Shown one piece after another: positions 1 through 64,000 of a stretch of DNA of 64,000 nt (positions within the stretch are counted from its first letter, which is position 1; each line of letters opens with the position of its first letter). The translations under genes were made by a program, and so were the position numbers. The DNA lies in IMG/VR virus record IMGVR_UViG_3300032075_000001, positions 1 through 64,000 of that record; one strand, written 5' to 3'. Source of the stretch: a virus. Its lineage: Duplodnaviria > Caudoviricetes. The notes under the pieces were generated by a model. The model did no database searches and was not told the DNA's origin. It saw nothing but the letters and a program-made list of their open reading frames with translations.

Positions 1-21
1 ATCAAACTAAAGGAGACTGAT

Positions 22-252
22 ATGCCTGCTGATTTCAATACGCTAGACACTGAAGTTGGAGAACTGACCTCCGTGGCTGATTCCGCCGTCGCGCTGATGG
101 ATGGATTTGATCAACGACTACAGGACGCGATCGCTGCTGATAATCTCAGCGATAACACGAATGTAGCGCGACTCTCGGCGGAGTTCAGCGCACAGAAGAC
201 GAAGTTGGCTGACGCCGTGACGCGTAACACGCCCGCTGCACCGACTGCGTAG
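22..252 (+). CDS. Small helical phage protein, unknown function
   Basis: 76-aa ORF with strong SD (AAGGAG) upstream. Confidence 0.7.
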   Translation: MPADFNTLDTEVGELTSVADSAVALMDGFDQRLQDAIAADNLSDNTNVARLSAEFSAQKTKLADAVTRNTPAAPTA

Positions 253-288
253 GGCTCGTAACAAGTAAGAAAGCTGTGCATGTAGTGA

Positions 289-993
289 ATGGCTCAGGAA
301 ACCAGACAAGGTATCGGCGTAGACGCACAAGGCAATGCGGTGATAGACCCCGCACTGTCGGGTATCTATCAGATTCTCAATACAGCCAACGGCAGACGGT
401 ATATCGGATCTGCCGTAAGCCTTAGGCGACGGCGCTACCAACATTTCAGCGCTCTTACTCGTGGCTTACACTGTAACCGCAAGTTGCAAGCCGCTTGGAA
501 TAGGTATGGCGCAGACTCGTTTACATTTCAGATCTTATTAGTTTGCGTAAAGGAAGATCTTTTGTTCTTTGAACAGCGATGTCTTGATAGACTTCGCCCG
601 CCTTATAACCTTTCACCTGTTGCTGGTTCTCAGCTTGGGTATAAATTCACACCAGAGGCGATAGTGAGAATGGCGGCGCGCCCTATTCGTCGGTGGAGTG
701 AAACGGAGAAAGCTAAGGTGTCAGCGTCGATGCAGGGCCGTGAAAAGACCGCTGAACATCTTGCCAATATCTCCGCCGCACTTTTGGGTAATAAATGTGC
801 TCTAGGCTGTAAGCGGTCAGAAGAAACAAAAGTCAAGATGTCGATCGCGAAACAGGGCCGCAAGCAAAGCCCTCAACATCGCGCTAATAACGCAGCGGCA
901 CGTCGCGGCAAAAAGCTAAGCGATGAACATAAAGCAAATCTGTCCATAGCCGGGAAGCGCTATTACGCCCAGAAGAGATTAAGCGGTGGCTAA
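289..993 (+). CDS. GIY-YIG homing endonuclease with NUMOD3-like C-terminal repeats
   Basis: SGIYQI...RRYIGSA motif, H.NRKLQ.AW..YG, LLFFEQ, YNL; basic H/WSEETK-type repeats. Confidence 0.92.
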   Translation: MAQETRQGIGVDAQGNAVIDPALSGIYQILNTANGRRYIGSAVSLRRRRYQHFSALTRGLHCNRKLQAAWNRYGADSFTFQILLVCVKEDLLFFEQRCLDRLRPPYNLSPVAGSQLGYKFTPEAIVRMAARPIRRWSETEKAKVSASMQGREKTAEHLANISAALLGNKCALGCKRSEETKVKMSIAKQGRKQSPQHRANNAAARRGKKLSDEHKANLSIAGKRYYAQKRLSGG

Positions 994-1579
994 TTCCTCT
1001 GAACCGCGTCAAGGTATAGGCATAGACGCGCTGGGTGGGCCAGTCATCGACCCCACCAAGAACGTCCTTGATCTAGTCGACGCCGCCAATCGCAGGCAAG
1101 ACGACCTGCGCGAGATGCACAATCGGTATCTCGAAGCAGAGTTCAGGAGACTGGAAGAACAGGTTAAGCGGGTTGAGGAAACATCGGAACTGAGAGCGGA
1201 ATTCGCTCGTGAAATCGGTATTGTCCACCAGTCACATGACCGCGAAATCCACAAGATGGAGCAGGACAAGCTGGCAGCTTTTCGGGCCAGTGATGAAATG
1301 GCAAGGATTACCGAGGCGAATCGAAGCCTTGCGGCGATTCAAGTAGTTGAGCGCACGTTGAATTCGACCGCAACTGCACTCGCCAGTCAGAACGCCGAGA
1401 ACAACGTGGAAGTAAATCGCAGATTAGCCGCACTGGAGAAGTCGAGTTATGAAGGCGCGGGCAAAGGGACTGGAGCCAAGAACACCGTTACCTACGCCAT
1501 CATCGCAGTTGGCTTGTTAGTATCGCTGATCACGATCGGTTCAGTAGTAATAGCAATCGCGTTCGCAATAAGGAGATAA
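986..1579 (+). CDS. Coiled-coil protein with C-terminal transmembrane helix (lysis-region membrane protein)
   Basis: Heptad-rich body, hydrophobic C-terminus YAIIAVGLLVSLITIGSVVIAIAFAIRR. Confidence 0.65.
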   Translation: MANSSEPRQGIGIDALGGPVIDPTKNVLDLVDAANRRQDDLREMHNRYLEAEFRRLEEQVKRVEETSELRAEFAREIGIVHQSHDREIHKMEQDKLAAFRASDEMARITEANRSLAAIQVVERTLNSTATALASQNAENNVEVNRRLAALEKSSYEGAGKGTGAKNTVTYAIIAVGLLVSLITIGSVVIAIAFAIRR

Positions 1580-1682
1580 CGACACACCCCCACATGAATC
1601 TCAACCGTGATAAGTTAGTGAGATCCCGGTGTTACAAGGGAAAGCGTACTACGATCTAATCAAAAGGGAGACAGGAGTAAAA

Positions 1683-1835
1683 ATGTCAAGTAATCGCCCA
1701 GACCAGAAACCAGTTGATGCACCGCCGAGTGAGACTCCGGTGCAACCGCAGACACCTGATCCACAAGGACCGCCTGTGAAACCGCAGGATGATCCGAATC
1801 CGGGTCACGTCGATCCTCCGGGAAAGGGAGGCTAG
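1683..1835 (+). CDS. 50-aa Pro-rich peptide
   Basis: SD AGGAG before ATG 1683; low-complexity P/Q/D sequence. Confidence 0.55.
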   Translation: MSSNRPDQKPVDAPPSETPVQPQTPDPQGPPVKPQDDPNPGHVDPPGKGG

Positions 1836-1838
1836 CCC

Positions 1839-2330
1839 ATGCGACCGGAACCGTCCATCGAACAGCCTCGCGATGTTTACAAAGTGTCGCAATGGAAATG
1901 GAATCTGGACGGCAGTGCGCCGCGCTGGCGTAAATTATTCTTCAATTGGATCTTTCTACCGTTTCTAAACTTCTCCTTCAGTCTCGGCATTCCCACCCCG
2001 AAGGAGGCGGTGATTGAATCCGACGAGAATGGCAACACCCGCAAAACCTATCGCTGGTTTGAAGACGAGGGAATCTTTGAAGACGCAGATCAAGCCGACG
2101 CTGGCTGCTTAGCCGAGCACTGGGGCTACTGTCGGCTTCCCCTGGGCCGACTAATGCCGCCCGATTCCGCGCAATACTCCGGTACGATCTTTCCGCGCAA
2201 AAAGAATCCGAACAGGTGGGCCAAGCCGACTCTCTCGCTCGTCATCAAGGATCGCAAGCAGGAAGAACAGCAGGAACAAACCCTAGCCACCACTCTCGCT
2301 CGACTAAATCAGGTCTTAGATCGTCGATGA
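1839..2330 (+). CDS. Hypothetical protein
   Basis: 163-aa ORF tightly coupled to neighbours. Confidence 0.6.
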   Translation: MRPEPSIEQPRDVYKVSQWKWNLDGSAPRWRKLFFNWIFLPFLNFSFSLGIPTPKEAVIESDENGNTRKTYRWFEDEGIFEDADQADAGCLAEHWGYCRLPLGRLMPPDSAQYSGTIFPRKKNPNRWAKPTLSLVIKDRKQEEQQEQTLATTLARLNQVLDRR

Positions 2331-2333
2331 ATC

Positions 2334-2744
2334 ATGCAGCTAGACACCTCGACCATCCCTCACGGCCTAATGCAGATTCTCGGGCTATTGCTTGCATCAT
2401 CCCTTGGATGGGTAGGTGGATGGCTGACGCGACGCAAGCGTGAGCCTGTTGAGATTGCGAAAATCTCCGCTGAAACCAGACAGATAACAGTCAATACTGA
2501 CGTGAGCTTAATTCAAGCTGCGACATCGGCGATAACAAAAGCTGAGCGACTTCAGGACGAGCGTGATCACTGGGAAAGAAAGGCTACTGATTTGATGCTC
2601 GACTTGGAGAATGAGCGTAATCGCAGCGCGCAGCAAGCGACTAGACTAACCCTGCACGAGCATCAGATGAAGCGGTTGAAGGGACTGCTGGACGCGCACG
2701 AGATTAGCTATAGCGAGACCGATAAACCGCGCTCCTCAGACTAA
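2334..2744 (+). CDS. Holin/spanin-like membrane protein (N-terminal TM + coiled coil)
   Basis: TM segment LMQILGLLLASSLGWVGGWL followed by RRKRE and a coiled coil. Confidence 0.5.
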   Translation: MQLDTSTIPHGLMQILGLLLASSLGWVGGWLTRRKREPVEIAKISAETRQITVNTDVSLIQAATSAITKAERLQDERDHWERKATDLMLDLENERNRSAQQATRLTLHEHQMKRLKGLLDAHEISYSETDKPRSSD

Positions 2745-2899
2745 TCAAACAAGAAAGACGCCACTTTACGCAGCGCCTCTCCTGCTCTCTTTTCTCAAAA
2801 TGAACGCTAATATCCAGTTGAGTTATCCGTTAACTGAATACTAGTGAATCATTAACCTTTTCTACGTGATTTCCTTTGTCCTCCTTTCAATTTGGATTA

Positions 2900-3438
2900 T
2901 TAAACATCCCTCTGTTTAGCGATCCTGCTTGTTAACTTATTGAACTTTTCAACCGCACCAAAGATTGCGTCTTCTGGCGTATTGGCCCTAAATGCGGTTG
3001 GGTAATCGTTGATTGAGCGATCCTCGAACCACTCGTCATCTCCTTGAGAGCAATCAAACATTGCCGCCCACGGCATTTTGCTCCCCGCGGGGCCAAGACA
3101 TTCCAGTCTAAGAAAGTTATACGGGCCATCGTCTATTTCATCGCTCTCATGTATGTCCGCTGCTGCTATAAACGCTTCGTCGAGTCTACTCATCACTTCT
3201 CCTTCCCGTAATCCGGCTGCGTGCGTCTCGAACTCTCACTCGTTTCCCGATCCTGAACCTTCGGCATAATCTCCTGCAACTTCCTCTTCAATACCGAAAT
3301 CGTCAACATTATTTCCTGTCGTTCAGGTGGAGTAAGAAAGGTGAACGTGGACGTGAAAGGATCAAACACCGAAAGATGCAGGTAAAACCCCAGCAGGAAG
3401 TCGTATTCAGTTTTTGGCATGTCCATTGGTTTCTCCAA
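2900..3438 (-). CDS. Two small hypothetical genes (2900-3196, 3193-3438)
   Basis: Overlapping stop/start ORFs in the minus-strand operon. Confidence 0.55.
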
Positions 3439-3694
3439 ATTGAGCTTTCACTGCGCGTAAGGTAGCAATCGTTGCATCTAGTTGTGCAGCGTCAAATCTC
3501 ATTGCTTTGATTTTCTCATACTCAGCAGCGGTGATCTCATAAGTAGTAAACCTCTCGCCGCAGTGATTACATTCGTGACGGCGTCGCCGAGATTTACCTG
3601 AGAGTGAGTCGCGGGAGTCGATTACCGAACTGTTACCTCGATGACAACGCGGACAGCCTAAACCAACTGGAGTTGTGCGCGTGGAGCGTTTCAC
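3407..3694 (-). CDS. NrdR-like zinc-ribbon protein lacking the ATP-cone
   Basis: CPRC...SSVIDSR...RRRRHECNHCGERFTTYE matches the NrdR N-terminal domain; C-terminus is a short helix. Confidence 0.85.
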   Translation of the reverse strand: MKRSTRTTPVGLGCPRCHRGNSSVIDSRDSLSGKSRRRRHECNHCGERFTTYEITAAEYEKIKAMRFDAAQLDATIATLRAVKAQFGETNGHAKN

Positions 3695-3699
3695 TGTGA

Positions 3700-5691
3700 C
3701 TATCTAGCTGCGCTGAGCGTGCCATCATCCGACATTAGCTTCTGCTCTAACGCGTTGGCTTCAGCTTTCAACTTCTCAACCTGCGCAGCCTTCTTTTCGT
3801 ACTGGTAGATGCGCTCAATACAAGAGCGGATAATTGAGCGCCCATGCTTCTTAACCAGCGCACGTACTTCCGGCATTGCAGCCTTGATAGCTTCGTTGTG
3901 TTGGTCCATCTTTGACGGACGTTTGATTGATCTAACTTTAGTCATTTGTGATTCTCCTTATTGTAAGTTGGGGTCGTGCGACGGAGGGTGGCGTCTACAT
4001 CCAATAACTTCGCCCCGGTGCCGCTCGTTCGCGTTGCCAGTGGGAGCCCTTGCTTCTCTGCGTCAGACTTCCACTCACTCTCGTCCAACCGCTCCAGCAC
4101 GTCGTTGATCTCCTGCTTGGTGGGTGGGAGCGTCATACGTCATGCCGCCTTTCCACTGTTATCACTTTCCTTCGATCTCCTACGATCGTTTCCGCTTCAA
4201 TTCGCGGGTCCATACTGATCCAGCCCTCCGACAGCGGCACAATGTCGTAGTGGTCTTTCAGATCGGGAAACATCATTTTCAATTCAGTTATCCACATCCT
4301 GATCCCCTCATGGCCACCTGTATGGTCAGACTTAATCCATCGATCCAGACTCTCAAGATTGACGGACGCGGGCGCGAGTTCGGGGAAGCATTTGAGAAGC
4401 CACGGGGCGGCGGACCCTATAGCGCGCGGGATCTGATGCGTAAATATCTCATCGCCTGTTATCCAATTAAGGATTTGATATATTTCGCCTATCTCGGTAA
4501 TCAGCCTACCAGACGTTACAGTAAGTACTGCTCGTAATGAAAATTGTCTTGTTTCTGCTTCTTTAGTTGAGTCACTCATCCCACCCTCCAAACTCTCTCC
4601 TTCGTCTCACTTTCGCCGAACATCACTCGTCCACTAATCACCTCGAATCCCAACACCCCTGCCCGAAACTCCTGTAATTGATCGTAGGAGCGTTGCAATT
4701 GCTCGCCACACATATCGCACAAGTGGAGATAGTCACGGGGAGTAAAGTCGGTTGAGCACTCGGAACACGACGGCATCAGTTATCGTCCTCGTCCAACCTG
4801 CGACAGACTTCGCATTCCTCTTGCGGCGACGTGTGGCCTTCGAGACGGCAGCGCGTACAAATCGTCACCTTCCGTCCGCGATGGTACGGAATCGTTCCAG
4901 CGCAATGCTCACATAACTCGTTCATCTCCCCCTCCTCGTTAGCTGATGTCGTTGGAGCTGTCGTCGTGTTCCTTCCATACCGCAATTCCACTGCTATCGT
5001 CGATAACGCCTGCTTCTTTCAGTCGAATGTACGCGCAGCCCCACGGAGCACCATATTGTTGCGCTACAACGCAAACGCGGATCATTATTTCCGGCATCAG
5101 AATGGCTCCGTACTTCATGGCCCATCCATCGCCCGCGTATTCATTACGACTTTCCTTCTTACGGCCCTCTTGAAATTCGGCAAAGTCGAACGACTCCGCG
5201 GCTACTTGTTTAAAGGCGTCGTCCGCAACCGAACGCCACGCAGAAACGTGAGCCTTGAGCGCGTCATGCGTTTGCGCAGCTTTCAGACTTTTGGCGTAAT
5301 CCCTGTCCTGTTCGCTAATGTAAGTTATCCGTTCCATCTCTCACTCTCCACTCGGGGCGGGGGTTGCGTCGGGATTCGCAGCCGGATCGACTTCTTTGCT
5401 GAGACTGCTAAGAAATCCGCCGCCACTAATCATCGTAAACGTAATTCGATGCCCGTCTTTGGTCCAGATACACTTCCGGTTATTACTAAGCACCCCCGCG
5501 CCTTTCGACAAATCGGCATCGCCGAGACGGACAACTATTGCCTCAATCGGTCGCAGCGTTCGAGCCAGCATGTCGAGATTCGCTTGCGTTAGCGGCTCGC
5601 GCCTCAGAATTTCATCAAAGTCATTCACTTGAACCTCCCGCTGCACTTTGCGCACTCGCGTCGGGTAGTGCTTGTAATGGAATTGCACCAA
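3700..5691 (-). CDS. Cluster of small hypothetical genes (3700-3945, 3942-4136, 4133-4591, 4576-4776, 4776-4991, 4939-5337, 5341-5691)
   Basis: Contiguous, coupled minus-strand ORFs, several with CxxC pairs. Confidence 0.55.
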
Positions 5692-6247
5692 TAACTAAAT
5701 CCGCTTCTTCCTTCGTCAACGACAGCTTCCACGGCCAGCGTTGTAGCACGCTACTCGGCGTCGTATTCGTGTAATGCGCAAGAATCAAGTCCTTCGGGTA
5801 GGGCGTAGTCACGAGATTGCCGTGCTTGTCGAAACAGTTGTCGAACACCATCCGACCCACGCTGTAGACAGTTGCGTAAGGCCACACCCAGTCCCAAAAC
5901 CAATTAGCTCCGATTGATGCAGGGACGAGCAGGAAGATCTCGACCTGTTCGTTCAACTCGTAAGACTCGGCGCACTTCCGCGCCCACGGTGTAATGTTCG
6001 AGTAGGGCGGGTTTAGCCATAGGTTTCCACGCAGTACAGACCATCCCACGTCCGGCGATAGCGAGTTGCGCTTCTCGTCGATCCATACCGGAGCCTTCGC
6101 GCTTTGGGGAGTCGCGGCCAGATCCACTGCTAGCGGTCCCCAGTTGCGCTCTACGGCGTCGATGAAGACTTGCGGCGTCCAAATGTCGCCTGACGACTCA
6201 CCGCGCTTGATAGAAGGACCGCCCATATCAGTCTCCCGCTCCGGCAA
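5621..6247 (-). CDS. Phage DNA N6-adenine methyltransferase (Dam-like family)
   Basis: DIWTP...VDLAAT, catalytic LWLNPPYS, FLLVPA...WF. Confidence 0.9.
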   Translation of the reverse strand: MPERETDMGGPSIKRGESSGDIWTPQVFIDAVERNWGPLAVDLAATPQSAKAPVWIDEKRNSLSPDVGWSVLRGNLWLNPPYSNITPWARKCAESYELNEQVEIFLLVPASIGANWFWDWVWPYATVYSVGRMVFDNCFDKHGNLVTTPYPKDLILAHYTNTTPSSVLQRWPWKLSLTKEEADLVIGAIPLQALPDASAQSAAGGSSE

Positions 6248-7397
6248 TTACAGCCGACTCGCTCGGATCGTTCGAGGGTTCAGTAACGGACGCACTCAAC
6301 TTCCCCACGACAAACTCGTGATACCCGGTCGCGCCGCGTAGGTGGTGGACATTTGCGTCGGCTGGTTCGTTGCAAATGAAGCCGCCATCGAATTCCTTCT
6401 GGCAGTGGGCGTTGGGATCGTCATCTGACTGCTCGGTTACAGCCCGTCGCTGTAGGTTATCGCGAATTGCAGTGGAGAGCTTCGACGCACGTGACGACTT
6501 GCTCGACGACTTGCGCTTCTTCTTAGCGGGCTTAGCAGTCTCCGGTTCGGGTTCAGGTACGCATAGATCAAGAAACAATAGGTACTCATCAGCGCTCAGG
6601 TTCTCTTGTACGTAATGAACCATGCCGTTCACTCGTTGAATCGTTTCAGTCAGTGGACTTCTTGCCATTTGCTGTCTCCTGCTCTGTTATTTCGTTTAAG
6701 ATTCTTTGCAGTACGTCGATAAGTGCCTGCGCCTGCTTCTCATATAATGGGAGTAGTATGCCTCCGTGGGGCTGAATACCCTGAAGGTGCTGACGACCCT
6801 CGCTACTGACGCTATAAACCACGTCAAGCTTATGTCCGGTCTGTACGTGAACTGACATCCATTTCCTCCTGTCGTCTCTTGTACAACCAGAGCAGGAAGT
6901 GCCCCAGTCGTAGTTGTTCGTGAACGAATTCATCGCCTGAGATTTCCTCTGCGACGTACTCCTTCATCAATTGCTCAAGCTGATTGAGATTGATTACGAT
7001 GGCGAGTTTGGGAGGGGTCATTGCGTCTCCATCTTGGCAACGTTCATGGCCTCAATCTCAATCGCGGTCAGACTTAGTTTCCAGTCAGGCGGCTCGATCG
7101 TCAAAAGCGTGTGTGTTTGTTCATTGCTAAGATAAGGTGGATCGTAGTCTTTGAAGTCCTGATCAGCTCGGGCTACGTTGACATTGCGGAATCGCGCTAG
7201 AAAGTTATCGTTCATCTTAGCTCCATGTCTCTGTACGCATTCAAATCTTTATCCCCGCACTCACACTTATTCGAGTGATCGAGGAAGATATGCGAGCGTC
7301 TCCCGTCCTCGCGCACGACGCACTTGAGCGACGCTATTCGATCAGGAGTCCACTGCTTAGCGTCTTCCGAATCACTTATTTGCTGCACGTCGGACAT
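6228..7397 (-). CDS. Small hypothetical genes (6228-6668, 6646-6933, 6830-7021, 7018-7215, 7212-7397)
   Basis: Coupled minus-strand ORFs. Confidence 0.5.
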
Positions 7398-7518
7398 TCG
7401 ATTAGACTCCCATCAATCAGCGGATAGAAACCCTGCTCACATTCATGTGGAATCAGTCCAACGATGATCGGCATGATGAATTCGACGGACCACTCGAAAG
7501 GTTCAGGATAAGGATCGT

Positions 7519-10194
7519 TCATTTCACTTCCTTCATTTCAGCTAAGCTAACTCCTACTTTCGCATCGACGTTGCATTGAAATTTGCCCAGTTCGTTCTCG
7601 CAAATCTCAGACGGCAGTGACATCTCTCGCTGCACGATCGAGGTGCATTCATCAACTAGATCAGTTGGACAATGGAATAGCAGTGAATCGTGAATCCAGT
7701 TGACGAGCTGAAACTTGTCGAGCAATCCCTGATCATTGAGTCTTAGTGCTACATCGTCAATATGAGCATGAGCGATGTTCGCCGGGAGAAACGCTACTGC
7801 TTCTTCCAAGTTGAGATCCCAAAACCATCTATTCGATCCCGCTGGCGACTTCAAATAGCACTTCGTCACTCGTCTAATTCGATCCTCGATGTCTCGTGGA
7901 AAGTCAGAGAATGCTCTCGGAAAGAGTCGTTGAATGAGTGCGACTAACTTCTTCGCCTCTGCCAGTCCGAACTTGTTGACATACTTCTGTCGGCGCTCGT
8001 CGTTCCACGAATTCCATCCTTTGCCCGCGAGCAACTTAACCTCGTCAAGAGTTGGATTAAAGCTGTCCGCATTCATCATGTAGAGCTTGTTTACTCCCAT
8101 GTGAAATCCGAGTCCGAGGATCGCGCGTTTGGCTTTCTGATCTCGAATGTCCTTGTACTGAGATTTGACTTTGCTCAGGGCAGATCTAAGCTGCTCATCA
8201 GGTAATGACAACAAATGTTCTGCTTCAGGCAGACGCACGAAATGAGCAGTGACAAATGAATGAACGTCGAAGTCGGCGAGTTTGTAGTAATCCTCGTCGA
8301 GCGAGATCCATCCAAGTGATCGAGCATGGAACGATCTGAAGTCGAGTGAGATAAATGTATGACCGGATTCTGCGCGAATCATGCGTTTGAATTTGCACGC
8401 GAGATCTCCATGCACGGGGAATTGCTGAATGTTGGGACGCTGGCAACTCAATTGACCAGTCGCAGTCCCAAATAGGAAAGTAGGATGAACTCTGCCGTCG
8501 TCAGCAGGACGCCAGTTGCCTGTCGTAAATGCTGAGACTAATTTGTTCATCTTGCGGACTTCACGCACCAGTCCAATGACGCGATCCCCGGTCTGGTGAA
8601 AGAGTTTCTCCAACGCATCCTTCCCCGTCGTCTCTTTGTCCTCGCCCCATTTCTTGGGGACTTTGTAATTCATGTGCTTGATATAGCGGAGAAGTTGCTG
8701 CGAGGAGTTGGGATTGAATGGCAGAGCTTTGCACCATCTCTCAACTGAGTCGCCATTGACGCCGAACGTTCGATAGTCATAGTTCAACTCAGACCTGACC
8801 CTTGCAACGATCTGCTCGATCGGCTGGCCTATGCAGGACGCAACTAATTCTTTGATCGGCTTCGGAATGACTTTGTAGCCTTGTTTCGGGTGCAGATCGA
8901 GCAACTGAGATGGAATGTGTTGCTGCAACTCACTACTCAACTTCTCGGACTCAGTCATCACTTCCAGTCTAAACTCAGCCTGTCCCTGCGCATCCACAGG
9001 CAGTCCTCGCTTGCCCAGATCATCAAGCACGTCTTTCAATCTGAATTTGTGCTCGTAATATCCTCTCCAGAGCCCGCGCTTCTGCAAGTCGGACATGAGT
9101 CCAGATCCACACCTGAATGTCGAATCCGCGTCCTTTGCCCCATAGAGGGGCAGATCGATCGATGACTCGTGTTTCCACGGTCTAAAGAATGGAGCATAGA
9201 ATGACGTACAACTCTGCAACGACATCAACCTCGATTCTGCATCGAAGTCAGGCTGGAGATGTCTCCATGCAAGCATCAAATCGTGATGCTCTCCATTGAC
9301 CTCGAATCCAGCAGCTCTGAGAATTGGCACGTCGAACATTCTGCCGTTCCACGTCCACTTCGGATTTGCTGACGCAAGAACTTCACCAATCACGTCGAAG
9401 TAGGTGGAGATGTAGGGTAAGACGATCGCTGTTCCAGATTTCGCTGAGAATTGAATCTGAGTGATCTTCGCGTTTGACGCAAAATCAACATCGTCTTTCT
9501 CGAACATGTCAGTTTCGATGTCGAGTGAGATTGGATCTGACGGCAATAGTGAGTTGAACCACTGACGAACCTCGTTCGGAGTCGGGCTGAGCTGATAGTC
9601 AACTTGCTCAACAGGAATCCCAGTCGCAGCCACGCGAGTTGCTAATTTCACGTCACGAATCACGACTCCAAGTAAGTGCGATGCTCCACGCACGATGAAC
9701 GACGGATGATAAGTTGCTACGAGCGGGATGTCATAGCGAGAATTCAGCACGAATCCCCTCAAGTGCGAGATCGTCCTCTTCTCCCCACTCAACCCAGTTA
9801 ATTCTCTGAGCGCAATCCCCCCCAAAGCTAAAATGCACTTCGGCTTGCGCTCTTTGATTACCGCGTCTAGGTAGGTACGGCAATGATCAATCGCTTCTCT
9901 CTCGAAAGGAGCACCATCTAACCAGTTCTTCGGAGGACGACATCTGACGATATTCGTCAAAGTGAACTCCGATCGATCCAGTCCTTGCCATCTCAGCGAC
10001 TTCTGGAAGACCGAGCCTGCCGGGGCCATGGGACGCAAGGGTAGGCCATCAATCTCCTCGTATTCTCCCAATGCTTCGGCGACGACCAGAACGCCATTCG
10101 TCCCTGAGCCTTCGAGATTCGAGAATCCCAACCCTGCTCGATGCTCGGGATAGAGAACGCACGATTTGCAATGTGATGGAAGAGGAATGGGCAT
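7519..10194 (-). CDS. polA: Family A DNA polymerase with N-terminal family-4 uracil-DNA-glycosylase domain and 3'-5' exonuclease
   Basis: UDG: CKSC, AEALG, TNIVRCRPP, C, TYHPS; Exo: DIETD, DLML, YGAKDAD; Pol: TGQLSCQRPNIQQFP, motif A DFRSFHAR, motif B RDQKAKRAILGLGF, motif C IHDSLL. Confidence 0.95.
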   Translation of the reverse strand: MPIPLPSHCKSCVLYPEHRAGLGFSNLEGSGTNGVLVVAEALGEYEEIDGLPLRPMAPAGSVFQKSLRWQGLDRSEFTLTNIVRCRPPKNWLDGAPFEREAIDHCRTYLDAVIKERKPKCILALGGIALRELTGLSGEKRTISHLRGFVLNSRYDIPLVATYHPSFIVRGASHLLGVVIRDVKLATRVAATGIPVEQVDYQLSPTPNEVRQWFNSLLPSDPISLDIETDMFEKDDVDFASNAKITQIQFSAKSGTAIVLPYISTYFDVIGEVLASANPKWTWNGRMFDVPILRAAGFEVNGEHHDLMLAWRHLQPDFDAESRLMSLQSCTSFYAPFFRPWKHESSIDLPLYGAKDADSTFRCGSGLMSDLQKRGLWRGYYEHKFRLKDVLDDLGKRGLPVDAQGQAEFRLEVMTESEKLSSELQQHIPSQLLDLHPKQGYKVIPKPIKELVASCIGQPIEQIVARVRSELNYDYRTFGVNGDSVERWCKALPFNPNSSQQLLRYIKHMNYKVPKKWGEDKETTGKDALEKLFHQTGDRVIGLVREVRKMNKLVSAFTTGNWRPADDGRVHPTFLFGTATGQLSCQRPNIQQFPVHGDLACKFKRMIRAESGHTFISLDFRSFHARSLGWISLDEDYYKLADFDVHSFVTAHFVRLPEAEHLLSLPDEQLRSALSKVKSQYKDIRDQKAKRAILGLGFHMGVNKLYMMNADSFNPTLDEVKLLAGKGWNSWNDERRQKYVNKFGLAEAKKLVALIQRLFPRAFSDFPRDIEDRIRRVTKCYLKSPAGSNRWFWDLNLEEAVAFLPANIAHAHIDDVALRLNDQGLLDKFQLVNWIHDSLLFHCPTDLVDECTSIVQREMSLPSEICENELGKFQCNVDAKVGVSLAEMKEVK

Positions 10195-10337
10195 AACTCA
10201 ATTCAGGCTGACTTCAAATTTGTCTTCGCAATTCGAGCAAGCTGGCAATTCCACATAGGACTGACAACACTTCTCAGCTTCCTGCGGCGTCTCGTGCAGA
10301 TCACCGCAGAGCAGACATTGATAATGCTTGCAGGTGC

Positions 10338-10583
10338 TCATTTCTTCTTCAGAAACGCAATGCCATCGCCAGTCAGAATGACAGACTCCATCCGGTCGTT
10401 AACATCGCGCTCAACTTCAATCAGGCCCATATTCTCAGCCTGACGGACTCTATCGAACAAGTCTGCCCATGCTTCTCGATCTCCCTTCGAGGGAACGTCT
10501 GACAACCCCCGAAGGAACTCGCTGAATGTGGCAGGCTCGGTCGAAGGACACGCCTGTAAGATTTCGAGAAGCTCAGTCTTCAT
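10338..10583 (-). CDS. Small winged-helix-like hypothetical protein
   Basis: 81-aa ORF; fold is a guess from helical pattern. Confidence 0.45.
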   Translation of the reverse strand: MKTELLEILQACPSTEPATFSEFLRGLSDVPSKGDREAWADLFDRVRQAENMGLIEVERDVNDRMESVILTGDGIAFLKKK

Positions 10584-11217
10584 GTTTCACTTCCATATAC
10601 CCGGTGATCTCACTCCGCACGTAGACTTGATCACCAGTCTCCGGTCCTTCGGAATTCGCCACTTTATCGAAGTCAGGCGTGCCATCATCTTTCTGCGGGA
10701 AGTCTTTCTCGGCCTTGATGAACGCCTTAGCGACGCCCTTCTCCTGAGCGCGGACTTGCACTCGGATGCGAGCACGGGCAGGTAGTGACTGGGACAACTT
10801 GCGCGCGAGATCAGCAGAGGTTCGCAATCCTTTCACTTCTCCGCCGATTGCCTTGATCACTTTTGCTACTGCACAAGTCCCATCGAAGACCATCGTTGAG
10901 ACGAAGCCATCATTGACCAGACGATTCGCGAAGGGGCCATCCAAGATCCGCGCAGTCAGGCGAGTTGACAAGTAAGGATGATTCGACTTGTCAGTACGCT
11001 GAGTCCATTGCTTAGCCGGATCTTGCTCGGAGAAATTCAGCTCAGCGTCATACGTTCCAGCCCTCACCACGGCAAAGGCTAGTGGATCTTTCTCGTCGTC
11101 GAATCCTTCTAATTCGCCTTCGATGAAATTCGGATCGTTGATGTCTACGAAGTTTGGCTCAGCGCGTTCAGTGTTATCGCTGCCATTGGCAGCCATTGCT
11201 GTTTCAGGGGTGCTCAT
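10573..11217 (-). CDS. Phage ssDNA-binding-like protein (DUF669-type)
   Basis: F..V.AGTYDAEL...YLS.RL.ARILDGPFANR.V.D pattern; sits next to ATPase and exonuclease. Confidence 0.7.
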   Translation of the reverse strand: MSTPETAMAANGSDNTERAEPNFVDINDPNFIEGELEGFDDEKDPLAFAVVRAGTYDAELNFSEQDPAKQWTQRTDKSNHPYLSTRLTARILDGPFANRLVNDGFVSTMVFDGTCAVAKVIKAIGGEVKGLRTSADLARKLSQSLPARARIRVQVRAQEKGVAKAFIKAEKDFPQKDDGTPDFDKVANSEGPETGDQVYVRSEITGYMEVKHED

Positions 11218-11448
11218 TCTAATTTGCTCCTTCAGATTTGATTAGTTTCTCGTTTGATTTCATAACTCGCTTGTGCCAGTTCCAGATGAAGTCGCGAAGT
11301 TCTTTCGCAAGACGCTTTGAGCACGGGCCAGTGATTGCAGTACCACCATCCCTGCTCTTGCGGTATTGGCCGGTGACACAAGTCTGGAACACGTACAAAT
11401 CATGCGCACGGGCGAAGTCTCTTAGTTCCTTGCTGATTGGATTAGCTC

Positions 11449-12375
11449 TCATTTCATCGCACCTTTGCTCAGCGAATCTTTCCATGCAAGAATTGAGTTC
11501 GCAGATTTCTCTCGCACTGAGTCCATGAATTTGAGATAGTCGTAGAGTGATTCCTTGCTAAGATCGATATAACCTTCCGGCCATTTTTCCTGAATAGCCG
11601 AAATCTGATCAAAAGGCATGCGCGGTTTAGCGGGCCAGACAATTGACTGCAATTCACTGTCTGCATGAGGCCGCAAGTAAGCACGCACTGTGGTTTTGTT
11701 TGACTTCGCATCGATTATGGCAGTCTCGAAATGCAGTAGATCAGAGACATAGAAAGGGATCGCGCCTGTAATAGCTTGGCCTACAGCCGCAGGCCCGTAG
11801 ACGGTCTGCCGTGTTTGCTGGTCCTGCCCTTTGCCCTCATGGGCCGTAAACATTACCCGCTTTGAAAGGGTAGGGAGCGAGCCAAAACCGCCGACGCCCA
11901 GCATATCGAGCGCGAATTGCTGCACGAAACCATAGTGTGATCGTCCCGCTGCTCCGAATACTTCGGCTCCCTCGCGAAACTGGCCGACGATGTCTTCAGA
12001 AATTTTCTGGCCTTTGCTTACCAAATGTCGCAGGATCAGGAAGGAAATGCTAGTAATACCTTCAACTGCATACGCTCCGACATTATCCAGATTTGGATCT
12101 TTGCCAAGCGTTCCATCCGGCGTAGGCCAATGGCCCTTCATCAGCAATCTTATATTCTCAAGGAGCGTCTTGCTATCCGTGAGGCGATAGGGATGAATTA
12201 TTCCCGCTTTGATGAAAGGTTCGATTGTTTCCCAGCCGCCGGGGTCGGCACTGATCAGCCGTACTGGAGCGCCCGTTATCTCGAATACGTATTTTGCGAA
12301 TTGGCCCACATTAGTAGTTTTTAGCGTGCCACTGCTGCCATAACAGAGAATTGATGCTGCGTAGTTGTCGCTCAT
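11449..12375 (-). CDS. AAA ATPase, Sak4-like recombination protein
   Basis: Walker A ILCYGSSGTLKTT; VMFTAHE; recombination module context. Confidence 0.8.
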   Translation of the reverse strand: MSDNYAASILCYGSSGTLKTTNVGQFAKYVFEITGAPVRLISADPGGWETIEPFIKAGIIHPYRLTDSKTLLENIRLLMKGHWPTPDGTLGKDPNLDNVGAYAVEGITSISFLILRHLVSKGQKISEDIVGQFREGAEVFGAAGRSHYGFVQQFALDMLGVGGFGSLPTLSKRVMFTAHEGKGQDQQTRQTVYGPAAVGQAITGAIPFYVSDLLHFETAIIDAKSNKTTVRAYLRPHADSELQSIVWPAKPRMPFDQISAIQEKWPEGYIDLSKESLYDYLKFMDSVREKSANSILAWKDSLSKGAMK

Positions 12376-12584
12376 TCAGATTCCTTTTTGTTTGTTTCGT
12401 CTCGCTCAAACTCAACATGAATGTCCATTGTCGTTGGTGGACGTTGGGATAAGAACTTCGATGTTCCCTGCACTCGTTTGGTGTGCGGTATCCAGAACTT
12501 GAAAATGCCCTCGTCGCTCATGTGCTCATACACCCAAAATTTCTGAGTGCCGTGCGTGTAAGTGGCAGTGATGCTGAGGGCCAT
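12372..12584 (-). CDS. Hypothetical protein
   Basis: 70-aa ORF coupled to the ATPase. Confidence 0.55.
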   Translation of the reverse strand: MALSITATYTHGTQKFWVYEHMSDEGIFKFWIPHTKRVQGTSKFLSQRPPTTMDIHVEFERDETNKKESE

Positions 12585-12590
12585 TTTCGT

Positions 12591-13025
12591 CTACTTCCAG
12601 ATATGTTGTAGTGTTAGAACTGCCAAGCCTCTACGGAAATTACATCCTTGACAAACAGGCTCCACAGTCAGCGGTTTGGTGTAATCCCTGTGATCGTAAT
12701 GTTGGGCCTTCTTCTGGCAATCAACACAACGTACATTTCCATTTGTAAGACGTGGCAGCTTTCCCTGAATGATTGCTCGATGAACTTTATGTGCAGCTTC
12801 TCGACGCAAGCTATACAATTTCTGTCTAACCTTTAAAGGCAACGCTTGAGAAGCATTTTGATATAGAAAGCAGCCGAGTCTCCTTAGCGATGAGTTAGTC
12901 GGTGCAGATTCCCCGGTTTCCCATCTAGAGATTGTTTTAGCGGAAACATCCAAAGCCCGTGCTATCTCTTCTTGTGACATTTCAAGGTTCTCTCGAATGG
13001 CCCTAAACTGTTTTGCAGTAATCAT
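12591..13025 (-). CDS. XRE-type HTH fused to HNH-like nuclease domain
   Basis: RAIRENLEMSQEEIARALDVSAKTISRWETGE; CVDC...HYDHRDY...VCQGCN. Confidence 0.85.
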   Translation of the reverse strand: MITAKQFRAIRENLEMSQEEIARALDVSAKTISRWETGESAPTNSSLRRLGCFLYQNASQALPLKVRQKLYSLRREAAHKVHRAIIQGKLPRLTNGNVRCVDCQKKAQHYDHRDYTKPLTVEPVCQGCNFRRGLAVLTLQHIWK

Positions 13026-13037
13026 GTCAGGGAGCGG

Positions 13038-13067
13038 AGTATAGACAAGTGTCTAGACATCTGTCAA
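13038..13067 (-). promoter_or_regulatory. sigma70-type promoter containing a 22-bp palindromic operator
   Basis: TTGACA-18-TATACT; GACAAG-TGTCTAGACA-TCTGTC at 13044-13065. Confidence 0.8.
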
Positions 13068-13078
13068 CACTTATTTCG

Positions 13079-14200
13079 TTAGTCGGGAGAAATTTCTTCG
13101 TGATGATCAACTCGCGGCACATACAGCCCGCAGTCAGGATCTAATCGATCGTGGCAGATTGGGGCATACGAACAGGTTCGCTGATAGTTGAAGCACGAAT
13201 GACGATACATTGGAAAATGTTCATCGAGCATAGCCGGAGTGAGCACTTTCAGTTGACGTTCAATTCTCGACTCCTGATGCTGAGCTTGCACGAGCCATTC
13301 CGATAATTCAGCCGCGTTCCTCTCATGCGGGATGGGAGTGACGAATAACTCACTCAGTCCATTCGAGTCCTGCACCTTGCGATCTGCAAGTAACTCGATC
13401 CATTCCTTGATTGACATGTGTTCCCAGATGTTCACTCGACTAAACGAATTCCCGAGCGATGATCTACGTCCGTTCTTCTCGAAGTAGTATTGCCATGCCC
13501 ATTCGTCATCTGACGAGGTTATGCCAGATTTGAGCCACGGATGAACGAGGAAAGTAGCCTGAATGTAGGAGTCGTCTTTCTGCTTCTGTCTCGAACCCTT
13601 GATGAAGATCTCATCCTGAATTCCAGCGACTTTCTCTCCTAATCTCTGCTCGATAGCTGCCATCTCACTCAATCCCTGCACATTGTAACGAGACGACTTC
13701 AATTCTCGATCCGTCCAAGCGTAGGATGACTTCAGATTGAAGATGTACAATCCGCCTGTGTTGAGCTTGCGCAAGAGGGCGTCTGGACGATAGGCGAGAT
13801 CAATGTTGTCAGTCCACTCACTCCACAATCCCTCTCGCTCAACCTCGATCACTTCGTAAGTCCCGAGAAAGTCGGGCAGGCGTTCTATCGCCCATGCGCG
13901 AATGAATCCCTCGATCAGTGCTTGACCTTCCTTGTAGACGAATGACTGAGATTCGAGATCGTCGATGTCAAAGTCGCGTTCCTCGCATTGATCGGCGTAG
14001 GCAAGGAGCGCATGTCCGACAGCGTCATCCGGTTCGTGGCCCTGCAAGAGCGACGCAACTCCTACATGCAATCCCTGACCCCAGACGAGCGGCACGGCTT
14101 GACGACGAGGTTCGATTCCGGTTGAGTTGTAGTGGAATTGTAAGTAACGTTTGCGCGGGCAGCTTTGATATGTAGTGATCGCTGTGCGAGATGTTTTCAT
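13079..14200 (-). CDS. PD-(D/E)XK exonuclease (Cas4/RecB-like)
   Basis: TYQSCPRKRYL, GQGLH, EVERE, YRPDAL, FNLKS, terminal C...CSYAPIC. Confidence 0.88.
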   Translation of the reverse strand: MKTSRTAITTYQSCPRKRYLQFHYNSTGIEPRRQAVPLVWGQGLHVGVASLLQGHEPDDAVGHALLAYADQCEERDFDIDDLESQSFVYKEGQALIEGFIRAWAIERLPDFLGTYEVIEVEREGLWSEWTDNIDLAYRPDALLRKLNTGGLYIFNLKSSYAWTDRELKSSRYNVQGLSEMAAIEQRLGEKVAGIQDEIFIKGSRQKQKDDSYIQATFLVHPWLKSGITSSDDEWAWQYYFEKNGRRSSLGNSFSRVNIWEHMSIKEWIELLADRKVQDSNGLSELFVTPIPHERNAAELSEWLVQAQHQESRIERQLKVLTPAMLDEHFPMYRHSCFNYQRTCSYAPICHDRLDPDCGLYVPRVDHHEEISPD

Positions 14201-14211
14201 CGTGATTTGGG

Positions 14212-14283
14212 ACTATACATCCTTCCTTGAACAGAATCAAGGTTTTATTTCCATTGACATCAAATGTATTCAAGATTTATATT
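14212..14283. promoter_or_regulatory. Divergent promoter pair with inverted repeat
   Basis: Minus TTGATT-17-TATAGT (14240-14212); plus TTGACA-18-TATATT (14254-14283); IR CCTTGA-N6-TCAAGG at 14225-14242. Confidence 0.7.
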
Positions 14284-14291
14284 GAGCACCT

Positions 14292-14525
14292 ATGAGCAAG
14301 TCCAATGGAAAGTATTTAACAGTTCAGGAATTTGCCAAGCGCGTTGGTATTTCAGAGGCCGCAGTTTACCTCGCCATTAAGGAAAAGCGCATCGGCTGCA
14401 TCAGTGCGTTTGGAGAGCGCAAAGCTATTCCGGCGGAAGAATTGGACTATCTCACCCGGCGGTCGAAGACGGAAGCAAAGCAGACCAAAGTGCTCCGTCG
14501 TGATCGATTCGATCTAGTTGCTTAA
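14292..14525 (+). CDS. Excisionase/MerR-like HTH DNA-binding protein
   Basis: YLTVQEFAKRVGISEAAVYLAIKEKRI. Confidence 0.85.
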   Translation: MSKSNGKYLTVQEFAKRVGISEAAVYLAIKEKRIGCISAFGERKAIPAEELDYLTRRSKTEAKQTKVLRRDRFDLVA

Positions 14526-14540
14526 GTACTGCTCTATCAA

Positions 14541-15791
14541 ATGCCATCATCCCCTAAACTGGATTTACGCCAGATCCGTCTACGCGACAGGTATCTGGCT
14601 GATTATCCAAATACAATCTACGGGCTCGGGGAATGGCGCAGATATGACAATGGAGTTTGGCCTGTCGTTCACGAATTACTGATTCGCCGTGAGATCCAAG
14701 AATCAGTAATGGGCCAACGACAGGTAGCTATCAAAGTTGACAATGCTCTCATCAACTCCCTTTATAATCTTATCAAAGCTCACAGATTTATTTCCGACAG
14801 CCAATTCGATCGAGATAAAGGCTTGCTTATATTTGACGATTGCACACTTGACTTCCTGACCGGAGAACGTCGTGGGCACTTGCCTGAGAATTATCGAACC
14901 TCGAAGTTGCCTTTTGCTTATGATCCTGACGCAACTTCGGATTGTTGGTTAAAGTTTCTGTTTGAAGTCGTCGGCGAAGAAGTAGCCAACTTCCTGCAAG
15001 AATTTGCGGGATATGCAATCACTGGATTAACAAAGTATGAGATAGCCGTTTGGTTGTATGGCCCTCCCGGTGGCGGCAAATCTACATTTATCACCGGATT
15101 AGAGTCGATGTTAGGTGCGCAGTGTGGAGTACTCGGGCTATCGGATATTGAGACAAGTAACTTCGGCCTTACCAATCTCCCCGGCAAGACTCTGGTAATC
15201 TCGACTGAACAACCCGCCCATTTCATCAAATCCGCCCATATCGTCAACGCGCTTATTTCTGGTGAGAGAGTCACCGTAGATCGTAAGTTCCGCGATCCTG
15301 TCACTTTCGCCTCTCAGTGCAAAATCCTCTGGGCGATGAATGAGCTGCCGCGAGTGGATGACAAAGGCGCTGGTATCTTTCGCCGAGTGAAACTGGTCCA
15401 TTTCCCATCAATCGACGAAAACAAACGAGATCCGCGCGTGAAAGAGGAAATTCAAGTGTCCGGTATGGCAATCCTCAACTGGGCGCGAATCGGATTGCAG
15501 CGACTTCTTCAACGCGGACGATTCCAGATTCCCGACGTAGTTCAAGCGGCAACTGAGCACTATCGGATCAACAATGATATTCCGAGGATGTTTGTTGAGG
15601 AGCGTTGTGAGGCCGATTCTACTGGGAAAATTCAAGCACAAACTCTCTATGAAATGTACCGAGAATGGTGCTCCGATACGGGCCATAAGCCCCTTGCCTC
15701 GCCCCGCTTCTCCGAAGAAATGCAACGCCTTGGATTCCATAAAGTCAAGATTGGCAACGTTTACTATCGAGGGCTGAAGCTGCGTGCATGA
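14541..15791 (+). CDS. D5/P4-type superfamily 3 helicase (no primase domain)
   Basis: D5_N-like region, Walker A LYGPPGGGKST, LPGKTLVISTE, motif C WAMNELP, C-terminal winged helix. Confidence 0.92.
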   Translation: MPSSPKLDLRQIRLRDRYLADYPNTIYGLGEWRRYDNGVWPVVHELLIRREIQESVMGQRQVAIKVDNALINSLYNLIKAHRFISDSQFDRDKGLLIFDDCTLDFLTGERRGHLPENYRTSKLPFAYDPDATSDCWLKFLFEVVGEEVANFLQEFAGYAITGLTKYEIAVWLYGPPGGGKSTFITGLESMLGAQCGVLGLSDIETSNFGLTNLPGKTLVISTEQPAHFIKSAHIVNALISGERVTVDRKFRDPVTFASQCKILWAMNELPRVDDKGAGIFRRVKLVHFPSIDENKRDPRVKEEIQVSGMAILNWARIGLQRLLQRGRFQIPDVVQAATEHYRINNDIPRMFVEERCEADSTGKIQAQTLYEMYREWCSDTGHKPLASPRFSEEMQRLGFHKVKIGNVYYRGLKLRA

Positions 15792-15805
15792 TAACCGTGC
15801 AATTG

Positions 15806-15914
15806 GGGAGGATAGGGAGGATAGGGAGGCATTCTCTATTTATACTCTATTACTATCGCGCCGCCCGAGGTAAAATATACAGGGTAAATAGGTTAGTCCT
15901 CCCTATCCTCCCTA
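15806..15914. repeat. Candidate replication origin: 9-bp iterons in inverted orientation around an AT-rich spacer
   Basis: GGGAGGATA x2.7 at 15806-15829; perfect 17-bp IR 15813-15829/15898-15914. Confidence 0.75.
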
Positions 15915-15943
15915 GTGGTCGAACAACGGAGTTAAACTTTCGG

Positions 15944-17527
15944 TCAACTTGACTCACTTCCCTCTCCCTTGAGTTGCTCAAGCGTGGTTGCAATCTCCCG
16001 CAATCCGCGCGGATCGATAGTTCGTAATCCGTCGCCGTCGCTGTAATCTAAATCAGTCATCGTCCTGACGGCGTTCGCGCACTCTCCAATAGCATCAGCG
16101 CGGGCGGTGGTGTCGCGTCTGCGAAGTTCAGCTACAAGCAACTCGACGCAGTTCTTTCCAGTGTTGTCCTTGACCGCTTCGCGCAAGTCAAATCCGATTT
16201 CGTCGGCCCAGCGAAAGCAAGGCAGAATGTAATTCTGTTCGTATTCGCGATACTTGGCTGTGAGTCGTTCTACCTCACCTTTAAGCCGCTCGATTTCATC
16301 CGCGCTTTCGCGTAACTGATCCAGCTCCGCACTGACTTCCTTGATTCTGGCGATGATTTCAGGCGTGGACATGACGCGACCATTACGCGCGATGAAGGTT
16401 AAATCAAGGAACGACGTGATATGGCCCATCGCCTCAACTTCTGGTTGCTGTGCTGGTAAGTAACGAGAGAGGATTGCTCGGACTGTTCGAGAATCCGGTA
16501 ACTCGTCAATCTCAACTGACAGAAAGTGGTCCATAATCTCTCTAACAACATCTTCTACTGCTGTTGTGGTTGGGGTAGTAGTGCCGTCTCCGCATGTGCA
16601 AATCGCGTCAGCCCGAATCCAGACATCGCACTCGACAGTATGGCCCGCTGACTGACGCTGTTCTTTTTGTTTTCTCTCTTGCTCTAGTAAATTTTCCGCT
16701 AGCTGAAATACCAAGTCATTAGTGAAGCCGGAATCCGCTAGCCTCGTCCTAATTTCTTCGACTAAACGTAGAGCGCTGTCTGAAACCCTACGGCCCTCAT
16801 AAGGATCGGCTTCTGGTTGCGCTACTGAGGGAGCAGGGGCGGTACTCGCAACTTCTTCGGGCGTTCTTACGGCCCCGCACCAACACAACAGATTCGGAGT
16901 TCCCGTCCACTTCTTGAAGACATGATCGTGGACAAGCTGATACCCCTCTTTAGTTCCCGTAACAATATCGAGCGAGCGACACATGCCGCACCATTGGATC
17001 GTGTTAGAGCGCGTGGTTCCCACGGGAACATGGCAGGTGCAGTGACAATAACGCGAACCTTCGTCCACTTCACCCTCAAGGCAGACTTCGGGATCGTGAT
17101 CCGTGCAGCCGCACACCTGCTCCCCCGCCTGTTCAGTCGATGCAGGGAATACGCACTTGCAGCCACACGGTACGTAGCGGTCAGTATCGGTTAGGTTGTA
17201 ATCGCAAATCTCACTATTACGCTCTGACCATTTCCGCTCATGCCCGCACTCCCCGCACCGCGTACTCGTCTCGGTGGGGGCGGTGGCGCGGAATTCACTA
17301 CATGGTTCGTCCAATCCGCGACAGCCTAAGCACTCATCGTGGTCGCTGAATAGTTCGTGGTCTGATTTAGGATGGCCGCAAACGCATTTCGTAGTTCCAC
17401 CGTCTTTAAGCTGGGAGAGTAAGTAGTCGATGTAACTCAGCAACCGCGAACACGTCATACATTCAACGTTGCCCCATAGCGGCGCACAACCTTCTTTGAT
17501 TTCATCAATTGTGTATTGAGTGCTCAT
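15944..17527 (-). CDS. Mosaic Cys/His-rich accessory protein with C-terminal coiled coil
   Basis: Several CxC/CxxC..H micro-motifs joined by P/T/A linkers. Confidence 0.6.
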   Translation of the reverse strand: MSTQYTIDEIKEGCAPLWGNVECMTCSRLLSYIDYLLSQLKDGGTTKCVCGHPKSDHELFSDHDECLGCRGLDEPCSEFRATAPTETSTRCGECGHERKWSERNSEICDYNLTDTDRYVPCGCKCVFPASTEQAGEQVCGCTDHDPEVCLEGEVDEGSRYCHCTCHVPVGTTRSNTIQWCGMCRSLDIVTGTKEGYQLVHDHVFKKWTGTPNLLCWCGAVRTPEEVASTAPAPSVAQPEADPYEGRRVSDSALRLVEEIRTRLADSGFTNDLVFQLAENLLEQERKQKEQRQSAGHTVECDVWIRADAICTCGDGTTTPTTTAVEDVVREIMDHFLSVEIDELPDSRTVRAILSRYLPAQQPEVEAMGHITSFLDLTFIARNGRVMSTPEIIARIKEVSAELDQLRESADEIERLKGEVERLTAKYREYEQNYILPCFRWADEIGFDLREAVKDNTGKNCVELLVAELRRRDTTARADAIGECANAVRTMTDLDYSDGDGLRTIDPRGLREIATTLEQLKGEGSESS

Positions 17528-20500
17528 GCTGTTGTGCCTTTCACTTTCGACGGGAACTCGACCTCGTGTTCCTTCGCCCGCTTCACCATTGCGGGCCGAA
17601 GTTCCTTCTTCAGTTCGTCTGCGAGGTTCTGTAACTCGACGGCCTTGTCTCGCTGTCGCTGGCTAAACAACTGCGTTGCTTTCTTTTCCAGATAAGCGCA
17701 GCAATCATCCAAGCCACTGTAATGACCGTCCAGCCACTTTTGCGTGGCGAGATTGTCCAGTGAATAAACCTCGCCGTCGTCATCCTTTAGTAGCGTTTCT
17801 CTGCTCACGATGATTCACAGCCTTTCACTTCGTCGTGCTCACGAATTACCCCTGCGAGCACTTCCTGCACTTCCTGAAGTTCTCCGTCGATGATCCTGCG
17901 GCCCCATTCCAAAACATTCTCAGGAACGCCGCTGGTTAACTTTGCTGATAACTCAGTTGCGAACCTACTAGCCATTCCCTTCACCTACCTTTCCGCTTAG
18001 TGCGGCGCGAGATTCGATCACGGCAGCTTCAATTGCGGCCCACACTTCAGGCGCGATCCACTTGCGACTTTCAGCGTCCGCTAGCAGCGCCTCGTAAGGT
18101 ATCGCTGCTTTCACCAGCGCCTCCCGCAGTCGGCCTACCTCTGCAAGTAGGGCATCACGTTCGTTTACTGTGGTGGCTATTGGTGATTGCTGGAACAGGT
18201 GGATGTTCTCCCAGCCAACACAAGCCGCACGGCGTAATAAGTTGATAAGGTGTGTATCGCAGTTGGGTTTGCGGGACTCTTCGTCAACGAAGTATTTGAT
18301 TCCGCGCGCGTATTCCAGCAACGTGCAGTCCAGATAACCGAGCGAGAGCGTTCCCGCAAGAACTTCTTCGTATTCGTCAGCCATAATCAGCCCCTTCTTT
18401 AACTGTCCAGATCAGGACATTTCTTCAGCAGTTGGCCCTCTAGCTCAATGATTCGCCGCCCGTTCCTTTTGCGCGCGCTCACGATTCGCTCTGCCTTCTT
18501 AATTAGATCGGCAATTGCAATGTCAGGAGTAGCCTCTAACGCATTGGTCAGGGCCAGCCACTTATCAAACGGAACCATGACTACCGCCTCGGTCTTCTTA
18601 CGTTTCGCTGTCGCCTCATTGCTCATTGGGGTTGCTCCTGCGTTGTCGTCTCCTCTGACTCTGTGTACGACATCTCCCAACAAGGGGCCACCACTGATAG
18701 CGAAATACGCGGCCCCACCGATATTCTGTCGTATGCTCCTGTTCTGCTTTACAGTTCAAACACCGCCTTCTCCGTATAAAGGAATTCGGGTTCTGAAATT
18801 CTTCCCATTGGTGTTTCACCTTAGTTGCTCTTCGCGTCTTAGCTCAAGTAGTAAGACATTAATCAGAGATGCGGCATCGTACAATTCCTGCTTACACTTT
18901 CTGTCGAGCGGCTCACTTGTCGGCCAGTGATCGGCTATTTGTTCAAGATACTTCACGGTTAATACGGCCATGATTTCAGGATCGTCTCTCAACGGATCAA
19001 TCAGCAACTCGGATACGACGCCATCGTTAGTGCGGGATGAGATCCGTACTGTCACCTGCTCAATGTTTTTCCGCCATGTCTGGGCGTCTTTTTTATTCAG
19101 CTTCATCTCAGTTGATTTACTCGCAAGTCGCGCAACGCTTCCGCGACATATTCAGACTCGGTGTCGCGCCATTGTTCCTCGTCAGTTTCCAGCCACTCAC
19201 CAACAGACTTGAGAACGCGCTCAAGCAAGCGATCAGGCCCGGCAATCAGCCCGTGGTCCTTCTCGACGTGATCCTTAAAAGCCTCTTGCAACCGTTCCTT
19301 CAGCGTGTCAGCCATCTATTCCCCTTTCCCTGCAATCACTGGGAGTCAGTCGTCGAAGTGACAACAGTCCTCATCATCCGCGTCCATTCCGCTCCCGCAA
19401 TTCGTACAGGTGTGATCATTCTCCACGTCCGCGCTCATCAGTTGCGCCTCGCAGTTGAGACAGTAGCCGTGGTCGTAGTCTGAGCGGGATTCGGTAACTC
19501 GCTCGCGGAGTCGTTCCCTTAGCTTGTCAGCGTCGATCATTTCATTACCCTCTCATTCCCGACGCGGAACATCTCGCGCATGTCGGAGTTTTGCTGCAAC
19601 TCGCGTCGTTCCGCTCGCTTCCCCTGCTCATACCAGTACTCAGCACACTCGCGCTCAGTGGTCTTCGTCATCGACAACGGCGCAAGTTCCCAGTCGTCAT
19701 CGAAAGAGGGGAGTAGGTAACCTCCATTTACACGAACCTCCGCATTCGTCGCGTCAATCGCCGCATCGATCACTCGTGCTCGCTCAGTCTGAGAGAGTCG
19801 ATGAAGTGCGCAGTCGCAGTCGGGTTCGCTCAACGCCTCCCGCACTCGTTCCAGCACTTGTCGTTTCTCGAATTTGATGGCGGCGGCACACATGGCGCAT
19901 GGGTTACCTGCGTTAGCCTGACACGTCGCGGAGTCGTGGGTGGTGGTTGTAGTCATTGTCGTCTGATCCTTTCTGCTGCTTGCGCAATTACGCTTCGTAT
20001 GCCCGCCGCTTCACGGCGCAGCTTGTCAGCCAGCTTTTAACTGCGCATCCACTTGATGCGTGGACCAACCCCCGGAACGCGACTGGCCAGCCCACAGATC
20101 CATCTGGTTAGCGTCGCGATCCTTCTCTTCCGCTGCGCCTTGCAACGCAATGATTAAGGTTTGGGTAAGTTCGTCAGTCATTGTCCGAATTCCTCCCTGA
20201 TGAGTGCGGTTAGCTTCCGCGCGAAGTCGATAGCCCGGCGCTCCTCGCCTACCTGAAATCCGATCTTTGCAGTTACGTGCGGCCACTCTCGCGCGCCGCC
20301 GAATGCATCTTTTTCGGAACCGTTATAATGCTCGTGAATCTCGACGGTGTGAGCATTACCGACTTTGCAATTATTTCCAATCCTGCCCTCAATACTGATC
20401 TTGCTCATCCTTCGCCTCCTCGGGTGGTGGGGTTAGTCGTCGCGATCTCCGCCGTCGTTGGTTATTCCATAAACTTCATCTATGAGCGTGTCGCCCGTAT

Positions 20501-22794
20501 ATGGCTCACCGTCGCCGCACCTGTGGACCTCAAGCGTGCCGCTGTTTGAAAATAACGCAAGCGTTTTAGGCCACGTCTTAGCGAGCTTCCGTAAACGCGC
20601 AATCGCAGCCTTTTCCTTCGTAGTCAGATCGTCAAAATCAATCATCTGCTCCCTCTCCCTTTCGGTCCCGGCTTCGTTTTCTGTCGTGGTCTGTCCCAGT
20701 ACGGTGAATTGCAACTTGCACAGGTGCGTGGCTTCTCGGTTGCACGCGGCCACCAGCGATGACCACAGCGAAGGCAAAGTAGCTGCTTTAACGTTTGGGC
20801 CATAACTACGCCGCCGCCTCGTATAGAACATCCGACTCTAACGGAACCCGCCAGACGTACACGTGATCGCGCGGGCTAAATGTCAGCTTCTTCGCATCGG
20901 CAATGGGCCATACTCCTTCGACTGCCTTGCGCGGTGACAGCTTGCGATAGCTCATAGCGGCCACGTCCGGTTCTGCTCGGAACCATTCGTCAACTTTCAA
21001 ATCGACAAACTCGACAACGACTAGCCGTTTTCTACTTTCCTCAATGTCTCTTTTTATTTCCCGTTCAAGCTCTTGCGCAAAGCCCCATGAACCAAACATC
21101 TTCGCAGTCGCTGCAAGCGTGGCCCGACTGGCGATATTGGACATGGTAGACGAGGACGTTTCGCCTTGATGTGCCCACGAGATAACATAGCCTTTATACC
21201 GTTCGCAGAATTGCTCGAAAGCGGGCAGGACGTCTTCCAATGTCGCCGCTTTAGACAGAGAGTAGCTGGCTTCAATCAGCACGGTCAGCGTCGTTTGATC
21301 TTCGATAAGTCCCTCACCACGCCATGAAATTCCATCCGTCGGATCGACAGCGATTCGGGCAACAGCATCTGCGATGGATTCACGCAGCTTGGTATCCATT
21401 CCGTCCATCCGTGTATATGTCTGTTTCAACACATCAGCGAACGGTCGTTCAGGGCTTAGTGTTTTGTCGAGTCTGTATGGTTCGTTATGTAACATCTTCG
21501 TTGTCCTCCTTAAAGTCGAAGGTAGTTATACTCTCTATATATCGACTTGTCAATAGGGTAAAGCGAAATAGTGAGAATTTATTTATGCACAGCCTGATTC
21601 ACTCTCTTACCCCTCCCGGCGCAGGGTGGTGAGAGCGGCGTCGATCTGTTTGACGATCTCTGCCAGTCCTTGTCGCGCCGTATCGAGATATTGAGCGCCT
21701 ATGAACACTTGCGCATTGTTACGAGCTTGGATGAGAGCGTCCTCAAGTCGCGGCACGGCAGCGTGGTCAGCGATGATTTGCGCGGCGATTTCCGGCTTAA
21801 CCAGCAACACGCCGATAGTCTGATTATTTTGAATTAAGTGATAATAATCAGAGGCAGTCTCATTCGCGACTACCGACCACTCCCCGGTCTCCGGCGCGGG
21901 TTGCGTGCGTTGTGACTTGAGATACTGTTCAGCTTCGTACTCGATAGCCTTCGCGGCTTCTTCCGCGCTCCAATCGCCACCGACGCCATCTGATCCATTT
22001 TGCATAATTCCGTAGAGATATTCAGTCAAGGTCTTAGTCATCACCTGATCCTCTTTCCAAGTTGCGGTCTGATGAGTTGAGTTAGCCCCAACAGTCACAT
22101 TCGTATTCGTAGACGCCCTCTGTCTCCGGCAATTCACACAACGGGCAGACGTAGACGTTGCTCGGGTATATCGCAGGTTTGAACCAGCGTTCAGTTTCCC
22201 GGCGCTCCGGGTTATCGCGCTCATAGTCAGTGTTCACGATCATCCTTCCCCGTCCTTTCGTGGCTGGGTGCGCAGGTATAGCTCTCCGCTATTCACTAAA
22301 CTTGCATCAATCACCTTCCGTAGCTCTCGTAACGCTGCCCGCGCAACATGTTTAGTTTTCTCAATCGCGGCCTGCGGCGTCTTACCAGACTCAGCCCACT
22401 TACCGCCAGCACTACCCGGCTCGCCGAGGAACGCAGTGTAGTGAACGTCTCCGTCTGCGTATTCATGCGCATGGACCTTCCAGTAACCGCTCGCGTCGAT
22501 GGCGCAGTAATACCAGCCCATGTTCTCCCAGATGCGCGGCTTCCAGTTCGGGCCAAGCTGCTCAGCCAGTGCCTTGCCTTTGAAACACGCGGCATCATAG
22601 GCCGCGATAGTGCAATTCGCGCCGCACCACGGCGAGCAGTAGAACGGCCCGCGCCTTACTGGCCCTTTGCTATACAGTTCATCGATTTCAGCTTCGCGGC
22701 CGTTAAAGCTCTTTGCTGTTGTCGGCATCGTTTTTCTCCACTCTGATTCGCTCCGCCTCCTCCCGCACTGCTTCCAGCAGCCTCGACGTCTCAT
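17524..22794 (-). CDS. Early accessory cluster of about 15 small hypothetical genes (e.g. 17524-17808, 17968-18384, 18816-19106, 19537-19956, 20806-21495, 22240-22794)
   Basis: Contiguous minus-strand ORFs with SD sites and overlapping stop/starts. Confidence 0.6.
21525..21553 (-). promoter_or_regulatory. sigma70-type promoter
   Basis: TTGACA-17-TATAAC followed by SD AAGGAGG and ORF 20806-21495. Confidence 0.85.
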
Positions 22795-22859
22795 GCCACT
22801 CGCAGCAACCGGGGCAGTAGAAGCGTTGGGCGCGGGGTTGAGTGGGCGTAGTCCGATGC

Positions 22860-23555
22860 TCAGTCATGCGACTCCTTTTCCGATGCGGTCGTCCAGTCCT
22901 TCGCCTCGATTACGTCATTCATCGGCATTGCCACAACGGTCATGTGCTGCCCTGTATCCCAGTTCCGCGCGTCAAACCGTACAGGAGTGAAAGAACGATC
23001 TGGCTTGTCGTGTTCAGACTTATACACGCGCATCGTGACGGATTTGGTTCTATCCGGCCCGAACGCAGCCATTGCTTTCAATGCTGGCAGTAATAGATTC
23101 AAATCGAGTGTTGCTACTGCCACGGGCTCGCCGTCAGGGATAGCTTTCTCCCACTTTGGAAACTGTTTCGAGGGTGGCTGTGGCGACTCGTCAACCTTGA
23201 ATACCGTCTTAGTCTCAAGGTCGGTAGTAGCGATAACTTTCGACTGCCCGTCACCGTTGACGCCGATAAGTGCATGGTTCAATGCTGGCAGTTGGCGTTC
23301 ATTCGGAATCGCCTTAACGATGGCAGCGGCTTGTGCGGCAGGAATCAGAAATGGTTCAAACTCAGCAAGTGGCGTAACGTTGTCAATGAGTGGAAAATTC
23401 TCGTTCTCGGTTTCAGTGTTCGACACGAGCGCGAGCACGTGCCCGTCACAGGCCACGGTTTTATCCCGATGGATCTGAACAGTTGCCAGACTGAAACGGG
23501 TATCTTCTGATTTGGCTACCAATGAGCCGATTGCGAAGTTCTTACGGTTATGCAT
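22860..23555 (-). CDS. DNA sliding-clamp (beta-clamp-like) protein, two-domain
   Basis: RFSLATVQI..KTVACDGHVL, QFPKWEKAIP, LDLNLL..AL patterns of DnaN domains 2-3. Confidence 0.7.
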   Translation of the reverse strand: MHNRKNFAIGSLVAKSEDTRFSLATVQIHRDKTVACDGHVLALVSNTETENENFPLIDNVTPLAEFEPFLIPAAQAAAIVKAIPNERQLPALNHALIGVNGDGQSKVIATTDLETKTVFKVDESPQPPSKQFPKWEKAIPDGEPVAVATLDLNLLLPALKAMAAFGPDRTKSVTMRVYKSEHDKPDRSFTPVRFDARNWDTGQHMTVVAMPMNDVIEAKDWTTASEKESHD

Positions 23556-23721
23556 TTGATTCTGCCTTTCGTTGAATGTTTTGTCTCGGATGTTCGCGAT
23601 CCCATGCTCGCCACCTGCAAATGTCCGAACAGAACCGTTGCAGTTTGCGGGTAGTGGTCAGCGGCGTCTTACAACTTTCGCATCTAGTCTTACGTTCCGG
23701 TTTCCTTTTGTAACGGCTCAT
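23548..23721 (-). CDS. 57-aa zinc-finger protein (not in ORF track)
   Basis: MSRYKRKPERKTRCESCKTPL...RFCSDICRWRAW. Confidence 0.7.
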   Translation of the reverse strand: MSRYKRKPERKTRCESCKTPLTTTRKLQRFCSDICRWRAWDREHPRQNIQRKAESNA

Positions 23722-23763
23722 ACTCGCTCAACTTTCCGTTGCTACGGTTTTCTGCCGTGCGAC

Positions 23764-23792
23764 AGAGTATCAGGCGTCACTTCCGTTGTCAA
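23764..23792 (-). promoter_or_regulatory. sigma70-type promoter
   Basis: TTGACA-17-TACTCT upstream of the Zn-finger/clamp genes. Confidence 0.7.
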
Positions 23793-24012
23793 CGAATATT
23801 TCAACGTCATCATTCCCTACCCCCGCACGCGGCTGAGTACTTGGCGAATCTTCTCCGTGCTGATTTGCAATCCGTCACGAACGTCAGCCGGAACATTCCG
23901 CGCTGATTGCCAGAGGCGGATTGCCTCAAGTTCGTCTCGCAGTGCCGCGACGAGCTGTGCGTAATTGTCCGCTCGCACGTATCTGACACTGTAGCCGTCC
24001 TTGGGACCGTCT

Positions 24013-24282
24013 TCATTCCTGTCGTAACTGTTCTAAGTCTGGCTCGACTTCGATTTCAACCTCTCTTGTTATTACAATTACCTCAGCACCACAATCGCGG
24101 CACTTAAGAACGTAATCATCGGATGGCCCGTTACACATACGCTCAAACAGCATGGCGTTGTATCGATTGCAGTTCGGGCATGACGGGTTATCTTCGCCGT
24201 TAAGTTTCAGATCAACTCGCTTGCCGTTGTAGTGATAGGTAATCATTTTAGTTTGTCTCCGTAAGAAGCACTCTACTATCAT
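24013..24282 (-). CDS. Zn-ribbon hypothetical protein
   Basis: CPNC...CRDC; true start probably the second Met. Confidence 0.55.
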   Translation of the reverse strand: MIVECFLRRQTKMITYHYNGKRVDLKLNGEDNPSCPNCNRYNAMLFERMCNGPSDDYVLKCRDCGAEVIVITREVEIEVEPDLEQLRQE

Positions 24283-24374
24283 TGTCTAGCGTTGTCAAGC
24301 ACAATCTCAATTATTTCATTGTTCAAATTGACCGCGAATAAATGCTTGACATAGATTGACGGCTAGTGTAGTCT
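24270..24374. promoter_or_regulatory. Divergent promoter pair at a major strand switch
   Basis: Minus TTGACA-17-TAGAGT (24298-24270); plus TTGACA-17-TAGTCT (24346-24374). Confidence 0.75.
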
Positions 24375-24384
24375 GTCCTTCGAC

Positions 24385-24546
24385 ATGGCGACAACCACTA
24401 AAGACAAAATGTTATTCGCCCGCGTGGAAGAGGCTTTAATCCGACGACTTAAGCGGGTAGCGAAACAGATCGACCGCCCGCCTTCATGGGTGGTGCGGGA
24501 AGCGGTCAAGGCTGAGTTGGATAGGATTGAAGGGAAGGTTAAGTAA
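24385..24546 (+). CDS. Ribbon-helix-helix (CopG/Arc-like) regulator, 53 aa (not in ORF track)
   Basis: MATTTKDKMLFARVEEALIRRLKRVAKQIDRPPSWVVREAVKAEL. Confidence 0.85.
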   Translation: MATTTKDKMLFARVEEALIRRLKRVAKQIDRPPSWVVREAVKAELDRIEGKVK

Positions 24547-24663
24547 TGTGCAAACACTGTAAACTTGAACGAGCACTGAATTACGCGCAGGGATTGTGCT
24601 GGTTTTGTTACTGGAATGGATTAGCACGACTCGCGCGCAGACCGAAGCGAAAGGGGTGAGGGA

Positions 24664-25887
24664 ATGGGCGCAACGGCGATTATGAAGCGAGTGATTCACA
24701 GGCCAACCGGAATTTGGTACTGGCTCGAAGTCAAGTTTAGTTGGAACGTGAAGTATTATTCCTTTGACGGCGGCGAGACTTGGCACAAGTCAAAAGTGAC
24801 GGCTTTTATAAAGGCGCAGGGAAGCAATAGACTGCAATCCTGCGACTAACCAACCAACCCACGGGAGGGAGTATGAGTGAGACGAAGATGACAGCGATTG
24901 AAACAATGATTCTCAGGACCGCGCGCTCAAGACCTGATCAGTGGCTGGATCATCATCGTCATTATCTCGGCGAGGTACTAGCCTTGCAATGTAAGGGATT
25001 AGTGACTACACGCATTGACGGTGATCGGTTACAGGTGCGTGCAACCACCACCAACGCGGAGTTGAGTTGATGCGAGTGAGAGAACATGAGTACGAAACAA
25101 GGTAACAAGCTACCAGCAAGAGAGTCGGCCTATTGCCCTACTTGCCGGATTCATTCATCGCAGTCGAGGACGGAGAGGCGCGGTGTACGATACTGCGGCG
25201 TATGTGGCAATGAGTTCACATTGGTTGAGTCGCGGTCAGCCTTAGCGATGCAAATGGAATCCGAAATCACGACAACAAAGGATCTAACCCCATGCAACGT
25301 CTAACCTTATCCGACTACACCCTAACCATTCTCCTCATCCTCGCGCTCTCTTTCGGTGTCTACTACGGGTTGCAATCGTGGTTGACGAGGGTAAGTGAGG
25401 AGACGAGTGGGCGGATTGAGCGAGCAGGGAGGATCTATCAGTGATCTCTTTCGTTACCTTTCTTTTGGCGGTTACAGCTCTCGTTGGCGTAATCCGCTCC
25501 CAGTCTATTATGCCGCAGGTGATATTCTCGTTCTGGGCGGTGCTGCTGACAGTCGTTACCGTGATAATTGCGACTGATGCGACTACGGAAGAACGACCTG
25601 AGACGACTGAGACAACTGCGCGGATGGGGGTTGACTACTGAGGACTACTAGTGATCACAGATCGTCATCATCCGAAACTCAAACAGGTACGCCGTCACGG
25701 CTGCCTGAAGTGTCGCAATCCACGTTGCGATCAACGTCATTGTCCCTTGTGTACGGAGTGCTCGACTTCACGTAAAGGGTACACCGTTCCAATGCCAGCC
25801 TGTCGGATTGTTAAACCCTACCAAACAATAACAACACTAGCGGGAATCCACCTGTTTAACCCGCGATTAACGCTACCTCTAGTCTAA
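24664..25887 (+). CDS. Small hypothetical genes, some membrane or Cys-rich (24664-24849, 24873-25070, 25086-25304, 25441-25641, 25651-25887)
   Basis: Short plus-strand ORFs with SD sites. Confidence 0.5.
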
Positions 25888-25917
25888 TGAAACAAAGTTG
25901 TGTAAACTCTTGTTGCG

Positions 25918-26442
25918 ATGAGTACTTCTTACGTTTCCGATTACACGCGTCATCAGCAACAGAAAATCGTCTGGGATAAGACTCGCTCCAGAGCCGCGTC
26001 TTTACTGGCTTTAGGCTATAATAAGCAGTATGTCGCGGATGACGTAGGGGTTTGCCGGGCAACTATTTACAACTGGTTAGACGATCCTGAATTTTGCCTG
26101 GAAGTAGATCGGTTATCTGTAATGCTGGACGTTTCCTCACGTGCCGAACGCATGCGTCATGTAATGCGGGTCATTCGTTCGCTGATGGATGAGAACGGCG
26201 TCCTTTGTACTGAGAAAGATCCACTAGACTGGTTGAAGTATGCGCAAAGTGAAACAGACGGAGCGAAGATTGATCTGAGTAAGTTAGCTGAACTACTCAC
26301 AGGAGAGCATAGTGTGCAAGTGGGAGAGAGTGAGCAGCGGCAGTTGAGTCCGGCGATTGATGTTAGCGCAACCAGTGGTAGTAGCGAGGAGTTGTCGGCA
26401 CAAGGGGAAGTAGTCGATGAAGACGCGCTCAATCCTTCGTAA
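25918..26442 (+). CDS. Putative terminase small subunit (N-terminal HTH)
   Basis: AASLLALGYNKQYVADDVGVCRATIYNWLDDPEF; helical middle; acidic tail. Confidence 0.6.
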   Translation: MSTSYVSDYTRHQQQKIVWDKTRSRAASLLALGYNKQYVADDVGVCRATIYNWLDDPEFCLEVDRLSVMLDVSSRAERMRHVMRVIRSLMDENGVLCTEKDPLDWLKYAQSETDGAKIDLSKLAELLTGEHSVQVGESEQRQLSPAIDVSATSGSSEELSAQGEVVDEDALNPS

Positions 26443-26609
26443 CGGAGCAGAAGCAATATGAATTCGAGCTTATTTGCGCTGATTTTCCTGTGTGCTATAT
26501 ACGCTGGAGGAGTAGGTGGCGTAGCATGGTTGGCTTACCGTGTGTACCAGAACTCGCGCCCTCGTTATTAACCGCCCTACTCTCAGTAGCAGACATAGAC
26601 CACAACTAA

Positions 26610-26698
26610 TGCTGGCGGAAGGACTCGAACCTTCATCACGCCCTAATCCGGGGCTTACGGATTATAAGTCCGCCGCACTGCCATTGTGCTACGCCAGC
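26610..26698 (-). tRNA. tRNA-Ile(UAU) with an atypical 22-nt variable arm
   Basis: GCTGGCG/CGCCAGC acceptor, GCAC/GTGC D stem, GCGGA-CTTATAA-TCCGT anticodon arm, GAAGG-TTCGAGT-CCTTC T arm; no encoded CCA. Confidence 0.85.
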
Positions 26699-26784
26699 GT
26701 AATCCCTCAACAACCCACTTAGACCACTACTCACAACTGCGTATAGTCGTCACTGTCATCGTTGGGCCACGTGGTTCTAGGCTG

Positions 26785-27081
26785 TCATAGATCCAGCCAT
26801 CGCAAAAAGAAATACATTAACCCAAACGAGATAGGGGGTATTAGTATTGTAGGTAGTATCGCAACACTGGGCCAACCACTACGCGCCGCAACTGACAACG
26901 CCAGTAGAAGCATCATAAAAGCAAATCCCCCGGCGAAGACTGCGGTAGTTTTACGATCATTATCACCTTTCACCGTCCCGCGATCATGTCTCTGACTGCG
27001 CCCGTACCTGCTCACGTGGCGTAGTCGATTGTCGTCGTCGTTATCATCGTCTGAATCGATCATCATCATCATCACTCTCAC
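26785..27081 (-). CDS. Small two-TM membrane protein with Met/Asp-rich N-terminus
   Basis: Two hydrophobic segments; (CAT)n and (GTC)n runs. Confidence 0.4.
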   Translation of the reverse strand: MRVMMMMIDSDDDNDDDNRLRHVSRYGRSQRHDRGTVKGDNDRKTTAVFAGGFAFMMLLLALSVAARSGWPSVAILPTILIPPISFGLMYFFLRWLDL

Positions 27082-27178
27082 ACCTCAAATCTAAAAGTGT
27101 TGGGGGAGCTGGAGGGGTGGGGTCACACCCTCGTGTAAATTTTCCCCTTCTCGACTTATACAACATCTTGTTACCTGC

Positions 27179-27787
27179 TCATCTCGACGGATTATTCCGT
27201 GCGTACTCGATAGCTTCTTCCAGTGTTTGGATTACTCGCATCGGCGGCAATCGGGATGGCTCCTCCGACGCAATCCCTTGCAGGGAGTTAGTCTGCGATG
27301 GACTAGTACCACCTCCACCTGCCAGCGTTGCATCTGCCTGCCGAGCGAAAGACAGCCGCTCTGCCAGTTTTGGAATAAAGGGTCGCTGTTGCTGTTCGCA
27401 GACTCCGCGCTCATTGTTACAAACTGAACAAGCTAATACGTGCAGCACGCCTTTCTGTTCCCGATAGCGATTCGCTCTTTCAGGGTGGAGACGTGAATAA
27501 AGATGGTCTACGGTAGTTTGTAAGGGATTTCCCACTGCGCCGTAGAGAGTTTTTTGTCCGCACCAGAAGCAATGCGGATCAGCGTGAAATAGCCGCAGTC
27601 GCATCTTTAAGATCTTCTCGCGCGATTCTTCTTTTGCGATGCGACGTGGAGGCGGGTGTAATGGTTGCGGCAGATAGTTACGACTCGGAATCATCCATTC
27701 CGGCAGGCGGCGCTTACCTGCTTCGATCTCGCAATACTCCTCCCATGATTGCGGTCTGACCTGTCCCTCGTTGTCGAGCCATGTCAT
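27179..27787 (-). CDS. HNH endonuclease
   Basis: CFWCG...TVDHL...VLACSVCNNERG. Confidence 0.85.
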   Translation of the reverse strand: MTWLDNEGQVRPQSWEEYCEIEAGKRRLPEWMIPSRNYLPQPLHPPPRRIAKEESREKILKMRLRLFHADPHCFWCGQKTLYGAVGNPLQTTVDHLYSRLHPERANRYREQKGVLHVLACSVCNNERGVCEQQQRPFIPKLAERLSFARQADATLAGGGGTSPSQTNSLQGIASEEPSRLPPMRVIQTLEEAIEYARNNPSR

Positions 27788-27793
27788 CGCGAT

Positions 27794-30700
27794 TTAGCCT
27801 TTCCGAAGGCAATCCTCCACATCCCGCAGTGTATCACCGAGCGTGAACTCCTTCACCTCGCAGTGCTCCCAGCCTAGATCTGTTCGACGCGCTTCAGCCA
27901 GCACTGGACTTGGGTAGTAGAGAAAGTCGCCACTGCCGTTACGTGCCCAGCCCGGCTGCTGATTCGGCGGACTTACCCAGATGCCCCAGTAGCGCAATGG
28001 TTCCGACATGGAGACTGGCCCTGCGACGATAGTGATATTGTACAGTCCACGCTCCTGGAGTCGCTCCTGCATTCGACTGAGATCTTCTGTGGCGATGTCA
28101 GCGCACTCGATCGCCAGCACGTAGCGTTTAGTAGAGTCGATTTCATGTAGCTTCATATCAGTCTTTCTGGTCGCCCAGCCATTCGCGGTAGTTATTGTTA
28201 TTCCGCGGTCCCCGGCAGTACTCACATACCGTGCGGATAACTCCGGTAGAAACGACCTGAATTATCGATAAAGATTCAGTAGCACCGCACATATTGCAGT
28301 GACCGGGCTCGAACAGGGACTCGCCGGAGGGCTGCTCTGGCGGCGGGGGTAAGAGCGCCCAATGCGTAGGTTCTCGTCCCAGTTTTGTGCCAATCCAGAC
28401 ATTACCCAACATTCTGGCGCTACAGATATTCCCGTAGCGATCCGCGGTCAGTAGCGGCGTATCCTTGGGCGGGTTGCTACCGCGTAACGGAATCCATTCA
28501 TTGAACATGTGAGTTACCTTTCGGGCGTTGAATTTACCTAAGCTACAAACTCGGCATCACGCCATACATCCCCGCCACGTAGAAGCTCTCGGCGTGAGCT
28601 TGCGCCATGATGTCAGCACAGGAGGCGCAGTAGGACTTCCCTTGAACTTGATGCAGGTATGAGCTTGAGTTACGTGTTGGACCACAACGCCTACAGTAAG
28701 CTAGATCGCTCGTGACGAAGCAACCGCCATGCTTATGCATTCGTTGGTTGACGCGACAGCCGCCGCAGTTGTCGTCGTGATCGATCATCTCAATTCCTCG
28801 CCTCTCCCGGTTCCCGTCCCTCTTCCAGCACCGCTCGCCGAACCAGTTCACGACGTTGCGGCAACTCGGCCAGTTCGGACTCAAGATCCAGCCTGTGCGC
28901 TTCGCTCTCCCATAGGTCCATCAGTGCCATGTAGTAAGGGAGTCGATTTGCGGGCGTCCCTAACTCCTGCCAGCAGTCTTCGCAAAGCGGGAAGCATGAA
29001 CTACCCGATCTGTATGACGTGTCATGCGACCGAACCACGGGCCACGGAAACTCGCAGCGACCACAGAAGCTGAAGTTAGGATAAAGAGCTTGCAGATACG
29101 AGGACACGGATAACCGCTCTCGACATAACCGAGTGTTGACCTTATCCAACTTGCCGTGTGCTGTTTCGTTCAATTGCGTGCTCCTCACTGCTATCGCTCG
29201 GGATCGTATTGATCCGCATGTATTCGCGCCTCGTGTTCCGTATCGAATTTTACGGACCAGCGTGTGATCGATGCTGTCGTTATGGGTTCCCATTCTGATC
29301 CGTTCCAGTAATGCGCGCCGGGAAACATGCCTTCGTTCTCGTCCCATGTAGAATAAGTAGGATACCAGCCTGTTTCAGTTGGTGTGTCAGTTGTTAGTTG
29401 TTGTTGCATTCTTTCTCCGCCGCCTGTGCCCACAACTTCACACTCATCCTCGCCGTCTCATCATCCAACTCACGAAACATCTCAATGAGCACGCTCGCCA
29501 ACCTCGGCTCGTACCCATCCAGCACGAGATGGATGATTGTCGGGTAGTCGAGCAGGAGATTGAGAGCGTCGTCTGGAGTGATCATTTGGCTGACTCCATA
29601 GCCTGTTGTTCTCGCAGCGCCTTGCGCCAGTCGCCTCTGCTGAGCCCGCTCAGGTCTAGGCGATTCTTCGTTACGCGCTGGCCGATATTGTAGGGCGCGA
29701 ATGGGTAGCCGCTTTTGTGAATGCGCCAGAACTCGTCCGAGGGTAAGTCGTTCCCGTAAAAGTAACAATGGACACACAAGCCGGAATCGAACGGATCTAC
29801 ATCGAATGGCTTCCGACACCTCGGACAGCGATGCCAGCCCTGCGCTTCTCCGGTGGTAATCCAGCGTCCGTCAGATTTGGCAATCAGGTGAATAAACCGT
29901 CCCGACGAATCCTTGAACGCTGTCCACGCATGTCCGGCTCTCGGCCTACTCATAAGTACGGCCCACTCCACTTCTGCAACTTGCCCTTATCCACCGTGCG
30001 CCAGTAGTCCTCCAAATTCACCCCGCCACTCGCAGGCCATGCGAACTCTCGCCACTCGGGCATGGGTGGGAGTACATCCGGCAATCCCGCATCCTCCCAC
30101 GCAATGAGTTGACGAATGATCGGCGCAGCGGGGAGTTTGTACGCGGCTTCCACTGCGTAGAGGAGACGAAGTTCGTTTTGCAGTCGCGTGCTCACCGTGA
30201 CGATTTCACCTCCACGATCTTATTCTCCTCACCCAACGCACAAGCCCAGCAAATCCCCTGTTCACCACATTCGTCTATGTACCGCTCGATCGCCGCTCCC
30301 GCTCCCACTCGCCCCGTCCCCGGACAATGGTTCTCCTCGATGTCGAACACGGCGTCATAGCTCGGATCGTCCGGCACTTCGACTGGGATGATGAAGGTGC
30401 AGCGGACGTGGATGGTTCTAGTTTTGGGATCGTTTTTCGTCTCGATCAATCCGTTTCCCATGATGGTAATTCCTGCATGGTCAGTGCTTCCAGTAGCGCG
30501 GCTAGCTTGATGACCCCCTGCGTTGTTAGGCTTACGTGCACCAGCCACTCGGCGCTTTTATTATGATGGCTCTCGTAAACACATACCATACGTTTACCGA
30601 ATAGCGCGTTTAGTTTACCGCGATGTGCCTCTTTTTCTTGGCGGGCCAGTGTTTCCCGTTCGGCCTCTTGCTTCCGCTGCTCTTGTGCCGCATCGTACTC

Positions 30701-30985
30701 GGCGCATTGAGATTTGGTTGCAATGGCTTGGATCTCTGAGCCGTACCACCCGCTGTAACCAATCTTGCGATAATGCGGCTGCTTATCGTATCGAGATAGC
30801 TTGCCGCGATAGAATCGCGCGCCGTCCTTCCCCCACGGCCAGTCTGTTACGACCTGCTTAGGCGTTAACCTGACTACCGTGCAAATGATTTGTTTTCGGT
30901 CGTAATCAACCCAAACACGGTCGCCTTCTTTGATGTTTTTTAGGTTAGCTCTTCTCATTCTCGCCCTACTATTGACTCCTAACAA
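27794..30985 (-). CDS. Accessory cluster of about 10 small hypothetical genes, including DUF551-like ORFs (28158-28508, 29191-29433)
   Basis: Contiguous minus-strand ORFs; WIP...PP and PTETGWY motifs. Confidence 0.55.
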
Positions 30986-31010
30986 TATCTTGTGCGATGA
31001 TGGATGTCAA
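30972..31010. promoter_or_regulatory. Overlapping divergent promoters with an NrdR-box-like site
   Basis: Minus TTGACA-17-TATTGT (31010-30982); plus TTGACT-18-GATGAT; CAATATCTTGTG at 30983-30994. Confidence 0.7.
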
Positions 31011-31019
31011 GGAGGAATT

Positions 31020-31694
31020 ATGGACAACGCACTAGACCGCGACACTGCTGGTAGTATTGCTCACAACGCAAGTGCTATCGTTAAACTGCAAGGTGAGATT
31101 GCCAATGCTGCTGATCTGATCAGGGTGTTGGATTCACTACCGCTAGGCGAGGCAACTATAACGGTTTCTACTTTCGTTCGACAGGAACCTTACTCTTGCG
31201 CCATTTCAAACGCCTCGGCGATTTGCTTACTACGCGAGTCGATTGAGATGAAGCAGCAATACATTAAGACTCTCAGTGACTGGCTGCGATCTGCGTTGAA
31301 CGAATAGCAGCGCACATACCCGTCAAGTTCTATTGTATACTGCGCGACGATGGACACCGTTCCTGAATATCCCTTCGACCTTTTGTCGAGAATCCGTGAG
31401 CGAATCGTTAAAGACGTTGACGCGAATGGTAGAACTTATCGCTGCTCGTCTGAACTTTCAACCGCGTTTGCCGGATGGAGCCACGAGCAGATTGATGAAT
31501 GGGCCATTGAGCACGGTTTGGTAATCATCGCTCAACCCGATCGTCGAATTGTAATCATGCGCGTTACGCCGGATAGCTTAGCGCCGTTGATAGCCATCGT
31601 CGGGAAAACTGAGGCGCTTGAGCTTCAACAGTTTGCGCGTGAGCGCGTACGTGCAGAAGTAGACGCGATGGACTGGTCGGACATTATCGAATGA
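31020..31694 (+). CDS. Two hypothetical genes upstream of TerL (31020-31307, 31350-31694)
   Basis: SD AAGGAGG before ATG 31020; second ORF overlaps the TerL start. Confidence 0.6.
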
Positions 31695-34090
31695 GCGACG
31701 ATCTCAATCTCCCACCATCCCTCCGTCTCAAGCACCTCTGGCCCATCGAGGACAAGCTGGAGGATGCGCGGCGACAGCGACTCAAGGGCGGCGGGTTGAT
31801 TCGTCCCGCTCTTCACGAAGCGCAGAAGAAGATGAAAGCTGAAGCGCGCAGGTTCAATGTTGCTGCGTTAGGCCGACGCGCGGGTAAGTCAGTATTCGGT
31901 CAGGATGTCAGTGGCGACTATCTCATGGCGGGTTGGCCTGTCGGGTGGTTCGCACCCTCATACAAGATTCTCGCAGATAGCTGGCGCGACTTACAACGAG
32001 TGTTCGCTCCAGTGACAGTGGACAAATCCACGCAGGAGCATCGACTGGAACTCTCGACGAAAGGGGTGCTGGAGTGCTGGTCGCTGGACAATCCCGACGC
32101 AGGTAGAAGTCGCAAGTACAAGCTGGTGATCGTTGACGAAGCAGCCCTCGTGCGTTATCTGGGAGATGCATGGCAAGCGTCAATTCGACCCACTCTCACT
32201 GACTATCAAGGTGATGCGTGGTTCCTCTCCACTCCACGTGGCTCGAACTTTTTCCGCACGATCTACAACTGGGGACAAGATCCACTCAAAGACGAATGGC
32301 GCTCGTGGCAGATGCCGTCGTCGGTCAATACTACCCTCACCGATCTCGACAAAGAGATCGAAGCGGCGCGATTGGAACTGCCGGAGCGCATCTTTCGACA
32401 AGAGTATCTGGCTGAGTTCATCGACGACGCGGGTGGAGTGTTTAGACGAGTGCTCGAATCAGCTTGTGCCACTGCTCAAGACTCAGCCCTCGATGGACAT
32501 AACTACCTGATCGGAATCGACTGGGGCAAGTATAACGATTTCACGGTGCTGAGTGTAATTGACGTGACGACGAAGGAGTTGGTCTACGTGGATCGCTTCA
32601 ATCAGATCGACTACACCGTGCAGATTGAGAGGTTGCGCACGCTCGCCACGAAGTTTAAGACGAAGACTCTCATCCCTGAGCACAACTCCATCGGCATTCC
32701 GCTGATTGAGCAACTCCAGCGTGAAGGCTACAACGTCCACCCATTTACGACCACGAATGCGTCTAAAGCTGAAGCGATAGACTCGCTCGCGCTTGCGTTG
32801 GAGAAAGGCGATTTGCGCATAATTGATAACCCAGTACTGATTGCTGAATTGCAAGCCTATGAAGCTGAGAGATTGCCGAGTGGGATGCTGAGATATTCGA
32901 GCCCGGAAGGTTATCACGATGACTGTTTGCCGCAGGGAACGCTGATTAAAACATTGACTGGCTATCGTCCAATTGAAGAAGTCCAACCCGGTGATCAGGT
33001 GCTTACTCATCGCGGTCGCTATATGCCCGTAGAGAGGGCGATTACCAAGCCCTTCTCGGGCCTGTTTTATGATTGTAAATTTAGAAATCAGCTAGAACTG
33101 TCGCTGAGCCACAATCACCCAATATTGGCTGTCTGCCGCGACTACACCGGCGATGTCTCTGGTCCATTTACACGCGAGCAGTGGGTATTACCGGGCGACT
33201 GGCGTAAATCTTACCGTGCGGTAACGGTAGTTGAATCTCCAGTACTGCGTGTTGGCGATGTACTGACAGAACGTGAGTTTTACACCAATGGGAAATGCGC
33301 GGTGAATATCAAGTTGCGAGAACTGCAACTTGATGAAGGATTTGCAAGCTTGCTCGGGCGCTTTCTTGCCGATGGTCACTGTTCCAATTCTTCGGGCTGG
33401 ACCATGAGCCTCGCATTTAACGTTAAAGATGTGCATTCGATTGAGTACTTTCGCTACTATCTCAACTTGCTGAGAATTTCTAATAGAGCGGAGAAGGCGC
33501 GAAGTAACTGCGTGGCCTTAACGTTTTCCAGTAAGCTATTATGGCATGCCCTGAAGACCTGTTATTCATCCTCCGGCGAGAAACAGCTCCCGCCTTACTT
33601 TCACCGTTTACAAGTTCACGGTAAAACAGTGGTAGATGAATGGTTGGCTGGCGATGGTTGGCACCGTCCTCCACACGTAACGCAACCGAACGGCGTTACG
33701 GTTCAGTCTCCCGGCTACACGATAGGTGCGACCACAAGTGCGCGACTGGCTTTAGGAATGCGAGATCTAGCTCTCGCAAATGGGCTATACGCAACGGTAA
33801 GAAAATATGAGCGGCGGCGTTACGAAAAGTCTACTAAGCCTCAATATTGGGTTACGATAAAAGAAGACGGTTCCGAGAATAATCATTCCCGAAAGCTCTC
33901 TCCGGTTAGTTACGGCTCTCCCGTGGAGACTATTGCCGAACGGCAATTTGAAGGCACGGTCTATAATCTTCAAGTTGCCGAAGATAGATCATTTATAGCG
34001 AATGGCATCGTGGTCCATAATTGCGTCATCAGCCTCGCCCTCGCATGGCACGGAGCCAGCATCAGGCCGAGACGGGTGCTGTATGCGTAG
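31691..34090 (+). CDS. terL: Terminase large subunit, intein-containing
   Basis: Walker A GRRAGKS, Walker B LVIVDEAA, nuclease IGIDWG and HDD|CV. Confidence 0.96.
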   Translation: MSDDLNLPPSLRLKHLWPIEDKLEDARRQRLKGGGLIRPALHEAQKKMKAEARRFNVAALGRRAGKSVFGQDVSGDYLMAGWPVGWFAPSYKILADSWRDLQRVFAPVTVDKSTQEHRLELSTKGVLECWSLDNPDAGRSRKYKLVIVDEAALVRYLGDAWQASIRPTLTDYQGDAWFLSTPRGSNFFRTIYNWGQDPLKDEWRSWQMPSSVNTTLTDLDKEIEAARLELPERIFRQEYLAEFIDDAGGVFRRVLESACATAQDSALDGHNYLIGIDWGKYNDFTVLSVIDVTTKELVYVDRFNQIDYTVQIERLRTLATKFKTKTLIPEHNSIGIPLIEQLQREGYNVHPFTTTNASKAEAIDSLALALEKGDLRIIDNPVLIAELQAYEAERLPSGMLRYSSPEGYHDDCLPQGTLIKTLTGYRPIEEVQPGDQVLTHRGRYMPVERAITKPFSGLFYDCKFRNQLELSLSHNHPILAVCRDYTGDVSGPFTREQWVLPGDWRKSYRAVTVVESPVLRVGDVLTEREFYTNGKCAVNIKLRELQLDEGFASLLGRFLADGHCSNSSGWTMSLAFNVKDVHSIEYFRYYLNLLRISNRAEKARSNCVALTFSSKLLWHALKTCYSSSGEKQLPPYFHRLQVHGKTVVDEWLAGDGWHRPPHVTQPNGVTVQSPGYTIGATTSARLALGMRDLALANGLYATVRKYERRRYEKSTKPQYWVTIKEDGSENNHSRKLSPVSYGSPVETIAERQFEGTVYNLQVAEDRSFIANGIVVHNCVISLALAWHGASIRPRRVLYA
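32924..34021 (+). mobile_element. Intein with LAGLIDADG homing endonuclease (366 aa)
   Basis: Starts CLPQGTLI, block B SHNHPI, LLGRFLADG and EWLAGDG, ends VYNLQV...VVHN followed by Cys+1. Confidence 0.96.
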
Positions 34091-34493
34091 ATTCGATAGC
34101 GGCTAGAGCGGCGAGACAGATTGCTTCCGCGAGTGACTCGGCCTCGGCATTCCTGCTCGACTTCACTGTGCCCTTGCAGAATGATGCGTAAGGCAACTTT
34201 CCTTCGTACAACGTACAGGCGAATGACCAGCCCTGTTCCCGCATCTTCTCAACTACCCGCATTGCAGCTTCAATGGATCTGGCAAACTTCGGAATGTCAT
34301 CGTTGAACTGATCGTCCTGCATTCCATCGATTTCAGTCAAGACCCATCCCAGTTCGCGCCATACTTCCGCAGTCCCCGGTGAGAGAAACTGGTTACGCTC
34401 GACTTCATTTGCCTCGCAATGAAACCAACGAAAGTTAAAGACGCGCTTTGCTACTTCAAGCTCAAGCTCTCTTCCACTTAGTTCTTCAGACAT
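34062..34493 (-). CDS. Phage ABA-sandwich-like domain protein
   Basis: RELELEVAKRVF...FARSIEAAMRVVEKM...LAEAICLAAL. Confidence 0.65.
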   Translation of the reverse strand: MSEELSGRELELEVAKRVFNFRWFHCEANEVERNQFLSPGTAEVWRELGWVLTEIDGMQDDQFNDDIPKFARSIEAAMRVVEKMREQGWSFACTLYEGKLPYASFCKGTVKSSRNAEAESLAEAICLAALAAIESTHTAPVSA

Positions 34494-34737
34494 CTCTCAA
34501 CACTCCCTGAAGAATTACGATCACCCAGAATAAACCCGCGTAGAGGATCGCTATCCATCTTGACGATAACTTCCAGATCTTCATTGCAATGAGTGGGACG
34601 ATCGCTGGGGTTAAACTTACAAACACCGCATAGCCAATCCGGTTCAAAGGATTGCAACCAGATAGAAGTAAGCAGATTGAGAGACTCAGTACGAAACCTG
34701 AGACAGTTGAAATTAAGAGGGTTAAGCTAGGTGACAA
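34486..34737 (-). CDS. Three-TM membrane protein
   Basis: Three hydrophobic segments. Confidence 0.5.
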   Translation of the reverse strand: MSPSLTLLISTVSGFVLSLSICLLLSGCNPLNRIGYAVFVSLTPAIVPLIAMKIWKLSSRWIAILYAGLFWVIVILQGVLRDV

Positions 34738-34754
34738 AATACTGCTCTCCGATC

Positions 34755-35455
34755 TCAGCGTTCACGGATAACCTCCGAGTCATCAGGCAAACTCTTGTGA
34801 CCCCACTCCGGCCCGCCCATGCCGCCTGTAACCTTACCCCACGCCGATCCGTTTTCATCGTCAAGATAGAATGTCTGCTTGCCGTAGTTGACTTCAACCG
34901 CCACGCGCTCAGTACCTTCCATATCAGCGCACCACCACGTAGGTTTTTCAACTGTACCGACGCGGACAATCACTCGGCGACAGTTTGCTGGCTCGCCATT
35001 CCAGTACGTCTTCTCTGGTCGTGGGCCTGATCTCAGTATGAACGACGACGACTTACGTGCTCGCCGTCTCAGTGAACTTGCAATGCTCATTTGAAGTCCT
35101 CGTAAATCGCGTCTAACTCTTCGTCTGTCGGCTCCGTGACTTTCGAGAAGTCTACCTTACTGAAATCAACTCCGGCAGCGATAAGGTTTTTAACAATACC
35201 CCGCGCGATCAGTGGCCCTGTTCGGCGGAATCGTTCACGAAAACGAATCTTTGCAATTTCTCGCAGAATTGCAATGTTCACGTCGTCGCGCGTGGCGTAT
35301 TCAAATTCGTCGCTTCCGGTTGATAGGCTAGACATACGCGACTCGCTCTCCCAATCAGAACCAGCCCGCCATGCCCCTCGCACAACGGGCCAGTCCTCAC
35401 CATACAGGAAACCACTCCACGGAGGAGTGATCGAGGGGGAGTGTAGCATAAGCAA
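34755..35455 (+). CDS. Two hypothetical genes (34755-35090, 35087-35455)
   Basis: Coupled ORFs. Confidence 0.55.
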
Positions 35456-35461
35456 TTCGAG

Positions 35462-35490
35462 TTGACAAGATGTTGTGCACAGTGTATTGT
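35462..35490 (+). promoter_or_regulatory. sigma70-type promoter with NrdR-box-like site
   Basis: TTGACA-17-TATTGT; CAAGATGTTGTG at 35466-35477. Confidence 0.8.
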
Positions 35491-35511
35491 TCCTTTTCTA
35501 AATCTTAATCG

Positions 35512-36255
35512 TTGGAGAAGGAAATGCCAAAACTACATCAAATCATCGCTATCGAAGAAGACGCGAAGAACAAGATAGGATCTGTCACCGCAATGCTGGA
35601 ACGGGAAGCGTTAAAGCCCGATTCGTTTAACGGACTAGCTCGCACGTATCGACCAAAGGACGAAGGCGGTGAACCGCTACCTCCTGAACATAAGCGAGTA
35701 CAGTTAGACGCGCGTAAAGAAATTGACAAGTTCATCAAAGCCAAGACTGAATTGATCGACCTGACTGCGACGAAGGACTGGGCCAACATGGAAGCGCGGG
35801 CCGATGTGGAAGTTAACGGTCAGGTGATTCTTATAGCGGTACCTGTTACTCATTTGCTATTCCTAAGCAAGCAGTTGGACCACTTTCGTAACTACGTCGA
35901 GAAACTGCCTACGTTGGACGAATCCGAGGAGTGGAAAGTAGACCCATCAACCGGACAGTGGCGTACGGATATTACAACTCGCCACCGTACCGAGAAGATA
36001 GTTGACTTTAAGACTGTCTCAGAAGCGACGAAGGAACACCCGGCTCAGGTGGCCCAACTAACTAAAGACGTAACAGTCGGCTACTGGGACCAGACTAAGC
36101 TGTCGGCGGCGCTTCCCGTGCCGCAGAAAGAGGAACTGATTACGAAGATTGAGGAACTGCTTAGCGCGGTCAAGTTAGCACGCGGCAAGGCCAACGAGGT
36201 CGAAGCTCCGAGGCAAAAGATCGCTGACACGTTATTTGAATACGTGTTAGGCTAG
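35512..36255 (+). CDS. Uncharacterised protein directly upstream of the tRNA-like RNA (probable start ATG 35524)
   Basis: MPKLHQIIAIE...FNGLARTYRPKDEGGEPLPPE..VQ; helical ends and beta-rich middle; resembles a widespread DUF family from memory (unverified). Confidence 0.8.
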   Translation: MEKEMPKLHQIIAIEEDAKNKIGSVTAMLEREALKPDSFNGLARTYRPKDEGGEPLPPEHKRVQLDARKEIDKFIKAKTELIDLTATKDWANMEARADVEVNGQVILIAVPVTHLLFLSKQLDHFRNYVEKLPTLDESEEWKVDPSTGQWRTDITTRHRTEKIVDFKTVSEATKEHPAQVAQLTKDVTVGYWDQTKLSAALPVPQKEELITKIEELLSAVKLARGKANEVEAPRQKIADTLFEYVLG

Positions 36256-36259
36256 CGAG

Positions 36260-36493
36260 TGTGGAAGTTTTAATCTGAGGCTTAGGCTGAACATGAGAAT
36301 CAACCTATTCCACAGAATCTTAAACCGATCACTATCTGAATGAAGGTAAGCTAAAGCAAAACTAACAGTCCTATGCGTGGGTTCGATTCCCACCGGACGC
36401 TCCAAATATTACTTATGCGTCCGTAGTTCAGCGGTAGAACATGGGACATTGAAACTTAGCGCAATGGCAAGCCGGACACGGATATAGATGATC
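36260..36493 (+). ncRNA. Circularly permuted tRNA-like structured RNA (YrlA-like or two-piece architecture)
   Basis: T arm GTGGG-TTCGATT-CCCAC (36377-93), 3' acceptor CGGACGC+TCCA (36394-404), 12-nt linker, 5' acceptor GCGTCCG (36417-23), D arm GTTC-AGCGGTA-GAAC, closing stem GTCCTA/TGGGAC. Confidence 0.85.
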
Positions 36494-36498
36494 AAAAC

Positions 36499-36571
36499 CG
36501 CGACATAGCTCAACTGGCAGAGCGCAAGACTTATAATCTTGAGGTCGCAGGTTCGACTCCTGCTATCGCAA
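36499..36571 (+). tRNA. tRNA-Ile(UAU) with C1:A72 and C6:A67 mismatches
   Basis: D arm GCTC-AACTGGCA-GAGC, CAAGA-CTTATAA-TCTTG, GCAGG-TTCGACT-CCTGC; no encoded CCA. Confidence 0.85.
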
Positions 36572-36579
36572 ACTCAATG

Positions 36580-36620
36580 GGGCGGGTGGCTAGGGTAAGC
36601 TGCTCGCCCTGTAATCTTCT
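36580..36620 (+). terminator. Hairpin, probable intrinsic terminator
   Basis: 12-bp stem GGGCGGGTGGCT/AGCTGCTCGCCC followed by TGTAATCTTCT (weak U tract). Confidence 0.55.
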
Positions 36621-36624
36621 CGGG

Positions 36625-36654
36625 TTGACAATATCTTGTGGAACGGGCTATTCT
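36625..36654 (+). promoter_or_regulatory. sigma70-type promoter with NrdR-box-like site
   Basis: TTGACA-18-TATTCT; CAATATCTTGTG at 36629-36640. Confidence 0.75.
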
Positions 36655-36658
36655 AATC

Positions 36659-36760
36659 CCCGTCTCGCTGCTGTGTGCAAAGAGGAAGACGCCGCCTGCC
36701 AGTCAGGTGCTCCGTAAAACGGAACTAAGGGATCGCGGTTCGAGTCCGCGTCGGCGGGAC
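36659..36760 (+). pseudogene. Degenerate class II (Leu-CAG-like) tRNA
   Basis: Intact T arm CGCGG-TTCGAGT-CCGCG, GCCTG-CCAGT-CAGGT arm with a 5-nt loop, variable hairpin TCCGT-AAA-ACGGA, irregular acceptor. Confidence 0.5.
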
Positions 36761-36791
36761 ACCTAACAACGATTAAAATGGAGCGACGACG

Positions 36792-38974
36792 ATGAGCGCG
36801 AACATGGACGAAGCAATCGAGCGGCAACGTAATCTGCTCTACGCTCCGAAGACCGATGAGCAGTTGATTATGATTGCACTGCATCATCTTCTTGAAGGAG
36901 TTGGCCTGAAGATGCCAGCATTGCAACGCGAGCTATACGATCGTTATTACGGCGAGCGAGCCAGTAGCGCAAAGTCGGGGAGAAAGTAGTCGTGGTGAAA
37001 ATTCTTGTACTAGCCCATGACGGCAAACCCGAGATATTGCACGTCTTTGAAGATGAAGGCGAACAGGTGAATTACTATCATTATACTGGAACGGACTGCC
37101 CTTGCGCTCCGGTATTGAGTGAATCTAACTCGGGCGGCTACGTGGTTAGGCATTGTTCATTTGAAAAGGCTGTGCAGTGGAATAGCGGTTACTAAGGAGA
37201 TAGACAATGCAACGTCAAGCCGAGCGTCACACACGCTTTCAGACATTTGTCGTGACCATGCCCTACTGGGAGACGTGGACCGAGCAAGTCAAACGTAACG
37301 GCGAAACGATCGAGCGCGGCAACTGTCGTCGGATTTCTCGCCGTACTCGTCGTGACATGGCCCGTCAGCGAGCAAGGCGTGAATATCGCGCGGCTCATAA
37401 TTTACCGGAGCCGCAACATGGATGAACGAGAAGAGGCTGCCTACGCACTGGGCCAGAAGTCGATCTATCGCGAGATGTTAGGTACGGCACTACGACATCT
37501 CGACAGCGATGAGTATAGCCGTGAGGAGTTAATTAAAGAGCGGGTCGATACGATTGCTGTCCTGCGTGGTCTATGTGAGGAGCACGGCGATAACGACTGG
37601 GACGACGATCTCTACTTGGCAGATGTTGTCAGTAAGCACTTAGGTGATCACTTGGATTCGTAACCTATGGTCAAACTCGTCTACGCCACCTGTCGTCACT
37701 GCGGGCACAAGTTCATTCCGCGCGTTGAGCAGCCGCGTCAGTGCGGGGCATGTTGGGGTCTCTCTCCACTGAGAGATACGCCGAGTAACAAGAAGAATGG
37801 ACCAGTGAGTGAAACGCGGAAGAAGGAGGGGAAGTGATGGGCGGAGAGATTTCATTTGACGACTTAAAGAAAATACCCGGTATTGATGAGAAGTGCGAGG
37901 GCGGTGTTTATAAGATGCCGCCTTTCTTTGCCGAGGTGGAGGTTCATGCAGATCGCGAGAATGCGACAATGGCGGTCCATGCCCTGACGGAGATTGCGCT
38001 GGAAACAAAGAACAAAAGTCTTGCCGAGAGTTGTCGTGACTTAATTGTTGACATAATAGCTGAATATGGAGTTGCGAACGGTGCGGGGAAGGAGCAGAAG
38101 TGAGCGATGAATACGATCGCGAACGGTTTACGCGCTACATCAAGGCGTCCAAAATGCTCGAAGAGATCGTGACGATGACAGCAGACGCCGAACCCGGCTA
38201 CTGGGGTCATTGGGTTCCTTTTCAGGAAGGGGTAAAGATGCTTGTCAGGGCGCGTAATAGCGGGTCATTGGATTTAATTGCTGCTACTGGTAATGCAATT
38301 TGCGAGTCGGCTGAACGAGCCCGCCGGAAACTACCTCCGAGGCGATCAAGGAGCCCGAGCAATGAGTGAGCGAGGCGAAGAACTGACGACGCAGCAAGTA
38401 GGATGCCTGCTAATTTTTTCCGTGCTTGCACTGGTTATTATGATTGTATGGGTGAGTAAGGGCTCCACTGATCAAATCCGCGACCTCCAGCGTCGTGTGG
38501 GCCAGTTGGAATCGGAGCGGAGATGAGAACCATAGCACAGTACGAACTCTGGGAGCGCGCACTTGCTGAGATGACGGACGAACAACGCGCCGAGATTGAA
38601 TCTATGATCGCCAACGCTCGCAGCGTGGAATTTGTCTTCAATTGCCCAAAGGTAAAGTACGGCCATCGCGAGACGGCGGAAACAGCAGCGGAGGCAATGC
38701 ACGCAAAGACCGGAGATAGTTATGACGCCTATCAGTGCGACTTCTGTGGTTCGTGGCATATTGGGCACTCGAAGGGTTAATGACAATGATCTGGGCCAGT
38801 CGCATTATTGCCCTTCTCAGCGGCATCCTCTTCGGCTATTGGTGTAACCTCGGCGGCACGCACGTTGACTGGTGGTTATGGGGCAAGTTTATGATTGCCG
38901 CCACGCTTGGAGGACTGGCTGCGGACCTGCGTCGGGAAGCTAAGGTCGCAAACACAACCAAAGCCAGCCTGTAA
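36792..38974 (+). CDS. Cluster of about 10 small hypothetical genes, including a Zn-finger ORF (38523-38780)
   Basis: Coupled ORFs; YQCDFCGSWHIGH motif. Confidence 0.55.
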
Positions 38975-39078
38975 ACCTGTCGGAAAAGCAAGCTGGCCCT
39001 AGTTGGTTCCATAGGGATTGGAAGATGCCGCGCATTATACCTCAACTTCATCGCTAATTCCATGCTACATTCCCACTC

Positions 39079-42000
39079 ATGGCCTTCGCGGTACGCACGG
39101 CTGGGGTAGCATCTGGTGGCTCGTCCTCCGGCACGGGGAATCGCACTGCGACTTTCACTCCGGCAGTGGGAGATCTCGTCGTCGTCTACTGTTGCGTCGC
39201 CGCGAACACGAACGACACTCCCACTTGCTCAGACGACAATTCCGGCACCTACGACCTCATCGACACGCTCAACTTTGCTATCTCCACAGTGAACTATCGA
39301 CTCAGCGTGTTCATTCGCACGGCCTTGATGGTGAATACGACTGCGACGACGATCACAGTTGCAACTGGCAGCAACACCTCCGGCACGATCCACGTCGTTC
39401 CCTGCACGGGAGTCACACGCACCGGAGCAAACGCAGTCCGTAGCAAAGGATCGCAGAACAACCAAGCGGCTGGGACTGCGGCTCCAACCCTGAATCAAGC
39501 CGCGCTCACCAACAACGGCACACTCGTCGCGCAAGGCTCAGCCGACACGACGACAACTCCCCCGACTAACTGGACTGAAATTCTCGACACGAGCCAGATT
39601 AATGACACAGTTGCCCTTGAATCCGCCTCACGTGCGTCAGGCTTCACTGGTACGACGATCACTTTTGGGGCAGCGTCATCCACCCAGTTCTGCGCGCACG
39701 CGATGGAGATCGACATTACCGTGCCGCTCACGCAGTCAGCTTCGGACGATGTCAATAATCTCGCTGATGCGCGTGGGCTGGGTTATGGCAATCTCCACGC
39801 GGACACGCTCAACGCTCTCACTGACACTGCTCAAATCGTCCTCGGCTACAGTGTCGCTGCGACTGACACAGTAACCCTCACTGACGGAGAAGCGCGTCTC
39901 CTCGGCACTCAAACAACTCTCGCCGATACTCTCGCTGCACTCTCAGATGCGAATGCACAACTACTTGGCTACTTACTTGCGCTCGCTGATACGGAAGCTG
40001 CTAACTGGGCCGACTCGCATCAACTCCTCCTCTCGCAACGACTGGCGCTCGCAGACAACTCATTCAACACGGCTGATGCCGCAACTATCCAACTTGGCAT
40101 AACTCTCGCCCTCACCGATTCACTCGAACCGCTCACGGACGATGAATCTCGCCTCGTTACTATCCAGCTTGCTTTTTCAGACTTAATCACTCTATCGGAC
40201 TCGATTCCCGAGCTAACGCACGGATTCAACTTTCGCTCCACTTCTACCTTCGTCACCGATGGCGCAGATCAGACCTACGTACTATCGAATACCTATCCTG
40301 TTACCCGGGATGACTTTAATTTCGGTTATCAAATACCGGGAATAGCCCGTGTCGATCGCTCCACTGGCACTGATCCGAGACTGGCCGGAGCGCACCTTGC
40401 TACTAACGAAGAAGAGGCTACGTACGTCTTCCGTCTCGATCTTCCTACCGCTGGTACGTATCGCGTCGGTCTGGCTATTGGTGACTTCAGCGCCAGTGCG
40501 CGGAGCTATATTGAAGTACGAGACAACAACACGCCGTTCATTACCTTTAGCCCGATAGATACCAACGCCGGAGAATTCGCCGACGCCACGGGGACGATCC
40601 ATACCGCCGCTAATTGGCCTGCGAACAATACCACTGTCGAGCACGTCTTTACCTCGACGATATTGCGGATCGCCATCAATGGAACGTTCGACAGTGGCGA
40701 TTCGGCGATTGCGCATTTATCAATCTCTCAAGTTCAAGAGGGTGCGACTACGCCTTTCGCGATTGGTTACGGGTTGCTGATAACAGAGGCGCTGGATGCA
40801 CTGACCGAGACTCTCAATCTGCACAGTGACGGAGAGTTGCGTACTTCAGACTCTCTCGCTCTCACTGACGCCTTCACTCTCCACCTGCATGTCATCAGCA
40901 GCGTGCTGGAGCTGGAGCTAGACGATCAACTGTCACTGGATGATTCGTGCGCGCTGGGACATGGATTGAGTTGCGTTGATTCAGTCTCGCTCACTGATAG
41001 CGTTGCGGTTCAACTCGGCTATCTCGCCCAATTTTCCGACTCGCTCCAGTCGTTTAATGACAGTGTCAGTCTCCAGTTGGGCCAGCTAGCAGCACTCTCC
41101 GACTCGCTCACTCTCACCGACAGTGAGTTAACGACACTAGGCTACGAGGAACAAGCGACTGACACTCTCGTTCTGACTGACGCGGAGACTAACGAGCTAA
41201 GTTATCGATTCACTTTCACGGAGACGATCACACTCACTGACTCACTTGCGTTGGGTATTGGGTTAATTTTCGCAGATACTGCTGCGATTCTTACTGACTC
41301 GATCTCCACGCAACTCGATCACTTACTCGACTTCAGCGATTCACTCATCATTATTGATAGCGTTGTCATCACCCTCGGCTATGCAGAGAGCGCGAGTGAT
41401 TCACTTCTGCTCACGGACGCTGAGTCACATCGACTAGACCAGTTGCGCGCTTTCTCAGACCTACTCGTCCTTACTGACGAGGTCGCACTCGGCTTCGGAC
41501 TACTATTCACGGATAACGTTGCAACCTTTACCGACTCGATCTCAGTCAGACTTAACGAACTCCTCAATTTCAGTGATTCGCTAGTTCTCGCAGACAACGT
41601 CTCGCTCCGACTCGCCTATGAGCTGCAATTCGCCGACTCAATCGACAATCTTCTCGATAATGAGACGCAGCGACTTGAACAACGGCTAACCTTTACCGAC
41701 TCGCTCAACACTCTCAGCGATTCACTCACTTTCACGCTTGGCGAAGTACTGAGCTTCAGTGACTCCATCACGTTAATCGATTCCCTCGTCCTCGGCTATG
41801 GCCTCGCTCTCACCGACGACGCCAGTTTCCTCATGGACGACATCCTCACTAGTGCGCCACAGGGGCCGTTGCGCGAGGTTGGCGTGACAGATGCGCTTAC
41901 ACCGCTCACTGATGAAGTTTTACTCAGACTCGACTACTTGCTCTCCGTCGCCGACACGGTGGCGAATCTCGACGATTCCTCGGCATTGATCGAAGGTTTG

Positions 42001-42939
42001 CGAACTTCCTTTAGCGATCTCTTCGCACTCTCGGACTCGATCTTTCCCACTTTGAACCACTTGCTCCCACTGACTGACGCTCTCGTCTTCGGTGATTCAA
42101 TCCAGTTGCAGGTGGGTTATGAGATTGCGAATGCGGATGTGCTCTCGCTCAGCGATAATATCTCCCTGCGTGTGAGTTACAATCTCGCGTTCTCGGACAA
42201 CCTCACTCTAACTGATGACGTACAACTCAACCTGTCATATCGCACGCAACTCGCTGATAGTTTTACGCTGACGGATTCCATCGCAACGACACTCAGCTAT
42301 AATCAGTCTCTTGCTGACTCACTCACACTCACCGATAGTGTTCAGTTGCAATTGGGTTACGAACTCGCTACGTCTGATTCGATCGCCCTCACCGACTCGT
42401 CCACCACCACTCTCACCCACATCCTCTCACTTGCGGATAATGTTGCATTATTAGCTGATTCCGCCCTGTTTACCCCTGGTCTAACCCTGATTATCGCGGA
42501 TAATGGGCCAATCTTCACTGACTCAGTTTCCTTGTTTGGTACAGGCCAGCTTCAACTCAGCGACGCGCTCGCACTCACTGACTCGCTCGCGAAGTTCAGC
42601 GCTGGGTTCATTGAGTTCGACGACACGCTCGTCATCTCAGACAGTGTCGCCATTGACCTGCGCGGGCCGGACTTGGACGAGGCGCCGAGTGATTCGTTGC
42701 TACTGACCGACGCGATCTCGATCTCGCTCGGCAATGAACTACGCATCGAGTTGCAACTCACCGATACGATCACACTTACTGACCACTATTTCGACCTCCG
42801 CTATCCCTACACCCCTAGCGCTAAACGACATATTGTAGTACCATCCCGCGCGAGGGTGACGATCCCAGCTAAACGAACAGGAATTGTAGTGCCGCCGAGT
42901 GACAGAATGACGAGAATCGAACGAGCAAGGCTGAATTAG
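39079..42939 (+). CDS. Giant acidic repeat protein, putative virion fibre/head spike
   Basis: N-terminal beta domain, ~20-21-aa xxLxDxLxLxDxxxxxLG repeats, inserted globular domain, basic C-terminal R/IVVP tail. Confidence 0.7.
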   Translation: MAFAVRTAGVASGGSSSGTGNRTATFTPAVGDLVVVYCCVAANTNDTPTCSDDNSGTYDLIDTLNFAISTVNYRLSVFIRTALMVNTTATTITVATGSNTSGTIHVVPCTGVTRTGANAVRSKGSQNNQAAGTAAPTLNQAALTNNGTLVAQGSADTTTTPPTNWTEILDTSQINDTVALESASRASGFTGTTITFGAASSTQFCAHAMEIDITVPLTQSASDDVNNLADARGLGYGNLHADTLNALTDTAQIVLGYSVAATDTVTLTDGEARLLGTQTTLADTLAALSDANAQLLGYLLALADTEAANWADSHQLLLSQRLALADNSFNTADAATIQLGITLALTDSLEPLTDDESRLVTIQLAFSDLITLSDSIPELTHGFNFRSTSTFVTDGADQTYVLSNTYPVTRDDFNFGYQIPGIARVDRSTGTDPRLAGAHLATNEEEATYVFRLDLPTAGTYRVGLAIGDFSASARSYIEVRDNNTPFITFSPIDTNAGEFADATGTIHTAANWPANNTTVEHVFTSTILRIAINGTFDSGDSAIAHLSISQVQEGATTPFAIGYGLLITEALDALTETLNLHSDGELRTSDSLALTDAFTLHLHVISSVLELELDDQLSLDDSCALGHGLSCVDSVSLTDSVAVQLGYLAQFSDSLQSFNDSVSLQLGQLAALSDSLTLTDSELTTLGYEEQATDTLVLTDAETNELSYRFTFTETITLTDSLALGIGLIFADTAAILTDSISTQLDHLLDFSDSLIIIDSVVITLGYAESASDSLLLTDAESHRLDQLRAFSDLLVLTDEVALGFGLLFTDNVATFTDSISVRLNELLNFSDSLVLADNVSLRLAYELQFADSIDNLLDNETQRLEQRLTFTDSLNTLSDSLTFTLGEVLSFSDSITLIDSLVLGYGLALTDDASFLMDDILTSAPQGPLREVGVTDALTPLTDEVLLRLDYLLSVADTVANLDDSSALIEGLRTSFSDLFALSDSIFPTLNHLLPLTDALVFGDSIQLQVGYEIANADVLSLSDNISLRVSYNLAFSDNLTLTDDVQLNLSYRTQLADSFTLTDSIATTLSYNQSLADSLTLTDSVQLQLGYELATSDSIALTDSSTTTLTHILSLADNVALLADSALFTPGLTLIIADNGPIFTDSVSLFGTGQLQLSDALALTDSLAKFSAGFIEFDDTLVISDSVAIDLRGPDLDEAPSDSLLLTDAISISLGNELRIELQLTDTITLTDHYFDLRYPYTPSAKRHIVVPSRARVTIPAKRTGIVVPPSDRMTRIERARLN

Positions 42940-43034
42940 CTTTAGATGTTTATCCAGATAGCGATGGCGATGGCGTACCTGATGCCTTTGAGAATCGACT
43001 GTCGATTAGTGAAATTCTAAACGGTAACGATTCA

Positions 43035-44656
43035 ATGAACGCTCTCGATATTGCGCAAAGGTCCAACAAGGCCCTGAATAAACAGGTTGCCGCACTGCGT
43101 TGCCAGTTAGGAAGCGCTGAGAACGAAATCGAAAATCTGAAAGCTAAGAATACTGCACTGACGGCCCAGTTAAAAATCCCTGTATCGGCGACTGATAGTA
43201 GTACGATTGTCACCGTTGAAATCGAGAAGACTATGCGTTCAGCCAATGCAGGAGAATGGGTATTCACCGCGCAGGGGCTTTTCCAGTGTCCGGGGTTCGA
43301 CGCTAATCGTTATCGAGGTTACGTAGTTCGGCGCTTCATTAAATAATCTCAATGAGCACCGCCCGCATCCAACTCCGCGAACTGATCGTCGCCGACATCA
43401 ACGAGCACCACCCTGATAACGCGGACAAAGCGCAGGCGATCGTGGATCAACTACTCAACATGCCGCAGATGGAATCCGACGACAGTGTGATTCGGTTCAT
43501 CAATTCGTATCGACGGGCGGTGGAGAGGAGGGACAGTGGGGGAATTCCTGCTCAATAACATCCGTCAGCAGATAGTCGTGATGCAGCAAATAGGTAAGAA
43601 GCCGGAGCGGCTGGTCTGTGATACCCGTAGCTGGGATGCGCTCGTTGATGAACTCGTGCCCTTGCTGCCAATGTATCCACTCACGTCCGGCAGGCCAAAG
43701 ATCTACGGACTGGAAGTTGAGTTCTCCCCTGAACCAAACTTTGAGGTGAAGTGAATGGCCTTCTCCGACAAACTCGCAGTAGCTGATGGCGTCTCAATCA
43801 CACTCAACTGCGGCCTCTGCGGTCAGGTCGCAACTGAGAACCACTCCTGCACAAAGCGCTACTTGCGCAATCCGGCAATCGTCTTCGTGCGGTGCTTGGT
43901 TGATCCATCCTCAGACGATCCCAACGACCTCTTTCTCGTGAAGGTGAAGGATTGTAGTGAGGAATACACGACGACAAGGGAGACATTGAAGCGGGATTAT
44001 GAGGAGCTATGAAATTTTGCTTGTTTGCCAATGCGACCTTTGAGGCTGAGAACATTGACGATGCTTTCAAGCGGCTTGCGGCCCACTTTCAACAATTAGC
44101 TGAGTATGGGGTTGGCGATTCATCGGAAGACGATCAGTTATTTGAAGGTGGAGTTGTTCAGATTACCAAGTATCGCGATCATGACGGAGATGAATCTCGA
44201 TGACCTGCACGCACGAATCCTTCAGCGGCTCGGTTGAAGTAGGGCGCATCGTCGATCGCTCTCCGATTGAGTTCATCGCTGAAGTGACAATCCACTGCGA
44301 CGAGTGCGGGCTGCCGTTCACTTTCGACGAGAATCACTTCGCGGTGAGTGTGGACAGGTTGCGACTGAGGTACAAGTTGAAGCCTGCGTCAACTGTTTCG
44401 AGCAATGGAAGGCTGAATTGAAATGAACTGTGAATACTGTGGACGATTCGTAAGAGACGAAACCTGTGCTGGTTGTGGTGCGCCTAATCGCTACGTTCAT
44501 CAAGGTGATCCGATTCGACTACGAGCGGGAGTCGATCCCCGTGAGCGCGGATACTTTAGTACCTCCGGCTACTTTGGTGAGCATACGATGATAAGCACTG
44601 CTATGTTTAGTACTACAAGCCTCGGAAGAGAGTTTCGCCGCACCGACGAATTCTAA
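43035..44656 (+). CDS. Cluster of small hypothetical genes
   Basis: Coupled plus-strand ORFs. Confidence 0.5.
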
Positions 44657-44671
44657 CTATAAGGAGACTGA

Positions 44672-45991
44672 ATGTCTGGACACTACCCAATGTTCACTGG
44701 TCTAATGATTGGTATTCCCCTCAGCGGTCGGCCCATCGTGCCGCAGTGGGCCTTCGGTTACGCGGCCCTCCATCCGCCCATGTGCTACAACGTCATCACT
44801 TGCCATACGTGGAAAGCGCCGATTGCAGAAGCGCGCAATTACTTCGCTGAGCAGGCGATCGCAAACGGAGCCCGTTACCTTTTTACCCTTGACGAAGATG
44901 TCGTTGCACCGGGCCACACTTTGCGTCAGCTCATCTATCAAGCCGAGAACAGGCCAGAGGCAATGGTCATCGGCGGTATCTACTGCCATAAATCTCCGCC
45001 TGCAATGCCGATGGTGTTTCGCGGTATGGGCGCTGGTCCATACTTCGATTGGAAAGCGGGCGAGCTATTTGAAGTTGATGGCATTGCGATGGGCTGCACG
45101 TTGATCAAAACGGAAGTCTTCAAGCACTTGCCTAAGCCTTGGTTTCGCACAGTTGACGATCTCAGCGCATACTTCGACGGCAAGACGAAAGCAGAAGTGT
45201 GGACGGAAGATCTTTGGTTTTCAAAACTGGTAAGAGACGCAGGGTTTAAGATCTACGCTGACGGCGCGGTCCTGTGCGAACACTGGGATTACAACACGAT
45301 GACTGCGACGACGCTCCCAGCCGACTCCCCGCCGATGCGCCGCGCCACTACCGCAGTCAAGGGTCAGAAAAAGATTCTCGACTTAGGCTGTGGTGAGAGT
45401 AAATACCAGTCTGATGAAGGTGACGTATTGACAGTCGATATTCGCGAGGATGTTAACCCTGACTACCGTGCGGATCTGCGTCAACTACCATTCGCGACCG
45501 GGGAATTTGATCAAGTCTATAGTTCGCACGTGTTTGAACATTTCTCCCGTGCGGATGTCGTCAAAGTCATGGACGAAGCGGTTCGCGTACTCAAACCAGA
45601 CGGTGAACTGCGACTCGTGCTCCCGAATATCCAATGGGCCGCAGAGCGCATCATGCAGAACAAGGTCGATGACGACGTGATGAATGTCGTTCTGGGAGCC
45701 CAAACCTACAAAGAGAACTTCCATCAATTCTTCTTTACTCCACAGACTTTGGAAGTTATGCTAAAAGAGCGCGAGTTTAAACGGGTTGATTTTCAGTTGT
45801 CCGGTTACAATATCTATTGTAGAGCATGGCGACAGCCACCCGCTGACTTGCCGAGTCTGGGCCAGCCACCCAAATCAGTCAGACGGTTTACCAACAACGG
45901 AAAGGCCCATCATGAAATGAGTTTGTCGAGTAATGGGTACAAGAAGCGGAAGGTGGCAACTAAGTCTTCGTCCAAGAGTAAAAAGAAATGA
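44672..45991 (+). CDS. GT2-family glycosyltransferase fused to class I SAM-dependent methyltransferase
   Basis: IAEARN, LFTLDED (DxD), GCTLIK, EDLWF; ILDLGCG, SSHVFEH, RVLKPDG. Confidence 0.9.
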   Translation: MSGHYPMFTGLMIGIPLSGRPIVPQWAFGYAALHPPMCYNVITCHTWKAPIAEARNYFAEQAIANGARYLFTLDEDVVAPGHTLRQLIYQAENRPEAMVIGGIYCHKSPPAMPMVFRGMGAGPYFDWKAGELFEVDGIAMGCTLIKTEVFKHLPKPWFRTVDDLSAYFDGKTKAEVWTEDLWFSKLVRDAGFKIYADGAVLCEHWDYNTMTATTLPADSPPMRRATTAVKGQKKILDLGCGESKYQSDEGDVLTVDIREDVNPDYRADLRQLPFATGEFDQVYSSHVFEHFSRADVVKVMDEAVRVLKPDGELRLVLPNIQWAAERIMQNKVDDDVMNVVLGAQTYKENFHQFFFTPQTLEVMLKEREFKRVDFQLSGYNIYCRAWRQPPADLPSLGQPPKSVRRFTNNGKAHHEMSLSSNGYKKRKVATKSSSKSKKK

Positions 45992-46353
45992 TCGACCCCG
46001 CAGAGTTGCGTGACCTGATTAAGCAGTACGGCGCTGAAGTTGACGACGAAGCGTACAAGGATGTCTACGACTTTGGCATCTGGTTCGCGGACAAGCAAGA
46101 CGCAAGCGATGTAGTACTATCCGATTGGACTCCCGTCACAGTAGGGAAGGGGATAATACGTGGCTGACATCGAAATTAGTGAAACGTCGAAAGTTGAAGC
46201 CCGTGTTTTTGCGCGGCTGCACAAATTAGACCAAAGATCGGAATGGGCGCTTGCTCAGCTTCTAGAAAAAGTCTGGCAAGATGGTTGTCAGTGTGAGCGC
46301 ACGATGCAATTTCTTGAGCGTGACATCATTCCCAACGTAAACCCCGTTAAGCA

Positions 46354-46623
46354 ATGACCCCCTTCATCCAAGATCCAAACGCCGTGCTCGACTATCCCTT
46401 CGATTGGTCTACTTATCTTGCAGGGGATACGATTCAGACGAGTGTGTTCTCCGCTGACAGCGGCATCATGGTCGAATCGGACGCGATTCTCGATCCCTCT
46501 AACACCGTCGTCTGGTTGTCGGGTGGAGTGAAAGGCAAGCGCTACGCAATCACGAATCACGTCAAGACAGCGGGTGCTAGAGAGGATGATTGGACGATCT
46601 ACGTGCTGGTGAAGGAGCGGTGA
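46354..46623 (+). CDS. Fibre/spike adaptor-like structural protein
   Basis: QDPNAVLDYPFDWSTYL...VWLSGG..G..Y.ITNHVKT pattern. Confidence 0.7.
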   Translation: MTPFIQDPNAVLDYPFDWSTYLAGDTIQTSVFSADSGIMVESDAILDPSNTVVWLSGGVKGKRYAITNHVKTAGAREDDWTIYVLVKER

Positions 46624-47063
46624 TGCGGGAACTTATCTTTCGACCGATACCTGAAGATGATGGTTCGTACCTTGAGGAACCTGAATATGACGTGCTGCTG
46701 GACGGGGAGAGTTTAACAAAGATTCGCTCTGACGACATGGACCTTCGTTCCGGTTCCCTTGATCCGCTGTGGCAAAAACTTGGTCTAAAGGTTACTTTTG
46801 AAGAAGCTGACGACTGGGACTAAATGGCCGAGCTTAAATTAACTAAAGAGCTACTGGAGACCAAGCGTCCGCTGTCAGAGATTCGCAGTGGGCTACTTAC
46901 CCGTCGTCACAAGCTACGTCCAGAAGCTGGACCACCCGTTGCGCTCATTGTTTCTAACGATGACTTCCCGATTGATTTATACGACGGCGACAGCATGACG
47001 ATCATTGTAGCGAGTGACGATAAGCCGACTATTCTTAGGATAGTAACGACCGATTCCCGTTAA
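46623..47063 (+). CDS. Two small hypothetical genes
   Basis: Coupled ORFs before the portal gene. Confidence 0.45.
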
Positions 47064-47066
47064 GCG

Positions 47067-48479
47067 ATGGCCCTCAACTTTCTAGATCGAATGTCCGCTG
47101 CATGGAAGTCACTCCGCTTCCCTGCGCCTTCCCCACCCAACCTCGTCTCCGTCTTCCCGACATGGGCCGACTTCGATCAAGCGGTTAATCAACTCCTCAT
47201 CGGCTTCAAAGGAACTGAGCGCGACTACGCCTCCGCGGTCGGCGATCTCACGATGTCGTCGTTGATGATGGCCGCAGTAACCGCAGTGGGTAACTCTGCC
47301 TCTGAAGCTGAGCTGCAAGTCCGCGAGCAGCAAGGGAACGAGGAAGTGATCGTCGATAACCACTCCCTCGTCAAACTCTGGTATCGGCCCAACGACTTCT
47401 ACGATGCCCCGACGATGCTCAAAGCCGTCTCCACCAGTTGGGTGATGACCGACAACGCTTACATTCGCAAAGAGCGCAACGATCAAGGGCGGGTGAAAGA
47501 ACTTTGGTATGAGCCGCATGGTACGATCCGGGCTAGGTACCCCGAAGACGGATCGTCCTTCATCTCCCACTATGAAGTTAAACGCGGCCCAGACTGGTTG
47601 CCGATCCCTGTCACTGATGTCATCCACTTCCGCAATGGCCTAGACCCCGCCAACCCCCGCTATGGACTCGCGTCCACCCCCGCCATCTTCCGCGAGATCT
47701 TCGGTGACAACGAATCGGCAAACTGGTATGCGAATTTGATGGCGAATGATGCTGGGTTCCGCTACTTCCTGTCCATCGACAATAAAGCTGGCGAACTCGG
47801 GCAGGAAGACATCAACAACATCAAGAAGCTGCTGATGGCGCAGATCTCCGGTGATAAGAAATTCACGCCGCCGATCATCACCAACGCTGAGCCGAAGAAG
47901 TTGCAGTTTTCGCCACAGGAATTAGACCTGAGACTACAACGCTATCTCGCTGAAGAGAGATTTTGCGCGGTGAAGGGGATTCCGGGTACGGTAATGGAGT
48001 TTGGCTCGGCGGGGGAGCATTCGATTTATAATAATGTATTCCAGAGCCAGCAAAGGTTTACTAATAACTACCTAGTCCCTCTTTGGAAGCACCTTGCTGA
48101 GACTCTCACGCATCACCTGCTGCCCGATTTTGATAACCAGCCTAACCACTACGTCTTCTACGACACTGCCGATGTGAAGGCACTGCAAGAGGATGAAACT
48201 GCTCGTCACAAACGTATTCGCGAGGATTATTTAGGCGGCGGAATTACTCGCGCTGAGTACCGTCGAGCGATCGGACTGGACGCAACTGAGGCTGACGACG
48301 TATATTTCGTCCCGAGAGGTGGGGCAACGCAGGCGCGCGATGCCACTGCGCCAGCTCATGCCGCTGCTCCTGCGACTACGACCGCAACTGCGAGTAACAA
48401 TGGAAACGGTGCAAGCGATAACGGCACAAGTGGGGTAAAACCTAGTCCGGCAATTTCAACAGCGAGGTTGGTTTCGTGA
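47067..48479 (+). CDS. Portal protein (HK97 family)
   Basis: DNAYIRKER, DVIHFRNGLDP..PRYGL, low-complexity C-tail. Confidence 0.93.
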   Translation: MALNFLDRMSAAWKSLRFPAPSPPNLVSVFPTWADFDQAVNQLLIGFKGTERDYASAVGDLTMSSLMMAAVTAVGNSASEAELQVREQQGNEEVIVDNHSLVKLWYRPNDFYDAPTMLKAVSTSWVMTDNAYIRKERNDQGRVKELWYEPHGTIRARYPEDGSSFISHYEVKRGPDWLPIPVTDVIHFRNGLDPANPRYGLASTPAIFREIFGDNESANWYANLMANDAGFRYFLSIDNKAGELGQEDINNIKKLLMAQISGDKKFTPPIITNAEPKKLQFSPQELDLRLQRYLAEERFCAVKGIPGTVMEFGSAGEHSIYNNVFQSQQRFTNNYLVPLWKHLAETLTHHLLPDFDNQPNHYVFYDTADVKALQEDETARHKRIREDYLGGGITRAEYRRAIGLDATEADDVYFVPRGGATQARDATAPAHAAAPATTTATASNNGNGASDNGTSGVKPSPAISTARLVS

Positions 48480-49015
48480 GCAAATTTAGCAGCCTAAAAT
48501 GCGGGAAGCGGCTACCAAGCATCGAACGAAACGGATGGAGATTTTCATTGCTTTGCGATTTGCCTATGGCCCATGAAGGTCCATGTGAGCCGGACGATCT
48601 AGAAATCTTGGCAGGAACTATTATTCCTAGCCTAAAACAGCATCAGTGGTGGTGCGGCGGTAAGGAACCGTGTGCTTGTACTGAGACGTGGAAAGCCAAA
48701 TACCTTAAACGTCCAGATCCCGATGGCACGATTGAGTTGATGTTAAAACAGGCTCGCGCAAACGATAAACACACAATGGAAGCAATTTACGGCAGGCAAG
48801 ATTGATTCCGAATGAGCACCCAATCCATCCCCCGCCTGATAAAACCTGTTGCAACCGAGCCAATCGGTGATAGAATCCGGCTGACTGAAGCGCTTGAGGT
48901 CGAAATCAGACGCATTGTGCGCGAGGAGATGAGAGAGTTTCTACTGGCCCAGCGCCGGGCCGCGAAGTACATCGATAGTGCGGTAATTCAACAGCTTGGA
49001 TTGACAACTTCTTAG
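48476..49015 (+). CDS. Two hypothetical genes (48476-48805, 48812-49015)
   Basis: Coupled ORFs after the portal gene. Confidence 0.5.
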
Positions 49016-49096
49016 GTCGCAGCTCGAACCGAGCCCCGCCTGTCATTTTGCAGATCGCGCTAGTCGCCTGTCTGTGATGACAGGCTTTTCGTTTTT
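49001..49096 (+). promoter_or_regulatory. Structured element copy 1 (hairpin + stem-loop + U tract)
   Basis: GGTCGC-A-GCTCG/AAC/CGAGC-CCCGCC, then GCCTGTC/GACAGGC stem and TTTTCGTTTTT. Confidence 0.6.
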
Positions 49097-49697
49097 ACTG
49101 GATATGTTTCCAGATTTGACCAGTGTTAATCCGGCAGATGACGCTCTGAGCGATATTGAATTTTCGACCGATTTCAGCCTGAGGTAAACCGAGCTTGAGT
49201 AATTGCTTGATTTCAGAAACCTGCGCATCTTGCAACTTGGTCATGAAGTTATCTTGCCCGCGAGGTAGACGCTCAGGATGTTTACGTGAGCCGTTTCTGT
49301 CACCAAATGCTGCAAGTCCAGTTCTGGAGGCATGTTGATGATTTTCCAGAACAGTACAGTATTCAAGGTTCTCGGCGTGATTGTTGAGCTTGTCACCGTC
49401 GAGGTGATTGATTTCGTAACCCGCTGGACGTGGCCCAATAAAAGCTTCCGCTACCAAGTGATGGATGAGGGCCTGTCTACGGTGCTCTCTTCCGTTACTC
49501 AGCACGACGAAATAATAGCCACGTCCGTTTCGTCCGTTGATTTGCGGCTTGCGGATTCGATTGATCGAAGTTCTAGGACGTGGAGAGATATTTCTAACCC
49601 GGCCATGATTAGAAACTTCATACAACAAATCAAAGCCGTTAACGGGCTTCCATTGTTCGACGTTGTTGGGGCTCACGAGCGAATTATACCACTTCAC
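49095..49697 (-). CDS. NUMOD4-HNH homing endonuclease, antisense to the head operon (probable start GTG 49676)
   Basis: EQWKPV.GF..LYEVSNHGRVR, IHHLVAEAF, INHLDGDKLNNHAENLEYCT..EN..HA. Confidence 0.93.
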   Translation of the reverse strand: MKWYNSLVSPNNVEQWKPVNGFDLLYEVSNHGRVRNISPRPRTSINRIRKPQINGRNGRGYYFVVLSNGREHRRQALIHHLVAEAFIGPRPAGYEINHLDGDKLNNHAENLEYCTVLENHQHASRTGLAAFGDRNGSRKHPERLPRGQDNFMTKLQDAQVSEIKQLLKLGLPQAEIGRKFNIAQSVICRINTGQIWKHIQ

Positions 49698-49714
49698 CGA
49701 TAGGAGATGAACGA

Positions 49715-50239
49715 ATGAGTCGGAAGAAAAAAGACACTATTCAACCCGCTGTCGTTGAAGAAATGGGCGATACGTATCTACTCCGGGGCTGTATTGAGAT
49801 GCAACTCCACAACGCCTTCAACGGTGAGCCAGTGGGCGATCGTATGCGCATGAACACGGTAGTGACCGCTGGACGCCGCTGGGTACTGGAGAAGATTGGT
49901 TCATTCTCCAACCAGACGAACTCGATCAATGCGATTGCAGTTGGAACTTCGACTACTGCGCCAGCGACAAGCGACACTGCGCTCGGATCTGAAATCACTG
50001 CGTCAGTGGGACGCAAGACGATCGGCACGTTCACTACTACGAATCTGACAAGCAATCCTCCGTCGTGGCGCGCAGAGGTGAGTTTCGCCACTGATGAAGC
50101 AACCGGGACGCTGGGTGAGGCGGGGTTGTTTAATACGTCGAGTGCGACGGCAGGCACGCTCCTGTCACACGTGACGTTCAGCACAATAAACAAATCAACT
50201 TCAAATACACTTTCCGTGAGTTATACGATATCAGGATAG
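49715..50239 (+). CDS. Virion structural protein (fibre-base-like)
   Basis: NTVVTAGR, AIAVGTSTTAP..SDTALGSE, EAGLFN, TLSVSYTI pattern. Confidence 0.65.
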   Translation: MSRKKKDTIQPAVVEEMGDTYLLRGCIEMQLHNAFNGEPVGDRMRMNTVVTAGRRWVLEKIGSFSNQTNSINAIAVGTSTTAPATSDTALGSEITASVGRKTIGTFTTTNLTSNPPSWRAEVSFATDEATGTLGEAGLFNTSSATAGTLLSHVTFSTINKSTSNTLSVSYTISG

Positions 50240-50242
50240 TGT

Positions 50243-50272
50243 TTGCGGCAATGTAGCATCTTGTGGTATACT
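50243..50272 (+). promoter_or_regulatory. Promoter of the downstream homing endonuclease
   Basis: TTGCGG-18-TATACT; SD AAGGAGG; ATG 50296. Confidence 0.6.
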
Positions 50273-51132
50273 CCATTTCAAGGAGGAATTACAAGATGGA
50301 AGAAAGATGTACCAGATGCAGATCTTTGAATCATACGTCCGGGGAACACGCTGAGAAGCTAGCGGAAGGGCGTCGTAATAGTAGTAAGTGGCGAGAAGCG
50401 GTTGCGGCTGCCAATACGAGAACGAAAAAGGGAAAGCCAGCTCGTTTTCGCGATCCGATAGCACGCGGTAAGGCGATAGCCCACGGTCTTAGTAGACCGG
50501 AAACCAAAGCGTTACGGGTAAAGGTACTCAAGGAAGTATGGGCCAAGCGCTCCGAGGAAGAACGGCAAGCTATTGGTGCCAAAAGTTCAGCGAGCCAAAA
50601 AGGCAAGGAGTTTACCCCTGAGCACTTAGCCAATCTGCAAGCCGCAAACGCAAAACCACGCAGCGAGACACATCGACAAAAGTTGTCAGAGGCCCGAAAA
50701 GGACAGTCGTCATGGAACAAAGGCTTAACTATATTTACCAACGCCTCAGTGGCGGCGATGTCGGCCAAACAGGTTGGACGTATCCCGGACTACAACAAGT
50801 ATCGAGCGCACTACGATGGCCCAAAAGGAAAATATCTCATGCGCTCGCGTTGGGAAGTGGCTTACGCAGAGTGGTTGGATGAACAGGGAATTGATTGGCG
50901 GTACGAGCCACGCTGGTTCAATCTTGGCGGCACGAGCTACACACCAGACTTCTACTTGCCTGCCGAAGATCGCTACGTGGAGATCAAAGGACGGATGACT
51001 GAAGAGAACGCAAAGAAGTTGAAAAGATTCGCGGAACGCTATCCGCATGTTAATCTAACTGTTCTGCAACGAGCGGAACTAACTGCGATAGGTTTACTGG
51101 ACAAGCATTGTCGATTGGTGAAACGTCAGTAG
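50263..51132 (+). CDS. NUMOD3-repeat PD-(D/E)XK homing-endonuclease-like protein (probable start 50296)
   Basis: HRQKLSEA, SWNKGLT repeats; MRSRWE..YAEWLD...WRYEP...YTPDFYLP...YVEIKG. Confidence 0.85.
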   Translation: MVYSISRRNYKMEERCTRCRSLNHTSGEHAEKLAEGRRNSSKWREAVAAANTRTKKGKPARFRDPIARGKAIAHGLSRPETKALRVKVLKEVWAKRSEEERQAIGAKSSASQKGKEFTPEHLANLQAANAKPRSETHRQKLSEARKGQSSWNKGLTIFTNASVAAMSAKQVGRIPDYNKYRAHYDGPKGKYLMRSRWEVAYAEWLDEQGIDWRYEPRWFNLGGTSYTPDFYLPAEDRYVEIKGRMTEENAKKLKRFAERYPHVNLTVLQRAELTAIGLLDKHCRLVKRQ

Positions 51133-51136
51133 CTTT

Positions 51137-51235
51137 TTAACAATTTAATCAGGGTCGCACGCTGAGCAATCAGCCCCGCCCGCTATTTACCGGATCGCGT
51201 AACAGCCCGTCCGGTGAGTGGCGGGTTTCTTTGTT
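51137..51235 (+). promoter_or_regulatory. Structured element copy 2 (hairpin + stem-loop + U tract)
   Basis: GGTCGC-AC-GCTGA/GCAA/TCAGC-CCCGCC; CCCGCC pairs with GGCGGG (51220-25), then TTTCTTGTTT. Confidence 0.6.
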
Positions 51236-51250
51236 TGAGGACTCATCAAG

Positions 51251-52360
51251 ATGCCGTGGCGAGTGGAAGAGAGAGACGGTCGTTTCTGTGTTGTGAAAAT
51301 CACAGACGGTAGTACCGTCCACTGCCACGACAGCCGCTCGATGGCCGAAGCGCAAGTCCGCGCCTTATACGCAAGTGAGGGTAAATCCTTCTCCTATCTC
51401 GACATTGAAAGCGAGGGTAAACCGCCAATGGATAATGCGACAGATGCGCTGGTTTTCTATGGCGGCGCGGTGAAGGCGTTGGGCGATGGGCGTGTGGGCG
51501 GGTATGGCGTGCTGTTTACCACTGCCGATGATCCTGATCTGCAAGGCGATTATTTTACCAAATCTACCGACCTCGAACTGAATGGTCGGGAGTCACTACT
51601 GGCGATGTGGGATCACGGTTTGGATTCAGTGCTGAAGCGCCGCCGATTGGGTCGTGCGACTTACCGAGTTGACGATGCTGGAGTTTGGTTTGAGACAAAG
51701 CTGAACGAGTCGGACGACTACGAAAAGGCGGTCTATGGGCTGGCGAAGGCAGGTAAGCTGGGCTGGTCCACTGGATCTGCTCCACACCTCGTCGAGCGCG
51801 TTCCAGTCAAGAAAGCCTTCGAGCTGAAGTCGTGGCCCATCATCGAAGTTTCCTTGACCCATATGCCTGTGGAGCCACGCACTGCGGCGGTTCCATTGAA
51901 GTCGATTGCTCATGTTGAACTGAAGTCCCTGCTTGATGAAGTAGAGTCGGAAAAAGTACCACCGTTTACCACTAAAGCTCTCGACGCGGCTCTCGCGGCT
52001 GCGTACGACGACGATCTCGATACCCACTCCCTCAAGGTGGCGACCGCTGTTGAGGAGTTGATTGCCCACTACACCAAAGCCGCTACCGCACTCGACGTGC
52101 TCAGTGGCCGCTTGGCAAGGAAGCAGGAGTTTCGCGCTATCAAAGATGGCCGTGCTTTCTCGCAACGGAGAGTCGATAAAATGAACGAGTTGATTGCTCA
52201 ACTGAAGAAATTAGCTGAGCACCCGATCGCCCTCGCCTCCGAGTTCGAGAAGATGGTCAAAGAAGCAGTTACGACAAGAGATCAGCGTAACGCGCTCCAG
52301 CAGGCTGCGGAATTCCAGTACAACCAATTCCAACAGTTAAAGGAGTCACACAATGGCTGA
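51251..52360 (+). CDS. Prohead protease (HK97-type) with N- and C-terminal extensions
   Basis: GYGVLF, DLQGDYF, WDHG, GWSTGS, EVSLT..P.EPR. Confidence 0.92.
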   Translation: MPWRVEERDGRFCVVKITDGSTVHCHDSRSMAEAQVRALYASEGKSFSYLDIESEGKPPMDNATDALVFYGGAVKALGDGRVGGYGVLFTTADDPDLQGDYFTKSTDLELNGRESLLAMWDHGLDSVLKRRRLGRATYRVDDAGVWFETKLNESDDYEKAVYGLAKAGKLGWSTGSAPHLVERVPVKKAFELKSWPIIEVSLTHMPVEPRTAAVPLKSIAHVELKSLLDEVESEKVPPFTTKALDAALAAAYDDDLDTHSLKVATAVEELIAHYTKAATALDVLSGRLARKQEFRAIKDGRAFSQRRVDKMNELIAQLKKLAEHPIALASEFEKMVKEAVTTRDQRNALQQAAEFQYNQFQQLKESHNG

Positions 52361-53648
52361 CGTACAGGTCAATACTTTTGAAAACCTGAGTCTTAATGAA
52401 CTCGGCGCGTACAAGGACATTAAAATTGCTGAATTGGAGACTTACTTCAAGTCTCATACCAAAGACGGCCAGATCGTCATGGACGCGGACGAGGTTGAGA
52501 TCGTCCGCATGAAGAACAAGGAGATCACCGAGGCCACGAAGCGTTGGGAGAACCTGCGCGAGATGGACGAAGTGTTCAAACAGACAGTGGAGAAGCACGC
52601 CAAAGCGAACACGGTGAATCGTCAAGTGCCATTCATTGTTGACGACAAAGGCGGATTCCAGCCGTCGAACGCATTCAAATCAATCGGCGAGATCTTCACC
52701 GACTCTCCAGTCTATAAATCTCACAAAGGACTCCACGATGGCCAGCCGCATTACCAGTATACGATCGGCGAGAATTTGGACATGCGGGCGTTGAAGACCT
52801 TGATGACGACCAGCGCGGGATTCGCACCGCCGAATGATCGTACAGCGACAGTTGTTAACTTCGCGCTCCGTCGTCCGACTGTGGCGGATCTTGTCCCAAC
52901 TGATGCCACAACCCTCACCTCGATCAAGTACATGGAAGAGACAACATGGGGTACGGCATCGACTAATGCTAATCCTGCGGCTGCCGTAACTGAAGGTGAT
53001 CCCAAGCCAGAAGCTGAACTCGAATGGACTGAGGTGACTGTCCCGGTCGAGAAAATCGCCGTCTACATCCCGGTAACAACCGAGCAACTCGACGACGTTC
53101 CCGGTATTCAGGGCATCATCAATAATCGATTGAGCATGATGCTCCAGTTAAAAGAGGAAGACTATCTGCTCAACGGCACTGGCACACCGCCGCAGATCAC
53201 AGGTTTCCTTGTCAAGTCCGGTGTGCAGACACAAGCTGCGGCAGGTGATACGAATATCGACACGATCTACAAAGCGATGACAAAGGTTCGTACGACAGGA
53301 TTCGCTGAGCCGACTGCGGTAGTCGTCCATCCGAACAACTGGACTCCGATTCGTCTCGCCAAGACCCTCGACGGCCTGTACATCTGGGGTGCGCCGAGCG
53401 ATCCCGGCCCGGAGCGCATCTTCGGTAAGTCGGTCGTGGTGACAACTGCGATGACTGCCGGAACTGCACTCACTGGCGACTTCCAACTCTATTCGCATAT
53501 TAGCCGTCGTCAAGGCATCACGATCATCGTCGGCACGATCGGCAATCAATTGATCGAGAATAAGAAGACGATCGTTGCTGAGATGCGGGAGAGTTTGGAA
53601 ATTTTCAGGGCGTCGGCGTTTTGTAAAGCGACCGGATTGGCGTCGTAA
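52353..53648 (+). CDS. Major capsid protein (HK97 fold, with delta domain)
   Basis: SAGFAPP, VTEG..KPEAEL, KIAVYIPVT.EQLDD, VVHPNNW, RIFGKSVV. Confidence 0.95.
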   Translation: MADVQVNTFENLSLNELGAYKDIKIAELETYFKSHTKDGQIVMDADEVEIVRMKNKEITEATKRWENLREMDEVFKQTVEKHAKANTVNRQVPFIVDDKGGFQPSNAFKSIGEIFTDSPVYKSHKGLHDGQPHYQYTIGENLDMRALKTLMTTSAGFAPPNDRTATVVNFALRRPTVADLVPTDATTLTSIKYMEETTWGTASTNANPAAAVTEGDPKPEAELEWTEVTVPVEKIAVYIPVTTEQLDDVPGIQGIINNRLSMMLQLKEEDYLLNGTGTPPQITGFLVKSGVQTQAAAGDTNIDTIYKAMTKVRTTGFAEPTAVVVHPNNWTPIRLAKTLDGLYIWGAPSDPGPERIFGKSVVVTTAMTAGTALTGDFQLYSHISRRQGITIIVGTIGNQLIENKKTIVAEMRESLEIFRASAFCKATGLAS

Positions 53649-53656
53649 GCGGGTTA

Positions 53657-53687
53657 AGCGGAGGACTGGTTCATGCTGGTCCTCCAA
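53657..53687 (+). terminator. Hairpin after the capsid gene
   Basis: GGAGGAC...GTCCTCC stem; weak U tract. Confidence 0.4.
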
Positions 53688-53709
53688 TTGAATAGGGAGA
53701 TTCAAAGCA

Positions 53710-54216
53710 ATGGCATCAACTCCAAACAGGTTACGCGATCTGGGCACCCTGACAGCGGGAACCAGTGAGGTGCAAACGCTCACCATCGGCGGCACTCCGA
53801 CAGGCGGAACTTTCATTCTCCGCTTCGAGGGGAATAACACTTCCGCGATCACGTGGTCAGCGACGAACAACACCCTACTCGCAAATATCCAAGCGGCCCT
53901 TGACGCACATCCTTCACTTGGCACGAATGGGTGTGTGGCGAGTGCGGGAACGGTGACTGCGGGTATCGGCACAGTGCTCCTGACTTTTGGCGCAATCCGT
54001 GCGAAAGAGAACGTTGAGCTGATGACCGTGTTCAAAAACAGTCTGACAGGAACTGCGCCAACTCTCGCTATCGCCACTACTACGCCGGGAGTGAATGCAA
54101 GTGGTCGATATGCGCAGCCGAAGGAAATGGGCGTGGACTCTGCGGGCACGGTGTACGTGAACACTGCGACTAGTGGCCCAGTGGCTACGTGGACAGTTGT
54201 GGGCAGTCAGACATGA
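53710..54216 (+). CDS. Head decoration-like protein
   Basis: EVQTLTIGGTPTGGTF.L.F domain; position after MCP. Confidence 0.6.
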   Translation: MASTPNRLRDLGTLTAGTSEVQTLTIGGTPTGGTFILRFEGNNTSAITWSATNNTLLANIQAALDAHPSLGTNGCVASAGTVTAGIGTVLLTFGAIRAKENVELMTVFKNSLTGTAPTLAIATTTPGVNASGRYAQPKEMGVDSAGTVYVNTATSGPVATWTVVGSQT

Positions 54217-54230
54217 GAATTGGAGACTGA

Positions 54231-54566
54231 ATGGGCTTAACCATTGTTAAAACCGATGCACGAGGCGCATACCGAATGGTAGCGCAGGAGGATCTCTATC
54301 TCAACGAGGACCAGACGGAGATTATCGTCGTTAAACAAGGCGAGGAAGTGCCGAAAGAGGCTGCGTTCGTGCTGGCTGGGAGAGGTGGAACGATCCCAGT
54401 GCGATATGCGGAGATGCTCAAAACTCTCGATGCACCAGTTGAAGTAAAGTCTGAGGTGAAGGAAGTTAAAGTAGAACCTGAGACTAAGCCAAGTGCGGAA
54501 GCTAAAGTGAAACCTCAGGCTGCTCCATCTAAGTCCAAGCCAATTGAGGAGACTCCGGCTCAGTGA
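54231..54566 (+). CDS. Hypothetical head-region protein
   Basis: K/E/P-rich tail; typical post-capsid ORF. Confidence 0.55.
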   Translation: MGLTIVKTDARGAYRMVAQEDLYLNEDQTEIIVVKQGEEVPKEAAFVLAGRGGTIPVRYAEMLKTLDAPVEVKSEVKEVKVEPETKPSAEAKVKPQAAPSKSKPIEETPAQ

Positions 54567-55078
54567 GCACGAGATTTAGAAACTTCGGAGCGGCGTTGAC
54601 GAAGGCTGGCGTGCCTACGAGTGGGGTGTATCAGGTCGAGACTGCGGTGATTGTCGGAACGATTACGCTCGGCGGGAACATGTCAGTCACTGTGACTGCC
54701 GCAGGGATGACCGGATCGCCGAAGACGCTAACGGTTGCAGTTGCGTTGAACGATACCGCGACTCAAGTTGCAACGAAGGTTCGAGCAGCCCTCGCAGCGG
54801 ATGTAGATGTCATGGCGATGTTCTCAGTCGGGGGTACAGGGGCGAATGTTGCACTGACTGCTCTCCAATCGGCGGCTAATGACGCAACTCTCAACATCGC
54901 TTATGACAATGACACTTGCACGGGACTGACCGGGGATGCGTCGTCGAACAACTCCACTGCCGGGGTGAAAGGTGACTACAAAGGGGTTATCACCGGGAAC
55001 TGCTGCGTTGACACAACGAACCACGACATTTACGAGAACACGGGAGATGATTCGCGCCCGGTGTGGACGGTGATATGA
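54563..55078 (+). CDS. Decoration-like structural protein
   Basis: T/A/G-rich beta domain, TATQVATKVRAAL. Confidence 0.55.
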   Translation: MSTRFRNFGAALTKAGVPTSGVYQVETAVIVGTITLGGNMSVTVTAAGMTGSPKTLTVAVALNDTATQVATKVRAALAADVDVMAMFSVGGTGANVALTALQSAANDATLNIAYDNDTCTGLTGDASSNNSTAGVKGDYKGVITGNCCVDTTNHDIYENTGDDSRPVWTVI

Positions 55079-55235
55079 CGGACGAGTGGGACATTCCCTG
55101 CAAGACCTGCGGCGGTAAGGTGGATCTATACAACTACCTCATGGGTAGACCTTGCCCTCCCGGACAGGAGAATCGGATTTGCAGGACTTGCGATTTCGGA
55201 GAGAGTGAATGTACGTGTAAGCGGAAGACCGAGAC

Positions 55236-55763
55236 ATGACACTGGACGCAACAATAGGAGGCGTGAACGCGAACTCCTACCCCACCCTCGCCTACGCCAA
55301 CTTGTTCTTTGAAAACATGCTCCTGCCGAATGCGTGGGACAGTGCGGTTCCAGACGATCAGGAACGTGCGCTGATGACTGCGACGCAGTGGCTGGAGGAG
55401 TACGATTACGTCGGTCGAGCCGCAACTCTCACTCAAGCATTGAAATGGCCGAGGTTTGGGATTGAGGATGAGCTGATTCTCGGGTTGTACGATGAAACCG
55501 AGATGCCCGTGCCGTTACTGAATGCGACTTGCGAGTTAGCTTTCTACTTACTGACGTTAGGACCAGCGGGAGGGGCTGCCGCGCTCACGACCGGGCTCGG
55601 GCCAATTAGTTCTTTGAAGATCGGAAACTCAGTCGAGGTGAAGTACCAGCAGCAGTCGGCGTCGTCTACCGTGACTTCAGTAGCGACAACCGACACGAGT
55701 GGCTTGCCCATTCACGTGGCACGACTGTTACGCGGATTGCGACTGCCAGTGGTGATTGCATGA
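55236..55763 (+). CDS. Head-tail connector (adaptor)
   Basis: ANSY.TLAYA..FF, ERAL..AT.WL, QALKWPR, ATCELA. Confidence 0.85.
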   Translation: MTLDATIGGVNANSYPTLAYANLFFENMLLPNAWDSAVPDDQERALMTATQWLEEYDYVGRAATLTQALKWPRFGIEDELILGLYDETEMPVPLLNATCELAFYLLTLGPAGGAAALTTGLGPISSLKIGNSVEVKYQQQSASSTVTSVATTDTSGLPIHVARLLRGLRLPVVIA

Positions 55764-56161
55764 CGCCTGCGATTCTGATAGCTCAGGCGAAAGTATTAGC
55801 TGAGCAATATCTCCCTGATTCATGTGCGATTCAGGAATTGTCAACGACGAACGATGGCTCGGGTGGATTTGGTGAGAGTTGGAACACGATCGAAACAGTT
55901 CCCGGCTTAGTCGAAGCAGTCGATGACATGGAAGCAATTGTCGGTTCCGCTCCCAGAGGCGCAGTAACCCAGAAGCTCTACTTGCGAGTGACCACAGTGA
56001 CACAAGCCATCAAACCTAGTCAGCGGGTAGCAGTTGCCCCACGGGACGGAAAAGGTGAATTGATATTCACGCAATTAAAACGACTGGATGAATCATTTGA
56101 AGCATTGATCACAGTCGCTGGAGTGCTAGATGTCAGCAACCCTGAAGAGTCGAATTCCTGA
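55760..56161 (+). CDS. Head-closure (stopper) protein
   Basis: DGSGGF.ESW motif and position. Confidence 0.7.
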   Translation: MTPAILIAQAKVLAEQYLPDSCAIQELSTTNDGSGGFGESWNTIETVPGLVEAVDDMEAIVGSAPRGAVTQKLYLRVTTVTQAIKPSQRVAVAPRDGKGELIFTQLKRLDESFEALITVAGVLDVSNPEESNS

Positions 56162-56576
56162 AATTCGCCAACGAATGCATCGCGCAATGGGCGTGGGTTT
56201 GCATCGTGCAGCGGACTCACACGTTGCAGTAGCCCAGCAGATTGCTCCCCGTGACACCGGACTGATGGCTGACACGACGCACAAAGAACCGGAGGAAGTG
56301 CCTGCAACTGAGAGTGCGAATGTTCGAGTGGATGTCGTTGCGCCTCAATTCTACTCAGGGCTGGTCGAGTTCGGCACAGTGAGACAGGAAGCGCAGCCGT
56401 GGTTTCTCCCTGCGTTCGAGTCGGCTAAGCGCCAGTACAAGGCCGAAGCTAAGCAAGTGACTGAGACAGTATTGAAAGGTGGAATGCCACCGACTGCGAC
56501 GATTGGCGTAAGGCGTTCAGTAACACAGCGACGAGGTCCGACTACTGGAGTTGTGCGTAAGGTAAGGGAACCGTGA
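56130..56576 (+). CDS. HK97 gp10-like neck protein
   Basis: APRDTG, YSGLVEFGT...AQPWFLPA. Confidence 0.85.
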   Translation: MSATLKSRIPEIRQRMHRAMGVGLHRAADSHVAVAQQIAPRDTGLMADTTHKEPEEVPATESANVRVDVVAPQFYSGLVEFGTVRQEAQPWFLPAFESAKRQYKAEAKQVTETVLKGGMPPTATIGVRRSVTQRRGPTTGVVRKVREP

Positions 56577-56715
56577 GTGAACTTGTCTACGACGAACTGA
56601 TGTGGATTGAAGTGATTGAAGTAGCGCGATTCCTTAACTTGCCAGTAGTCCATCTGGTCAATGTTCCAGCTAGGTATATCGAGGAGATTTTGATCATCGT
56701 CAGAGCGAGGCGACA

Positions 56716-57216
56716 GTGAATGAACTACCCGCAGCGGAGAACTGGTTACATGACAAGCTTGCGAGCGATGGCGAAATTACGTCAGTTGTCGGCGGGCGAA
56801 TCTACAAATACGCCCTCCCGCAATCACCGATCTACCCGCTCGTTATCTACTCCCTCGCGTCCGATTCCGACTTTCAAGGACTGGGCACGGTGCGGATTCT
56901 CGCTCGTCCGCTCTATCTCGTCAAAGTTATCTCGCGCGGCAGTCCGTCGTCTCTCGTCAATCTGGCAGCGGATCGCATCGATGAAATCGTGGGTAAGACG
57001 ACTAAGGACAGCTTCATCTCCACTGCTGGCGATATGTTCGCTGTCAGTTCGCGACGAGAAGCTGCCGTGCAGTTCATGGAGCGCGATCCGACTGTCGCAG
57101 GCACGCTCTATTTCCACCTCGGCGGGTTGTATCGACTGGAAGTGTTCAGTCTGGGACGCAAGGTAGTGGAGATGGGTGATTCAGTGAATTTGAACGACGC
57201 GGTAAACGTAGTCTAA
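56716..57216 (+). CDS. Tail terminator/completion protein
   Basis: VGGRIY...P..P.YPLVIY pattern and position. Confidence 0.75.
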   Translation: MNELPAAENWLHDKLASDGEITSVVGGRIYKYALPQSPIYPLVIYSLASDSDFQGLGTVRILARPLYLVKVISRGSPSSLVNLAADRIDEIVGKTTKDSFISTAGDMFAVSSRREAAVQFMERDPTVAGTLYFHLGGLYRLEVFSLGRKVVEMGDSVNLNDAVNVV

Positions 57217-57233
57217 CTTGGAGACGATAACCA

Positions 57234-58577
57234 ATGGCCCTACTTGATGTTAGAGCGGCAGTTGATACGATCCTGCAAATTGGTGTTGAGCATGATTACG
57301 GAGTAAGAGTTGCGGCTACTCGACGACTACCCGGCGTGAACATCTCGCTCAACCCGCAGGCTGAGTTTCAACTGTTCCGTGCGCGCGGGTTCAATATTCC
57401 TACCACTTCCGTCCCGCAAAAGATGTGGGCGAATGGAACGTGGAATGGAATCGCTGATTACAATCAAGTGATCTATCCGTTGAGTGGGCTGATTGGATTG
57501 CAGACTGCAAGTGAGCCTGCGACTCCGATTGGAGCGACGAATGCGCGGAGCTGGTTATTTGCACCAGTGTCGTCCGGGGCTGATCCTTTGCCTAAGTCAT
57601 TCACGATCGAGGAAGGTGATAGCGATGCGGTACAGGTTGGGGAAGGGTTGAAATTCTCCTCGTTCGGCTTGGAGTGGACGAACGATGCGTCGAATATGAC
57701 GGGCAATTTGTTCGCGCGCTTTCCGGTGGATAATGAGCCGCTTACGACAAAAACCGACGAGGAGCAGACGATTACTAAGTCCGGCACTGTCACTGCTGGA
57801 ACTTTCACGATCACTTACTCCGCTCAGACTACTTCAGCCATCGACTTCGACGCGACCGCGGCTGAGATTCAGGCTGCACTCATCGCCCTCTCCAATCTCG
57901 CTCCGGGAGACGTAGTAGTTAGTGGCGGGCCGATTTCGACGACTCCTATTACGATCATCTTCCAAGGCACGTTGAAGGGGACAAATGTCAGCGCGATCAC
58001 GGTGGACTCAACTGGATTGACTGGGGGTGGGACTTACGTCGTTGCGACTGCGATTGCAGGTGGAGCGGACATTAGCTCAATTGCACAATCCCCCGTCAGT
58101 CGTATGCATGTGGATATTTTTGTCAACGATACGTTTGGCGCAATCGGCACAACCAAAGTTGCACAAGCCTACGCAGGCGACTTTCGCATCGGAGACAAAG
58201 TGCAACCCTTCTGGGCATTGAACACCGACTACGATTCGTTCCAGTCAACCGTGCGAATCGCTGCCGATGTCACTTGCTCATTCTCTACTCCACACAACGC
58301 TCAGTCCCGCGCGCTGTACAATGCGGTGAAGACCAACCCGTGGAAGTGGGTGAGATTACTCGCAACTGGGAATGAGATTGATGTCGGCGTGAACAATGAG
58401 ACGATCCGCGTCGATGTCGCGGCGAAGTTCGGTAATCCCGAGAAGCAGGAAGATGCAAATGGAGTGTTTGGTTACAAGTTTAACTTTAACTCGCTGCACA
58501 ATGCGGATTTCACTTCTGAACACGCAAGTGGAGCAGCGTATGAGATCGAGGTGATCAACTCGCTGACGGCACTCTAA
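57234..58577 (+). CDS. Major tail tube protein with an inserted surface domain
   Basis: LQIGVE, PKSFTIEEG; internal EEQTIT.SG...GTFTITY domain. Confidence 0.8.
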   Translation: MALLDVRAAVDTILQIGVEHDYGVRVAATRRLPGVNISLNPQAEFQLFRARGFNIPTTSVPQKMWANGTWNGIADYNQVIYPLSGLIGLQTASEPATPIGATNARSWLFAPVSSGADPLPKSFTIEEGDSDAVQVGEGLKFSSFGLEWTNDASNMTGNLFARFPVDNEPLTTKTDEEQTITKSGTVTAGTFTITYSAQTTSAIDFDATAAEIQAALIALSNLAPGDVVVSGGPISTTPITIIFQGTLKGTNVSAITVDSTGLTGGGTYVVATAIAGGADISSIAQSPVSRMHVDIFVNDTFGAIGTTKVAQAYAGDFRIGDKVQPFWALNTDYDSFQSTVRIAADVTCSFSTPHNAQSRALYNAVKTNPWKWVRLLATGNEIDVGVNNETIRVDVAAKFGNPEKQEDANGVFGYKFNFNSLHNADFTSEHASGAAYEIEVINSLTAL

Positions 58578-58746
58578 TGCTTACACTGGTTATTACAATT
58601 CTGGCGCTGGCGGGATTTCTCGTCCTGAACGACTCGTATGTGAGATTACGTGAAATCTGTCGTCTCACGTATTTCGCAGCGCTACTCATCCTCCTGCTCC
58701 AGTATGGTGCTTATTTCAACTCAATGATCAAAGAGGTTGCTCGCTG

Positions 58747-59298
58747 ATGGACGTACTCCAATTTCAAGCTAATCCCCAGACTGAAACTTTCACTCGTCAC
58801 GGCAAGTCGATGGAGGTGACGTTCAATACTGACGCCTTCACGCCGGACTTCTTTCGTAGTGCCGCGCAGATGTTTCGCGAGATTCACCAGCAGGCTAAGG
58901 ACGGCGATGCGCAAGCAACTGAAGCGTTCAAGAAGGCAAAGAAAGACGACAATGAACGGGTGGCATTGAACTTCGATGCGCGAGCACGACAGTTGGAAAT
59001 TCAGCGTGAGATCTACGCGCGGCTCCTCGCGGGCACACCTGACACTCCTGTGCTTATGGGCTGGGAGTTGACACGAGATGGTGAGACGATTCCGATCACT
59101 CTCGACGAGTTGAATCGACTACATCCCGACTTTGTCACCGACTTGTATAGCTTCTGTTTGGAGCACTCAGTCCCAAAATCGCCGGAGATCCCAACGACAG
59201 CAGCCAGCCAGATGATCTCCGAGACTACCGACGCTGGCTCACTCACCCCGGCAACCCCGCTGGAAGAAAACCAAGCTACGTTGACCAGCATCGCATAG
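58747..59298 (+). CDS. Tail assembly chaperone (G)
   Basis: Located between tail tube and tape measure genes. Confidence 0.8.
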   Translation: MDVLQFQANPQTETFTRHGKSMEVTFNTDAFTPDFFRSAAQMFREIHQQAKDGDAQATEAFKKAKKDDNERVALNFDARARQLEIQREIYARLLAGTPDTPVLMGWELTRDGETIPITLDELNRLHPDFVTDLYSFCLEHSVPKSPEIPTTAASQMISETTDAGSLTPATPLEENQATLTSIA

Positions 59299-59459
59299 CC
59301 CGGTTTCTCCAAGTTCCGGTCTGGTTGCTAAGTCGCGTGCCCCTTCACTATCAGGAGGAGGCGCGAATCATCCTACAAGCGAATCGTGAGGCGAAGTCGC
59401 ACAACATCGGAAGTGCGAAATTGATGCCGATTATTCCGGTCGATCCGTATGAGATGTGA
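59172..59459 (+). CDS. -1 frameshift extension of the tail chaperone (GT)
   Basis: In-phase slippery C CCA AAA at 59172-78; -1 frame open to TGA 59457-59 (..IARFLQVPVW..VPLHYQEEARIILQA..). Confidence 0.85.
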   Translation, partial: PKIAGDPNDSSQPDDLRDYRRWLTHPGNPAGRKPSYVDQHRIARFLQVPVWLLSRVPLHYQEEARIILQANREAKSHNIGSAKLMPIIPVDPYEM

Positions 59460-59470
59460 GGTGAGTTACT

Positions 59471-62400
59471 TTGGATGTAGCAGAACTAAGGGCGGTCTAC
59501 TCCGCCACGTCGGCTGACTTTGATCGCGTAACCGATCACGTTCAGAAGCGGCTGAAAGAGACTCAGGCGCAAGCCAGTGGTCTAGGCGGAGCCTCGCAAA
59601 CAGTTGCGAATGAAGCGAAGAGAATTGAGTCAACTCTCACCTCACGTGCGCCTGTACGCTTCCTCGGCATTGATCTCGCAAGTGAGAAGAAAGCTGCGGC
59701 TGAAGTTGTCAGCACTGCGCAGAATACTGTTAAGCAAGTCGAGCAGGCTACGTCGAAGTTTGATCGCACTGCCTTCTGGGCGCGGCAGGGAACACAGGCT
59801 ACTAATGCGGCTAAGACCGTTGAGAAAGCGTGGTCGTTGGCCGATACTGAGCAAGCCCGCGCAGCTAGCAGGCTGGCCGCAGCGGAGGAGCAGGTGCTGG
59901 CGCGTCGAGTGACAAACGCCGCCAAGGCTACCTCAACTGTCATCCGCGACGCTAAAACAGGCGCAACTCTTACTCAGGCGGAACTCGCGAAGATTATCAG
60001 CGGCGGCTCAAAAGTAGTCGAAGCTGAAGCAAAGAAAGTTGGTGCGGCTACAGGTGGGGTGTTTGCAAATCTCCAGAAGCTATTCCTGCAAAACAACTTC
60101 CTCTTTCGTCAATTAGGTCAACGAGTAGCGGGCGATCTCGGCTTCACTGCGGTCGGAGTCGGTAAGCTCGCATTGAACTTTGAGCAACTCGCGGGTAAGT
60201 CACTAGTTGCAGCAGCAGGCATGGAAGGAGCGGCGGGGGGTGCGGCGAGTCTGTTGGGTATATTAGGGCCAGTTGGAATAGCTGTCGGTGTAGTAGTGGC
60301 CGGACTGACCGCAATGGCAGCGCTCTCAATCAGCGCAGCAGTAGGGATGTTCTACCTCGCAAAGTCCGTCACGGACACGGAGGAACATCTCGACGATCTC
60401 AGTCGTCAAACCGGACTGAGTACGGACAATTTGCAAGTTCTCGAAATCACTACACGGCAGGCTGGATCCAATATCGACAAGTTCATTGGCTCCGTGGGCC
60501 AGTTGCAGCGGAAGCTAGTGGACGCAAGCGAGGGCGGGACTTCACGACTGAGCATTGGATTAAAGAAACTTGGAGTCGATCTTGATAATCCGAACATCGC
60601 ACTCGGGCAATTAATTGATCTACTGAGCAAGGTTGAGCGTGGCAACGCCCGCACAGGCGCAGCGATGCAGATCTTCGGGCGCGGCGGGAGAGAGGTCGCG
60701 GGTGTCGTTGATCAAATCGAGGAAAGCGTCGGGAATGCTGATGGCGCACTCGACAGACTCAAGAAGCAGTTTATCGACGCTGGCGTTCATATTGATAAAG
60801 ATGGAATTAAGACTGCGGGCAAGTTTCACGATCAGCTCATTCTCATCGAAGCACAATTTGAATCAGTTAAGCGCGTCATCGGTGAAGAAGCACTCCCGAC
60901 CGTGCTCGACGCTGCGACTAAGTTCAGCAATTGGATCGCAACCAATCGCACTGAGATCGCTGACTGGGCCAAGGCAATTGAGCATGTAGCGGAGACGCTG
61001 ACTAACCTCGGCGCGATCTTACTAAAGCTGACCGGGTTATCACTGCTCATTCCGGTCACGATCCAGTTGCGTATCGCACGCTCTTTCAAATCACCAAGCG
61101 GGGATACTACTTCCGACATTGCGGAGTTGATTGGCAAAACAATTGGAGAGAAAGCACCGCTTCCTGATTCGACTCTTGCACGACGCACTTTCACGCAGGA
61201 TCGTCAAGCGCAGGACGTGGCTGAGAATGCGGCGAATAAGATTCGCAGTGCATTCGCGCCGAAAGGACGCGGTGGGCATAAAGGAGAAGATCCGGCTGAG
61301 ACCGCGCGACGACTGGCGGAGATCTCACTACAGGAGACGTTGAAAGGACTACAAGCTGAGCATGACGCACTGGAACGACAGTTAGACCAGAACCTTGTCT
61401 CACGCAATCGCTACACGCAGGATGCAATCAATCTCGAACTCCGTCGTCGTCAGGAGACGATTGCAGGGTTGCGGAAGGAGTTAGACGAAGCTGAGAAGAT
61501 TCGCAAGCCGGGACAGCGTGCGATTAAAGTCGCGGAGATCAATGCACGGATTAAGGAAGAGGAACGTCGCAGTGCGAAGGAAGTCCAGCAGATCACCGAT
61601 GAGTCTGCCGCTGAGCAGTTGCGCATCGGACAAGCGACCGCGCAATCTCAGTTACGTATCATTGAAACGCAAACCGATCAAGTCAAGGCGCGCATACGTG
61701 AGCAAGCTGACTTCCGTATTGTTACCGAGCAACAAGCGGCTGAATTCGAGGAGAATCAGGCGCTGCGGGTGTTCAACGCGAGAGAGCAACTCATTCGACA
61801 GGAGCTGAGGGAAGCTGGTGACAATGCTGAGAAGCGCAACGAGGCGCGGAATAAGCTTGATGAGCTGAACGCTGAGCGCAAATCGTTCATTGAATCCAGT
61901 AGTCGTGCGATTGCCGCCGCGATTCGTTCCGATGCTGAGCACGTGATCCAATTCGCCGCACAAATCCGAGACGCATTCCAACGTGCGGCTGATGTCCGAC
62001 TCGAAGCAGGGGAAGCTAATCTTGAACCTTTACGTAACTCGATCCTCACCCGCCACCAGCTCTGGGATGCGGAGTTGAAGTTTGAGATCGAGCGGGAGAA
62101 GCGACGGCATGATCAGGTGATGAGCGGGTTGGATGACGAGGCGAGACTCGCGCAGATTCGTATTAAGAACGAGCAGGAATTGGCGGCGGTATTGAGCGGA
62201 ATTCGCGCGCAGTCCGAAGCTGAAGAAGAACTCCATCAAGCCCGCCTCGGTCAAATTACCACGCAAGCCGCTGAGCAACGTCGTCAGGAGATGCTGCAAG
62301 TGGCGGATGATCTCGCTTCGATTGCGTCTGACATCTTTGACGCGATTGGTAAGTCGAGCGACGAGTTCTGGAAGTCGTTAAAACAATCCGCGACGAACTT

Positions 62401-62983
62401 TGCCAAACAGATTCGCGACGAGTTGTTCAAAGGGTTCCTTGAGAAGTTAATTACCGGACAAGCGCAAGGTGCAGAGGGGCTGATTGGCGCGATCGTCAAC
62501 CCGCTACTACGCGCACGTGAGCCAAACGCAGCAGTCTCAGACAATACGAAAGCAACTCAATCCAACACCGCTGCGATTCACGCACTGACTCGTTCGATGG
62601 GCGGCACAGCACCACTCGACATCGAGAGCGGGTTGAGTTCGGCGCTCCACGAAGTCGGGCACGGAATTGGACAGGTATCGGATGTGCTCGGTGGACTGTT
62701 CGGTGGCGGGCGCGCGACAGGTGGGCCAGTCAACGCGGGACGAATCTACCAAGTCCACGACAACGAATTCTTCCGGCCCAATGTCAGTGGGCGGATCTAC
62801 AACTTAGACCAGATGAGCGCGGTGGTAGGCAAGTCAAATGGAGAAGTGCGGACGATTGTCGCGCTTGGAGATGATGCGGTGAGCGATGCAATGGAATCGC
62901 ATCGACTGACGCCACAAGGAAGACGCGCGCAGATCGTGCGCGGCAGGTGGAATCGTAAGACTGGAGGATTGCAGTTTGCATGA
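59471..62983 (+). CDS. Tape measure protein
   Basis: 1170 aa, helical; LDDLSRQTGLSTDNLQVL; GGRATGGPV..GRIY.V. Confidence 0.93.
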   Translation: MDVAELRAVYSATSADFDRVTDHVQKRLKETQAQASGLGGASQTVANEAKRIESTLTSRAPVRFLGIDLASEKKAAAEVVSTAQNTVKQVEQATSKFDRTAFWARQGTQATNAAKTVEKAWSLADTEQARAASRLAAAEEQVLARRVTNAAKATSTVIRDAKTGATLTQAELAKIISGGSKVVEAEAKKVGAATGGVFANLQKLFLQNNFLFRQLGQRVAGDLGFTAVGVGKLALNFEQLAGKSLVAAAGMEGAAGGAASLLGILGPVGIAVGVVVAGLTAMAALSISAAVGMFYLAKSVTDTEEHLDDLSRQTGLSTDNLQVLEITTRQAGSNIDKFIGSVGQLQRKLVDASEGGTSRLSIGLKKLGVDLDNPNIALGQLIDLLSKVERGNARTGAAMQIFGRGGREVAGVVDQIEESVGNADGALDRLKKQFIDAGVHIDKDGIKTAGKFHDQLILIEAQFESVKRVIGEEALPTVLDAATKFSNWIATNRTEIADWAKAIEHVAETLTNLGAILLKLTGLSLLIPVTIQLRIARSFKSPSGDTTSDIAELIGKTIGEKAPLPDSTLARRTFTQDRQAQDVAENAANKIRSAFAPKGRGGHKGEDPAETARRLAEISLQETLKGLQAEHDALERQLDQNLVSRNRYTQDAINLELRRRQETIAGLRKELDEAEKIRKPGQRAIKVAEINARIKEEERRSAKEVQQITDESAAEQLRIGQATAQSQLRIIETQTDQVKARIREQADFRIVTEQQAAEFEENQALRVFNAREQLIRQELREAGDNAEKRNEARNKLDELNAERKSFIESSSRAIAAAIRSDAEHVIQFAAQIRDAFQRAADVRLEAGEANLEPLRNSILTRHQLWDAELKFEIEREKRRHDQVMSGLDDEARLAQIRIKNEQELAAVLSGIRAQSEAEEELHQARLGQITTQAAEQRRQEMLQVADDLASIASDIFDAIGKSSDEFWKSLKQSATNFAKQIRDELFKGFLEKLITGQAQGAEGLIGAIVNPLLRAREPNAAVSDNTKATQSNTAAIHALTRSMGGTAPLDIESGLSSALHEVGHGIGQVSDVLGGLFGGGRATGGPVNAGRIYQVHDNEFFRPNVSGRIYNLDQMSAVVGKSNGEVRTIVALGDDAVSDAMESHRLTPQGRRAQIVRGRWNRKTGGLQFA

Positions 62984-63360
62984 GTATCAGTGATAGCGCA
63001 GGAGCGGATTTCCTGAATCTCGACTTCAATGGCACGAGTTACACCCCGCCCGCGATCTGGTACGTGGGTTTTAGGGGTGCAGGTAGCGAACTCAGCGGCA
63101 ACGGCTACGCACGCATTCCACTCACGGCTAACTCCACCAACTTCCCGGTCACTGCGACGAAGGTGATTAGCAATGGAGTGGAGTTTGAGACGCCGAGTGC
63201 GTCGGGTGGTGACTGGGATCAGGCCGATGAAGTGGGGTTGTGGGATGCGTCAACTGGAGGTAGTCCGAGGTACTACGACTTGTTAGATGCGCCGTTCACG
63301 TTGTTGGAGGGGAGAAAGAGGACGTTTCCAATCAGTTCTCTAACGATCCGACTAATATGA
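62980..63360 (+). CDS. Tail tip/fibre-associated protein
   Basis: ELSGNGYARI, SN..EF.TP..SG.DW, GLWDA.TGG pattern. Confidence 0.65.
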   Translation: MSISDSAGADFLNLDFNGTSYTPPAIWYVGFRGAGSELSGNGYARIPLTANSTNFPVTATKVISNGVEFETPSASGGDWDQADEVGLWDASTGGSPRYYDLLDAPFTLLEGRKRTFPISSLTIRLI

Positions 63361-64000
63361 GTTACCCATCCGTTGAAGTTAGCGAATACTCCGCTGCACA
63401 AACATTCCTATACGAGTTCCGTGGCCCAAGTGGAACTTTCCGCTGGACTTCCGCGCCTATCGCTATTGACGCCACGATCGCCACCATCTCGACTCGCTTC
63501 CTCCATCCACGCGGCGGCATCTCGCACAACGATCCAACGATGTCCCCACAGGCGGATCGGGGGAACTTGGAAATCACTGTCAGTCATCGCAACCCAATTA
63601 TCCGCGCGCACCGAGAATTCCCTCCCGCTGGCGACACGGAAGTGACCGTGTGGAGACAGAATGAGATCGGCGGAGACGTGTTCGAGATCTGGTCCGGGGT
63701 GGTGATTGAGACGCCGATCGTCGGTTCGACTGGAATCATCCGCTCGCAACACTGGGCAGCGGTAGTGGCGGGGAGTGAAGGGCTCAGTGAGAAGTGGGCT
63801 CCGACTTGTCCGTTTATGACTTACCAGTTTCCTTGTCCGGCACAGGTGGCGAATCACTCAACTGCGGTAGTGGTGAGCGCGATCGATACGGAGAATTTCA
63901 CTGTGCAAGTGACAGGGATTACGCAGATCGACCACTGGTTCAATGCGGGAGTGTTCTCGGTCGCGAATGGGGATAAGCGCTTCATCTTAGACCATACGGG
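63357..64000 (+). CDS. Baseplate hub-like (DUF2163/BR0599-type) protein, truncated by the window end (not in ORF track)
   Basis: MSYPSVEVSEYSAAQTFLYEFRGPSGTFRWTS...WSGVV...CPFMTYQFPC...DHWFNAGVF. Confidence 0.7.
   Translation, partial: MSYPSVEVSEYSAAQTFLYEFRGPSGTFRWTSAPIAIDATIATISTRFLHPRGGISHNDPTMSPQADRGNLEITVSHRNPIIRAHREFPPAGDTEVTVWRQNEIGGDVFEIWSGVVIETPIVGSTGIIRSQHWAAVVAGSEGLSEKWAPTCPFMTYQFPCPAQVANHSTAVVVSAIDTENFTVQVTGITQIDHWFNAGVFSVANGDKRFILDHT

What the first reader, a model, noticed from the sequence alone, without database searches (positions are those of the whole stretch)
35462..36620. Protein + permuted, Gly-acceptor tRNA-like RNA operon (best candidate for a new system)
Seen: one promoter-to-terminator unit holding a 247-aa ORF, then a tRNA cloverleaf in permuted order, then tRNA-Ile(UAU). 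The permuted order is T arm, 3' acceptor strand ending CGC-UCCA, 12-nt AT-rich linker, 5' acceptor strand GCGUCCG, D arm. There is no anticodon loop: the stem GTCCTA/TGGGAC continues into long flanking pairings (GCTAA 36350-54/TTAGC 36456-60; GATCACTAT 36327-35/ATAG-A-TGATC 36484-93). Established: G1-C72, C2-G71, G3-C70, U73 are bacterial tRNA-Gly acceptor determinants; YrlA Y RNAs and two-piece tmRNAs are the known permuted tRNA mimics. Here there is no Ro60 or SmpB in the window, no G3:U70, and an intact CCA is encoded. Inference: the linker may be excised by RNase P and 3' trimming to give a two-piece, glycylatable RNA that partners the upstream protein (tRNA decoy against anticodon nucleases, amino-acid donor, or ribosome rescue).
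Basis: partly seen in the sequence, partly recalled or inferred. Interest (0 to 1): 0.9.

Follow-up and report, generated by a model that had tools for sequence, protein, structure and literature searches.

The report
Phage tRNA-mimic RNA beside DUF7873
A phage gene of unknown function (DUF7873) is followed by a folded RNA built around a back-to-front tRNA look-alike with a built-in CCA end. This gene-RNA pair recurs in many bacteria and phages, is absent from Rfam and from the papers I could search, and does not depend on Ro60, the partner of the only known RNAs of this shape.

Summary
ORF 35524-36255 is Pfam DUF7873. The element at 36368-36447 is a permuted tRNA-like domain: T arm, 7-bp acceptor stem closed by UCCA plus a 12-nt linker, then D arm, with no anticodon loop. 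It sits inside longer helices and is followed by a normal tRNA(UAU) and a hairpin.

A covariance model built without the window scores it at 63 bits. Rfam YrlA gives only 34 bits (threshold 69). The RNA follows DUF7873 in:
- 96 of 100 non-training homologue loci;
- 5 of 5 distant cultured-phage homologues;
- 5 of 5 close relatives.

Among 41 related genomes, strong RNA matches occur only in the two that carry DUF7873.

Ro60 is not needed. It was found in none of 13 actinomycete carriers. This genome bin does hold Ro60 with a canonical YrlA, but on another contig.

The glycine identity set is not conserved. The UCCA and the U before the 5' strand are conserved, while the linker varies from 8 to 29 nt. 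That pattern fits RNase P processing, which remains untested.

New here: the embedded tRNA has six different anticodons in six close relatives.

This scan has met the DUF7873-RNA pair before on other DNA (173 notes). Function is still unknown.

The parts
35462..35490 (+). Promoter-like site (-35 TTGACA, 17-nt spacer, -10 TATTGT). It shares an extended motif with the next promoter-like site at 36625.
   Evidence: 10 of 12 matches; sequence read.
35524..36255 (+). DUF7873 protein gene, 243 aa from ATG 35524. The ORF opens at TTG 35512.
   Evidence: Pfam PF25283 E 6.7e-87. 1352 homologues of 243-246 aa. 2652 clusters at 50% identity. AF2 model pLDDT 86.7 with no fold match.
36257..36335 (+). 5' domain of the RNA. 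Helix 36260-36266 with 36308-36314, capped by a short hairpin where two-headed relatives carry a first tRNA-like module. Contains a stretch invariant in the six closest relatives.
   Evidence: Alignments; fold; comparison with the loci printed.
36327..36493 (+). Outer helices enclosing the tRNA-like domain: 36327-36335 with 36484-36493, and 36350-36354 with 36456-36460.
   Evidence: Centroid fold. The equivalent helices covary in the family: helices 1 and 2 are 89% paired and every pair shows compensatory changes.
36368..36447 (+). Permuted tRNA-like domain ('module 2' type): anticodon-stem equivalent, T arm, 7-bp acceptor stem, D arm. No anticodon loop.
   Evidence: R1 model built without the window: 63.3 bits, E 1.3e-13. 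Rfam YrlA 34.3 bits against a threshold of 69. Covariation.
36401..36416 (+). Acceptor loop: U73-CCA (36401-36404) plus a 12-nt linker ending in U at -1. Inferred RNase P / 3'-trimming site.
   Evidence: UCCA and U(-1) are invariant and the linker is 8-29 nt in six relatives. U(-1) in 35 of 43 CCA-encoding modules. Precedent in PMC4201824. Processing itself is not shown.
36499..36571 (+). Embedded unpermuted tRNA (anticodon UAU) with C1.A72 and C6.A67 mismatches and no encoded CCA. Its orthologues in five relatives carry five other anticodons.
36580..36609 (+). Terminal hairpin with a conserved G-rich loop (GGGUA-type). Probable 3' end or terminator of the unit.
   Evidence: Conserved. Not called by the terminator scan.

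Best explanation
This is the phage-borne, single-headed member of a large family of structured non-coding RNAs. Their cores are YrlA-like, circularly permuted tRNA domains, and they are inherited as one unit with the DUF7873 gene.

Shown:
- The fold is real and covaries.
- The RNA lies just 3' of DUF7873 in nearly all homologues, near and far.
- Strong matches to the RNA occur only where DUF7873 is present.
- Ro60 is dispensable.

Inferred:
- Gene and RNA are transcribed from the promoter at 35462.
- DUF7873 and the RNA act together, probably as a ribonucleoprotein. The conserved non-tRNA helices would hold the protein, and the tRNA-like head would be presented to tRNA-handling enzymes.
- In this phage subfamily, RNase P cuts before 36417 and 3' trimming stops at the encoded CCA (36404). 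This gives a two-piece RNA with a free tRNA-like acceptor end.
- The same enzymes release the embedded tRNA and so set the RNA's 3' end.

The cellular target and purpose are unknown.
For: - DUF7873 assignment.
- Permuted module within 800 nt 3' of the gene in 148 of 160 loci by a structural pattern.
- R1 matches in 96 of 100 non-training loci. Two of the four failures have under 230 nt of 3' sequence.
- 5 of 5 homologues at 27-32% identity in cultured phages: phiRSL1, RHph_TM39, RHph_TM16, Vibrio D491, FBKp24.
- 5 of 5 close relatives.
- Reverse test: of 41 related genomes only G000 and G061 have DUF7873, and only they have R1 matches above 60 bits, each just 3' of the gene.
- No other conserved neighbouring gene.
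- Covariation.
- Ro60 vWA domain in 11 of 30 carrier genomes and in 0 of 13 Actinomycetota. Where present it lies hundreds of kb away.
- No GNCGAAN0-1G motif in the window RNA.
- Processing: invariant UCCA and U(-1) with a variable linker, and the M. smegmatis precedent.
Against: - There are no transcript, binding or processing data.
- DUF7873 is mildly acidic (pI 5.8, family median 6.3). It has no recognisable RNA-binding fold.
- Many of its invariant residues are Asp, Glu or His. It could therefore be an enzyme rather than a scaffold.
- In most chromosomal copies the acceptor loop is 6-8 nt without CCA. Exposure of a CCA end cannot be the family's general mode.
- The window matches only the core of the family model (positions 40-119) and lacks the family's UUAAACG motif.
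- A few loci have the RNA 1.5 kb away or on the other strand (L004, L010).
Confidence: 0.5

Rival explanations
1. It is a Y RNA in the ordinary sense. The phage RNA uses the host's Ro60 (Rsr), and DUF7873 is only a neighbour.
For: - The genome bin encodes a 589-aa Ro60 with a canonical YrlA on contig C225.
- The family model R1 also scores that canonical YrlA at 56 bits, so the tRNA-like heads are alike.
- 11 of 17 non-actinomycete carrier genomes have Ro60.
Against: - The window RNA lacks the GNCGAAN0-1G motif of the Ro60-binding strand, which the C225 YrlA has.
- Rfam YrlA gives 34 bits here against 66 bits for the C225 RNA.
- 0 of 13 actinomycete carriers have Ro60, and Ro60 is never adjacent.
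- The RNA tracks DUF7873, not Ro60.
Confidence: 0.1
2. It is a cis-acting processing and stability element. The tRNA-like folds would only tell RNase P and RNase Z where to cut the DUF7873/tRNA transcript, as with tRNA punctuation or MALAT1-mascRNA. There would be no function in trans.
For: - It lies on the same strand, directly 3' of the gene and before a tRNA.
- No promoter is called between gene and RNA.
- The pair often sits inside phage tRNA clusters.
Against: - At least five covarying helices and invariant single-stranded stretches are kept across phyla. That is far more than a cleavage signal needs.
- Most chromosomal copies have closed 6-8-nt acceptor loops and no tRNA nearby.
- FBKp24 has a promoter annotated between the gene and the RNA.
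- In L010 the RNA is on the opposite strand.
Confidence: 0.15
3. One reading: after linker removal, the two-piece RNA is charged with glycine. It then serves as an amino-acid donor or a rescue factor with DUF7873.
For: - The window has G1-C72, C2-G71, G3-C70, U73 and an encoded CCA.
- The D arm is of the type common in bacterial tRNA-Gly (my own knowledge).
- UCCA is invariant in six relatives.
Against: - The first three pairs differ in four of the six close relatives.
- The full set (U73 + CCA + GCG) occurs in 9 of 132 family modules.
- The anticodon determinants C35 and C36 are absent.
- There is no tag frame and no tmRNA features beyond the T arm and acceptor.
Confidence: 0.06
4. It is a decoy or shield against host or rival factors that attack tRNAs at the acceptor end or elbow. 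DUF7873 would be a helper, and the embedded tRNA would replace a depleted species.
For: - Carriers are phages rich in tRNA genes.
- CCA-encoding forms are mostly viral, 36 of 43.
- The embedded tRNA's anticodon changes fast. This could reflect shifting demands or attacks.
Against: - There is no direct evidence.
- The pair is also a stable chromosomal gene in hundreds of Streptomyces species with no phage context seen.
- No defence or anti-defence family was matched. The PADLOC library was not searched.
Confidence: 0.1

Closest known systems
YrlA, bacterial and phage Y RNA bound by Ro60/Rsr (Rfam RF02553; Chen et al. 2014, PMC4201824; Wang et al. 2018, bioRxiv 10.1101/312249)
   Same: Same permuted order: anticodon-stem equivalent, T arm, loop-closed acceptor stem, D arm, with no anticodon loop. 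The 5' and 3' flanks pair into long stems. The Rfam model aligns end to end.
   Different: - It scores half the threshold.
- It lacks the Ro60-binding strand motif.
- It is never next to rsr, and it is present where Ro60 is absent.
- It is tied to DUF7873.
- Most family members carry two tRNA-like heads in one RNA of about 360-400 nt.
Mycobacterium smegmatis YrlA, the processed two-piece form (PMC4201824)
   Same: A 7-bp acceptor stem. It is cut by RNase P and ends in CCA. This is the model for the inferred processing here.
   Different: There, CA is added after nibbling and the RNA is Rsr-bound. Here the whole CCA is encoded and no processing has been shown.
Two-piece (permuted) tmRNA of alpha-proteobacteria, cyanobacteria and some beta-proteobacteria
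   Same: The gene order puts the 3' acceptor/T-arm piece, with CCA, before the 5' acceptor piece, with an excised linker between them.
   Different: No tag reading frame, no pseudoknots and no G3:U70. A full D arm is present. Matches to the tmRNA models are only 16-18 bits over the T arm and acceptor.
Circularly permuted tRNA genes (Cyanidioschyzon merolae and others)
   Same: The 3' half is encoded before the 5' half, and the acceptor ends are joined by a linker.
   Different: Those mature into true tRNAs with an anticodon loop at the junction. Here the junction continues into long conserved helices with no anticodon loop.
tRNA-like 3'-end processing signals (MALAT1-mascRNA; mitochondrial t-elements and tRNA punctuation)
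   Same: A tRNA or tRNA-like fold at the end of a longer RNA can recruit RNase P or Z. The embedded tRNA here may work this way.
   Different: Those elements are simple signals. This RNA is a large covarying structure paired with a specific protein gene.

Membership tests
YrlA / bacterial Y RNA (RF02553) | tRNA-like domain in permuted order with a closed acceptor stem and no anticodon loop | tested here: met
   covariation.
YrlA / bacterial Y RNA (RF02553) | Score at or above Rfam's gathering threshold (69 bits) | tested here: not met
   34.3 bits. The canonical YrlA in the same bin scores 66.4 bits.
YrlA / bacterial Y RNA (RF02553) | Ro60-binding stem with the conserved 5'-strand motif GNCGAAN0-1G | tested here: not met
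   No match in 36256-36620. The motif is present in the C225 YrlA.
YrlA / bacterial Y RNA (RF02553) | Encoded next to rsr (Ro60) | tested here: not met
   Ro60 is on another contig. There is no conserved neighbour other than DUF7873. 0 of 13 actinomycete carriers have Ro60.
YrlA / bacterial Y RNA (RF02553) | Bound by Ro60/Rsr in vivo | not testable with these tools
   Needs immunoprecipitation.
   63.3 bits, E 1.3e-13, model positions 40-119 only.
   The family rule is shown.
   Only module 2 is present; a hairpin replaces module 1. Single-headed variants recur elsewhere, for example L017. This is therefore a variant, not an exclusion.
Pfam DUF7873 (PF25283) | Score above the curated cut-off over the full profile | tested here: met
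   291.7 bits against a cut-off of 27, profile positions 1-242 of 244.
Permuted (two-piece) tmRNA | Tag reading frame, pseudoknots, alanine identity pair G3:U70, and a match to the model | tested here: not met
   ARAGORN finds no tmRNA. Rfam gives 16-18 bits over the T arm and acceptor only. Pair 3:70 is G-C.
True circularly permuted tRNA gene | An anticodon loop is formed at the joined ends | tested here: not met
   The stem continues into conserved outer helices.
Bacterial tRNA-Gly acceptor identity (U73, G1:C72, C2:G71, G3:C70; C35, C36) | The identity set is present and conserved among relatives | tested here: not met
   The acceptor part is present in the window. It is kept in only 2 of 6 close relatives and 9 of 132 family modules. 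No anticodon exists.

The most novel reading that the evidence does not exclude
DUF7873 and its tRNA-mimic RNA form a widespread, Ro60-independent ribonucleoprotein of a new kind. In phage versions such as this one, RNase P opens the acceptor loop and exposes a genuine CCA end, which is then used: charged, tagged or attacked in place of cellular tRNAs. The adjoining tRNA, whose anticodon is re-aimed between close relatives, would be part of the same device.
Probability: 0.15. Interest if true: 0.85.

Novelty: new variant of a known kind. Interest (0 to 1): 0.66.

Why it matters
Y RNAs with tRNA-like domains are known only as Ro60 partners. Here the same RNA architecture, usually doubled, is tied to a different protein of unknown fold. 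That protein is highly conserved and spans at least 2,652 clusters at 50% identity. It occurs in Streptomyces, Acidobacteriota, Abditibacteriota, Myxococcota and cyanobacteria, and in phages that can be grown in the laboratory (Gordonia, Arthrobacter, Rhizobium, Vibrio, Klebsiella, Ralstonia phiRSL1).

If the pair is a ribonucleoprotein, it is a large unexplored class of tRNA mimicry. It would also be directly testable in model hosts.

The embedded tRNA keeps its body while its anticodon changes. This offers a natural case of rapid tRNA re-aiming in phages.

Public annotation already mislabels part of such an RNA as a suppressor tRNA.

Tried and rejected
- **TROVE search of the own genome.** It found nothing, but this was a false negative. 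The RNA model led to contig C225, where a 589-aa Ro60 (vWA_Ro60 E 2.4e-16; TROVE 25.6 bits) precedes a canonical YrlA.
- **Fold searches of the DUF7873 model.**
  - The best Foldseek PDB hits were Cascade Cas7 chains (E 3.5e-3, TM 0.14).
  - VIA-align gave Z up to 8.1, to designed helical proteins.
  - The viral structure library (BFVD) had nothing below E 4e-3.
  - I read none of these as kinship.
  - A PDB sequence profile search found nothing below E 0.2.
- **PHROGs.** No family.
- **Possible link to DUF6847.**
  - The ESM Atlas gave a structural look-alike cluster in which 25% of members carry DUF6847, at TM 0.48/0.63. DUF6847 is the gene that precedes Ro60 on C225.
  - hhalign gave probability 0.2.
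  - DUF6847 was found in only 1 of 5 other Ro60-bearing carriers, and far from Ro60.
  - I dropped this lead.
- **Pattern scans for more members of the window's subfamily.** Five chance hits in viral contigs and none in metagenome contigs.
- **Exhaustive profile search.** It lists only the best 150 proteins, so it could not supply distant relatives. Distant cultured-phage homologues came from tblastn instead.
- **Papers not held.** That precedent is unverified.
- **Literature searches.** Searches for DUF7873, permuted tRNA in phages, and Ro60-independent tRNA-like RNAs found no description of this pair.
- **Complex prediction.** Not used, because it cannot test protein-RNA binding.

Full report
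**What is there**

The window is a phage-like contig. It carries a large terminase subunit with an intein at 31691-34090. In the bin it is contig C744 of a 78%-complete metagenome-assembled genome.

The flagged unit has these parts, in order:
- A promoter-like site at 35462-35490. Its extended motif recurs at 36625.
- An ORF whose likely start is ATG 35524, giving 243 aa. It is a full-length member of Pfam DUF7873 (E 6.7e-87).
- A non-coding stretch, 36256-36620.

- T arm 36377-36393
- 3' acceptor strand 36394-36400
- U73-CCA 36401-36404
- 12-nt linker 36405-36416
- 5' acceptor strand 36417-36423
- D arm 36426-36440
- a stem in place of the anticodon arm, 36368-36373 with 36442-36447
- two outer helices

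ViennaRNA recovers this fold in both the MFE and the centroid structure. ARAGORN and Rfam at gathering thresholds see only the normal tRNA(UAU) at 36499-36571.

**Is it more than chance?**

Yes. I collected 160 loci encoding DUF7873 homologues from species genomes and viral contigs.

- A structural pattern finds at least one module within 800 nt 3' of the gene in 148 loci, and two modules in 94. The pattern requires a T arm, a perfect or near-perfect 7-bp acceptor stem closed by a loop, and a D arm.
- ARAGORN does not call these modules as tRNAs.
- On an alignment of 50 dereplicated sequences, RNAalifold predicts the T, acceptor and D stems plus two outer helices. 28 of 29 pairs show compensatory changes.
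- 94.4% of cells pair, against 61.5% in shuffles and 37-47% when partners are slid by 1-3 columns.

I built a covariance model, R1, without the window. It scores the window element at 63.3 bits, E 1.3e-13. It also hits:
- 96 of 100 loci that were not used to build it. Two of the four failures are truncated loci.
- All five distant homologues (27-32% identity) that I fetched from cultured phages: Ralstonia phiRSL1, Rhizobium RHph_TM39 and RHph_TM16, Vibrio D491 and Klebsiella FBKp24.

The reverse also holds. Among 41 related genomes only two carry DUF7873. Only those two have R1 matches above 60 bits, and each match lies just 3' of the gene.

No other protein gene is conserved beside DUF7873.

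**Relation to YrlA and Ro60**

Rfam's YrlA model aligns end to end, but at 34.3 bits against a threshold of 69. Twenty family loci gave no Rfam family other than tRNA.

My first Ro60 search of the genome was negative, and that was wrong. R1 found a second element on contig C225. It is a canonical YrlA (66.4 bits, with the GNCGAAN0-1G motif) directly 3' of a 589-aa Ro60 gene.

So the bin holds both systems side by side, and they differ:
- The window RNA has no Ro60-strand motif.
- It sits beside DUF7873, not beside Ro60.

Across 30 carrier genomes the Ro60 vWA domain passes its cut-off in 11. It is found in none of 13 Actinomycetota. Where it is present, it lies hundreds of kilobases from DUF7873.

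The RNA is therefore a relative of YrlA in architecture, but not a member of the Ro60-linked family.

**What is particular to this window**

- *One head.* Most family members have two heads. The first has a Leu-like class II D arm and A73. The second has a D arm like that of bacterial tRNA-Gly. The window has only the second head, and a short hairpin stands where the first would be. Single-headed forms recur elsewhere.
- *Encoded CCA.* CCA is encoded in 43 of 132 second modules. 36 of those 43 are viral, and they have longer loops and U at -1 in 35 of 43.
- *A linker with conserved ends.* In the window's five closest relatives (75-82% protein identity), the acceptor stem has six different sequences with all seven pairs kept. 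UCCA and the U at -1 are invariant. The linker ranges from 8 to 29 nt. This is the pattern expected of an excised spacer. It also matches the one experimental precedent: M. smegmatis YrlA, which RNase P cuts and which ends in CCA.
- *Glycine identity is not kept.* G1-C2-G3 is found in 2 of these 6 relatives, and the full set in 9 of 132 modules.

**The embedded tRNA**

In all six relatives an orthologous, unpermuted tRNA starts 57-58 nt after the D arm and before the terminal hairpin.

- The tRNA bodies differ at 0.16 of sites on average, and the anticodon at 0.69.
- The six anticodons are UAU, CAU, UGU, GAA, AUU and UGA.
- U33, A37 and a C6.A67 mismatch are retained.
- Acidobacteriota chromosomal copies show the same pattern: GAA, GAG and GUU on one body.

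**The protein**

The AF2 model is confident (pLDDT 86.7). It is a helical bundle with long beta hairpins. It has no convincing match in the PDB or in the viral structure library (BFVD).

The protein is mildly acidic (pI 5.8). Many of its invariant residues are Asp, Glu or His. It may therefore be an enzyme rather than a passive RNA binder.

**Verdict**

- The reading 'protein plus permuted tRNA-like RNA as one system, distinct from Ro60/YrlA and tmRNA' is supported by comparative evidence.
- Linker excision is plausible but unshown.
- Glycylation, an anticodon-nuclease decoy and ribosome rescue are not supported.
- No transcript or binding data could be obtained.
- The scan has reported this gene-RNA pair many times on other DNA. 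I found no paper or Rfam family describing it.

Noticed in passing
window 36499-36571; L171:3993-4065, L172:3976-4048, L174:3182-3257, L175:1807-1879, L176:1839-1911: An orthologous tRNA embedded at a fixed place in the DUF7873 RNA unit has six different anticodons in six close relatives: UAU, AUU, UGA, GAA, CAU, UGU. Its body stays about 84% identical, and U33, A37 and a C6.A67 mismatch are kept. Acidobacteriota copies (L005, L009, L012) show the same pattern.
   Followed up: partly
G000 contig C225 (L163:1499-1613 minus strand; L164:244-2013 and 2079-2537 minus strand): The same genome bin carries DUF6847 (DIP1984 family, solved as PDB 3kdq), then a 589-aa Ro60/Rsr, then a canonical YrlA (Rfam 66.4 bits) and a weaker second T-arm RNA. 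The TROVE profile search of the genome had missed it.
   Followed up: yes
window 36625-36768: A second promoter-like site (36625-36654, same extended motif as 35462) is followed by an odd tRNA-like RNA. It has a standard T arm, a 6-bp acceptor-like stem set off by 2 nt, and a long extra hairpin. Neither ARAGORN nor Rfam calls it, and it was not seen in the close relatives.
   Followed up: partly
window 26610-26698 (minus strand): A second tRNA with anticodon UAU, 89 nt long, has a class II-type long variable arm. That is unusual for an isoleucine tRNA.
   Followed up: no
L186:2266-2345 (Klebsiella phage vB_KpM_FBKp24, NC_061421.1): The record's 'tRNA-Sup-TTA' overlaps the T arm, 3' acceptor strand and ACCA of the second permuted module of that phage's DUF7873 RNA. 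It is probably a mis-annotation. A promoter is annotated between the DUF7873 gene and the RNA.
   Followed up: partly
window 31691-34090: The large terminase subunit is interrupted by an intein (Hint and intein-splicing domain matches).
   Followed up: no
L010:4666-4802 (minus strand); L004:5230-5377: In two chromosomal loci the family RNA is not directly 3' of DUF7873. In one it is on the opposite strand about 0.9 kb away, and in the other it is 1.5 kb downstream. L100 and L101 showed no RNA within 3 kb.
   Followed up: no
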